Shown here piece after piece: positions 1-38,894 of a stretch of 38,894 bases of DNA. Under the pieces are notes generated by a model, which saw only the letters and a program-made list of their open reading frames with translations, did not search any database and was not told where the DNA came from. Position numbers and translations under genes: made by a program. The stretch covers positions 1-38,894 of the forward strand of contig JBEQLE010000041.1 in NCBI GenBank assembly GCA_040326155.1. Direction: 5' to 3'. This DNA is from Leptospirales bacterium (GTDB taxonomy: Bacteria; Spirochaetota; Leptospiria; Turneriellales; JAOUFE01). Position 1 is the stretch's first letter; every line of letters begins with the position of its first letter.

Positions 1-134
1 AAACCCAAAACCGTCAGTTAAGTTTCATACCGCCTTGATTGCGCAAGTGAGTATCGTTGAGGAGCCCGGTGCGATAGTTTCGCACGCCGGGATCTGTGCG
101 GGGGGCGTCGGGTAACCGATGTCCCTACCGTGAC
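1..134 (+). mobile_element. 3' end of a group II intron (domains V and VI); the rest, including the RT ORF, lies upstream of the window
   Basis: DV GAGCCCGGTGCG-atagttt-CGCACGCCGGGATC (62-94) has the AGC catalytic triad and AC bulge. The DVI hairpin GGGGGCGTCGG-GTAA-CCGATGTCCCTACC has a bulged A, and the element ends in ...CGTGAC. An open frame (..EEPGAIVSHAGICAGGVG*) runs through DV and may be the IEP tail. Confidence 0.9.
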
Positions 135-209
135 TGTGCAAAAAACATTATATTTATCTGCAATGTATTCTTTCTGCATAGTCTTTTTTCAAGGTCCAAA
201 AGATAAGTA

Positions 210-238
210 TTGACAATATAATACGTGGATTATATTTA
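210..238 (+). promoter_or_regulatory. Putative sigma70 promoter of the ATPase cassette
   Basis: Perfect TTGACA at 210-215 followed by AT-rich TATATT/TATTTA at 231-238, about 60 bp before the ATG; spacing is not ideal. Confidence 0.45.
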
Positions 239-297
239 GTTTTAAAATTAATGCTATATTATTCAATAAAATATTGATATTGTTTTAAGGATTAAAC

Positions 298-1872
298 ATG
301 AACTCTGATCATAATGAATTAGTAAATATTCTTACCCAAGCTGAGCCTCTAGGTCCAATTGCTCATGAAAGAATAATCAAAAGTGCAGTTGAAAAACTTA
401 TCTATGATGATATCCCCCTTTTTTCAGATGCATATAGTAAACCGCATATGTTATTTTTAGGCCGAAAAGGGTCAGGCAAATCTGCACTTCTTGGGGCTAT
501 TCGGCGCAACTCGCGGAAAAAAGGTCGTCAAACCGTAATGTCAAAGGACGATGAACCAACAAAGGGTAGAAACTATGTAATAGCTGTCTACTCTTGGGAG
601 CACTTTCACCAAATGGTGCGAAATGTAAAGCGTCTAACTATTGCTGATGGGGAAATTGATGAACTAATACCGGTAGAATATTTTGTAAAACTTTGGTATG
701 AAACTTTATGGGATGAGATTATTCAATATTTCTATAATTTTCATGCTTTTGAAGATTGTCGGAAAGTTCTTCAGCCTGTTGAACAATATATAAATGTGGA
801 TGGTATTTTTGAGGGTAGCTCCGAAAAGAGAGCGAATGACTTATTCGAAAAAGCTCGAAATGCCGTGCTTGAATTTCTTGAGATACAGAATTCAAAATTG
901 TATTTTTTATTTGATTCTATGGAAAATTATCCTGTTCGTAACACAACCTTTGTTACAATAATCGCTGGTTTATTCCAAGGTTTATCCAAAATAAATGATG
1001 ATTCAATGCGTATCATTGCATCGTTTTGCTTGCCTGAGGAGGTTGAATCATTTATAACGAACAACTCCGCGAATCTAATGAAAGATTTATCCTCTTCCTC
1101 AAGGATTCGTTGGAAACCGGTTGACTTAATCCGTATTGTTGCACATCGATTACGTGTTTCTGCTTCATATTATGACAAAGCACTTTATCATCAAATCAAG
1201 TTGTTAGATTTTTCAAAGCGTGATGATTTGCACAATGTTTTCCAGTTGGTTCTACCTGAAGTGTTAAAAAATTCTCAGGGTACATCAGAAGATCCAATTG
1301 CCTATATAATCAGGCATACGCAATTGCTTCCTAGGCACATTTTAGCTATTTTCAACTCTGCTCTTAGCTATCACTATAAAATGACAAACACATTCACAGA
1401 TGTAACTGAAGATGCCATAAAGCAAGGTGTTCAAAATACTCAAAAATTAATAGCTCAGCAAATATTGGACCCATACGAAAAATTTTATCCAAAATTGCTA
1501 TTACAATGCAACAAAATACTTCCTGACCTTGATCCCATTAATAGCTATAATGACCTTAAACGAATTAAAAGGAGGTTTAACCGTGTCATTGAAGATGATA
1601 TCACCTCTGTATGGGAGACTTTATTTGAAATGGGTGTTATTGGGCGGTCAATGAATAATATTTCAACTAACCATGATAGTGAAATTAAAAAGCAACGTTA
1701 TTGCTATGGCCAATTCCACTATAATATTGAAGGATCTTTTGGGCTGGCCACTGACGGTGAATTTTGCTTCCACCCAGTTTTCTCGCGTTATTTTGGCATG
1801 AGCAGACGTAACGGTGATAAAAGAGTTGTATATCCAGCCAATATTGACTTGGGGAAAATTTATGAAGATTAA
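298..1872 (+). CDS. P-loop ATPase, Sll1717/FunZ-like
   Basis: 524 aa; Walker A GRKGSGKS, Walker B LYFLFDSME, RHTQLLPRHIL motif, winged-helix-like LFEMGVIG near the C-terminus; AAGGA RBS; low GC. Confidence 0.8.
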   Translation: MNSDHNELVNILTQAEPLGPIAHERIIKSAVEKLIYDDIPLFSDAYSKPHMLFLGRKGSGKSALLGAIRRNSRKKGRQTVMSKDDEPTKGRNYVIAVYSWEHFHQMVRNVKRLTIADGEIDELIPVEYFVKLWYETLWDEIIQYFYNFHAFEDCRKVLQPVEQYINVDGIFEGSSEKRANDLFEKARNAVLEFLEIQNSKLYFLFDSMENYPVRNTTFVTIIAGLFQGLSKINDDSMRIIASFCLPEEVESFITNNSANLMKDLSSSSRIRWKPVDLIRIVAHRLRVSASYYDKALYHQIKLLDFSKRDDLHNVFQLVLPEVLKNSQGTSEDPIAYIIRHTQLLPRHILAIFNSALSYHYKMTNTFTDVTEDAIKQGVQNTQKLIAQQILDPYEKFYPKLLLQCNKILPDLDPINSYNDLKRIKRRFNRVIEDDITSVWETLFEMGVIGRSMNNISTNHDSEIKKQRYCYGQFHYNIEGSFGLATDGEFCFHPVFSRYFGMSRRNGDKRVVYPANIDLGKIYED

Positions 1873-2293
1873 TAAAAATGTTCATATCAAATTTTCTCTC
1901 CCAATTATTACGCTAATCGCTATTGTCATTGGGATATATGCTTCAAGCATTACAGGTGATCCACATTGGTTAAACCGTATGGGCGCTTTAATCGCAAGTA
2001 TAGCAGCATTAGCAATTTTATTGCAAATAGCAGTTGAAATCAATTTAGAAGAAAAGCGCAGTAAAATTGATTCTAAAGAATTGAAAGAAAACCAAAAAAT
2101 ATCTGTGAGTCCGGTAGATGAATTACAAGTACGCTTGGAAATTAAACGTTTTGAAATTCAAAGACGTAAGCTAACAAAAGAGAGGCTTCTCATTGCATCT
2201 TATGTAACTTTCACTGCTATGCTGGGTGAACTACTACATGGATTTGGCGACCTATTAATGTGTTCTCTTTTCCATATCTGTTCCAATCATTAA
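1862..2293 (+). CDS. Small membrane protein (about 3 TM segments with a charged coiled linker), coupled to the ATPase
   Basis: ATG at 1862 overlaps the ATPase 3' end; hydrophobic segments FSLPIITLIAIVIGIYA, MGALIASIAALAILLQIAV and LLIASYVTFTAMLGELL. Confidence 0.75.
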   Translation: MKINKNVHIKFSLPIITLIAIVIGIYASSITGDPHWLNRMGALIASIAALAILLQIAVEINLEEKRSKIDSKELKENQKISVSPVDELQVRLEIKRFEIQRRKLTKERLLIASYVTFTAMLGELLHGFGDLLMCSLFHICSNH

Positions 2294-2363
2294 AGTAGCA
2301 ACAGAGTACCCCATAAATACCGATCAATACAAATGGATCCTTCCTACTTTTAATGTTTTCAGC

Positions 2364-2432
2364 ACATAACAAATTTTGATCTGCTCAGGCGCGTGCGCGT
2401 CTTCGGGTTTCGCATCTTATTTTTCGTTAAAA
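2364..2432 (+). repeat. attC-like recombination site (degenerate)
   Basis: Inverse core ACATAAC (2364-2370) to core GTTAAAA (2426-2432), 69 bp, with a GC-rich palindromic centre; lies just after a gene stop. Confidence 0.55.
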
Positions 2433-2452
2433 TGATACTTACATTTAAAAAG

Positions 2453-2604
2453 ACATAACAGCAATTGTTTTTTCGCTTGCGCTCAACCACATTTTGGGGC
2501 TACTTTCGCTTAACCGCTTTGCTCGCACCAAACTTGAGCTTTGTTTTGCGCTCGTCTGGCGGGTCGAGTCACCCCGAAACGTCAGATAACTCGCCACGTG
2601 ATAC
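2453..2604 (+). repeat. Long attC-like / Leptospira-type cassette repeat (degenerate)
   Basis: ACATAACAGCAATT ... AACGTCAGATAACTCGCCACGTGATAC with many CGCT motifs; resembles, from memory, long Leptospira attC-type repeats. The core appears mutated (GTG for GTT). Confidence 0.55.
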
Positions 2605-2725
2605 AAAATACTTCGAAATGACTAATCACCACCACTCATTGTACTTACGTATCAATGATCAATTGGTAGACGCCGTTTAGGTTGTCATACAGTCATCAGG
2701 CCTTAAAACTAAATCCTGAGATTCT

Positions 2726-3940
2726 TTATTTTACCGGCCTTGAACTAGAAACCGGCTTAAATTTGTCAGACAAAATTTCCAGGACCAATGCTTTCACCAT
2801 ATCATAATCCGGTTCCGATTTGAAAAACGTGTAAGTATAATGAGTTCCGTTGCTTTCATAACCGTCAAGATGGTACATTCTTTCATCGGGACCAATATCT
2901 CCGATTTCTCTTGCTATTGTATTTGTACCTTCGTAAGAACCCAATGAAATATAAAATTCACTATCTTCAGACGAATGCTCATATAGTTTGAAAATATATT
3001 TTTTAGGCATTTTTCCATTGAGTTCAAAATATTCCAGGACAAAAACCTTACCTGATTTCACGTCAAACTGATCTCTGATATAGAAACCTTGTTTCGTCAA
3101 CTTTTTTGATTTGTCATTTTTATATAATGAATATAATTTTTCTCTAGCCGCATCACGTTCTTTTTTATTTCCTAAAGCTTGACTCTCTTGAATGATTTTG
3201 GTCAATGCACGCCAATCATTTTCATCGAGTTCAATTACCTTTGAAAACGATGCTAAAGCTTTTTCGTGTTTTCCGAGCGTCTGATAAAGTTGACCCAGGT
3301 TGTAATGAGCCGAAACGTGATCCGGTTTCATTTGTATGACAATCAGATATTGTTTTTCAGATTCTGTATATTCTTTATTGGAAATATAAATACCGGCCAG
3401 GTTGAAATGGACCGAGGTATTTTCTGGCTCAATTTCAATGGCGCGCTGGTAAGCTTTTTTTGCGGCTTCGAGATCATTTGTTTTTTCTAAAATCAGCCCC
3501 AACTCTAGAAAATATTTTGCATTATTGCCGTCGATTGAAGTTGCTTTTTGAATATATTTCTTTGCTTCAGTAAGGTTTTTCCCATATTTGTTTATAAGAC
3601 CAAGATAAAAGTATGCTTCAGAAAGTTCAGAATCATACACAATTGCCTTGTTTAAAATCTTTTCAGATTTTTCATCCATTTGCAAATAGAAAAAGACTAT
3701 ACCCATTTTCAGTGATAATTCGGCGCTCTTGGTCTCATCGATATATTTAAGTATTTCTTTCTCGTGTTTTTTTAATTGAGTACTTGCTTTGTCTTTGGAG
3801 CCATTTTTTAAAAGAAAAAGAATTTCATCTATTTTTTTTTCTTGTCCTATCTCACTTGACAATAGATGATTATGAGCAGATAACAAAATAAACAGGAAAA
3901 TGATTACTCTTTGTAGAAATATTTTATTTAAGAAGGACAT
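2726..3940 (-). CDS. Exported tetratricopeptide-repeat protein with C-terminal domain of unknown function
   Basis: N-terminal hydrophobic signal; several TPR consensus motifs (AYFYLG, HFNLAG, AHYNLGQLY). Confidence 0.85.
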   Translation of the reverse strand: MSFLNKIFLQRVIIFLFILLSAHNHLLSSEIGQEKKIDEILFLLKNGSKDKASTQLKKHEKEILKYIDETKSAELSLKMGIVFFYLQMDEKSEKILNKAIVYDSELSEAYFYLGLINKYGKNLTEAKKYIQKATSIDGNNAKYFLELGLILEKTNDLEAAKKAYQRAIEIEPENTSVHFNLAGIYISNKEYTESEKQYLIVIQMKPDHVSAHYNLGQLYQTLGKHEKALASFSKVIELDENDWRALTKIIQESQALGNKKERDAAREKLYSLYKNDKSKKLTKQGFYIRDQFDVKSGKVFVLEYFELNGKMPKKYIFKLYEHSSEDSEFYISLGSYEGTNTIAREIGDIGPDERMYHLDGYESNGTHYTYTFFKSEPDYDMVKALVLEILSDKFKPVSSSRPVK

Positions 3941-4138
3941 ATTACAAACTTGATTTCAGGTACCTATTTTCAAGGAGAAATCGCGATATCTTTTTAAAAC
4001 CTGCGTCCAGGACGTCAGAGTTTACTATAGTTTTCCCAACCTTACTTTCATATGATCAATTGAATGATGGTTCGCTTGCATGGGTTGCATCAATTCAATA
4101 CGAATCTCCAGAAGGTTTTATATCATTTAAATCAACAT

Positions 4139-4250
4139 TTCCTTCAGATTCCGCCTCGCGACGGACACCCTTGTGCTTCGCTAACACTTCACCTCCATCA
4201 GGTTGTGTAAGGGACTTCCACCCTCAAGTACTCGGCCATGCCCGGCTGAC
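4139..4250 (-). mobile_element. Truncated 5' end (domain I) of a group IIC-type intron
   Basis: Minus strand reads GTCAGCCGGGCATGG...GAGGGTGGAAGTCCCT...GTTAGCGAAGCACAAGGGTGTCCGTCGCGAGGCGGAATCTGAAGGAA, matching the conserved IIC 5' region. GUGYG start is degenerate and no RT follows. Confidence 0.8.
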
Positions 4251-4254
4251 CGCC

Positions 4255-4332
4255 GGGAGGGTTGTTCATTTTCTTTTGCCGTCAAAAGAAAACGAACCAA
4301 AAGAAAAGCGCCAACCCGACACGTCCCTCCGT
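4255..4332. repeat. REP-like hairpin element
   Basis: GTTCaTTTTCTTTTG-ccgt-CAAAAGAAAAcGAAC stem, with outer GGGAGGGTTG...CAACCC/CCCTCC pairing. Confidence 0.55.
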
Positions 4333-4852
4333 GGCCGTGAGGGTTGGATCACTCGCCCTCGATGGCTCGGTCTACATGGACTTCATTTTACAATATAGGT
4401 TGTTCCAAATTTTGAACCTTTGAGCTCGCTTAACATACAAACTCAAGCCTACCTCCAAATTAATACAGCTGGTGAAACATGAAATTTTTCTGAAAGTTGC
4501 CAATTCCGCTTCGAGTAAAGATTGCGACCTGCGGAAAAGGTTATTCGAGCGATCATCTCCTTACAGTAGATGCGGCCGTATTTCGGGTCTAGCTTTCGAA
4601 ACATTGGATGCGGAATAGATGGTAAGATGCACCTGAATGTGCAACCAACAACCCGATCCAAAGAATCGTTAAATATACATGAAAATAATTGAAAATTGTT
4701 GCATTGCCTGGTGTTTGTTCGTTATATTATAATAAGGCAAGAACCATGCAAAAAATGCACAATATTTACACAATAATTGCACATTTTACTTGACTTATGC
4801 CCGATAAGTATTTAATTAGGAATATAAAAAAAGAACGATAAGGAAGATGCAT

Positions 4853-5080
4853 ATGAGCGAAGAAAAGAAAGCTCGCCTAAATATTAGTGTGAGCGAAAAA
4901 ACATTAAACAGGCTAAAAAAATCAACTGGTATTGTTAAGAATCAAGAATTGATGGAGCAAGCTATTTTGCTCCTTGATTGGGCTGTTAAAGAAAGAAAAG
5001 AAAAACATATTGTCGGCTCGCTAGATGAAAAAAATCAAAAATACAAAGAAGTAGTGATGCCTGCGTTGAGTCATGGCTAA
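4853..5080 (+). CDS. Ribbon-helix-helix (CopG-like) protein
   Basis: RLNISVS beta-ribbon followed by two helices (TLNRLKK; NQELMEQAILLLDWAV); AAGGA RBS. Confidence 0.65.
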   Translation: MSEEKKARLNISVSEKTLNRLKKSTGIVKNQELMEQAILLLDWAVKERKEKHIVGSLDEKNQKYKEVVMPALSHG

Positions 5081-5339
5081 GCAAATAGAGATAAAAGAAC
5101 ATGATCTAAAAGAAAAAAAACAAGATCATGTTCTTGGTCTTCAGAAGGTAATAACATATTCCACAATTGTATTATTTGCTGCATCAATGACTGCTACATT
5201 TGTTATAATTTTTGGCATTGCATTGTGGGAATTTAAACTTCCAAAATCATTTTTAAACTGGATGGGCGGAGCTACTATAGGTCAGATCGGTGGCTTGATG
5301 GCGATAGTTTATAAGGGCGTCTTTAGATCAACACCCTAA
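5073..5339 (+). CDS. Small two-TM membrane protein
   Basis: Overlaps the RHH stop by 8 nt; two hydrophobic segments, the second containing GATIGQIGG. Confidence 0.7.
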   Translation: MAKQIEIKEHDLKEKKQDHVLGLQKVITYSTIVLFAASMTATFVIIFGIALWEFKLPKSFLNWMGGATIGQIGGLMAIVYKGVFRSTP

Positions 5340-5751
5340 CCCACAACTCGGATCAAAGATCACACTATGATCGGTTAGACGTCAACTGCCAATGTGACAA
5401 CTATTTTCTTGAAATATACCCAGAATATGCAACAAATAGATCCATAAAGCCGTTGGCGGACTCTGTTCATCTTCTTGATACTAAAGTTTTTTCTAAATTG
5501 GCTTCTATTATTGCTTCCACGATTTTCCAGCGCAAACGATTTAACACGGGGGGTGACGAATAATTTTTATTACAATAAAAATTATGGAGGCAGGGGGGCG
5601 TCCCCCCAAAAATGGTTTTGAACTTTTTTTTAGGTAATTATAACACTTGACAACGTGCCTCTTAGTTAATGCTTAGGTCGGACTTTTACCATCGTGGGAA
5701 TACATAAAAAACTGGTATGCCCTGGTTTAATTTACATATATTTTAGTCAAA

Positions 5752-7626
5752 ATGGAGCCTCATATGGATATGGATAGTAGACCTTTAATTGTACAGTCGG
5801 ATAAAACTCTTTTACTGGAGGTTGATAACCCTAATTTTGAAGAGGCAAGAGTTCTTATTGCCCGTTTTGCGGAACTTGAGAAGTCACCAGAGTATCTGCA
5901 TACTTACAGAATAACTCCGCTCTCGCTATGGAACGCTGCAGCCAGCAAACTTAACGCAGAGAAAATTATCGATACGCTTTATCAATATTCTAAATACCCC
6001 GTCCCACAAAATGTTAATGGCGAAATTACACGGCAAATTGGCCGGTATGGGAAACTTAAACTCCAGCGCGACGAGCAGGGTGAACTTATTTTGCACTCCA
6101 GCGAAGAAAATTTTATTAAAGAGATTAATCGCAGTAAAAAAGTGCAACCTTATATTGAAGGACTCAAAGACAAAAATAACCTCTTCGTAAAAAAAGAGTA
6201 CCGAGGGCATATTAAACAAGCTCTTATTCGACTCGGGTTTCCCGTTGAAGATTTAGCCGGTTACGACAGAGGAAACGACTATGCTTTTGATCTACTAGAA
6301 AAATGTCACTCCGGGAAAGATTTTGAAATTCGAGACTATCAGGAACAGGCGATTACAGCCTTTTATGCGGGAGGCTCTCTCGAAGGCGGTTCCGGTGTTG
6401 TTGTGTTGCCCTGTGGGGCCGGTAAAACCATCGTCGGTATTGGCGCCATGCAAAAAGTTGCTGCCCAGACCCTTATTTTGGTAACAAACACTCTTTCTAT
6501 ACGCCAATGGCGAGATGAGCTTATGGATAAAACCAATGTACCTTTAGAGGATATTGGCGAATACTCCGGCGATAAAAAAGAGATTAAACCCATAACCATT
6601 GCTACTTACAATATTTTAACCCACCGCAAGAAAAAAGGCGGAGAGTTTACTCACTTTCATCTGTTTTCCTCAAATAACTGGGGTTTAATATTATACGATG
6701 AGGTCCACTTGTTGCCTGCCCCTGTTTTTCGTATGACAAGCGAGCTTCAAGCGAAACGCCGTCTTGGCCTTACGGCAACTCTGGTTCGGGAAGATGGACT
6801 AGAAGAAGATGTATTTTCTTTAATTGGTCCTAAGAAAATCGATGTTCCCTGGAAAGAGCTCGAAAAGAAATCATGGATTGCCCAGGCGCAATGTGTTGAA
6901 GTTCGAGTTCCTATGCGGTCGCTTATGCGGGGTATGTATTCTGTAGCCGATGATAGAGAAAAGTTTCGTTTTTCATCGGAAAACCCTGAGAAAACACATG
7001 TAGTCGGAACTCTTTTAAACCACCACAAGAAGGATCAAGTTTTAGTTATTGGACAATATTTAAACCAGTTACAAAAAATCTCTGATAAATTCGGCCTACC
7101 GCTGATTACGGGGAAAACCCCTTTGAACGAACGCGCGACCCTTTACCAGGCATTTCGAAAGAAAGAGATAAAAGCGCTCGTTGTATCGAAGGTTGCGAAC
7201 TTTTCTATTGACCTTCCTGATGCAAATATTGCAATTCAGCTTAGCGGTACATTTGGAAGTCGCCAGGAAGAGGCCCAACGTTTAGGGCGAATTCTTCGAC
7301 CCAAAAATGATGGAAACCAGGCTATTTTTTACTCTGTTGTAACCAATGAATCTTCCGAAGAACGATTCAGCCACAACCGACAGCTTTTTCTAACCGAACA
7401 AGGGTATGAATACTTTATTTACGCGTATAAAGATTTTAAAGCTCACTACGGTTCTTATGTAAAAATATTGAAAGAAAGTAAAGAAAACGATAAAGAGACT
7501 GGCAAAGCTACTGAGAAAATTACTGAGAAAGTAACTGGCAACGAAACTACGAAAGAAATAGATAAAACTACTGACAAGGTAACAGACAGTAAAATACCAG
7601 AGAAAATACCCGCTGGTAAGGTCTAA
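5752..7626 (+). CDS. DNA repair helicase XPB (Ssl2/Rad25 family)
   Basis: N-terminal PLIVQSDKTLLLEV/ELEKSPE domain, LPCGAGKT, DEVH, LGLTAT, QRLGRILRPK; low-complexity TEK-repeat tail. Confidence 0.95.
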   Translation: MEPHMDMDSRPLIVQSDKTLLLEVDNPNFEEARVLIARFAELEKSPEYLHTYRITPLSLWNAAASKLNAEKIIDTLYQYSKYPVPQNVNGEITRQIGRYGKLKLQRDEQGELILHSSEENFIKEINRSKKVQPYIEGLKDKNNLFVKKEYRGHIKQALIRLGFPVEDLAGYDRGNDYAFDLLEKCHSGKDFEIRDYQEQAITAFYAGGSLEGGSGVVVLPCGAGKTIVGIGAMQKVAAQTLILVTNTLSIRQWRDELMDKTNVPLEDIGEYSGDKKEIKPITIATYNILTHRKKKGGEFTHFHLFSSNNWGLILYDEVHLLPAPVFRMTSELQAKRRLGLTATLVREDGLEEDVFSLIGPKKIDVPWKELEKKSWIAQAQCVEVRVPMRSLMRGMYSVADDREKFRFSSENPEKTHVVGTLLNHHKKDQVLVIGQYLNQLQKISDKFGLPLITGKTPLNERATLYQAFRKKEIKALVVSKVANFSIDLPDANIAIQLSGTFGSRQEEAQRLGRILRPKNDGNQAIFYSVVTNESSEERFSHNRQLFLTEQGYEYFIYAYKDFKAHYGSYVKILKESKENDKETGKATEKITEKVTGNETTKEIDKTTDKVTDSKIPEKIPAGKV

Positions 7627-7634
7627 GCGCGTTA

Positions 7635-8816
7635 ATGGAACTTCCCCGTATTTTCGTTTACGTTGTAAGTTCCATTGGTTCTGTTATTTTTGCTGTTTTT
7701 GCTTTCCCGTTTTCAACACACAATGTTTCGAAGTTAACGATTCCATTTATTGTAAACTCAGATAACGTTTTTGAAAAAGCGCCTTTGGTTGAAACATGGC
7801 CTTCCGTAACTTTTCACAAACGAATTCAAACTGGAAAGAATACCAGCTTTGAAATAAGGCAAATTCCTGAAAACGGAACTTCGGTACATGCTTTAAAAAT
7901 ACCAAAAGAGGGCGACCCCTCTTTAAAAAATGGATACCTGACATATTCCAACCAACCTGAATATTATATCTATTACCCACGCCTTGGAAGCGAAATTATA
8001 TATTTTGATACTGCCGGTGAAAAACTCTGGGAAAAAACCAGTCACCATTATATGGAAATTTTTCCGGATGGAAAATATATTCTCGGACTTGCCGGCGACA
8101 GTTCTCGCGCTTTTATTTTTGACCCCGACCTGAACGAAATTGCAAATGTGGAAGGGATGATTATGCTGGGACGCCGTTTCATGCATGATCCTTCTGAAAA
8201 ATTTGACCTTTGCCTTGGGTTTTTAAACGGTGAAATTGTTTTTATTGATGTTGAATCTGGTAAAAAACGCCGCCTGCAAGTTGCCGAAAATTTAACTTCT
8301 CTGGCTTGTAATTCCAGCCCTCTGCGCGTCTTCTACCAGTCCGGTACAAAAACAGGGGAGGGGGAACGCCTTACTCTGGTTACCGGCCTTGCCCCGGTTT
8401 TTCACGATGAAAGTAACGATACAAGTGACAACACAAGTGACGAAGAACAGACGCATGAAACTCTTTTTCAAATTAACCTCGGCAGGTATTACTCCTCGTC
8501 GTTACCCATGCAATGGCACGATAACTATGGAGTTATTTTAACACCTGAGAAAAATGATATGCAGGCTCTGGTTTTTGACCGGCAAGGCGTTCTTCTAGAC
8601 CAGATTGCGCTTCCCATGACGGGCAATAATACGGATGACTGGCGCTCGATTAAACTGAAAAACGGAATTGTTTTCTGGAGCTCTGAAACTGTTCTTGTTT
8701 TTGACAAACACTTGATCTACCGGGCTCACTCTGAAATTAAAAATGCAAAAGGTTATAACAACCATTTCTTTCTCGATACCTACAGCGGAATTGTCGCTTT
8801 TCGTCTTTCAAAATAA
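7635..8816 (+). CDS. Hypothetical membrane-anchored beta-rich (possibly propeller) protein
   Basis: 393-aa ORF 8 nt after XPB, with an N-terminal TM segment. Confidence 0.7.
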   Translation: MELPRIFVYVVSSIGSVIFAVFAFPFSTHNVSKLTIPFIVNSDNVFEKAPLVETWPSVTFHKRIQTGKNTSFEIRQIPENGTSVHALKIPKEGDPSLKNGYLTYSNQPEYYIYYPRLGSEIIYFDTAGEKLWEKTSHHYMEIFPDGKYILGLAGDSSRAFIFDPDLNEIANVEGMIMLGRRFMHDPSEKFDLCLGFLNGEIVFIDVESGKKRRLQVAENLTSLACNSSPLRVFYQSGTKTGEGERLTLVTGLAPVFHDESNDTSDNTSDEEQTHETLFQINLGRYYSSSLPMQWHDNYGVILTPEKNDMQALVFDRQGVLLDQIALPMTGNNTDDWRSIKLKNGIVFWSSETVLVFDKHLIYRAHSEIKNAKGYNNHFFLDTYSGIVAFRLSK

Positions 8817-8854
8817 TACCTAAAGAATATTTTAAGCCTTCCGATGTAATAATC

Positions 8855-9055
8855 ATGGAAAATACAGACATAATGCAAATGATAAGCGCGTTAGAAAAAA
8901 ATGAAAAACAGGTGGTTACAAACTACTTGCAAGAGAGATGGGCTGAAGATGTAACTTCTTTTATTGAAACAGTTAAAGAACTCAGGCAGGTAAATTCAGG
9001 TCTGGTCGACCAATATTTCAGTACAAGCCAGACCCTTTTCAATTTAGCAAAGTAA
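8855..9055 (+). CDS. Small hypothetical protein
   Basis: 66-aa ORF that fills the gap, with plausible helical composition. Confidence 0.6.
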   Translation: MENTDIMQMISALEKNEKQVVTNYLQERWAEDVTSFIETVKELRQVNSGLVDQYFSTSQTLFNLAK

Positions 9056-9056
9056 G

Positions 9057-10406
9057 TTATTTGCTGAAATACCGGTTTGCTTCTTTAATAACAATCGGTC
9101 CCAGCAATATAAGTGCTATTAAGTTGGGAAAGGCCATTAAGCCGTTAAATATATCGGAAATTCCCCACACTATATCAAGACTACCGACCGCCCCGATTCC
9201 CGTAAAAGCTATAAAAACATAGCGATACGGCTTAATTACTTTCTCACCGAATAAATACTCCACCGCTTTTTCACCGTAGTAACACCAGCCAAGTACGGTA
9301 GAAAAGGCAAAAAATACCAGAGAGATGGCTACCGCATAATTCCCATTCGGAAGTAACGACTGAAAAGACATCGCCGTAAGTTCAGACCCCTTTACTCCGT
9401 TCATCCATTGACCTGCGGCAAGTATGACCAGACCGGTTAATGTACATACAATAATAGTATCGATAAAGGTTTGTGTCATGGATACCAGAGCCTGGTGAAC
9501 CGGCTCATCGGTTTTTGCGGCAGCTGCGGCAATAGGCGACGAACCCAGACCAGATTCATTTGAAAAAATACCCCTTGCAACACCGGTTTGAACCGTCTTC
9601 GAAATTAGCGCTCCAACCGCGCCACCTATGGCAGCGTGCGGAGTAAAGGCATAATAAAAAACATCAGAAAGTATACCGGGAATTTTATCCAGGCTCATAA
9701 ATACGATGACAAGAGCTGTTCCCACATAAAACAGTATCATAAAAGGGACGATGATCGAAGTAACTTTGGCAATACTTTTTATACCACCTAAAACCACCAG
9801 AGCAGACCCTGCCATAAAAGCCAACCCGGTGACCCACCGTGGAATTGAAAATGCTGAATGCATGGCCTCTGCTACTGAATTTGTTTGAACCGCGTTACCA
9901 ATTCCAAAAGCCGCAATACTGGCAAAAACGGCAAAGGCGACAGCCAGCCATTTCATACCAAGACCCTTTTCAATATAATACATTGGGCCGCCCGACATCT
10001 GGTTATTTTTATCGACTACACGATATTTTACAGCCAATAGAGCTTCGGCAAATTTTGTCGCCATCCCCAAAAGCCCTGTAACCCACATCCAGAAAAGAGC
10101 GCCTGGCCCGCCTACAGCGATTGCAGAAGCGACGCCGGCAATGTTACCTGTTCCGACTGTGGCAGAAAGAGCGGTCATTAAAGCCTGAAAGTGAGTAATG
10201 TCTCCGGGGTGAGCCCCTTTCTCGTTTCGCTTTATAAACGCTAGATGTAGGGCGTGAAAAAGCTTGCGAAAAGGGAGGGCGCGTAAAAAAATGGTAAAAC
10301 CTAAGCCTACCACCCCCAGTAAAATGATCAACGGCAGACCCCAGACCCAGCCACTGACCGTATTTATTCCGTCGAGAAACGATTTTAAGAATTCTTCTGT
10401 AAACAT
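9057..10406 (-). CDS. alsT: Sodium:alanine/glycine symporter (AGCS family)
   Basis: ATVGTGNIAGVA, GGPGALFWMW, GGPMYY and RGIFSNESGLGS motifs. Confidence 0.95.
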   Translation of the reverse strand: MFTEEFLKSFLDGINTVSGWVWGLPLIILLGVVGLGFTIFLRALPFRKLFHALHLAFIKRNEKGAHPGDITHFQALMTALSATVGTGNIAGVASAIAVGGPGALFWMWVTGLLGMATKFAEALLAVKYRVVDKNNQMSGGPMYYIEKGLGMKWLAVAFAVFASIAAFGIGNAVQTNSVAEAMHSAFSIPRWVTGLAFMAGSALVVLGGIKSIAKVTSIIVPFMILFYVGTALVIVFMSLDKIPGILSDVFYYAFTPHAAIGGAVGALISKTVQTGVARGIFSNESGLGSSPIAAAAAKTDEPVHQALVSMTQTFIDTIIVCTLTGLVILAAGQWMNGVKGSELTAMSFQSLLPNGNYAVAISLVFFAFSTVLGWCYYGEKAVEYLFGEKVIKPYRYVFIAFTGIGAVGSLDIVWGISDIFNGLMAFPNLIALILLGPIVIKEANRYFSK

Positions 10407-10561
10407 TATTATTCCTTAGACAAGGATTGTTTATCACCCCGTTTTGTAAACTTTTTATGTTTTACAATCTGTGTTGATATCGTCACATAAAAAACAAGTA
10501 TCTAACTTAATTTTAGCCCTGTTTGATGCCGATAATGTATCAAATGGATACGAGGAGAATT

Positions 10562-11254
10562 ATGAAACCTTTAAAAAAGAAAGCACTCACATTTTTATCA
10601 CTATTTATCGCAGGGTCACTATTCCTGTCGGTGTACGCTCAAGATGACAAACTGCAAAGTTCACAACAAATGCAAGACGAAAGCAAGACCTTAAATGTCA
10701 AAATTGTAGAGTACAGCAAACTATTGAGCGAATTTAACAGTTTAACAAAAGAGCCAGTGAAAATTACACCTGCACAGACCAAATTTTTTAAAGGCAACGA
10801 TTATATTGAACTTGAAAGTTACCTGTTTATACAAGAAGGGTTAGGTTCTACAAAAGTAGTCGGAAGCAAAGTCACTAAAATGCGGCTGTATTTTAACGGG
10901 GGCGACAGTGGTGGTGAACTTTCCAAAATCATAACAGAAATAACAATGAATGACTTCAAAGAAAAAACTGTATACTACCATAAAATTACAGACCCCTCGC
11001 CGGCCACCGAAGATACCGACGATATAATTATAAATGAGAAAGTCGACGGCTACGAGGAAACGGAAACAACACTTGGTCAGTACGATTTGACAATAAGTAA
11101 CCCTAATAGAATCAAATTTAAACGTGAATTCTACTTGCCTCTTTTGGTAGATTTTGAGCGCCTGTTTCGCTACACCGAAAACTACCAACGGATGTACGGT
11201 TCAAATAACAATTACGAAACTATTGAGTTACTGAAACACTCACAAAACTATTAA
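10562..11254 (+). CDS. FcpB-like periplasmic flagellar sheath/coiling protein
   Basis: GAGGAG RBS, signal peptide ending VYA-Q. Motifs LSKIITEI, ITDPSP..DDIII, RIKFKREFYLPLLVDF and LLKHSQNY resemble Leptospira FcpB as recalled. Confidence 0.6.
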   Translation: MKPLKKKALTFLSLFIAGSLFLSVYAQDDKLQSSQQMQDESKTLNVKIVEYSKLLSEFNSLTKEPVKITPAQTKFFKGNDYIELESYLFIQEGLGSTKVVGSKVTKMRLYFNGGDSGGELSKIITEITMNDFKEKTVYYHKITDPSPATEDTDDIIINEKVDGYEETETTLGQYDLTISNPNRIKFKREFYLPLLVDFERLFRYTENYQRMYGSNNNYETIELLKHSQNY

Positions 11255-11312
11255 TAAAAAATATTTATTGCGCCGGGGAGACTGTTTTAATAAATGAAAC
11301 TATCTACCCGGT

Positions 11313-12428
11313 GTGGAAAATAGCAAACAAATATCATTAGATCTGGAGCTGCGCGCGTGGCGAGAAATGGCGAATACCTTGGAGTATCCCGTTTTTATCA
11401 TAAATTCGCGTCGTAAAATCGTAAATTATAACAACAAAGCTGACGCGTTACTCGAAAGCTCCCAGCATAAATCGACATTATGCCACAAAATGATTTATGA
11501 CCGGAACCAAATTTGCGAACATTGCACTGTTTTTTCCAAAAATCAAGATTTTGAATCTCTTTATAATGCCGGTTTTAATACGTCAAAAACGCTATTAAAT
11601 GATAAAACAGTAGTCGCCAACAAATATCGTCCTTACTCACGCCATATTATTAAAAGTCAAACGAATGATTTTTATCTAATTGAAGGTATAAAGCAAGATG
11701 AAAACCGAGCAGAGATACAGGAACGTTTAATCACTATGGGAGCGATTTCACTTACACTCGCCCACGAGATTTCTAATCCGATTACCGGTTTAAACCTCTC
11801 TGTTCAATCGCTTCATAACCTTCTGGCAAGAGAATCCGGCGATACACGAGATAAAGTTCTACAAATTGCCAAGTTGATTGAACAAGATATACAGCGCGCT
11901 TCAGGAATTATAGTTGATATACAAAACTATAGCAAACCTTTTTCATATTCTGCTAAACTGACAAATGTGTATCAAACGCTGAAAATTGCCCTGGAAGCCT
12001 CTTTAAGAATTAAACCCATGCTTATTCCCGAGATAGTCTGGAAATGGCAGGTTCCAGAAGCAGTGTGTGTCATTGGTAACCGAAGAAAGCTGGAACAGGC
12101 TTTTATAAATCTATTTAACAACTGCCTCGAAGCATTTATACTTATTCAAAAGGAAGCACCGGAAGCGCCTAAACTGGAAATTCATGCCGAAAAAATTGCA
12201 GAGGGAGCTGATAAGGGCCATATTCAAATTCATATTCTCGATAATGCTGGCGGTATCAATAATGACAATTTAAATAAAATATTCTCGCCATACTACTCAA
12301 CAAAAACAGACCATACCGGAATGGGCCTTTTCATTGTCCAAAAGATTATGAATGAACATGGGGGTAAAGTACAGCACACCAGCCATGGGCAAAGTACAGT
12401 TGTGGAAATTATTTTACCTGAAGCGTGA
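11313..12428 (+). CDS. Sensor histidine kinase with N-terminal PAS-like domain
   Basis: H-box LAHEISNPI, N-box QAFINLFNN, DNAGGI, TGMGL. Confidence 0.92.
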   Translation: MENSKQISLDLELRAWREMANTLEYPVFIINSRRKIVNYNNKADALLESSQHKSTLCHKMIYDRNQICEHCTVFSKNQDFESLYNAGFNTSKTLLNDKTVVANKYRPYSRHIIKSQTNDFYLIEGIKQDENRAEIQERLITMGAISLTLAHEISNPITGLNLSVQSLHNLLARESGDTRDKVLQIAKLIEQDIQRASGIIVDIQNYSKPFSYSAKLTNVYQTLKIALEASLRIKPMLIPEIVWKWQVPEAVCVIGNRRKLEQAFINLFNNCLEAFILIQKEAPEAPKLEIHAEKIAEGADKGHIQIHILDNAGGINNDNLNKIFSPYYSTKTDHTGMGLFIVQKIMNEHGGKVQHTSHGQSTVVEIILPEA

Positions 12429-12437
12429 CACCTTATT

Positions 12438-13475
12438 ATGAATGAACCAACGAAAATGAATACCCGAAAAGCGCGTATATTACTTGTTGAAGACGCCGAG
12501 TCAATTCTATTGACAATTCATGACTACCTCATGGAGGAGTTCTGTGTAACAACGGCGCGAACCATTACTGAAGCGAAAGGCCAGATTGACCAGTCTATAA
12601 AAGACAACCAGCCTTTTGATCTACTTGTTACCGATATACGTTTGCCGGACGACACCGGGTTTGAGCTGGTGAAATTAATAAAAAAAGTAAGTCCAACAAC
12701 TAAAATATCGCTGATTACTTCTTATGAGATCAACCGTTTTATTGACTTTATTTATGAGCATGAAATTGACCAGGTTTTTACAAAACACTCCAACTTAAGT
12801 TTGCATGACATTAGAGTGATGGCCCGAAAGACAATTACCGGCGATATTTTCGGTGTCGAAAAGTATTTTGACAAAATTGAAATATTCTACCCATCCGAGA
12901 TGAAAGATGTTACAAAACCCGAGAACCACCAGCTGTTCAGTGTAACCATTAAGTCTACCGAAGACAAAGTATACTGGATGAATGAGGTCTCTAATATTTT
13001 AGAAAAAGAGCGGAAGATGCCGTTGCCGGTAGCCAAATTGATTCTGGACGAGTTGCTGACAAACGCGATCGTTCGAGCGGCCCGACATGAAGACGGCTCT
13101 TTTAAGTACCAGCACCGCCATGGAGATAGCGATATTCTCGTTCCCAAAGATAAAATTGAGCTCGCCCCCGAAGACTACGTTATTTTACAATATGGTTATT
13201 ACGATGACTGGGTGATCATTACCTGTAAAGACCCTCACGGAACGCTTCGTAAAAAAGAAGTTTTATACCGTTTGCGCCGACACATTGCTGTGAATCCGCA
13301 AAGCGCTTTGCCTGAGGGAATTGCCGACTCGCATGGTCGCGGTATTTTTTTATTGCGCGAACACCTGACCTACTTAATTTTCAACATTCAAAAAAACATA
13401 AAAACGGAAGTGCTTGCGTTTTACCACCCCGGCCAGGATACCCCATACAAAAATATTTCTGTGTACGAAACCTGA
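12438..13475 (+). CDS. Response regulator with C-terminal HATPase (RsbW-like) domain
   Basis: REC motifs LLVED and DIRLPDDTG; C-terminal DELLTNA and HGRGIFL. Confidence 0.85.
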   Translation: MNEPTKMNTRKARILLVEDAESILLTIHDYLMEEFCVTTARTITEAKGQIDQSIKDNQPFDLLVTDIRLPDDTGFELVKLIKKVSPTTKISLITSYEINRFIDFIYEHEIDQVFTKHSNLSLHDIRVMARKTITGDIFGVEKYFDKIEIFYPSEMKDVTKPENHQLFSVTIKSTEDKVYWMNEVSNILEKERKMPLPVAKLILDELLTNAIVRAARHEDGSFKYQHRHGDSDILVPKDKIELAPEDYVILQYGYYDDWVIITCKDPHGTLRKKEVLYRLRRHIAVNPQSALPEGIADSHGRGIFLLREHLTYLIFNIQKNIKTEVLAFYHPGQDTPYKNISVYET

Positions 13476-13502
13476 TTACGAAACCTAATAAAGTTTTATG
13501 AG

Positions 13503-14570
13503 TTACGATTGATTCTTAAGGCAATTTTCTATCTCAGCAATTATTTTTGCGACGCCACTGGCAAAAGGACCCTTTTGAAAAAGACCCGCTGCATTTCGAT
13601 GGCCTCCCCCGCCAAATTTTTGCGCAATTTCAGAGACATTGACATCACCAACAGAACGTAGAGAACATTTCAAATCTTTTTCGGGAGTTTCCGTTATAAA
13701 CGCTGAAATTTCTACCCCTTCCACAGCAAGAAACTGATTTACAAGCCCTTCTGTCGGGGAATCGCCCAGCTTTAAACCTTTAAACATACTCTGGCGGGCA
13801 CAAGCCACTGAGTATCCTATTTCTTTATTGAATACAGCTTTGTTCATGATTCGCCGGGTAAACTCAAGCCGGTCAAAAGGGAAAAACTCAAAAATCGACC
13901 GGTATATTTTGTCAGTGGAAATACCAAAACCGATTAATTCTCCTGCGGCCAGGTGGGTGCGAAAAGAAGTTTTACTATACCGAAAATTCCCCGAATCAGC
14001 AGATATTCCTGTGTATAGAGGTATGGCGGCTTTTTTGGGTATATCAATGTTCAAGTAATGATAAAGGTCCCACACCAGTTCGGCGGTCGCTGCATAGGAT
14101 GTATCTACCATATATCGTATGTTTTTCGGCATCGGATGATGATCAATTGTCAGATAATCGAGTTCTTTCGATTGAAAGAAATTTACAACTTTTTCGGAGC
14201 GACGAATCTCCGAACTATCAATAATAAGAACCAGGTAATCTTTTAAATTTTTCTTCTCCAGTTCCTCACGATGTTCGTCAATATTATAGATGTTCACACC
14301 ACTGGCAATAAAAGCCATAGATTCGGGAACTCTTTCATTATTTACAATAATTGCTTTCTTTTTCAGCAGTTTAAATAGATGTAAAAGACCAATTTCACTG
14401 CCCAACCCATCAGGATCGGCGCCCGTATGAGTCGTTAAAAGAAATTTGTCGTGTTTTAAAATAACTTTTTTAATGTCTGATAATACCGCAGCCGACGGTT
14501 TGTAATTTTTTAATAACTGTTTTGTTAACTGTGTCGAAATTTGAACGACTTCTTTTTCATTTTTACCCAT
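13503..14570 (-). CDS. nrnA: DHH family nanoRNase/pAp phosphatase
   Basis: DPDGLGS, IDHH, DSGNF, SLRS and GGGGHRNAAG motifs. Confidence 0.92.
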   Translation of the reverse strand: MGKNEKEVVQISTQLTKQLLKNYKPSAAVLSDIKKVILKHDKFLLTTHTGADPDGLGSEIGLLHLFKLLKKKAIIVNNERVPESMAFIASGVNIYNIDEHREELEKKNLKDYLVLIIDSSEIRRSEKVVNFFQSKELDYLTIDHHPMPKNIRYMVDTSYAATAELVWDLYHYLNIDIPKKAAIPLYTGISADSGNFRYSKTSFRTHLAAGELIGFGISTDKIYRSIFEFFPFDRLEFTRRIMNKAVFNKEIGYSVACARQSMFKGLKLGDSPTEGLVNQFLAVEGVEISAFITETPEKDLKCSLRSVGDVNVSEIAQKFGGGGHRNAAGLFQKGPFASGVAKIIAEIENCLKNQS

Positions 14571-14652
14571 AGAAAACTAAAAAAAGTTTATGTACAGTGC
14601 AAATCATTTTTCTTCTTTTAATTCAATAGATGAAAAAAAGTGGTGTTCTATA

Positions 14653-15501
14653 ATGACTATTGCTGAAACCCTGCAAAAAGCCAGGGCAATTCTGGCAGAA
14701 AATGGTATCGAGAACCCTGGTCTCGAAAGCCGAATACTTTTAGCGCATGTGTGCAATGTTAATCTTGGCGGAATAATTTTAATAGATCATAAAACGCTTC
14801 GTAAAAACGACAATCAAAAATATTTCGACTTCATTGAAAAACGTACAACAAAATACCCTGTCGCTTATTTAACCGGTAATAAAGAGTTCTTTTCCATAGA
14901 TTTCAAGGTAAATTCATCTGTGTTAATTCCACGCCCCGAGACTGAAGAGTTAATTGAATGGGTTATGGAACAAAACCTGCCTTGTGAGCGAATGCTCGAT
15001 TTATGCGCTGGAACAGGGTGTGTCGGCATTGCATTGGCGTTGAATTATCCTGTTAAGACGTTACGTTTAAGCGATCGATCTGAAGAAGCGCTCGAAGTGG
15101 CAAAATACAACGCCAAAAATCTTTTTCTAAAAAAAACCGATTTAAACTGGGCTACCATACAAAGTGATTTAATGAATAATATTCGAGAACAATTCGATTT
15201 AATTGTGACAAACCCGCCCTATGTTTTACCCGATGAATATAAAGACCTGTCCGATGATGTTCGAAAATTCGAACCGAAAATTGCTTTAGTTGTAGAGGAC
15301 TACAAAAGCTTTTTTACCCGTTTGCTGGAACAAACTTATGAAGGTCTTTACTCCGGCGGTTCCCTGTTCATAGAAACAAACCCTCTTATGGTCAGTCAAA
15401 CATTACTCATTATGAAAGAGATCGGTTTTACCGGGGTTGAAACCCGCAGAGATCTATCTGGAAAACTACGTTTTATAAAAGGACAAAAACCGAAAAACTA
15501 G
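14653..15501 (+). CDS. prmC: Release factor glutamine methyltransferase
   Basis: PVAYLTG, VLIPRPETE, DLCAGTG and NPPY motifs. Confidence 0.95.
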   Translation: MTIAETLQKARAILAENGIENPGLESRILLAHVCNVNLGGIILIDHKTLRKNDNQKYFDFIEKRTTKYPVAYLTGNKEFFSIDFKVNSSVLIPRPETEELIEWVMEQNLPCERMLDLCAGTGCVGIALALNYPVKTLRLSDRSEEALEVAKYNAKNLFLKKTDLNWATIQSDLMNNIREQFDLIVTNPPYVLPDEYKDLSDDVRKFEPKIALVVEDYKSFFTRLLEQTYEGLYSGGSLFIETNPLMVSQTLLIMKEIGFTGVETRRDLSGKLRFIKGQKPKN

Positions 15502-15509
15502 ATTTAAAA

Positions 15510-18500
15510 TTAGTCTTTCTTGTAAACCCACTCATGTATAGCCGCAATTAAATCGTTTATTTTATAGGGTTTCGTTATAAATGCATTCATACCGGACGCA
15601 AAAGATCTTTCTTTATCTTCCTTGAAGGCGTTAGCCGTTACAGCAATAATCGGAATTGTCTTAGATATCTCTTTACGTATGACTTCGGACGCTTCAAAAC
15701 CATTCATACGCGGCATTTGAAGATCCATGAATACAATGTCGAATGCTTTCTTTTTCAACATCTCTACAGCCTCTTCTCCATTTTCTGCAATAGTAATTGG
15801 GTAACCTTTATTTTCCAAAGCTGTTTTTACTAACAGCTGGTTTACCTCATTATCTTCAGCGACCAGAATATTAACTTTATCGCTCTGCTTTTGCAACAAG
15901 GCCTTCTCTTTTAAAAGTTTGTCCTTTCCACCAACAATCAATTCGGCTTCCTTGCCTTGAGTAAACATACCACCCATGATATTTAAAAATGTCTCATACT
16001 TTATTTTTTTAGATATATATTCATCGATCTCTTTTGAATACCCCAGAATAAACTCTTCCTTAAACTCCGGAGGTATAATACAGGCTATTTTTATTCTGTT
16101 AATTAATCCCTCATAGGTCAGCAAGATATCTAAAACACCTTTCACATCAGACAGGTTCGACGAAACAAGCAAACAAAAGTCATATTTTTTCTGGGTTAAA
16201 GCAGTCGGCCCTTTTTTTAAGGATGTTATTATGTCATAAGAGATGTTGGAAGCTTTAAAATATTCCTCTACCCAATCGGCTAAATTATTGTTAAAATCAA
16301 AAATAATAGCGTTTACCTTCAACTCTTTCAGGCTTTGCTCCAGCATCGCCGTTCTCTCCACATTCACTTTAGCGCGCACGGTAAACCAGAATAACGACCC
16401 TTTTCCTCCTGTTTTCCCAAGATACTCCGTAGGCGGACATTCCACGCCTATGTCACCGCCCATTTGACGCGACAGTTGTTTAGAAATCGTTGTACCCAGA
16501 CCGGTTCCGCCAAACTTTCGCGTAGTAGAGCTGTCTTCTTGTGTAAAACTCTCAAAAATTAAATCTTTTTTATCATCGGATATGCCGATACCCGTGTCAA
16601 TGACCGAAAACTTTAACTCTATTTCATTTGCATGTGAATATCGATTCGTTGCACATATTCGCAATACAATATGACCTGACTCCGTAAATTTCATGGCATT
16701 TCCCAGGAGGTTCACCAGAATTTGTTTAATACGCTGTGCATCGCACGTAATATTATCTGGAACATTGGAATCTATATCCAGTCCCATTTTTAAGTCGTTT
16801 TCTTTAGCCTCATAAAAAAACAGATGGAGGGTAGATCGAATAATTCGACGAAGTTGAAAATTGTAAGGGTTGAGTTGCAGTTTCCCGGCTTCAATTTTGG
16901 AAAAGTCGAGAACTTCATTAATCAGACTCAACAAGCTCTCTCCTGACGATTTTATTATATTCAAATACTCACGTTGTTTTAGATTTAATTCTGTATCGAG
17001 AGTTAAATCGGCCAAACCTAAAACAGCATTCAAAGGGGTCCGAATTTCATGACTCATATTAGCAAGAAAAGTACTTTTTGCCTTGTTGGCCTTTTCCGCC
17101 TCTTCCTTTGCATTTTTCAATTCTTCTACCGTTTTCTTTTGTTCCGTAATATCCGTACGAATGGATATATACTCATAAGGTTTTCCAGTCTCGTCTATAA
17201 AGGGAACAATAGTTGAAAACACCCAGTAAGCTTCGCCATTTTTAGTGCGATTTTTAATCTCACCCTGCCAGATTTGACCCGAGGAAATTGTACTCCAGAG
17301 GTGTTTAAAAAATTCACGCGAGTGAAAACCGGAGCGAATTACTTTATGGTTTTTACCCAGCAAATCTTTTCTTTCATAACCGGAGACCTCTAAGAACTTA
17401 TCGTTTACATATGTAATATGCCCTTCTAAATCTGTTACGGCGACAATGGCATGCTCGTCCACTGCATCTTGCATAACTTCCAGATTTTTTATGGCTTTAC
17501 GTAATTTTTGCTCCGCTTTTTTTCGCCATGTTATATCAATAGCGGTAATAACAATCTGGTTCACATCTCCATTGTCATTAATAAACGGGTGTAAATGGGT
17601 TTCCATAAAATTTTGTTCGCCGTTTTCATCAATGTACTCTTGTTCAAATATATTAGAACTTTTTGTTTTCTTTACCAGCTCAACGACTCTAATGTATTCC
17701 TTGAAAGTCAAATTATCAATATCGCTTTCAAATAGATTTTTAAAATAGACTTTTTGCCGGTGACTTCCAGCAATTTTATTTGTGTGACGAATAGTAAAAC
17801 CATCTGCATCAACAACAAATAACGCATGAGGATATGCGTCCAGAATGGTCTGTAAATAGTTCTTTTGGTTTTCAAGCTCTAAATTTATTTCAACCAGGTG
17901 GGTAATATCACGAATAAAACAATATTGCAATAGTTGATCGCCTTCGTAATAAGTTTTACCAATAACTTCTATTGGAATTGTACTCCCATTTTTTTTCTCA
18001 CCTTTGGCTTCGAGTGAAAATTCTTCATACAAAAATAATTTTTTTAGAAAACGGTTCTTATTGGAAGTGGTTATTATATACGCTAGATCGAGGTTGATGA
18101 TTTCGCTGCGGTCATAACCAAATAAAGTTATAAATGTATCATTCACATCGATTACACGACCACTATCGTGCATTATAATGGCATAGAATTCATTATCGAA
18201 TAAATTTTCAATTTTCGATTGCTTATTACGTAATATCTGCAACTGTGCATGCATCTTGTCTAAATCCATGCGTTTCAATTTTGTAAACGAATATGTTAGA
18301 AAAAATACCGCGTTTAACATTAAAATGACGGGAATAATGGCAGCAAATTCAACACGATTGGTAACTACCGGAAGGGCTAGAATAAAGGCTTCATGAAGAA
18401 TTATCAATGTAAAAGATGCGTAGATCGGTAAAAAAAGATTTACCAGGAAAAAGGTTACCGCCTGCCAATATAGAATATTTACAATAACATAACTAGATAA

Positions 18501-18734
18501 GCCAAAATAGAAAATAGCAAAGTATGGAACCACAGAAAATATCAGCAGTTGAAAAAAAATCAGTCCAACCGTTCTATTTTTTTTCGGTGAAATCGAGTTA
18601 TAAACTAGAAGCTCTAATGGATTCCAAAGATATCGATCTAAAATCGTTTTTTGACTTTTTTGCAATTTATCTGGCAAATCGTTTCTCCTGTCAGTTTTCC
18701 CGAGCAAACTATTTTCTTGTTGAAAGATGTTCAA
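15510..18734 (-). CDS. Membrane hybrid sensor kinase (TM, about 3 PAS, HisKA, HATPase, degenerate REC, REC)
   Basis: FLANMSHEIRTPLN, NLLGNAMKFT, GGTGLG, FMDLQMP and KPY motifs. Confidence 0.95.
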   Translation of the reverse strand: MNIFQQENSLLGKTDRRNDLPDKLQKSQKTILDRYLWNPLELLVYNSISPKKNRTVGLIFFQLLIFSVVPYFAIFYFGLSSYVIVNILYWQAVTFFLVNLFLPIYASFTLIILHEAFILALPVVTNRVEFAAIIPVILMLNAVFFLTYSFTKLKRMDLDKMHAQLQILRNKQSKIENLFDNEFYAIIMHDSGRVIDVNDTFITLFGYDRSEIINLDLAYIITTSNKNRFLKKLFLYEEFSLEAKGEKKNGSTIPIEVIGKTYYEGDQLLQYCFIRDITHLVEINLELENQKNYLQTILDAYPHALFVVDADGFTIRHTNKIAGSHRQKVYFKNLFESDIDNLTFKEYIRVVELVKKTKSSNIFEQEYIDENGEQNFMETHLHPFINDNGDVNQIVITAIDITWRKKAEQKLRKAIKNLEVMQDAVDEHAIVAVTDLEGHITYVNDKFLEVSGYERKDLLGKNHKVIRSGFHSREFFKHLWSTISSGQIWQGEIKNRTKNGEAYWVFSTIVPFIDETGKPYEYISIRTDITEQKKTVEELKNAKEEAEKANKAKSTFLANMSHEIRTPLNAVLGLADLTLDTELNLKQREYLNIIKSSGESLLSLINEVLDFSKIEAGKLQLNPYNFQLRRIIRSTLHLFFYEAKENDLKMGLDIDSNVPDNITCDAQRIKQILVNLLGNAMKFTESGHIVLRICATNRYSHANEIELKFSVIDTGIGISDDKKDLIFESFTQEDSSTTRKFGGTGLGTTISKQLSRQMGGDIGVECPPTEYLGKTGGKGSLFWFTVRAKVNVERTAMLEQSLKELKVNAIIFDFNNNLADWVEEYFKASNISYDIITSLKKGPTALTQKKYDFCLLVSSNLSDVKGVLDILLTYEGLINRIKIACIIPPEFKEEFILGYSKEIDEYISKKIKYETFLNIMGGMFTQGKEAELIVGGKDKLLKEKALLQKQSDKVNILVAEDNEVNQLLVKTALENKGYPITIAENGEEAVEMLKKKAFDIVFMDLQMPRMNGFEASEVIRKEISKTIPIIAVTANAFKEDKERSFASGMNAFITKPYKINDLIAAIHEWVYKKD

Positions 18735-18776
18735 TTTGATGTAATTTGTCTACTCTTTTAATATTGACTCACGGAA

Positions 18777-19403
18777 ATGTTATGTAAAACAGTATCTGTG
18801 ATACCCGAAAATATAGAATTCATACTGGCTTCGGCCTCAGCTCGTCGTTCCGAGCTCTTAACTCAAATGGGGGAACTTTTTACGGTTAAACCGGCTAACT
18901 GTGACGAAACGGTAGAAACCAGTGGCTCCATTCGTGAAAATGCTGCAAGATTGGCCAAAAAGAAAGCAGATTATATTGCTGATCACATAGATAAGCCTTC
19001 GCTTGTAATCGGAGCCGATACCCTGGTTTCTGTCGATGGAAAAATTCTGGGCCAACCGAAAAACCGTGAACATAGCGTTCAAATGTTAAAATTGCTCTCC
19101 GGTAAAATTCACGAAGTAACTACAGGTGTCTGCCTGGTCGGCATTCTTCCGAATTATTCTAAAAGCTTTTATACCACCACCAAAGTTGAATTTAATATTC
19201 TATCTGATGAAGAGATTGAACGATATGTAAATACAGACGAACCTGCGGACAAAGCCGGCGCTTACGCCATTCAAGGAAAGGCCGCCGTGTTCGTAAGAGA
19301 AATTCACGGGGACTATTATAATGTTGTCGGCCTCCCCCTGTCAAAACTATATCATGAGTTAAAACTCTATTGTAAGTACCTGAAAACAATACAACCCGCT
19401 TGA
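18777..19403 (+). CDS. maf: Maf family nucleotide pyrophosphatase
   Basis: ILASASARRSELL, GADT, DKAGAYAIQG and NVVGLP motifs. Confidence 0.95.
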   Translation: MLCKTVSVIPENIEFILASASARRSELLTQMGELFTVKPANCDETVETSGSIRENAARLAKKKADYIADHIDKPSLVIGADTLVSVDGKILGQPKNREHSVQMLKLLSGKIHEVTTGVCLVGILPNYSKSFYTTTKVEFNILSDEEIERYVNTDEPADKAGAYAIQGKAAVFVREIHGDYYNVVGLPLSKLYHELKLYCKYLKTIQPA

Positions 19404-19683
19404 TTATTTTGCTATATTTGTGCCGTGTCTGTTTAATTTGTTCCGCTAGCCGTCGGCTAGCCAACGGCTAGTGCTTCACAAATTCAAGCGGAAACGCCAC
19501 TCGAAGTGCCTTTTGCACTCAGAGTCTATGACTTAGCTGCCTCTGGATAAGGTTTTTATTGAATAATAAAATAACTTATTATCCAGACACAGCACTAGTG
19601 ACAAATTTGTCACCTGAAAAACATAATAAAAACTTTACAAATCGATACGATTATAAACCCTTAATGTAAGCAGGTTTAAACTT

Positions 19684-21051
19684 ATGGATGATATAGTCTC
19701 ATTAATTCTTATTGTTGGTATTCTTGGTGTGGTGGCCCTTTTTGCGTTTTACCTTGTAAAAACCTATGTTCTGCCTAAACAAATTGGTGAACTGGCCGAA
19801 TTAATCGCGAATGGCCAGGCTGCAATTGCAATACGAAAACTTCAGACTCTTGTTGAAGAAGATGATCACAATAGTTACCTACATTTTTTACTGGGAGAGG
19901 CCCATTCGGCGCTGGAAAATACCCAGGAAGCTATTATGGAATATAAAGCAGCTCTGAAATATTTAGGCCAGGACCCCAGAGCAAAAGAAGAGATCATTCG
20001 TAACAGGCTGGCTAAAAAACACCTGGAAACTCGAAACTTCAATGAAGCGAAAAAAGAGTATTTAATTTTAACAAAAATAAGCCCGGATGATCCTGAAAAT
20101 TTTTATCAGGTTGGCATTTTATTTGAAAATGCTGGCATCAGCGAAAAAGCGTTGCCATACTTTATTCAAGCCGTTAAAATTAAACCAACACATGAAGACG
20201 CACAATTTCATATCGGTGTTATCAATTACAATCACAAAAATATTCGAGACGCCAGAGAAGCGCTTACAGAAGCGATTAAAGCCAACCCAAAACACCATGG
20301 GGCTCATTACTATCTAGGGCAATGTCTACGCTCTGCAAAAGATTTAGATTGGTCTATAAAAGAGTTCGACACCGCAGCCAAAGACGAAAGCTGGAAAGGG
20401 CGAGCCTTGCTGGGCAAGGCACTTTGTTTATATGAAAAAGGGGCGTTTCCCCAGGCCGTCGCTGAGTTGCAAACCGCGTTAAATTTTTCTGGTGGTTCAA
20501 GTGAATTGAAACTGAATATTTACTACTCCATGGCTGCGGCGGCAGAAAAAATGCGCGATTTTACCATGGCAATTGCAAACTGGGAAAAAATTATGGACAT
20601 TAACCCCAGGTTTCGCGACGTAAGTGATAAATTAGCCAAATACGAAGAATTCCGTGTACATGACTCTATTAAAGATTTCATGATCGCTTCGCCGGGTAAA
20701 TTTGAACGAATTTGTCGCGATATGGTCGAAGGCGAAGGATACCACGTAAGTGACCTCTCGGTTGTTTCAGACGGAGAAGTAAATTTGATCGCATCAGATG
20801 CTGCCGAAGGTACTGGATGGCGCAGCTCGAAAAGACCGACCACTCTATTTATAATTTACCGCACAACGGAACCCATACAAGAAAAAGACATACGAGCTTT
20901 GCATGAAAATATAAGGCAAAAAGGTATTACCCGGGCGGTTTGTATGACTACCAGCGAATTTACAGCACAGGCCGAAATTTTTTGTCAATCACGACCCATC
21001 GAATTAGTAGAACGAAAAGGAATTATAAATAAGCTAAGGCAATTTGTTTAA
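19684..21051 (+). CDS. Membrane-anchored TPR protein with C-terminal Mrr-like restriction-endonuclease fold
   Basis: N-terminal TM, multiple TPRs, C-terminal FERIC...MTTSEFTAQA...RPIELV typical of Mrr_cat. Confidence 0.8.
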   Translation: MDDIVSLILIVGILGVVALFAFYLVKTYVLPKQIGELAELIANGQAAIAIRKLQTLVEEDDHNSYLHFLLGEAHSALENTQEAIMEYKAALKYLGQDPRAKEEIIRNRLAKKHLETRNFNEAKKEYLILTKISPDDPENFYQVGILFENAGISEKALPYFIQAVKIKPTHEDAQFHIGVINYNHKNIRDAREALTEAIKANPKHHGAHYYLGQCLRSAKDLDWSIKEFDTAAKDESWKGRALLGKALCLYEKGAFPQAVAELQTALNFSGGSSELKLNIYYSMAAAAEKMRDFTMAIANWEKIMDINPRFRDVSDKLAKYEEFRVHDSIKDFMIASPGKFERICRDMVEGEGYHVSDLSVVSDGEVNLIASDAAEGTGWRSSKRPTTLFIIYRTTEPIQEKDIRALHENIRQKGITRAVCMTTSEFTAQAEIFCQSRPIELVERKGIINKLRQFV

Positions 21052-22754
21052 TGAATCCATTTAAATTTCCACCGGCATTTTACGGCCTGAGTCGGCATGA
21101 AAAAACCGTCTTAGAAAAACTCCCCTGGAAAATTGCCAGAGTAAAAGATGTCGAGAGTAAAGAGGTCGCTTTTTTTGTCAGAAATGGCCGAATAAAATCA
21201 AGTGACAATCGCTTAATAGGAGACTGCGAAGAGTTGCTCGGAGTTATTCCCTTTTGTGAAAACACTCGACAAAAATACGAAGAAGTAGACAAAAGTGAAG
21301 TTGTTTATATACTCACGTCAGAATTAGCCAAGTTCTTTTTACGATATCCAAAAGCCATGCAATCGTTTATTAAAATGCATGAAAACAAAGGGCGCAATGT
21401 ATTATCGCGATGGAAAGATTTCAGTCGTGTATGGAGTTTTATTTCGCAGGACTCATCCTGGCAAACACTGCATACGGCCTGTCAAACGGGGCGCTTTTTA
21501 ACAGATCAAGCGAAGCAATCCTGCCTTTTTCTGGAGTTTCAAGCCGAAGGTCTAAGTATCTTTTCTTTGCTGGACAGTGAAATTCCACCCGCCTTATTGC
21601 AAAGAGATGAAAATGAAGTTAACCTGAAAGACATATTAAAAAAGCGTATTAAAAAAATAAACGGCCTGGATACTTTAAACATACAACATCTCTCCTACTG
21701 GAAAATGACACGGGCGCAATGGGCGAGTCTATTTTTAGAGTTGCAAAGCAAGTATAAAAATCTGATTGTACATATGGGAGAATCTCCCATTGAATTTCTG
21801 ATGGAAGAATCTGACGCTATTTTTCTTTTTAAGAATGGGCAAGATATTAAAACCACTGGGCCGAGCAACGCTCACCTGCCCGTGTTAATGCCCTTATGCA
21901 GAGAAATACAGACGGATCAAAAAACACCCGCAAACGGTCAAATTCCTTACCCGTTGGACGCAGGTAAACTGGTCGACGTGAAAAATCTTCCCAAAACAGA
22001 AAGCCTCGATGACAAATACTGGGAATGGCTGCACAAACATATTGGTTCAACAATATTGCGAAAAGACGCTGCAGTTATATCGGGTGCAGAAATTCAAAAT
22101 GAAACTGAAATTTTAAATGCAGAGAAACAACTACCTTTTTTAAAAGAGAAATCATTTTCACAAGACACTCTGGTTATTGCAGAATCTACAACAAGCCTTT
22201 CTGCCTACCTTGCAAATTCCGAATATACCGATGAGCTTACAAAAAATATAAAATCCGAATCGTTAACTTACGACCTTATTAAAAACCTGAAACCGGTTTT
22301 TCCTGAATCTGGTTTCTATTCCAGTAAAACGTTTTATAAATTTTTTGGAAAGAAAATGCGACAAGAGTATATGGGCGTCAATAAAGTGGTGTTTGTCGGG
22401 TTTGATTATAAAAACGAAACTGTCTGCCTTTTCTCCAGGGGGAAAGTTTTAGACAATTTAGAACAGTCCATGTTTCCACCGGGAATTCTCGACAATAGCG
22501 CATCTCATTTTGCCGTGCAAAAAAAGAACAGAGCCCATCTTCTTGCCTACCTTTTCAGGTACGGGCTAAACAAAGTAAATTTTTATGAGCTGGAAACGGA
22601 AAAACCATCTCCGAAAAAGACATTCCTACACACCCTGCTTGGTACATTTTATGGAATAAAAAATGAAACGGTAAATATTGGCGGTATGCTGGCCAGTCAT
22701 AATAACATTATTATTACCGAAAACCAGGATGAGTCAGTTGAGTCTAAAACTTAA
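21051..22754 (+). CDS. Degenerate cNMP-binding / patatin-like protein (probable pseudoenzyme)
   Basis: C-terminal PVFPESGFYS and FSRGKVLDNLEQSMFPPGI resemble patatin segments; GGGxR, GxSxG and DGG motifs are absent. Confidence 0.5.
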   Translation: MNPFKFPPAFYGLSRHEKTVLEKLPWKIARVKDVESKEVAFFVRNGRIKSSDNRLIGDCEELLGVIPFCENTRQKYEEVDKSEVVYILTSELAKFFLRYPKAMQSFIKMHENKGRNVLSRWKDFSRVWSFISQDSSWQTLHTACQTGRFLTDQAKQSCLFLEFQAEGLSIFSLLDSEIPPALLQRDENEVNLKDILKKRIKKINGLDTLNIQHLSYWKMTRAQWASLFLELQSKYKNLIVHMGESPIEFLMEESDAIFLFKNGQDIKTTGPSNAHLPVLMPLCREIQTDQKTPANGQIPYPLDAGKLVDVKNLPKTESLDDKYWEWLHKHIGSTILRKDAAVISGAEIQNETEILNAEKQLPFLKEKSFSQDTLVIAESTTSLSAYLANSEYTDELTKNIKSESLTYDLIKNLKPVFPESGFYSSKTFYKFFGKKMRQEYMGVNKVVFVGFDYKNETVCLFSRGKVLDNLEQSMFPPGILDNSASHFAVQKKNRAHLLAYLFRYGLNKVNFYELETEKPSPKKTFLHTLLGTFYGIKNETVNIGGMLASHNNIIITENQDESVESKT

Positions 22755-23914
22755 GTTGTATAATAAGCGTTAATTTTTACGTAGCCTTCCGTTAAGTCAC
22801 AACCGTAAAAACGTGAAGAACCTTCACCAACACCAATATTCACTTTTAGAATAATTTCTTCATTGCCCTGTAAGTACCGGGTAAGGACTTCTGAGGAGTC
22901 CTTTTTAGTTATAGCGCCGTCTGCTCCCCAGGCCAGCGAAAACTTACTCTCATCGAGTCGAACATCTGTCGTTTTACCAACGGCCATCCATACACGCCCC
23001 CAGTTAGGATCGCCCTTGTAGATCATGGTCTTTACAAGAGGGGAGTTTACTATGCTTCTGCCAATTTTTTCAGCTTCAGAATCATTGGCGGCACCGTTCA
23101 CATCGACTAAAAAAAGTTTCGTTGCGCCTTCTCCATCTCTGGCAAGCATACGGGTAAGTTTCGTGCAAAGCTCTTCCAGGGTGGTGTAAAACAGTTCTTC
23201 ATCTACCTCACCGGCAAGACCATTCGCGAAAATCGCCAGAGTATCGGACGTAGATGTGTCGGTATCGACGGACAGACGATTAAAAGTTTTATTGGCAGCT
23301 TTACGTAAAAAGCCATCCAGTTTTTCAGAACTTATTTTGGCGTCGGTAAAAAAATAAGATAACATGGTAGCCATATTTGGCTCTATCATTCCGGAGCCTT
23401 TTGCAACCCCAACAAGAACGGCGTCGCCAATTTTCGCGCTAACAAATTTTGGAAAGGTATCCGTAGTCATAATAGACTTTGCAAAGTCGGCAAAATCTGC
23501 CTGTTCATTCAGGTTTTCAGATAAGGAATCAAGAGCCGATACAACTTTTTCAAAAGGTAAGGGATGTCCGATTACCCCGGTAGAGGAGGGAAGAACCGAC
23601 GTTACATCGATGGATAGTTCAGTGGCAACTTTAGAACAAATAGCCATTGCTTTTTTATAGCCATCTTCACCGGTAGCGACATTGGCATTTTTTGAATTTA
23701 CGACAAGAGCCTGAAAAATCCCATTTTCATTGTGTTTTCGTCCAATTTTTATTGGTTCCCCGACAAACTGATTCTTGGTAAATATAGCGGCGCCCGCTGC
23801 TGGAACATGAGAATACACAACCCCCAAATCGAGAGTTGTATCTTTAATACCGCAATTCGTTACATAGGACGAAAAACCTTGAACACTGTATTCCAGAGTA
23901 TCAGGCCTCTCCAT
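22751..23914 (-). CDS. argJ: Bifunctional ornithine acetyltransferase/N-acetylglutamate synthase
   Basis: NANVATG, STGVIG, IMTTDT, KGSGMIEPNMATML, DTSTSD, DGEGATK, DPNWGR and INAYYTT motifs. Confidence 0.96.
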   Translation of the reverse strand: MERPDTLEYSVQGFSSYVTNCGIKDTTLDLGVVYSHVPAAGAAIFTKNQFVGEPIKIGRKHNENGIFQALVVNSKNANVATGEDGYKKAMAICSKVATELSIDVTSVLPSSTGVIGHPLPFEKVVSALDSLSENLNEQADFADFAKSIMTTDTFPKFVSAKIGDAVLVGVAKGSGMIEPNMATMLSYFFTDAKISSEKLDGFLRKAANKTFNRLSVDTDTSTSDTLAIFANGLAGEVDEELFYTTLEELCTKLTRMLARDGEGATKLFLVDVNGAANDSEAEKIGRSIVNSPLVKTMIYKGDPNWGRVWMAVGKTTDVRLDESKFSLAWGADGAITKKDSSEVLTRYLQGNEEIILKVNIGVGEGSSRFYGCDLTEGYVKINAYYTT

Positions 23915-23915
23915 G

Positions 23916-26900
23916 TTACCCTTTCTTTTTTTCAGCTGCTGCGGCCATAGCATCAGCAAAGGCGGAATAACGGTCCCATCTTTCGTGTATGGCGGTCTTG
24001 GCTTCAGCTAAAAAACGTTTGGCATCCTCAGGATGTGTCTTTTTCAAGATACTAAACCTTGTCTCGTTATACAAGAAGTCCTCTAGTGGTATGTTCGGAG
24101 CTTTACTGTCTAAACGAAAAACCGGTTTTCCCTTTTTTGCATAGTCAGGATTATGACGGTACAAAGGCCAGTACCCTGCATCTACGGCTTTTTTCTGCTG
24201 AGAAGCGCCATATCGCATATCATAACCATGAGCAATACAATGACTATAGGCAATAATCATGGAAGGACCGTCGAACTTTTCAGCTTCCATAAACGCTTTT
24301 GACGTCTGGGTATCGTTTGCTCCCATTGCAATTTGTGCAACAAATACATTACCATAATTGATCATTTGCATGCCGAGGTCTTTTTTCATAATCGCTTTTC
24401 CACCTTCGGCAAACTTAGCGTAAGCGCCAATCGGGGTTGCTTTCGACATCTGACCGCCGGTATTGGAGTACACTTCCGTATCCATTACCAACATATTGAC
24501 GTTTTTGCCTGAAGCCATTACATGGTCGACTCCGCCGAACCCGATATCATAGGCCCAGCCGTCTCCACCGATTATCCAGACACTCTTTTGTGTCAAAGAG
24601 TCTACAAGAGTTTCTAACAAACGGGCATCGGAATCTTTAATACCTTTCAGCTTCTCAATAAGAGCATCGACCCTTTTTCGCTGTTCAAATATTTCAGGTT
24701 CATCTTCCTGTTTCGATTCTATAATTTCATTAACAAGTTTATCGCCAATTGCAGAGGATAGTTTTTTTAACAGGTCCGTTGCATGAATTTTCTGCTGGTC
24801 GACTGTCAGTCGAAAACCAAGACCAAACTCGGCGGTATCTTCAAATAGAGAGTTATTCCATGTTGGTCCCCGTCCCTCAGGATTTTTTACATAGGGAGTG
24901 GTGGGTAAATTACCACCGTAAATACTGGAACACCCGGTGGAGTTGGCCATAATCATTCGATCACCGAATAACTGAGTTGCCAGCTTCAAATAAGGGGTCT
25001 CACCGCAACCTGCGCAGGCTCCGGAGAACTCAAACAAAGGCTGTAGATACTGAGAACCTTTTACAGAGTCGTGTTTCACAAGAGTCCGATCAACCTCAGG
25101 AATAGTGGTGAAGAAATCCCAGTTTTCCATCTCTTGTTCTTTTATTGGACCTTCGGGAACCATATTCAAGGCCCGTCGCTCAGGATTTTCTTTATCTTTT
25201 GCGGGGCAGACTTCTACACACAAGTAACAACCCGTACAATCTTCAGGAGCAACCTGAATGGAATAAGCTGAATTTTCAGGAAAATCGTTTCCGATCAGGT
25301 CCATATGTTTATAAGTTTCAGGAGCATCTTTCAGTAGATCTTTATCGTAAGCCTTAATTCGTATACAAGCATGAGGACAAATTAAAGCGCATTTACCACA
25401 TTGAATACAAAGGTCCGTTTCCCACTCTGGAAGTTCTTGAGCAATGTTAGCCTTCTCCCACTGGGTTGTGCCAAGCGGAAATGTTCCGTCAATCGGCATG
25501 GCGCTTACGGGAAGATCGTTTCCTTTACCTTGAATAATAGGGGCAATAAAATTGCGAACAAATTCGGGGGCTTTCGGGGAGACAGCGTCAGGCATCTTTC
25601 GGCCGCTCCCTGCTGTGGCAGGCAGAGTTACCTGATGCAGGTTTTCAATCGTTTGATCAACAGCAACATAGTTCTTTTTGACGATCTCTTCGCCTTTTTT
25701 ACTGTAAGTTTTTTTAATGGCATCTTTAATAGCGGCAATGGCTTCATCCGGTGGTAATACACCAGAAATGGCAAAAAAGGCAGTCTGCATAATCGTATTA
25801 ATACGTCTACCCATGCCAACTTCATTGGCAACTTTATAAGCGTCAATTACATAGAACTTGGCTTTCTTTTCGATAATAGATTCTTGCAAAGGAATTGGTA
25901 AATTATCCCAGGCATCTTCGATTTTATCAACCGTGTTCAGTAAAAACGTGGCCCCTTCTGCGGCTCGTTCCATAACATCGAAACGATCGAGCAGGTTGGC
26001 CTGGTGACAGGCAATAAAGTTTGCTTTCACAACTTCGTATGTACTGCGTATGGGACGTTTACCGAAACGCAGGTGAGAAATCGTCACCGCACCGGCTTTT
26101 TTCGAATCGTATACAAAATAACCCTGAGTATTAAAATCGGTTCCCTCACCGATAATTTTTATAGAGTTCTTATTCGCACTGACAGTTCCGTCTGAACCAA
26201 GACCAAAAAACATTCCACTAATAACGCCCTCTTCTTCGATGGTATAAGACGCATCATAATCGATGCTGAGGTTTGTCACATCATCGGTAATACCTACAGT
26301 AAAAGTCTTCTTGGGCTTATCTTTTTTCATCTCATCGAATATACCCTTGATCATAGCGGGGTTAAATTCTTTAGAAGAAAGACCATATCTTCCACCGATT
26401 ACTTTGATGGTATTCTTGAATTTCTTATAATTTTCGTCTGCGTTGTCGTAAATAGCGCCCATAACATCTACTAACAAAGGTTCGCCAATTGCGCCAGGCT
26501 CTTTCGTTCGGTCCAAAACGGCCACAACTTTCACCGTTTCAGGAAGAGCTTCAATTAAGTGTTTTATAGAAAAGGGACGGTAGAGTCGAACTTTTACAAC
26601 GCCAACTTTTTCATCGTTTTGTACAAGGTATTCAACCGTTTCATGAACAGCTTCAGCCCCGGAACCCATTATAACAATAACTCTTTCCGCTTCTGGATCG
26701 CCAACATAGTCAAATAGTTTATAGGCACGACCGGTAAGTTCTGCAAATTTATCCATTTGCCCCTGAACAATTTCAGGAACTTTGGCGTAAAATTCGTTAC
26801 ACCTTTCTCTGGCTTGAAAAAACACATCGGGGTTTTGCGAAGAACCGCGTATTATAGGATTGTCTGGAGTCATCGCTCGTTTTCTGTGCGCGACAATCAA

Positions 26901-27500
26901 CTCGTCCGTAACCATTTCTCGAATAATTTCATCAGACAGATCATCTATTTTTTGCACTTCATGTGAAATACGAAAACCGTCAAAAAAGTGGAGAAAAGGA
27001 ATTCTCGATATTAAAGTGGAAGCCTGGGCAATACAAGCAAAGTCCATTGCTTCTTGAACAGAGTTAGAAGGCAACATGGCAAAACCGGTAGAACGAACCG
27101 ACATCGCGTCAGAATGGTCTCCAAAGATAGAGAGGGCATGCGTAGCAATGGTTCTAGCCGCCACATGGAAAACCACCGGCGTTAACTCTCCAGCTATTTT
27201 ATACATGTTTGGAATCATCAACAACAGCCCTTGCGAAGCGGTAAATGTAGTTGTTAAACTACCTGATTGCAGAGCCCCGTGAACGGTTCCCGCAGCTCCT
27301 GCTTCGGACTGCATTTCTATGACAGTCGGCGTTGTTCCCCAGATATTCTTCTTACTCATGGAGGCCCAGGTGTCGGACCACTCACCCATGTTCGAAGATG
27401 GGGTAATCGGATATATGGAGATAACTTCGTTTGTTCGAAAAGCTACGCTGGCAACAGCTTCATTACCATCGACGATTATTTTTTCCGGTTTTTTTGACAT
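23916..27500 (-). CDS. nifJ: Pyruvate:ferredoxin (flavodoxin) oxidoreductase
   Basis: DGNEA, YPITPSS, SEAGAAG, two CxxCxxCxxxCP motifs, GACAGCGE, GGDGWAYDIG and YSNTGGQ. Confidence 0.97.
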   Translation of the reverse strand: MSKKPEKIIVDGNEAVASVAFRTNEVISIYPITPSSNMGEWSDTWASMSKKNIWGTTPTVIEMQSEAGAAGTVHGALQSGSLTTTFTASQGLLLMIPNMYKIAGELTPVVFHVAARTIATHALSIFGDHSDAMSVRSTGFAMLPSNSVQEAMDFACIAQASTLISRIPFLHFFDGFRISHEVQKIDDLSDEIIREMVTDELIVAHRKRAMTPDNPIIRGSSQNPDVFFQARERCNEFYAKVPEIVQGQMDKFAELTGRAYKLFDYVGDPEAERVIVIMGSGAEAVHETVEYLVQNDEKVGVVKVRLYRPFSIKHLIEALPETVKVVAVLDRTKEPGAIGEPLLVDVMGAIYDNADENYKKFKNTIKVIGGRYGLSSKEFNPAMIKGIFDEMKKDKPKKTFTVGITDDVTNLSIDYDASYTIEEEGVISGMFFGLGSDGTVSANKNSIKIIGEGTDFNTQGYFVYDSKKAGAVTISHLRFGKRPIRSTYEVVKANFIACHQANLLDRFDVMERAAEGATFLLNTVDKIEDAWDNLPIPLQESIIEKKAKFYVIDAYKVANEVGMGRRINTIMQTAFFAISGVLPPDEAIAAIKDAIKKTYSKKGEEIVKKNYVAVDQTIENLHQVTLPATAGSGRKMPDAVSPKAPEFVRNFIAPIIQGKGNDLPVSAMPIDGTFPLGTTQWEKANIAQELPEWETDLCIQCGKCALICPHACIRIKAYDKDLLKDAPETYKHMDLIGNDFPENSAYSIQVAPEDCTGCYLCVEVCPAKDKENPERRALNMVPEGPIKEQEMENWDFFTTIPEVDRTLVKHDSVKGSQYLQPLFEFSGACAGCGETPYLKLATQLFGDRMIMANSTGCSSIYGGNLPTTPYVKNPEGRGPTWNNSLFEDTAEFGLGFRLTVDQQKIHATDLLKKLSSAIGDKLVNEIIESKQEDEPEIFEQRKRVDALIEKLKGIKDSDARLLETLVDSLTQKSVWIIGGDGWAYDIGFGGVDHVMASGKNVNMLVMDTEVYSNTGGQMSKATPIGAYAKFAEGGKAIMKKDLGMQMINYGNVFVAQIAMGANDTQTSKAFMEAEKFDGPSMIIAYSHCIAHGYDMRYGASQQKKAVDAGYWPLYRHNPDYAKKGKPVFRLDSKAPNIPLEDFLYNETRFSILKKTHPEDAKRFLAEAKTAIHERWDRYSAFADAMAAAAEKKKG

Positions 27501-28140
27501 AAATTTTTCCCTTACATTTTATTAAATATAGCTATAATTATCTTGCCTGAATTACGTATAATATCGAAATACAGCTTTTAAAAATCGTTTTTTTTGCGAT
27601 AGTCCCGGTCAACCTTTTTTTCATAAATCCCAAATTGCATACATCTTGTACTTATTGTATATAAGGAGAAACAGCTCTTAATAGGATAAATACCGTTGAA
27701 AACCGAAAAAAACTTCATTTATATGACACGAGTTTTCTCATCCGACTTTTCGTAAACAATAAAGCTATTTTCCCAGCACCAACAAAACCATTTTGCGGGG
27801 AAAACCGGTTTTTATATTGTCGTGGGTTCGAAGGGCCAGGGGAGAAGGGCGCCGATCTGGAAAGGACTTATTCTACAGTCTCGACATGCACAGGAGCTGA
27901 AATTCCCTGAGAGTAGATCGCCGGGTGAAGGAGAAATCGACAAAAATTCCAGCCCGCTCCGCCGTGTTCGGTGCAGATTAGGCTGGTAGTGATTTGACAA
28001 TTTTTCAAAGGAGGTACAATAGTGTAATAGGAAGTTTTTGGTTTTTTTTACACTATTTTGTACTTTTTTTAAAAAAAGCTGTTTTTAAACTTTTATTAAA
28101 AAATGATTCCCATATTGTGTGATGAATACAAAAATTACAC

Positions 28141-28785
28141 ATGTCTTTACATATCGAAGTTTTTATTACTGGTCCGCTTCAAGTCAGTTGTTCTGTGGTT
28201 ACTGACACTGAAAATAAACAGTCGGTGGTTATTGACCCCGGTGGGTCCACTGATGACATTACAGGCCACATTCAAAGCCAGGGTTCGTCACTAGTTGCTA
28301 TTTTACTGACTCATGCCCATTTTGACCACATTGCGGGACTTACCGGACTGGCATCTTCCAACAAAGAAAAATCTATCGATATATATATGCACGACGGCGA
28401 TCAATATTTAATCGATAATGCTGCCACCCAGGCGGCGCGATTCGGAATGTCCATTAGCCCTAAACTGCCCAAAGTCACGCATAAAGTTACCGACAATGAA
28501 AAACTCACTTTCGGTTCTATAAAAATCGATACGCTACACACCCCCGGGCACTCCCCCGGTTCGGTATGTTACTATTTACCCTCCGAGAAAACCCTATTTT
28601 CGGGAGATACTATTTTTCAAAATTCTATTGGTAGAACAGACCTCTGGGGAGGGGACTTTCAACAATTGATCGATGGCGTTAAAGAGAAAGTTCTTACTCT
28701 ACCCGAAGAGACGATTATTATTCCAGGGCATGGTCCGCAGACTACCGTTCAACATGAAATAAAAAGTAACCCTTTTTTCAAATAA
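28141..28785 (+). CDS. MBL-fold metallo-hydrolase (glyoxalase II/YcbL-like)
   Basis: THAHFDH, TPGHSPGS, FSGD, GRTDL and PGHGP motifs. Confidence 0.93.
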   Translation: MSLHIEVFITGPLQVSCSVVTDTENKQSVVIDPGGSTDDITGHIQSQGSSLVAILLTHAHFDHIAGLTGLASSNKEKSIDIYMHDGDQYLIDNAATQAARFGMSISPKLPKVTHKVTDNEKLTFGSIKIDTLHTPGHSPGSVCYYLPSEKTLFSGDTIFQNSIGRTDLWGGDFQQLIDGVKEKVLTLPEETIIIPGHGPQTTVQHEIKSNPFFK

Positions 28786-28792
28786 TGCAAAC

Positions 28793-31140
28793 ATGAATAA
28801 TAAAAAACAGGATACTGAAACCATAGTCATTCTTGGCGGTGGGTTGTTGCAAAAAAATCTCGTAATTGCTGCAAACAAAAAAGGGTGGAGGACGGTTGTT
28901 ATCGATAAAAACCCTAAAGCCTTAGCCGGCCCGCTTGCAACTGTTTTTATAAATATTTCAACAAGCCAACCTGGCCCGATTATTGAAAAGTTAAAAACCC
29001 AGCCCTTTGAAATTAATTATTGTGGTACCGTGGGAACCGATATGTCGTCGACGATTGCGGCTATTAACAAAGCCTTTGCGCTCGAAGGCCTGAATAGAGA
29101 ACAAGCCCTTGTAACAACTCACAAAGGTAAATGCGCGATTTTCTGCGAACCCATAAAATTCCCCAACCCGATTATGCCTGGTCCGACGATAAAGAGTCTC
29201 TGCGTAAATGGATGAATGAAAATAATTTTCGACACGGTTATGTCATTAAACCAGTTCGAAATATGGGCTCTCGCGGTGTAATGCACTTACAAAATTCCAA
29301 TGAGTTGGCCTTCGGTTTTGAGTTTGCCCTCTCTTTTTCTCTTGATCCGTCTGTAATAGTAGAAGAGTATGTTCCGGGCTCTGAATATTCCATCGATGTT
29401 TTATGCCACAATAAGAAAACATGGTGCGTGGGGCTTGCTGATCGGGAAATTGAACGAGCCGAGGACCGCTTTTTTGTAGAGACCGGGCATAACATGCCCT
29501 CTGCCGCCCCCCCCGAAATACAAAAAGAAATTATCGATATTATGGACCGGTTTGCAGCCAGCCTGTCGACTCTGGGCGACTTCCCCTACCAGGGGCCGTT
29601 AAAAGGGGATATTCGAGAGCGCGAAAACGGGGAAATTATTGTTGGCGAAATCGCCTCACGATTGTCGGGGGGTTTTATGAGCACCCACACCTATCCCCTG
29701 GCTACCGGCATCGACTTGATGGATACTTATTTGAATCTTCTTTCATTGGCCAATTCAACAGAATCCAATACTGGCAGTTTCAGCGAAAAAAAATTTAAAA
29801 AAGTTTTTAATAATAGTGATAATGAACTTTATAAAAAAAATGTTATCGAAAGAGCTCTCATCGCCGAACCCGGAATTCTTGAAAAAATTGTTATTCCCGA
29901 AAACCTCGAAACCTTTTCAGTTACAAACTCTTTTGTTCACTATTCGCAAGGTGAATGGATTTCGCCTGTAAAAAACAATATCGGTAAAACCGCCAACTTT
30001 ATTATCGTAGCCAAAGATCTGGAAACCGCCCGTGAAAACTGGAGCCGTCTAAAAGAACAGATTATAATCGAAACCGCTTTTCGGACCCTCTCTAAAAAGG
30101 AAATTCGAAAAGAGTCTAAGAAAAAGTTTAACCCGGCTGTTTGCTGGGTTTGTGTAGAGTGCGATGGAATACATTGCGCTTCGGGGGTTCCCGGAATGGG
30201 TGGCGCAGGCAACCAGGAGACCTTTCGCAAAAACTCCCTCGACTTAAAGAAAATTGTTATCGAGCCTTCTTATATACAAAAAGAGTCGCAAAAGAACCGA
30301 AATGAAAATACCCCTCCCGATCTTTCACTTCAGATTTTCGGTCAAAATTTGAAGATGCCTGTTTTAGGAGCTCCCATTACCGGGGCAAAAACCAATCTCG
30401 GTTCCAGTATTACAGAATATGACTATGCCATGGAAACCAGCGTTGGCCTGGCCAATTCAGGGTCTCTGGCTATGTTTGGCGATGGGGCTTCGGCTGATAA
30501 ATATTTTGTTGCGATGGAAGCGATCTCGCGACACGGTGGAATTTTTATTGCGAAACCTCGCCTCGACCAGGACGAAATATTGAAACGAGCTTCGGCCGCG
30601 CTCGAAGCTGGCGCAACAGCGTGGGGTATCGATATTGACTCTGTTGGTATTCAAACCTTTCGAAATCGTAAGACAGCAACGAGTCGAAAAACCGAAAGTG
30701 AACTCGCCGAACTGAAAAACCATATTTCTCTGCCATTTATTGTGAAGGGCATTATGACTATAAACGACGCAGACCTGGCCTGTAAAGCTGGCGCACACGC
30801 GATTGTCGTAAGCAACCACGGAGGAAGAATTCTCGATATGCTGCCTTCCACCGTTTCAGTTTTACCCGAAATCGCAAAACATATAAAACAAAATTATCCC
30901 GAAGTTGTTATTTTAGCCGACGGAGGAATTCGTACGGGTTCCGATATTTTTAAAATGATCTCGCTTGGCGCCGATGCGGTTCTGATTGGGCGTCCTCTGG
31001 CAATTGCAACAATCGCTTTTGGCCGTTTTGGTGCAGAATCGTTATTTCGAAATCTTAAAAATGAACTCGAATCGATTATGGTGAATCTGGGCATTGCTGA
31101 TTTCGCTGCTATACGCGGGAGTGTTGATCTATTGGGATAA
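28793..31140 (+). pseudogene. ATP-grasp ligase fused to FMN-dependent alpha-hydroxy-acid oxidase, split by a 1-nt frameshift near 29130 (may be a sequencing error)
   Basis: ORF1 has ILGGGLLQ...HKGK. ORF2 has MRDFL, VIKP..MGSRGV, EEY, EIASRLSGG, a Cys cluster, VSNHGGR, DGGIR and LIGRP. One extra A gives HKGKMRD. Confidence 0.85.
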
Positions 31141-31154
31141 GGTGAAAGAGTGGC

Positions 31155-31400
31155 ATGCTCTACGAAATGGCGAGGCGCTACGACGAGTGGCCTGGACGTA
31201 ACTACCTTGGTTCAAGCGCGCGCGGTGCCATGAAGGGCTGGTACAAGCACGGGGTATGCGCCGATTCCCTATGGCCCTACGACCCGAAAAACCCCGACCG
31301 CTTGCTAACCGACGAACGCGCAGCCGACGCCGCCATGCGACCGTTGGGCGTTTACTACCGCGTACCTTCTAAAGACTTAAGCGCCATGCACGCCGCCCTC
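31155..31400 (+). pseudogene. Internal fragment of a C1A (papain-like) cysteine peptidase
   Basis: LYEMARRYDEWPG..GSSARGAMKGWYKHGVC...WPY; the catalytic Cys, His and Asn regions are missing; GC-rich. Confidence 0.65.
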
Positions 31401-31521
31401 GCAAAAAATAGAGAAAACAAATTATTTCACCGGTATGGTTTGATTCCATCCCGATGAAATAAAATTTACGGTACCACTTGTAGGCACAAAGCCGGGTAAT
31501 GGTGTCGTCCAGACAAGCTGT

Positions 31522-32064
31522 CTAATCTACACCCCTTATAACAGTAGTCCAGAGGGTGCCATCGATTTTCATCGCGACGATGTATGAATTACTGGCACTT
31601 ACACTGGCCCAGTTTGTCGCAGTGCCAATCTGCACCGGTGTTAGTTTGTTCACCGCAGTTCCATCGCCAAGCTGACCCTGAGTATTCCGTCCCCAGGCCC
31701 AGAGGGTGCCATCGCTTTTGATCGCCGTAGTGTGGTGAGCACCGACACCCAAACTGGCCCAGTTCGTCGCAGTGCCAATCTGTACCGGTGTTAATTTTTT
31801 CACCGTAGTTCCATCGCCAAGCTGACCATAATTATTCAGCCCCCAGGACCAGAGTGTGCCATCGCTTTTGATCGCGACGGTGTGGCGAGCACCGACACCT
31901 AAACTAGCCCAGTTTGTCGCAGTGCCAATTTGCACCAGTTTTAATTTGTCCACCGCAGCGCCATTGCTATATATCGCAGCGGTGTGTACATAACCGGCAA
32001 CGCTGACCAATGCCGATACCAGAATGACTACGGTGTATTTTCTAATATTGTTTAAAACATTCAT
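31522..32064 (-). CDS. RCC1/BLIP-II-like repeat protein, copy 1 (short, about 3 repeats)
   Basis: 50-aa repeats [26 protein letters not shown]; GGAG RBS; hydrophobic N-terminus. Confidence 0.85.
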
Positions 32065-32252
32065 GACTTTCTCCTCTCATATAAACAAATCGAATATAGA
32101 CAAAAAGGATTTTTAACAGTATTAAACCTACCGCTACCAGCCTTGACCAATGTCAATGACCTATGCTTTTCTGTTTTCTTTGATTTTATTACAATACTAC
32201 TTCTTTCCCAAAGCTAAGCTATCATTATTCAGCATTTCGTCAAGATTTTATA
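32065..32252 (-). repeat. Conserved upstream/promoter block, repeated at about 33656-33846, 35288-35438 (truncated) and 36637-36820
   Basis: Shared CAGTATTAAACC..CTACCAGCCTTGACCAATG..TTTTCTGTTTTCTTTGA..TACTACTTCTTTCCCAAAG..CATTTCGTCAAG; the minus strand carries a -35-like TTGACG. Confidence 0.9.
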
Positions 32253-32512
32253 AGACAAATATTCAGGTTTTGTCAAGTCAAGTCAGAAAATGGAAAGAGG
32301 ATTGTTTAGGGTGGCCCGGCCCTGTTATGGCGAACTATAACTTCACAGAAAAAGAGATTGGTAAAACTGCATCGCTGGCTGCAATTCTTTCCTGTTGTAT
32401 AGCAGCACTAATTGTTTCACCGGTATGGAATCTAGCCATCCCGGAGAAATAAAATTTACGGTACCATGTGTAGGCATAAAGCCGGGTAATGGTTGTCGTC
32501 CAGAAAATCTGG

Positions 32513-33655
32513 TTATCGTACACCCATTACAATATTAGCCCAGAGGGTGCCGTCGCTTTTAATCGCAACGGTGCGTACAGAACTGGCACTTACGCTGGCC
32601 CAGTTCGTCGCAGTGCCAATTTGCACCGGTGTGGATTTATTCACCGTAGTTCCATCGCCAAACTGACCAACACTGTTATCCCCCCAGGCCCAGAGGGTGC
32701 CATCGATTTTGATCGCTATAGTGTGGAAATAACCGGCACTTACACTGGCCCAGTTTGTCGCAGTGCCAATTTGCACCGGTGTTAATCTGGTTTTCCTAGT
32801 TCCATCGCCAAGCTGACCATATTTATTATACCCCCAGGCCCAGAGGGTGCCATCGATTTTCATCGCAACGGTGTGGTAATAACCAGCACTTACGCTGGAC
32901 CAGTTTTTCGCAGTACCAATCTGCAACGGTGTTGATTTGCCCACCGTAGTTCCATCGCCAAGCTCGCCATGAGCGTTATACCCCCAAGCCCAGAGGGTAC
33001 CATCGATTTTGATCGCCGTAGTGTGGCGGGCACCGGCACCTAAACTGACCCAGTTTGTTGCAGTGCCAATCTGCAACGGTCTTAATTTGTTTACCCCAGT
33101 TCCATCGCCAAGCTGACCATAAGCACTATGTCCCCAGGCCCAGAGGGTGCCATCGCTTTTAATCGCCATAGTGTGGTAATAACCGGCGCTTACACTGGCC
33201 CAGTTTGTTGCAGTGCCAATTTGCACTGGTGTTGATTTGCCCACCGTAGTTCCATCACCAAGCTGGCCCTTACCGTTACCGCCCCAGGCCCAGAGGGTGC
33301 CATCGATTTTGATCGCCGAAGTGTGGCGAGCACCGACACCTAAACTGGCCCAGTTCGTCGCAGTGCCAATTTGCACCGTTGCTAATTTTTTCACCTTAGT
33401 ACCATCGCCAAGCTGGCCCTGATCATTCCATCCCCAGGCCCCGTAGGTGCCATCGCTTTTGATCGCGACGGTGAATCCCTCGCCGGCACCTACACTGGTC
33501 CAGTTTGTCGCAGAGCCAATTTGCACCAGTGTGAATTTGTCTACCGCAGTGCCATTGCTATATATCGAAGCTGTGTGTACATAACCAGCAACGCTGACCA
33601 AAACCGATACCAGAATGACTCCGGTGTATTTTCTAACCTTGTTTAAAATATTCAT
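32513..33655 (-). CDS. RCC1/BLIP-II-like beta-propeller protein, copy 2 (about 7 repeats)
   Basis: Same 150-bp repeats; start placed at the ATG after AAGGAG, as in the paralogues. Confidence 0.9.
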   Translation of the reverse strand: MNILNKVRKYTGVILVSVLVSVAGYVHTASIYSNGTAVDKFTLVQIGSATNWTSVGAGEGFTVAIKSDGTYGAWGWNDQGQLGDGTKVKKLATVQIGTATNWASLGVGARHTSAIKIDGTLWAWGGNGKGQLGDGTTVGKSTPVQIGTATNWASVSAGYYHTMAIKSDGTLWAWGHSAYGQLGDGTGVNKLRPLQIGTATNWVSLGAGARHTTAIKIDGTLWAWGYNAHGELGDGTTVGKSTPLQIGTAKNWSSVSAGYYHTVAMKIDGTLWAWGYNKYGQLGDGTRKTRLTPVQIGTATNWASVSAGYFHTIAIKIDGTLWAWGDNSVGQFGDGTTVNKSTPVQIGTATNWASVSASSVRTVAIKSDGTLWANIVMGVR

Positions 33656-34093
33656 GACTTTCTCCTTTTGCACAATGAAATCGAATATAGACAAAAAAGG
33701 AATTTTAACAGTATTAAACCAAGCGCTACCAGCCTTGACCAATGTTAGTGACTTATGCTTTTCTGTTTTCTTTGACTTTATTATATTACTACTTCTTTCC
33801 CAAAGTCTAAGCTGACGTTATACAACATTTCGTCAAGGTTTTATAAAACAAATATTCAGGTTTTTTATAATAATATGTTTTTTACGTGAATCAATAACTT
33901 TATGCGCTACTCTTACTAATGTTCCAGCCCAACTCACCAACTTCGTCTAATAAATAAAACAAAAACTAAGAATGAAACATTTACAGAGAAGTGTTGAAAA
34001 TCTCATCGAAACCATATGTCACGCCCTCGCAAAAAAAAGAGCAAACAAATTATTTCATCTGGATGGAATCAGGCCATCCCAGTGAAACAAAGT

Positions 34094-35287
34094 CTATGGT
34101 AACAGGGTCGGCACATGTCGGTCAACCACATCGCCCAGACCAAGCTGGCCATAATGATTCCACCCCCAGGACCAGAAGGTGCCATCATCTTGCAGTGTCA
34201 CGGTGTGCATAGCCCCTGCACTTATACTGGCCCAGTTTGTCGCAGTGCTGATCTGCACCGGTGTTTTTTTCATTCGCGTTGTTCCATCGCCAAGCGGGCC
34301 AAAATAATTATATCCCCAGGACCAGAGGGTGCTATCGGTTTTAATCGCGACGGTGTGAGCAGAACCGGTACTTACACTGGCCCAGTTTGTCGCAGTGCCG
34401 ATCTGCACCGGTGTTACTTTACATACCGCAGTTCCATCGCCAAGCTGCCCCTGACCGTTATACCCCCAGGCCCAGAGGGTGCCATCGGTTTTAATCGCGA
34501 CGGTGAAGCTCTCGCCGGTACTTACACTGGCCCAGTTTGTCGCAGTGCCAATTTGCACCGGTGTTAATTTGTCCACCCTAGTTCCATCGCCAAGCTGTCC
34601 ATAAACATTATCTCCCCAGGCCCAGAGGGTGCCATCGCTTTTGATCGCAACGGTGTGTGCATGACCGGCACTTACACTGGCCCAGTTTGTCGCAGTACCA
34701 ATTCGCACCGGTGTTAATTTATCCACAATTGTTCCATCGCCAAGCTGACCATAATTATTCAGCCCCCAGGCCCAGAGGGTGCCATCGCTTCGGATCGCAA
34801 CGGTGCGATAAGCACCGCCGTTTACACTGGACCAGTTTGTCGCAGTGCCGATCTGCACCGGTGTTAATTTACTTACCGTAGTTCCATCGCCAAGCTCGCC
34901 CTTGACGTTAGCTCCCCAGGCCCAGAGGGTGCCATCGCTTTTGATCGCGACGGTGTGGATATGACCGGCACTTACACTGGCCCAGTTTGTTGCAGTGCCA
35001 ATTCGCACCGGTATTAATTTGTCCACAATTGTTCCATCGCCAAGCTGACCATACCAGTTCCATCCCCAGGCCCAGAGGGTGCCATCGATTTTGATCGCGA
35101 CGGTGTGCATAGATCCTGCACTGATACTGGCCCAGTTTGTCGCAGTGCCAATTTGCACCGATGTGGATTTGGCCACCGCAGTGCCATTGCTATATATCGC
35201 AGCGGTGTGTACATAACCGGCAACGCTGACCAATACCGATACCAGAATGACTCCGGTGTATTTTCTAATCTTGTTTAAAATATTCAT
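34094..35287 (-). CDS. RCC1/BLIP-II-like beta-propeller protein, copy 3 (complete C-terminus)
   Basis: Repeat landmarks at 34141, 34291 ... 35041 (exact 150-bp period); ends GQLGLGDVVDRHVPTLLP. Confidence 0.92.
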   Translation of the reverse strand: MNILNKIRKYTGVILVSVLVSVAGYVHTAAIYSNGTAVAKSTSVQIGTATNWASISAGSMHTVAIKIDGTLWAWGWNWYGQLGDGTIVDKLIPVRIGTATNWASVSAGHIHTVAIKSDGTLWAWGANVKGELGDGTTVSKLTPVQIGTATNWSSVNGGAYRTVAIRSDGTLWAWGLNNYGQLGDGTIVDKLTPVRIGTATNWASVSAGHAHTVAIKSDGTLWAWGDNVYGQLGDGTRVDKLTPVQIGTATNWASVSTGESFTVAIKTDGTLWAWGYNGQGQLGDGTAVCKVTPVQIGTATNWASVSTGSAHTVAIKTDSTLWSWGYNYFGPLGDGTTRMKKTPVQISTATNWASISAGAMHTVTLQDDGTFWSWGWNHYGQLGLGDVVDRHVPTLLP

Positions 35288-35493
35288 GACTTTCTCCTTT
35301 TGCACAATAAAATCGAATATAGACAAAAAGGAATTATAACAGTATTAAACCAAGCGCTACCAGCCTTGACCAATGTCAATGACCTATACTTTTCTGTTTT
35401 CTTTGATTTTATTATAATACTACTTCTTTCCCAAAGTCTACGGTACCATGTATAGGCACAAAGCCGGGTAATGGTGTCTCCCAGACAAGCTGG

Positions 35494-36636
35494 CTATCGT
35501 GTAGGTATTACACCAGTAGTCCAGAGGGTGCCATCACTTTTCATCACGACGGTTTCAAAAAGACCTGCACTTACACTGGCCCAGTTTGTCGCAGTGCCAA
35601 TTTGCACCGGTATTGAACTACTCACCCCAGTTCCATCGCCACCCTGACCAGTATAAATAGACCCCCAAACCCAGAGAGTGCCATCGCTTTTAATCGCGAC
35701 GGTGTTTCTATAACCGGCAATTACACTGGCCCAGTTTGTCGCAGTGCCAATTTGCACCGGTGTTAATCTGGTTTTCCTAGTTCCATCGCCAAGCTGGCCC
35801 TTACCGTTAGCTCCCCAGGCCCAGAGGGTGCCATCAATTTTCATCGCGACAGTGTGGTTATAAAGTCCGACTACACTGGCCCAGTTTGTTGCAGTGCCTA
35901 TCTGCACCGGTGTTGATTTGTTCACCGTTGTTCCATCGCCCAGCTGACCACTACGGTTAGCTCCCCAGGCCCAGAGGGTGCCATCGATTTTGATCGCAAC
36001 TGTGTGGTAATAACCGGCGCTTACACTGGCCCAGTTTGTTGCAGTGCCAATCTGCACCGGTGTTTTTTTCATTAGCGTTGTTCCATCGCCCAGCTGACCA
36101 CTACGGTTAGCTCCCCAGGCCCAGAGGGTGCCATCGATTTTGATCGCAACGGCGTGGGAAAAACCGGTACTTACACTGACCGAGTTTGTCGCAGTGCCAA
36201 TTTGCACTGGTGTTAATCTGGTCTTCCTAGTTCCATCGCCAAGCTGATAAGTATAATTATACCCCCAGGCCCAGAGGGTGCCATCGCTTTTGATCGCCGT
36301 AGTGTGGCGAGCACCGACACCTAAACTGGCCCAGTTCGTCGCAGTGCCAATTTGCACCGGTGTGGATTTGTCCACAATTGTTCCATCGCCAATCTGACCA
36401 CTACCGTTCTCTCCCCAGGCCCAGAGGGTGCCATCGCTTTTGATCGCGATGGTGAATCTCTCGCCAGCACCTACACTGGCCCAGTTTGTCGCAGTGCCAA
36501 TTTGCACCAGTTTTAATTTGTCCACCACAGTGCCATTGCTATATATCGCAGCGGTGTGTACATAACCGGCAACGCTGACCAAAGCCGATACCAGAATGAC
36601 TCGGGTGTATTTTCTAACCTTGTTTACAATTTTCAT
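35494..36636 (-). CDS. RCC1/BLIP-II-like beta-propeller protein, copy 4 (about 7 repeats)
   Basis: Same repeats, RBS and leader as the other copies. Confidence 0.9.
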   Translation of the reverse strand: MKIVNKVRKYTRVILVSALVSVAGYVHTAAIYSNGTVVDKLKLVQIGTATNWASVGAGERFTIAIKSDGTLWAWGENGSGQIGDGTIVDKSTPVQIGTATNWASLGVGARHTTAIKSDGTLWAWGYNYTYQLGDGTRKTRLTPVQIGTATNSVSVSTGFSHAVAIKIDGTLWAWGANRSGQLGDGTTLMKKTPVQIGTATNWASVSAGYYHTVAIKIDGTLWAWGANRSGQLGDGTTVNKSTPVQIGTATNWASVVGLYNHTVAMKIDGTLWAWGANGKGQLGDGTRKTRLTPVQIGTATNWASVIAGYRNTVAIKSDGTLWVWGSIYTGQGGDGTGVSSSIPVQIGTATNWASVSAGLFETVVMKSDGTLWTTGVIPTR

Positions 36637-36969
36637 GACTTTCTCCTCTATAGACAAAAAGGAATTATAACAGTATTAAACCTAGCACTACCAGCCTTGA
36701 CCAATGTCAGTGACATTGGTCACTGACATTGGCTTTTCTGTTTTCTTTGACTTTATTATAATACTACTTCTTTCCCAAAGCTAAGCTGACGTTATACAGC
36801 ATTTCGTCAAGATTTTATAATAATATTTTTTTTGATGTGAATTAATAATTTTATTGTAAGACAGTGAACTCTTTAACCAGAAATATTGAGTAAAAAAAAG
36901 AGTGCAAGAATGGACTTTGTTTTTTATGTCCTTTATTAATGGAGATAGCGGGTGGTGTTAAGTCTGTAG

Positions 36970-37208
36970 ATCTCGCAGCCAAAGGCAGGTCGCTAAAGAC
37001 TTGAGCGTGTCCGATGAGGCATTAAAAGTTGAGGAGGTGTATAGAACAAAATATACAAATTTCAAAGAGGCAAAAGTAAAATTATTTGACTACATAGAAG
37101 TGTTCTATAATAAAAAAAGGAAACATTCGATGCTGGGCTAAAGAAGTCCGTTTCAATATGTTACAAAATTAATTGCGTAGGTGTGTCCGTTTTTCCAGGG
37201 TCATGTCA
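36970..37208 (+). mobile_element. Internally deleted IS3-family remnant with right inverted repeat
   Basis: OrfA HTH-like piece [12 protein letters not shown] sits next to the OrfB tail [34 protein letters not shown]; terminal GTGTCCG...GGGTCATGTCA. Confidence 0.8.
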
Positions 37209-37491
37209 GACAATGGAATGGTTGCTCTACATGTTTCAAATTGTGATAAAAAACAATGGCTGATGTTTGTATTTTCTGTAAGTTCCTATGTGCAAAATGC
37301 CGAAAGCATTATACAATATTTATATAAGTTATTTGCGGTTTTTTACGTTACAGATTGGTCGAGATGGTTATAATTATTTCTACTGAATACTTTTGCAATA
37401 TTATTTTTAAAATTGTGAGAAATAATTTTCTTGGCGATTTTCTTTTTACCCCCTGTGTCAGGATAGTTGTCGCCTAATTTAATTTGATTTA

Positions 37492-38529
37492 TCAACATGC
37501 GATGTCTACTAAGAAATCATTTTTTGTCTCGGGGTTGAGAATCACTGTTTCTTGCCAATCCCAGTTTCGAGTGTTGCCGCTCCAGCGCATCGGATTTCTC
37601 CGTTTGGCTTTTTCGTAAGTAATGTTTCTGGTTTCTAGAATATCTTTGTCCAAGCCAAGGTGCCTTTGCATTGGAGTGACAAATTTAATCCCAGAATGCA
37701 AATGAGAATTATTGTACCAATCAACAAACTCTTCGGTCCACGCACGCGCTTGTTCGACTGATTCAAAACTCTCAGGATAGCCGGCATGATATTTTAATGT
37801 CTTAAACAGAGATTCAGAATACGGATTGTCATTGCTCACCCCAGGTCTGGAAAACGAAGGGATAACCCCAAGTTGTTGAAGCGTTGCGAGCATCGTTGCG
37901 CCTTTCATCGGACCGCCATTATCGGAATGAAGGCGTACACTTTTTATTTCCATATCAGCACAAAGCTTTTTCATTATCTCTGCTGCAAACTCCGCACTTT
38001 CAGTTTCATGGATTGCCCACCCAACAATGCTACGGCTCCAAATGTCTTGAAAAAGATACAAGAAATAATATAGCCCTTTTACGGGGCTTCGAAGATAAGT
38101 AATATCCCAGCTCCAAACCTGGTTTGGTCCGGTGGCGATCAAGGCAGGTGGTTTTTTTCGTCGTGATGATTTTCCGGGATTGCTACGCTTGACCATATCC
38201 TTGGCCTTCAAAATTCGATAGATACTTGCTTCAGAGGCAATATATTCGCCATTTTCAGCTAATTTTGGCACTATTTCATTCGGTGTCATGTTCTTGTATT
38301 GTTCTGAACAGCAGATTTCTAAAACCTGGCGTCGTTCGGATTCAGTAATTTTATTAACTGGCTTTTTCACAATGAGAGATCGTCGGTCACCAAGACTATC
38401 ATTTTGCCATCGTTGCAAGGTGCGAATGGGAAGGTTTATCGCCCGACAGGCGGCGTTCTTTCGGGCACCATTACTGTGAGCTTCTTCTATCACGACCATA
38501 ACCTGCTTCCTTGTTTCCATGTTTGTCAA
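37492..38529 (-). CDS. IS3-family transposase OrfB (DDE/rve)
   Basis: PNQVWSWDITYL, HSDNGGPM, SRPGVSNDNPYSESLFKTLK and WYNNSHLHSGI motifs. Confidence 0.95.
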   Translation of the reverse strand: MTNMETRKQVMVVIEEAHSNGARKNAACRAINLPIRTLQRWQNDSLGDRRSLIVKKPVNKITESERRQVLEICCSEQYKNMTPNEIVPKLAENGEYIASEASIYRILKAKDMVKRSNPGKSSRRKKPPALIATGPNQVWSWDITYLRSPVKGLYYFLYLFQDIWSRSIVGWAIHETESAEFAAEIMKKLCADMEIKSVRLHSDNGGPMKGATMLATLQQLGVIPSFSRPGVSNDNPYSESLFKTLKYHAGYPESFESVEQARAWTEEFVDWYNNSHLHSGIKFVTPMQRHLGLDKDILETRNITYEKAKRRNPMRWSGNTRNWDWQETVILNPETKNDFLVDIAC

Positions 38530-38894
38530 TCCTCCTTTTCCGAGGGAAATATATCCTGAACTTTTTTTTTAAGTATGACGATAGCCGAAAGTTCTGCAAG
38601 GGCTTTGTCTTTCTTTAAAATTTCTTTCTCCAATTGTTTATTCTGCTTTTTTAGGATCTTGTTTTCTTCCTTGTATTTCCGGGAATCGTTCATCGTCATT
38701 AACTCCTTTTCCCATAATTCGAGATGCTCACTTTTTAGGCCACTTTTGCGAAGCCATTCGCCGATTTCAGTTTGCGAGAGTCTGGCATATTCTAGAACAG
38801 CCTTAGCCTTATTTTCGTTTGACCAGCCATTTGGGCGAGCATTGTGGGCAGGTTCACTTCTGAATTTATCGCGCCAATTGTAAAGAGTTTGCGG
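38526..38894 (-). CDS. IS3-family transposase OrfA (5'-truncated by the window edge)
   Basis: Manual translation PQTLYNWRDKF...KDKALAELSAIVILKKKVQDIFPSEKED*; A9G slippery site at 38561-38570. Confidence 0.88.
   Translation of the reverse strand, partial: PQTLYNWRDKFRSEPAHNARPNGWSNENKAKAVLEYARLSQTEIGEWLRKSGLKSEHLELWEKELMTMNDSRKYKEENKILKKQNKQLEKEILKKDKALAELSAIVILKKKVQDIFPSEKED

Follow-up and report, generated by a model that had tools for sequence, protein, structure and literature searches.

The window (the whole stretch of DNA analysed, 38,894 nt of a Leptospirales contig read on its forward strand) opens inside a group II intron and passes from there, through an AT-rich leader, into two overlapping genes in the same orientation as the intron, and then into a long attC-like element (Table 1). 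The genes encode a P-loop ATPase and a small membrane protein. A sequence-only reading of the locus had placed a possible internal promoter in the leader, but a sigma-70-type scan of the + strand between 135 and 297 passed none, and the TTGACA hexamer, perfect as it is, stands alone with a well-spaced −10 element absent, so that this proposal is not upheld.

Table 1. Coordinates of the features found at the start of the window.
Feature	Position	Strand	Evidence or remark
Group II intron, 3′ end; contig starts inside it	1..134	+	domains V/VI at 60-134
Cassette 5′ end, left arm of extended R-box stem	135..150	+	pairs with 2351-2366, 14/16
AT-rich leader	135..297	+	TTGACA at 210-215; AAGGA ribosome-binding site 9 nt before ATG; promoter not established
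Sll1717-family P-loop ATPase, 524 aa	298..1872	+	NF047389; ORC/Cdc6- and STAND-like NBD, helical, winged-helix architecture
3-TM membrane protein, 143 aa	1862..2293	+	alignment; overlaps ATPase stop by 11 nt
Right arm of extended R-box stem	2351..2366	+	immediately 5′ of inverse core
attC-like element	2364..2604	+	family membership by nhmmer, alignment and ends; long structured middle; 3′ arm degenerate
R″ of the element, ACATAAC	2364..2370	+	alignment
L″ of the element, AATTTT-G-ATCTG	2372..2383	+	alignment
L′ remnant in 3′ arm, CAGATAACTCG	2583..2593	+	alignment
R′-like core in 3′ arm, GTGATAC	2598..2604	+	alignment

The ATPase and its membrane partner

The product of the longer gene matches model NF047389 with 123.8 bits over residues 32–498 (cut-off 75), and the same model is matched by all 32 of the 32 aligned relatives, in agreement with the earlier description of a Sll1717-like P-loop ATPase. 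The Walker A motif (GRKGSGKS, residues 55–62) and the Walker B aspartate (D206) are both present, and G55–K61 and D206 are invariant in the alignment, as are the RHTQLLPR segment (339–346) and residues C490, H492 and P493. The best PDB matches of the AF2 model (pLDDT 85.3) are Cdc6/Orc1 (2qby_A; Foldseek E 7.5e-6, probability 1.00), the archaeal AAA+ protein SSO1545, RdrA and BrxC. For the C-terminal 160 aa, weak VIA Z scores of 4.7–5.4 are obtained to the winged-helix regions of NB-ARC/apoptosome proteins, and a Foldseek search restricted to this domain was empty at E ≤ 0.001. The predicted structure is consistent with the layout of STAND and ORC/Cdc6-like AAA+ proteins, in which a Walker A/B NBD leads into a helical lid and then a winged helix, the C-terminal match being a weak one. 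A literature search on Sll1717 found no paper.

The overlapping gene had been read as encoding a protein of ∼3 TM segments, and three hydrophobic helices are indeed found, the second and third separated by a long charged one; the motifs DPHWLNR and GELLHGFGD are conserved. No family for this protein was found in Pfam, NCBIfam or PADLOC, and an Atlas search returned unnamed clusters only. The two-gene linkage holds in homologues without exception, the membrane partner lying directly downstream of the ATPase at 9/9 genome loci with at least 33% identity and at 21/21 metagenome loci with at least 30% identity (30/30 in total), and the pair is patchily spread across phyla, in Beta-, Alpha- and Gammaproteobacteria and in Holophagales. 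As cargo, the ATPase and the 3-TM protein form a conserved pair with translational coupling.

Complex prediction for the two proteins gave an ipSAE of 0.58 versus 0.00 for the best control, with at least 98% of the contacts agreeing between runs and a partner pLDDT of at least 76. The ipSAE mark is reached by 116/157 solved complexes and by 2/215 mismatched pairs, but the range from the mark up to 0.60, where the present value lies, contains only 18 of the 157 solved complexes and both of the mismatches. The support that this gives to an association of the ATPase with its membrane partner is weak.

attC-like elements and the limits of the cassette

The 16 nt that follow the intron (TGTGCAAAAAACATTA) are the reverse complement of 2351–2366 at 14/16 positions, the two mismatches being adjacent, and TAAC (2367–2370) lies directly 3′ of the right arm. 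The inverted repeat of the sequence-only reading is therefore confirmed, and support is found for its assignment of 2367–2370 to an attC-like site, as the end bearing the inverse core, and for the pairing of this end with the start of the unit. The outer 9 nt of the arms (AAAACATTA / TAATGTTTT) match at 9/9, and the first ∼7 nt of each arm are family consensus (TTCGCA|TAAC ... GTTA|TGCGAAA). Searched across the 38.9-kb window with up to two mismatches allowed, the 16-mer at 135–150 has one other match, that on the minus strand at 2351–2366; whole-window shuffles gave a mean of 0.10 such matches, and two matches were reached in 1/100. A genome-wide fuzzy search (3 mismatches) revealed that the 16-mer is not itself a repeat and returned many unrelated near-matches. 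The proposal that the unit spans 135–2370 was not borne out, because the TAAC opens an attC-like element of ∼240 nt and the intron sits exactly after the preceding GTTA; the cassette accordingly extends from 135 to ∼2598–2604. No other match to the attC-like family was found by nhmmer between 135 and 2362.

The element belongs to a family with 91 nhmmer matches on 51 of the 171 contigs of the assembly. Same-orientation arrays with a spacing of 1–3.5 kb are present on contigs C16, C106, C83, C7, C14, C140, C161 and C41, and many elements are singletons inside long contigs; among related genomes the repeat is carried by 3/30. On the eight array contigs the ORFs are of mixed orientation with respect to the elements, roughly half and half, and those of the window cassette are co-oriented with their element. 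The conserved ends of the family read ..TTCGCATAAC-A-AATTTT-(G/A/C)-ATCTG.. and ..CAGAT-AAAATT-GAAAC-GTTATGCGAAA, and the consensus cores, GCATAAC and GTTATGC, are each one position off RYYYAAC and GTTRRRY. In the L box, AATTTT-(G/A/C)-ATCTG pairs with CAGAT-AAAATT leaving an extra unpaired base, the R–L spacer being 1 nt on one side versus 5 nt on the other, and compensatory changes are seen on C142 (GAGATT/AATCTC) and C67 (GATTTT/AAAATC). IS200/IS605-type and Xer/dif-module explanations were also considered, and in this connection it was noted that each element pairs its own two arms. Fold z values of −2 to −7 on both strands are found in 12/18 full copies. The full copies are 191–314 nt long (n = 18) and that of the window ∼240 nt, whereas classical attC sites measure about 57–141 nt.

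The window copy retains an ACATAAC core on its left, but its right core is degenerate (GTGA for GTTA), its own 3′ arm does not show the L-box pairing with bulged base and unpaired spacer that characterizes the family, and its fold is no better than shuffles (z about 0). As its own recombination site looks decayed, this copy of the cassette is probably no longer mobile.

Complementarity of the first bases of a cassette to its own inverse core, as observed here, is a sign of crossover in the core. Genome-wide, the 16-nt flank following GTTA in an element was compared with the 16-nt flank leading up to TAAC in the next one. A match of at least 10/16 is observed for 6/11 adjacent element pairs (14, 13, 12, 12, 12 and 10; the window's own pair is among the 11) versus 55/2149 non-adjacent pairs (mean 5.07, sd 2.05), and in the other 5/11 adjacent pairs it is absent. 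The right arm in the window is matched equally well, at 14/16, by a non-adjacent flank on contig C104, and given this flank the match in the window may in part be subfamily consensus.

No integron integrase was found in the genome (assembly 94.7% complete in 171 contigs, so that a gene in an unassembled part may have been missed), where the best match to TIGR02249 reaches 102.7 bits against a cut-off of 265 and all matches look like Xer-type recombinases and are without model positions 188–236, nor in 30 relatives at E ≤ 1e-40, the latter being a weak search whose positive control matched nowhere. Since no such integrase was found, the term ‘integron-type’ in the sequence-only reading holds in form only; for the same reason, and because ORFs lie in both orientations and the sites exceed classical attC in length, the unit is here called integron-like (CALIN-type). 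A 353-aa recombinase on contig C12 was considered as the integrase and rejected, its relatives occurring in 30/31 genomes with or without the repeat and thus giving no phyletic signal.

At the left boundary, the intron scores 33.9 bits with RF00029 (E 5e-4) and so falls short of the gathering score, 40; Rfam at gathering thresholds reports nothing in the window, and at E ≤ 1 intron pieces only. Four or five further copies in the genome (contigs C81, C29, C58 and C89) lose similarity at the same base, and a 5′ junction is found on C98 (...GAAACGTTA|GTGCGCC). The junctions read GTTA|GTGCG on the 5′ side and ...GTGAC|TGTGC, GGCGAAA or TGCGAAA on the 3′ side; insertion is exactly after the GTTA of the preceding site, 3 nt past the expected crossover point. 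This GTTA|K site differs from the bottom-strand TTGT/T insertion opposite to the genes that typifies IIC-attC introns, the identity of the bottom strand here being uncertain. Genes for RT/maturase are present in the genome (TIGR04416).

Defence context and competing explanations

Against PADLOC-DB v2 the ATPase gave a chance-level 14.7 bits only and the membrane protein no match. DS-41 (‘AAA2’), a single gene shown to be defensive in E. coli (DefensePredictor, PMC13092281), was compared through its NCBIfam model only (NF053860), which the ATPase matches with 22.9 bits over residues 331–388 only. Within the ATPase family, 24/32 members match this model colinearly and weakly at the Walker A and RHTQLLPR regions (best E 2.4e-10, family best 40 bits); other models matched are PDC-M28C (12/32) and mad8 (7/32), and one member has an N-terminal TIR domain. 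The earlier statement that the pair is assignable to no named system hence stands with respect to PADLOC, but the pair is not wholly without a named relative, because its family is weakly and colinearly related to single-gene DS-41.

That cassette arrays carry defence genes finds support in the sister cassettes of this genome, which hold defence-type genes and in whose arrays 11/51 ORFs match PADLOC models at E ≤ 1e-5, including OLD/AriA/GajA-like ATPases, a CARF + PRTase set around an ORC-CDC6-like gene, an HNH effector and PDC-M48B. Within the window no recognised defence gene adjoins the cassette. Among 89 ORFs around 9 homologue loci the contexts are mixed and only in part defence-like: some loci adjoin transposases, TA genes, HsdM or resolvase, whereas several lie among housekeeping genes such as those for isocitrate dehydrogenase, glucanotransferase and ABC transporters. 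No attC-like flanks were seen at 13 homologous pairs in other organisms, one of which abuts tRNA-like sequence.

On balance, we lean towards reading 135 to ∼2600 as a single cassette that holds two genes and forms the chromosome-proximal end of an integron-like array with no integrase nearby (CALIN-type), with a cargo of putative abortive-infection type. This cassette is closed on its right by the ∼240-nt member of the genome-wide attC-like family (TAAC...GTTA) and opens where the GTTA of the preceding site is expected, the intron having inserted exactly after that GTTA; its first 16 nt pair with the 16 nt that lead up to its own TAAC, which is what circularisation of cassettes through a crossover in the GTTA core would predict. 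Its two genes, for a minimal ORC/Cdc6- and STAND-like switch ATPase and an unnamed 3-TM protein, are a plausible candidate for a phage-defence module. If the pair acts by abortive infection, the ATPase may be held off in a nucleotide-bound state, with the invariant winged-helix His in the role of the STAND ‘MHD’ histidine, until a phage cue causes it to switch or oligomerise and to act on, or be gated by, the membrane partner, which would then damage membrane integrity.

The cassette frame could be right and the pair still not be anti-phage, serving instead as an addiction/stabilisation module, as a membrane-linked regulatory switch or in mobile-element maintenance. The ATPase without a PADLOC match, a DS-41 score far under its cut-off, the housekeeping genes among the homologue neighbours and the finding of no longer fused forms (918–2620 aa) with effector domains, which is weak evidence, would all fit such a role, as would the fact that DS-41 acts on its own, with no TM partner. 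We nevertheless consider it somewhat unlikely, given that the pair is patchy across phyla yet strictly conserved in its partner, that one relative carries a TIR fusion, that the fold class is common to BrxC, RdrA and STAND immune ATPases, and that the pair sits among cassettes rich in defence-type genes.

Alternatively, the ∼250-nt repeats may be MITE-like or terminator-like hairpins, a structured repeat specific to this lineage that group II introns have as a homing target, the gene pair merely lying between copies with no cassette excision or integration. Consistent with this are the failure to find IntI in the genome or in the 30 relatives, the dispersal over 51 contigs with many singletons, the ORFs on both strands relative to the elements, the lengths well above classical attC, and the second, unrelated intron that begins 22 nt from the other end of the C142 element; class C introns need only a hairpin and a short IBS1 (PMC7923331). 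The flank complementarity, however, spans neighbouring elements (6/11 versus 55/2149), which is expected from core crossover and not from a self-contained hairpin or MITE, and the cores that fit RYYYAAC/GTTRRRY but for one position, the bulged base in the L box and the same-orientation arrays of accessory and defence-type genes likewise speak against a simple repeat, so that we regard this explanation as unlikely.

The preferred cassette reading can also be extended, to an IntI-less integron-like system with sites of ∼250 nt, TAAC/GTTA cores and ∼20-bp cassette-specific stems that would be run by an Xer-like recombinase or by the 353-aa tyrosine recombinase on C12, would store self-expressed defence modules in either orientation and would attract sense group II introns homing to GTTA, with the Sll1717 ATPase and 3-TM protein forming a new abortive-infection system of two components around a minimal STAND switch devoid of a sensor; taken as a whole, this is improbable. 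Finally, that the inverted repeat owes its 14/16 agreement to chance in AT-rich DNA, as the shuffle that reached two matches and the unrelated genome-wide near-matches might suggest, is very hard to credit, as both arms abut functional boundaries, one arm the intron/GTTA site and the other the TAAC core, and other cassettes follow the same flank rule, which already contradicts chance.

Comparison with known systems

Within the spirochaete phylum, the Treponema integron is the only familiar one. If the sites described here are active, they would represent integron-style cassette storage outside the IntI paradigm, with very long sites and bidirectional cargo, and would bear on cassette formation and on the role therein that has been proposed for group II introns. 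The cargo adds a strictly conserved ATPase–membrane pair to the little-studied Sll1717 family, and at 2.0 kb this pair is small enough for direct testing.

DS-41, a distant relative of the Sll1717 family that comes from E. coli and was recently shown to be protective there, is likewise a stand-alone P-loop ATPase of ∼450–500 aa without recognisable effector, and both families reach archaea. It differs in that it was validated as one gene, whereas the query clade always has the 3-TM partner, and at 22.9 bits versus a cut-off of 370 our ATPase is not a member. STAND and ORC/Cdc6-type defence ATPases (Avs/NLR-like proteins, BrxC of BREX and RdrA of RADAR) share with the predicted model the core of NBD, helical and winged-helix domains and the conserved winged-helix His, but the present ATPase is without their sensor repeats, fused effector or partner genes, and the likeness is low (TMq 0.24–0.36, Z ≤ 5.4).

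The array resembles integron cassettes and CALINs (attC clusters without integrase; Cury et al. 2016, PMC4889954) in its unique gene-bearing units between imperfect palindromes, in its RYYYAAC- and GTTRRRY-like cores, in the additional unpaired base of its L box, in the complementarity of the cassette start to the inverse core, and in its same-orientation arrays of accessory and defence cargo with the integrase not nearby. It differs from them in its sites of ∼190–310 nt with a conserved modular middle and an R-box stem of up to ∼20 bp; moreover, about half of the ORFs are antisense to the sites, many elements are scattered and IntI was not found in the assembly.

Group IIC-attC introns of the S.ma.I2 lineage are similarly present in several copies at an attC-type hairpin core, 5′-deleted derivatives included, but those described (PMC3001079, PMC7923331) insert on the bottom strand at R″ (TTGT/T), in the orientation opposite to that of the cassette genes, whereas the present intron follows GTTA at the R′ end and is co-oriented with the genes of this cassette.

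attC-like elements and the limits of the proposed cassette

Within the window, a single other site matches the 16-mer at 135-150 with at most two mismatches, namely 2351-2366 on the minus strand (0.10 matches per window in shuffled windows), and TAAC (2367-2370) directly follows this arm, confirming the inverted repeat described in the sequence-only reading. BLAST and nhmmer searches with 2340-2620 against the genome (4.26 Mb in 171 contigs, 39.6% G+C; contig C107 begins with the 38,894 bases of the window) identify 2358-2610 as one copy of a large repeat family, for which a profile built from 16 full copies gives 91 matches on 51 of the 171 contigs, some being two pieces of one element. From the alignment and end lists, the element begins ..TTCGCA-TAAC-A-AATTTT-(G/A/C or nothing)-ATCTG-CTCAGG.., continues through a long, modular, hairpin-rich middle, and ends ..CGT-CAGAT-AAAATT-GAAAC-GTTA-TGCGAAA. 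The arms pair as TAAC/GTTA, AATTTT/AAAATT and ATCTG/CAGAT, leaving one 5'-arm base unpaired and a 1-by-5 internal loop, and compensatory L-box changes are present in two of the copies (C142, GAGATT/AATCTC; C67, GATTTT/AAAATC). The order R'', L'', variable middle, L', R' is the layout of integron attC sites, although the cores differ from the consensus RYYYAAC/GTTRRRY at one position each and the family is longer (191-314 nt) than classical attC, whose length range lies well below this. Folded as single-stranded DNA, 12 of 18 full copies reach z values between -2 and -7 for each strand against dinucleotide shuffles, and the complementary strand folds slightly better than the + strand in 15 of 18; this, together with the unpaired base in the + 5' arm, weakly marks + as the top strand of the element. 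The window copy has an intact 5' arm, whereas its 3' arm reads CAGAT-AACTCG-CCAC-GTGA against the family CAGAT-AAAATT-GAAAC-GTTA, and it folds no better than shuffles (z 0.26 and 0.48). Beyond this last element the genes are ordinary chromosomal ones, for a TPR protein and an XPB-type helicase.

With crossover at the GTTA core, the sequence following one GTTA would be expected to complement that preceding the next TAAC. Comparing 16 nt on each side for every element end that could be placed, we found 14, 13, 12, 12, 12, 10, 5, 5, 5, 5 and 3 matches in the adjacent same-strand pairs; thus at least 10 of 16 are complementary in 6 of 11 adjacent pairs, including that of the window, as compared with 55 of 2149 non-adjacent pairs (mean 5.07, sd 2.05), with 5 of the 11 failing the test and some flank extensions being common to subfamilies. 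Such complementarity across unique DNA would be expected from core crossover and not from a self-contained hairpin repeat. As a further caveat to this comparison, from C104:26032 onward the 16 nt past an element core match the reverse complement of window 2351-2366 at 14 of 16 and the DNA beyond differs, which may reflect past cassette exchange or a shared stem-extension subfamily.

A whole-genome search with TIGR02249 for an integron integrase returned only recombinases far below cut-off, all of which are devoid of model segment 188-236, where the IntI extra domain lies, and which resemble XerC/XerD and a 353-aa relative by sequence. The 353-aa recombinase was discarded as a candidate integrase, its homologues occurring in 30 of 31 genomes irrespective of the repeat. 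A stricter search of 30 relatives gave no integrase either, and proves little as control genomes were also unmatched; the repeat family is present in only 3 of the 30. Many elements are singletons within long contigs, and ORFs are found in either orientation with respect to the sites. The integron-type form proposed earlier is largely right, in that the attC-like architecture and flank complementarity point to a CALIN-type cassette (one of a cluster of attC sites without an integrase), probably fossilised; the missing integrase, mixed ORF strands, singletons and degenerate window site make 'integron-like' the appropriate term rather than a demonstrated integron cassette, and the sites are over-long. 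A single putative cassette does start at 135, but its right boundary lies at ~2598-2604 rather than 2370. Its description as promoter-bearing is unproven: a consensus scan calls no + strand promoter in the leader, and the 11 calls in 1-2800 compare with 10.8 expected from shuffles.

Features of the window and of related loci in the same genome
Feature	Location	Strand	Remarks
Group II intron, 3' end	1-134	+	domains V and VI at 60-134, RF00029
Leader	163 nt	+	AT-rich; perfect TTGACA 210-215; AAGGA nine bases 5' of ATG
ATPase gene	298-1872	+	
Membrane-protein gene	1862-2293	+	overlaps ATPase stop by 11 nt
attC-like element	2364-2604		
G+C-richer patch	4060-4700		weak group-II-D1D4-3 match on minus strand, 4113-4165, E 0.0075
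Repeat, ~100 nt	4238-4347		about 20 genome places, often contig ends
Two overlapping small ORFs	4847-5339		77 aa and 88 aa; AT-rich region 5'
XPB/ERCC3-type helicase and 393-aa protein	5752-8816		helicase 624 aa (PF16203, PF13625); second protein 8 nt on
Second group II intron	C142:17888-19832		intact RT/maturase (TIGR04416, 424 bits)
Intron derivative, ~280 nt	C29:4460-4919		without ORF; directly after attC-like site
Three-gene unit	C83:738-4492 (L101:738-4489)	-	antisense to attC-like sites
OLD/AriA/GajA-like ATPases (AAA_15/AAA_21)	C106:7202-8965; C14:7547-9151; C98:40110-42050; C104:26191-27834		adjoin attC-like elements

Further into the window, the G+C-richer patch probably represents remains of a different intron or repeat family. 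The two small ORFs match no family, the 88-aa product has two hydrophobic helices, and the two may form a further small two-gene module. PADLOC PbeA models also match the helicase (E 1e-25), and the 393-aa protein following it has no family match.

A sense-oriented group II intron at the start of the proposed cassette

The RF00029 match at the window start, at 33.9 bits (E 5e-4), falls short of the gathering score (40), and intron copies on C81, C29, C58 and C89 lose similarity at the same base. On C98 an intact site ends ...GAAACGTTA with the intron start GTGCGCC immediately adjoining, and at the 3' junctions the intron end ...CCTACCGTGAC is followed by TGTGC.., GGCGAAA.. or TGCGAAA.., which are the sequences that normally follow GTTA of the element. 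These junctions place the window intron three bases inside the cassette (G/TTA-intron-TGTGC...), and the site preceding the cassette is, by this mapping, on another contig. According to PMC3001079 and PMC7923331, the known attC-targeting class C introns insert at TTGT/T of R'' in the bottom strand and are oriented against the cassette genes, whereas the window intron sits at GTTA/K in the same orientation as both genes, which would in principle allow splicing of read-through transcripts. The unrelated intron on C142 starts GTGCGAC, 22 nt past the TAAC end of an attC-like element and on the opposite strand, a position indicating that two intron lineages use attC-like elements from opposite sides. 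The C29 derivative of the window's intron type consists of the 5' part minus its first bases, fused to domains V/VI.

The ATPase and its membrane partner

With 123.8 bits in NCBIfam NF047389 ('P-loop ATPase, Sll1717 family'; cut-off 75), the ATPase bears out its earlier assignment as Sll1717-like. Invariant in 32 relatives are Walker A G55, R56, G58, G60 and K61, D206, R284, the RHTQLLPR block (339-346) and C490/H492/P493/F495. The AlphaFold2 model (pLDDT 85.3, pTM 0.85) is nearest to archaeal/eukaryotic Cdc6/Orc1 (2qby_A, E 7.5e-6) and archaeal AAA+ SSO1545, with a weaker predicted resemblance to the defence ATPases RdrA and BrxC. The last 160 residues, modelled alone (pLDDT 85.5), have no Foldseek match at E <= 0.001; an exhaustive aligner matches them to the helical and winged-helix part of STAND proteins (wheat G10 resistosome, NRC1, Dark, CED-4, Apaf-1) at Z 4.7-5.4, a range common by chance, and the recurring theme alone was used, not individual Z. 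The models thus suggest a minimal ORC/STAND-type switch without sensor repeats or effector domain. Longer fused forms were not found, and one 668-aa relative has an N-terminal TIR domain.

The partner combines three hydrophobic helices with a long charged one and carries the conserved motifs DPHWLNR and GELLHGFGD; it has no Pfam, NCBIfam or PADLOC family, and its Atlas matches are unnamed clusters only. In a profile search, the gene directly 3' of the ATPase is a homologue in each of the 9 genome loci at >=33% identity (Roseateles, Pelomonas, Alphaproteobacteria, Holophagales, Lysobacteraceae) and in each of the 21 metagenome loci at >=30%, two of them cut by a contig end, in agreement with the overlapping ~3TM gene and two-gene linkage proposed from the window; in an ATPase clade at ~25% identity (mostly Chloroflexota) the downstream gene is not conserved. 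Complex prediction gives ipSAE 0.58 against 0.00 for the best control; of 157 solved complexes 116 reach the mark, 18 of them at 0.60 or under, and of 215 mismatches 2 do so, both at 0.60 or under. The runs agree in >=98% of contacts (partner pLDDT >=76). The models hint, tentatively, at a physical complex.

The pair as a candidate defence module

The taxonomic distribution of the pair is patchy. The expectation that homologues sit in defence islands holds in part, some neighbours being transposases, DUF433/DUF5615 and ParE toxin-antitoxin genes, HsdM or a resolvase, whereas several loci are flanked by housekeeping genes. None of 13 loci examined in other organisms has attC-like flanks, hence the pair is not generally a cassette. 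The sister cassettes of this genome are rich in defence-type genes: at E <= 1e-5, PADLOC models match 11 of 51 ORFs, among them four ATPases of OLD/AriA/GajA-like type and a set of three genes (CARF, ORC-CDC6-like, PRTase). Integron cassettes encoding phage defence are reported in bioRxiv 10.1101/2024.07.02.601719. We consider the pair a plausible candidate defence module, with the chances about evenly balanced.

In such a module the ATPase would rest nucleotide-locked, with the invariant winged-helix His in the STAND 'MHD' role, until a phage-derived cue releases it for nucleotide exchange and oligomerisation. As effector, the membrane partner, bound either at the conserved EPLGP region near the N terminus or at the face of the winged helix, would then make membrane integrity collapse, giving abortive infection. 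It is also conceivable that the roles are reversed, the membrane protein sensing and the ATPase executing.

The three-gene unit on C83 encodes a CARF-like protein (PADLOC CARF6 models, E 3e-28), a 642-aa ORC-CDC6-like ATPase (PF24389, E 4.5e-87) and a PRTase-CE protein (PF24390; PADLOC PRTase_III-A, E 2e-19), and looks like a complete multi-gene defence-type system between two attC-like sites. The arrays also encode eCIS-core-domain and RHS-repeat proteins.

As anticipated, neither the window ATPase nor its partner matches a named system in PADLOC. The DS-41 model NF053860 is matched by 24 of the 32 family members (best E 2.4e-10), colinearly at the Walker A and RHTQLLPR regions, with the window ATPase scoring 22.9 bits against a cut-off of 370; candidate PDC-M28C is matched by 12 of 32 and mad8 by 7 of 32. 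DS-41 is the single-gene system 'AAA2', which the DefensePredictor study (PMC13092281) scored as defensive in E. coli. The uncharacterised ATPase-membrane pair belongs to the Sll1717 family, and the integron-like array stands out by the great length of its sites and by an intron in sense orientation.

Follow-up and report, generated by a model that had tools for sequence, protein, structure and literature searches.

Why should a bacterium carry, side by side, several genes built of a single propeller repeat in which the framework hardly changes while a few positions differ from one repeat to the next? The question is raised by a locus in a 38,894-nucleotide stretch of DNA from a Leptospirales bacterium (the whole of which is termed the window), where four paralogous ORFs lie on the minus strand within positions 31522-36636 (genes A to D; Table 1). 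The four paralogues and the framework motifs of their repeats had been recognized in a first-pass annotation made from the sequence alone, and both are borne out: repeats start every 50 codons exactly (150 nt), giving 7, 7, 7 and 3 units in A, B, C and D respectively. Of these 24 units 21 are complete, the three last units ending after 37 codons, and TRF reports a period of 150 with 0% indels in both single-gene arrays. The earlier description of the repeats as "exact 150-bp units" thus holds for their length, but in sequence the units differ from one another at 16-58 of 150 nt, with a mean amino acid identity of 70% (0.69-0.70 internal identity). The most divergent repeat of gene B is B7. All four proteins match PF00415 (87.7-279.1 bits; cut-off 21.7), PF25390 scores above its cut-off in A, B and C and below it in D, and the Pfam search of the four proteins recovered RCC1 families only, with no NTPase, effector or other domain. 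Gene D has three units rather than seven and, relative to A and C, lacks exactly 200 aa, equal to four units; prediction of a D homodimer gave a score of 0.26 against a mark of 0.42.

Table 1. Features of the RCC1-repeat array and its surroundings (positions in the window)
Feature	Position	Strand	Description
Gene A	35494..36636	-	380 aa; hydrophobic leader (about residues 1-29), 14-residue partial repeat, 6 full RCC1 repeats, seventh closing in an 8-residue unique tail
Gene B	34094..35287	-	397 aa; leader and 7 complete RCC1 repeats
Gene C	32513..33655	-	380 aa; layout as in gene A
Gene D	31522..32064	-	180 aa; leader and 3 repeats; intact frame
Upstream non-coding segment of A, duplicated	36649..36820	-	14-pair inverted repeat at 36701-36732
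Upstream non-coding segment of B, duplicated	35288..35440	-	94% identical to that of C; GGAG box before ATG
Upstream non-coding segment of C, duplicated	33656..33864	-	
Upstream non-coding segment of D, duplicated	32065..32271	-	
3' flank of A	35433..35493	-	Non-coding remnant like the coding end of B; 85-88% identity with C and D flanks
3' flank of C	32407..32512	-	Remnant as at A
3' flank of D	31417..31521	-	Remnant as at A
Papain-family (C1) peptidase gene fragment	31152..31396	+	Left border of the array
Degenerate IS-like remnant	37071..37210	+	Copies on several other contigs
IS3-family element	37492..38894	-	Transposase orfB and part of orfA; runs off contig end; right neighbour of the array

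Whole gene units were duplicated together with their upstream DNA, and the duplication appears to be recent since the upstream 150 nt differ by 5-11% between paralogues and the leaders at 4-9 of 105 nt. The C1 peptidase fragment shows 85% DNA identity to an intact gene on another contig of the assembly (C77). In five relatives the neighbouring FMN-dehydrogenase gene is accompanied by different downstream genes, with no RCC1 gene within about 1.5 kb, so that the comparison defines no insertion borders. Scans of the region yielded no excess of promoters (13 versus 10.0 +/- 3.5 in shuffles) or of terminators (9 versus 6.5 +/- 2.4), and the leader finds no clear homologue in the rest of the genome (best E 0.32).

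The repeats also recombine within and between the gene copies. A PHI-type test was significant (p=0.001) for two of the three window sizes; for the widest, the signal fades once B7 is removed (p=0.36). The nearest neighbour of a unit switches along the length of the repeat; A5 and C5 share an identical tract of 76 nt, and A3 and A4 one of 75 nt. In the tree, repeats mix across genes and tend to cluster by genome over blade number, with the blades closer to each other within the set than to those of other genomes; monophyly of the 21 units is neither rejected nor established (p-AU 0.46).

Against this background, positions 16-17 (AG-xx-HT) and 33/35/36 (WG-xNxx-G) each display 6-12 different residues, and Y, W, F or H occupy 38 of the 105 residues at these five sites. 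The five positions were picked for testing from 120 homologues, independently of the array, and selection was measured by our own site counting combined with neutral simulation. Their pN is 0.72 versus a pS of 0.27, and positions outside the patches show a pN of 0.08. None of 700 neutral simulations with recombination-like genealogies attained the observed pN, and one of 700 neutral runs attained the observed pN/pS ratio. Per-site tests revealed amino acid change in excess at 17, 33, 35 and 36, and more weakly at 16; positions 44 and 46 are suggestive, while 13, 14, 20, 24, 45 and 48 fit neutral drift. Counting, simulation and per-site tests hence agree on a dN/dS above 1 at both main patches, upholding the diversifying selection proposed at first pass. 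The three patches then named are all real but unequal: these two stand, and the third, DGT-xxxK, is weakly supported, 44 and 46 being the sole positions in it to vary comparably to the two main patches.

The model of gene B is a closed propeller with the seven four-stranded blades of RCC1-like proteins (28 strands; pLDDT 95), and its best structural match is UVR8 (TM 0.91, rmsd 1.4-1.9 A). The model of gene A has 27 strands, blade 7 being three-stranded with the N-terminal segment not used for closure and residues 1-21 at pLDDT <50; gene D holds three repeats. The sequence, which aligns poorly there, hints that the N-terminal partial repeat of A closes blade 7, a closure absent from the model. 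With blade 7 left three-stranded in this model, A, C and D may have a lower stability than supposed. In the B model the A-B turn contains positions 16-17 and the C-D loop positions 33-46, and 16, 17 and 33 align with W233/R234 and W198/W250 of UVR8, whose dimer interface includes these Trp residues (PMC7455749). Topology and alignment together would place the two main patches at one blade end, consistent for 16, 17 and 33 with the UVR8 dimer face, which suggests that, as originally surmised, they would lie on one propeller face and form a single binding surface. The Trp/Arg array of the UVR8 GWRHT motifs is not conserved in the four proteins; therefore no photoreceptor role is implied. The UVR8, RCC1 and HERC domains are further distinguished from A-D in being eukaryotic and intracellular with divergent blades.

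The leaders combine a basic N-terminus with a single hydrophobic stretch, and the four proteins are likely to be exported, presumably via a cleaved Sec signal peptide; none has a lipobox or leader Cys, a second hydrophobic segment or an anchor domain. The scenario that we favor, and regard as probably correct, is that one RCC1-repeat propeller gene recently expanded in tandem to four copies, between and within which repeats recombine. Short-tract gene conversion would keep the framework uniform while amino acid replacements at about five codons of each repeat outpace change at silent sites, and the changing residues would form the predicted single face, which after export would bind a fast-changing outside partner. 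The locus thereby likely furnishes a small binding repertoire. We tentatively raise the possibility that the partner is a foreign protein, for instance of a phage or competitor, which the soluble, unanchored propellers would neutralize or decoy, and not a surface to which they would adhere.

An alternative proposal casts A-D as surface adhesins, or as lectin-like receptors, directed at varied surfaces of hosts or prey and kept on the cell by a partner protein or by a leader that is not cleaved; it draws on evolutionary evidence identical to that for the above scenario. It gains from the many homologues whose Pfam accessions correspond to domains for T9SS sorting or of fibronectin, Ig or PKD type, or which have lipoprotein leaders (as in locus L126 and a paralogue on C109). 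Giant extracellular RCC1 proteins have also been described in gut Clostridia (10.1101/2023.11.21.568195). The lack in A-D of any of the retention features searched for above, together with the lack of a partner gene within the array, renders it unlikely for this locus.

A further alternative dispenses with positive selection: conversion would homogenize the matched framework and stall at mismatched patches, where old loop variants persist under relaxed constraint and would merely look accelerated. In its favor, four-fold synonymous sites adjoining the patches are more diverse (0.53 versus 0.19, p=0.003), a trend that recurs more weakly among homologues (near exceeding far in 58 of 87), and the units vary where the RCC1 consensus is generically loose (rho 0.63-0.67 with the variability among homologues). 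The patches do partly ride on older haplotypes, and because of this raised four-fold diversity an omega of about 8, obtained with the array-wide pS, is an overestimate; within the range of about 3-8 for the five positions, about 3 fits the local divergence. However, neutral runs at the patch-local divergence give a pN of 0.51, with none of 1000 attaining 0.72, though 6 of 1000 do so at a still deeper local divergence (d=1.6). Moreover, within the codons of the five sites the third base is less divergent (0.27-0.59) than the first two (0.54-0.77), and the H18 and Q38 codons, which adjoin the patches, show zero synonymous change. The C-terminal tails unique to the array (A, C and D), which have no donor among the repeats, differ at 8-11 of 24 nt, with 26.5 non-synonymous versus 1.5 synonymous changes summed over three non-independent pairs; this divergence of 33-46% contrasts with 7-11% in the pooled non-coding flanks. 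These observations leave stalled conversion without selection as a quite improbable account.

Misassembly of collapsed or shuffled 150-bp repeats is a very improbable source of the array, or at the least of gene D: although the region is repeat-rich, close to the end of a contig in an assembly that is fragmented, and next to a frameshifted gene, and D is short by precisely four units, the units lie at least 16 of 150 nt apart, the longest exact shared tract is short enough to be spanned by normal reads, each gene has distinct flanks, and an unrelated array (L134) contains a similar short member (136 aa). Targeting of the repeats by a diversity-generating retroelement (DGR) acting in trans, which would account for the abundance of NNT/NNC among variable codons, can be practically dismissed: the variable codons mostly keep T or C as third base and the assembly (94.7% complete) is in 171 contigs, but it has no DGR-type reverse transcriptase, its two PF00078 enzymes both best matching the TIGR04416 group II type, and no adenine-only template repeat, there being no copy of a unit outside the array (blastn E<=0.01) and no unit that serves as template (differences at A 14-32%), four-fold sites with consensus A are no more variable than others (0.27, 0.57, 0.19), variable sites include TGG, GAG, AAG and CAG codons, and 161 homologue loci gave no reverse transcriptase match, a weak test given the group II query and short loci.

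Comparable dynamics are seen in the NWD/HNWD genes of Podospora anserina (het-d, het-e), in whose WD40 repeats 4-5 positions per repeat are under diversifying selection (PMC1805685, PMC4986451). In both systems similar propeller repeats are exchanged within and between paralogues, with few selected positions per repeat, on an interaction face in Podospora and predicted to lie on one face here; concerted evolution is supported here by the PHI test, mosaic neighbours, shared tracts and the tree. The het-d/het-e products are fungal cytoplasmic NACHT NLRs whose WD40 blades consist of repeats about 85% identical, with RIP hypermutation a possibility, whereas A-D are bacterial, tandem, stand-alone proteins with RCC1 blades and a signal-like leader. 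Their mean identity of 70% is below the at least 85% that defines HNWD repeats (PMC4986451), and RCC1 families take the place of WD40 with a NACHT/STAND NTPase. By analogy, the quartet appears to work like the het-e WD repeats, yet it is not a member of that family.

The first-pass label "BLIP-II-like" has to be abandoned at the level of membership. BLIP-II of Streptomyces exfoliatus is a 28 kDa protein with three-stranded blades (PMC6121496), unlike the four-stranded 50-aa blades found here; it was matched neither by phmmer nor by profile at E<=10, and its structural match to gene B ranks 49th (TM 0.58). It may still offer a functional analogy, being a stand-alone propeller of seven blades that is secreted and binds a foreign protein. 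The affinities of A-D lie instead with the bacterial RCC1 family (PF00415, PF13540, PF25390; alpha-tubulin suppressor-like), with which they share the 50-aa repeat and up to 61% identity. The best family matches are mostly longer with extra domains, whereas A-D are bare, three of them with a short novel tail, and are in the upper range of internal identity (8 of the homologues listed reach 0.70). Pereira and Lupas 2022 (PMC9218822) rank RCC1/BLIP-II as the third largest group of repetitive propellers (10%), mostly bacterial, note short-bladed forms and blades of >60% identity, a level exceeded blade to blade here, and ascribe the similarity to a single blade having been amplified recently; neither 'positive selection' nor 'hypervariable' occurs in the main text of that paper.

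At least 7877 bacterial RCC1-domain homologues were detected. The homologues vary at the same positions, pN exceeds pS in all 53 of those with low pS, and the same signature is found in dozens of unrelated genomes; no literature on selection in bacterial RCC1 repeats was found among the top matches listed, in a search mostly outside subscription journals. The locus is hence one example among many of a signature for which no published description was found, and the notion of a special or active antibody-like generator is not sustained, given that the same positions vary family-wide and no diversifying machinery was found. Exported bacterial RCC1 propellers could even constitute a widespread, undescribed binder library, a counterpart of het-e in which short conversion tracts and selection keep rewriting five positions per blade, and here the C-terminal tail too, to neutralize phage or competitor proteins beyond the cytoplasm, fast enough for polymorphism within populations, but we consider this extension rather unlikely. 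The signature points to the residues that matter in a very large family (thousands of members in many phyla) with almost no assigned function, and by implying an arms race with an outside partner it makes the question of the ligand testable. The small, bare scaffold of 50-residue periodicity, tolerating change at five positions, could also be a template for studies of repeat-protein binders. None of seven ORF versions sought was present in the protein collection, the exact 30-nt framework pattern occurs in no metagenome stretch, and the closest metagenome relative is 65% identical. Three or more such genes are present in 5 of 73 metagenome loci, and tandem RCC1 gene sets occur elsewhere at L126 and L134, the latter being the array with the short member.

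The four RCC1-repeat paralogues A to D are best read as a set of putative exported binders whose evolution combines duplication, conversion and selection. Each encodes a leader and a partial repeat followed by repeats spaced exactly 50 codons apart (7 each in A, B and C, 3 in D); the leaders are basic, hydrophobic and devoid of Cys, with 13-residue hydropathy maxima of 2.25-2.67, and Pfam recovers RCC1 families only, bar one sub-threshold Reg_prop match in C. The seventh repeat of B is full-length at its end; the last repeat of A, C and D is cut off after 37 codons, and because the 3' flanks of these three are similar to the coding end of B, they are likely to share one common truncation. Paralogues diverge by 5-11% in their upstream segments and at 4-9 of 105 nt in their leaders; whole gene units thus underwent recent duplication, or homogenisation. 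To one side of the array lies part of a C1-peptidase gene, with 85% identity to a gene on contig C77, and to the other lie IS sequences; the C160-like piece 3' of B suggests that the flanks are a patchwork. The fifth RCC1 gene of the assembly has a weak FlgO-like gene on one side and, on the other, a gene for a 1183-aa protein without a Pfam match.

Features of the window, of the source assembly (G000; other contigs C-numbered), of a same-family genome (G001) and of comparison loci (L-numbered)
Feature	Location	Strand	Remarks
RCC1-repeat ORFs A, B, C, D	window 31522-36636	minus	380, 397, 380 and 180 aa
Inverted repeat, 14 pairs	window 36701-36732		upstream of A only; created by an insertion of 13 nt that B, C and D lack
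44-nt piece 3' of B	window 34022-34065		93% match to C160; like the junction after the peptidase fragment
ATP-grasp + FMN-dehydrogenase fusion gene	window 28793-31140		frameshift near 29130-29180, giving 140 + 669 aa
Sll1717-family P-loop ATPase, then small membrane protein	window 298-2293		ATPase above NCBIfam cut-off; weak match to an anti-phage model
243-aa protein	window 10523-11254		sub-threshold matches to LIC_12096, FcpB and LenA families
Locus of the fifth RCC1 propeller gene (L203)	G000:C109:14007-19841		more divergent; lipoprotein-like leader
Group II intron RT genes	G000:C142:18428-19768 and C157:1-561		one complete, one at contig end
RCC1 repeats	G001:C30, around 69500-71500		only same-family genome with them; inside a ~2900-aa open frame, not stand-alone
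Independent tandem set	L126:3252-9441		four lipoproteins, common leader; one with inserted repeat domains
Independent tandem set	L134:2-3016		three leader-bearing genes, common C-terminus; one two-repeat short member
RCC1 ORF, most extreme seen	L131, from about 4830	plus	pS 0.13; pN 0.59 at five sites, 0.06 elsewhere; GC3 0.61

The constant frame with variable patches described in the first-pass annotation is real: among the 21 complete units of these exact 50-codon repeats, pS is 0.27, and pN reaches 0.72 at five sites (positions 16, 17, 33, 35 and 36) against 0.08 outside the three patches. Neutral evolution, simulated on star trees or on coalescent trees drawn independently for every 50, 5 or 1 codons, attained this pN in 0 of 700 runs and the observed ratio in 1 of 700, and a simulated omega of 8 fits the array data whereas 5 does not. 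As a caveat to these figures, diversity is itself raised at four-fold sites next to the patches (0.53 vs 0.19, p=0.003); at patch-local four-fold divergence, 0, 17 and 679 of 1000 runs reach the observed pN at omega 1, 2 and 3, respectively. Omega at the five sites is therefore about 3-8. Site by site, the counts among 600 neutral runs at low/high divergence are 0/1 for position 17, 0/0 for 33, 1/2 for 35, 2/11 for 36 and 4/28 for 16; six further positions tested in this way were unremarkable. Thus the proposed dN/dS above 1 holds for AG-xx-HT (16-17) and WG-xNxx-G (33, 35, 36), and has weak support in the third patch, DGT-xxxKxx (46, 9/79; 44, 14/94). A, C and D each end in a unit whose 8-codon tail takes up the patch-2 position and has no donor elsewhere; these final units provide an independent check. 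Pairwise differences between the tails number 9, 11 and 8 of 24 nt, nearly all non-synonymous; in the same units codons 16-18 differ at 6-7 of 9 nt and the framework at 7-9 of 78; the excess over non-coding flanks has Fisher p of 1e-5 to 6e-3, the three pairs not being independent.

The AlphaFold2 model of mature B (pLDDT 95, pTM 0.90) has 28 strands and retrieves UVR8 first in Foldseek (TM 0.91). The suggested likeness to BLIP-II is not borne out: BLIP-II ranks 49 (TM 0.58), has no sequence match to the array proteins at E<=10, and has three-stranded blades (PMC6121496). The A model shows 27 strands, with residues 1-21 unplaced, and so does not confirm that the N-terminal partial repeat closes blade 7. 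Against circularity, the five variable sites were picked not from the array but from 656 repeats of 120 homologues (within-protein diversity >=0.8), and variability in the window tracks this family profile (rho 0.63-0.67). In the B model, 16-17 form the turn between strands A and B and 33-46 the loop between strands C and D, connections that lie at the same end of an antiparallel meander. A phmmer alignment to UVR8, its numbering offset inferred from Trp spacing, equates 16/17 with W233/R234, 33 with W198/W250 and the invariant W31 with W196; PMC7455749 assigns W233, W198 and W250 to the dimer interface and describes W196 as buried. The variable positions thus appear to cluster at one propeller end.

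A diversity-generating retroelement can largely be dismissed as the source of the variation, both reverse transcriptases found being of group II type, with no template copy in the assembly (4.26 Mb, 171 contigs, 94.7% complete; the window is its contig C107) and no adenine bias; the NNT/NNC look of the variable codons is a product of dN>dS. A PHI-type test gives p=0.001 at two window sizes and 0.033 at the widest (0.36 there without the seventh repeat of B), the nearest neighbour of a repeat switches along the unit, and units have exact tracts of 75-76 nt in common. In a tree of 75 repeats the window units intermingle across the four genes, and for 4 of the 8 other loci the repeats group locus by locus with good support. 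Together these patterns fit short-tract conversion together with gain and loss of whole units, as in D.

In the order, 11 of 34 genomes have RCC1 matches; for the family within it the figure is 1 of 3. Among 87 RCC1 ORFs from 82 genome loci, the 21 with pS<0.45 all have pN>pS at the five sites, by more than 1.5x in 19. The metagenome set (90 ORFs from 73 of 79 loci, 6 apparent duplicates having been dropped) gives 32/32 and 28/32, with 15/17 above 1.5x among the ORFs of unskewed GC3; extreme GC3 depresses pS in some ORFs. At least two RCC1 ORFs are present at 6/82 genome and 15/73 metagenome loci, and at least three at 5/73, although some pairs may be split genes. The L131 ORF is a cleaner test case than the window array. 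Repetitive bacterial RCC1 propellers are already known (PMC9218822), the main text of that source containing no selection analysis of them, and our literature search found no paper reporting that repeats of bacterial RCC1 proteins are under diversifying selection. The locus clearly illustrates a behaviour that is common in the family and apparently unpublished; it is neither unique nor programmed. It resembles Podospora het-d/het-e, as portrayed in PMC1805685 and PMC4986451, in evolutionary regime; unlike those, the array proteins are neither NLRs nor WD40 proteins, and their repeat identity is under the 85% used there (PMC4986451).

The host is probably a leptospire-related spirochaete, one neighbouring gene having sub-threshold matches to families defined in Leptospira. 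Elsewhere in the window, the fusion gene has single open frames of about 770 aa as counterparts in five relatives, its frameshift being either a real lesion or an assembly error, and the Sll1717-family ATPase and its membrane-protein neighbour may possibly constitute a defence module.
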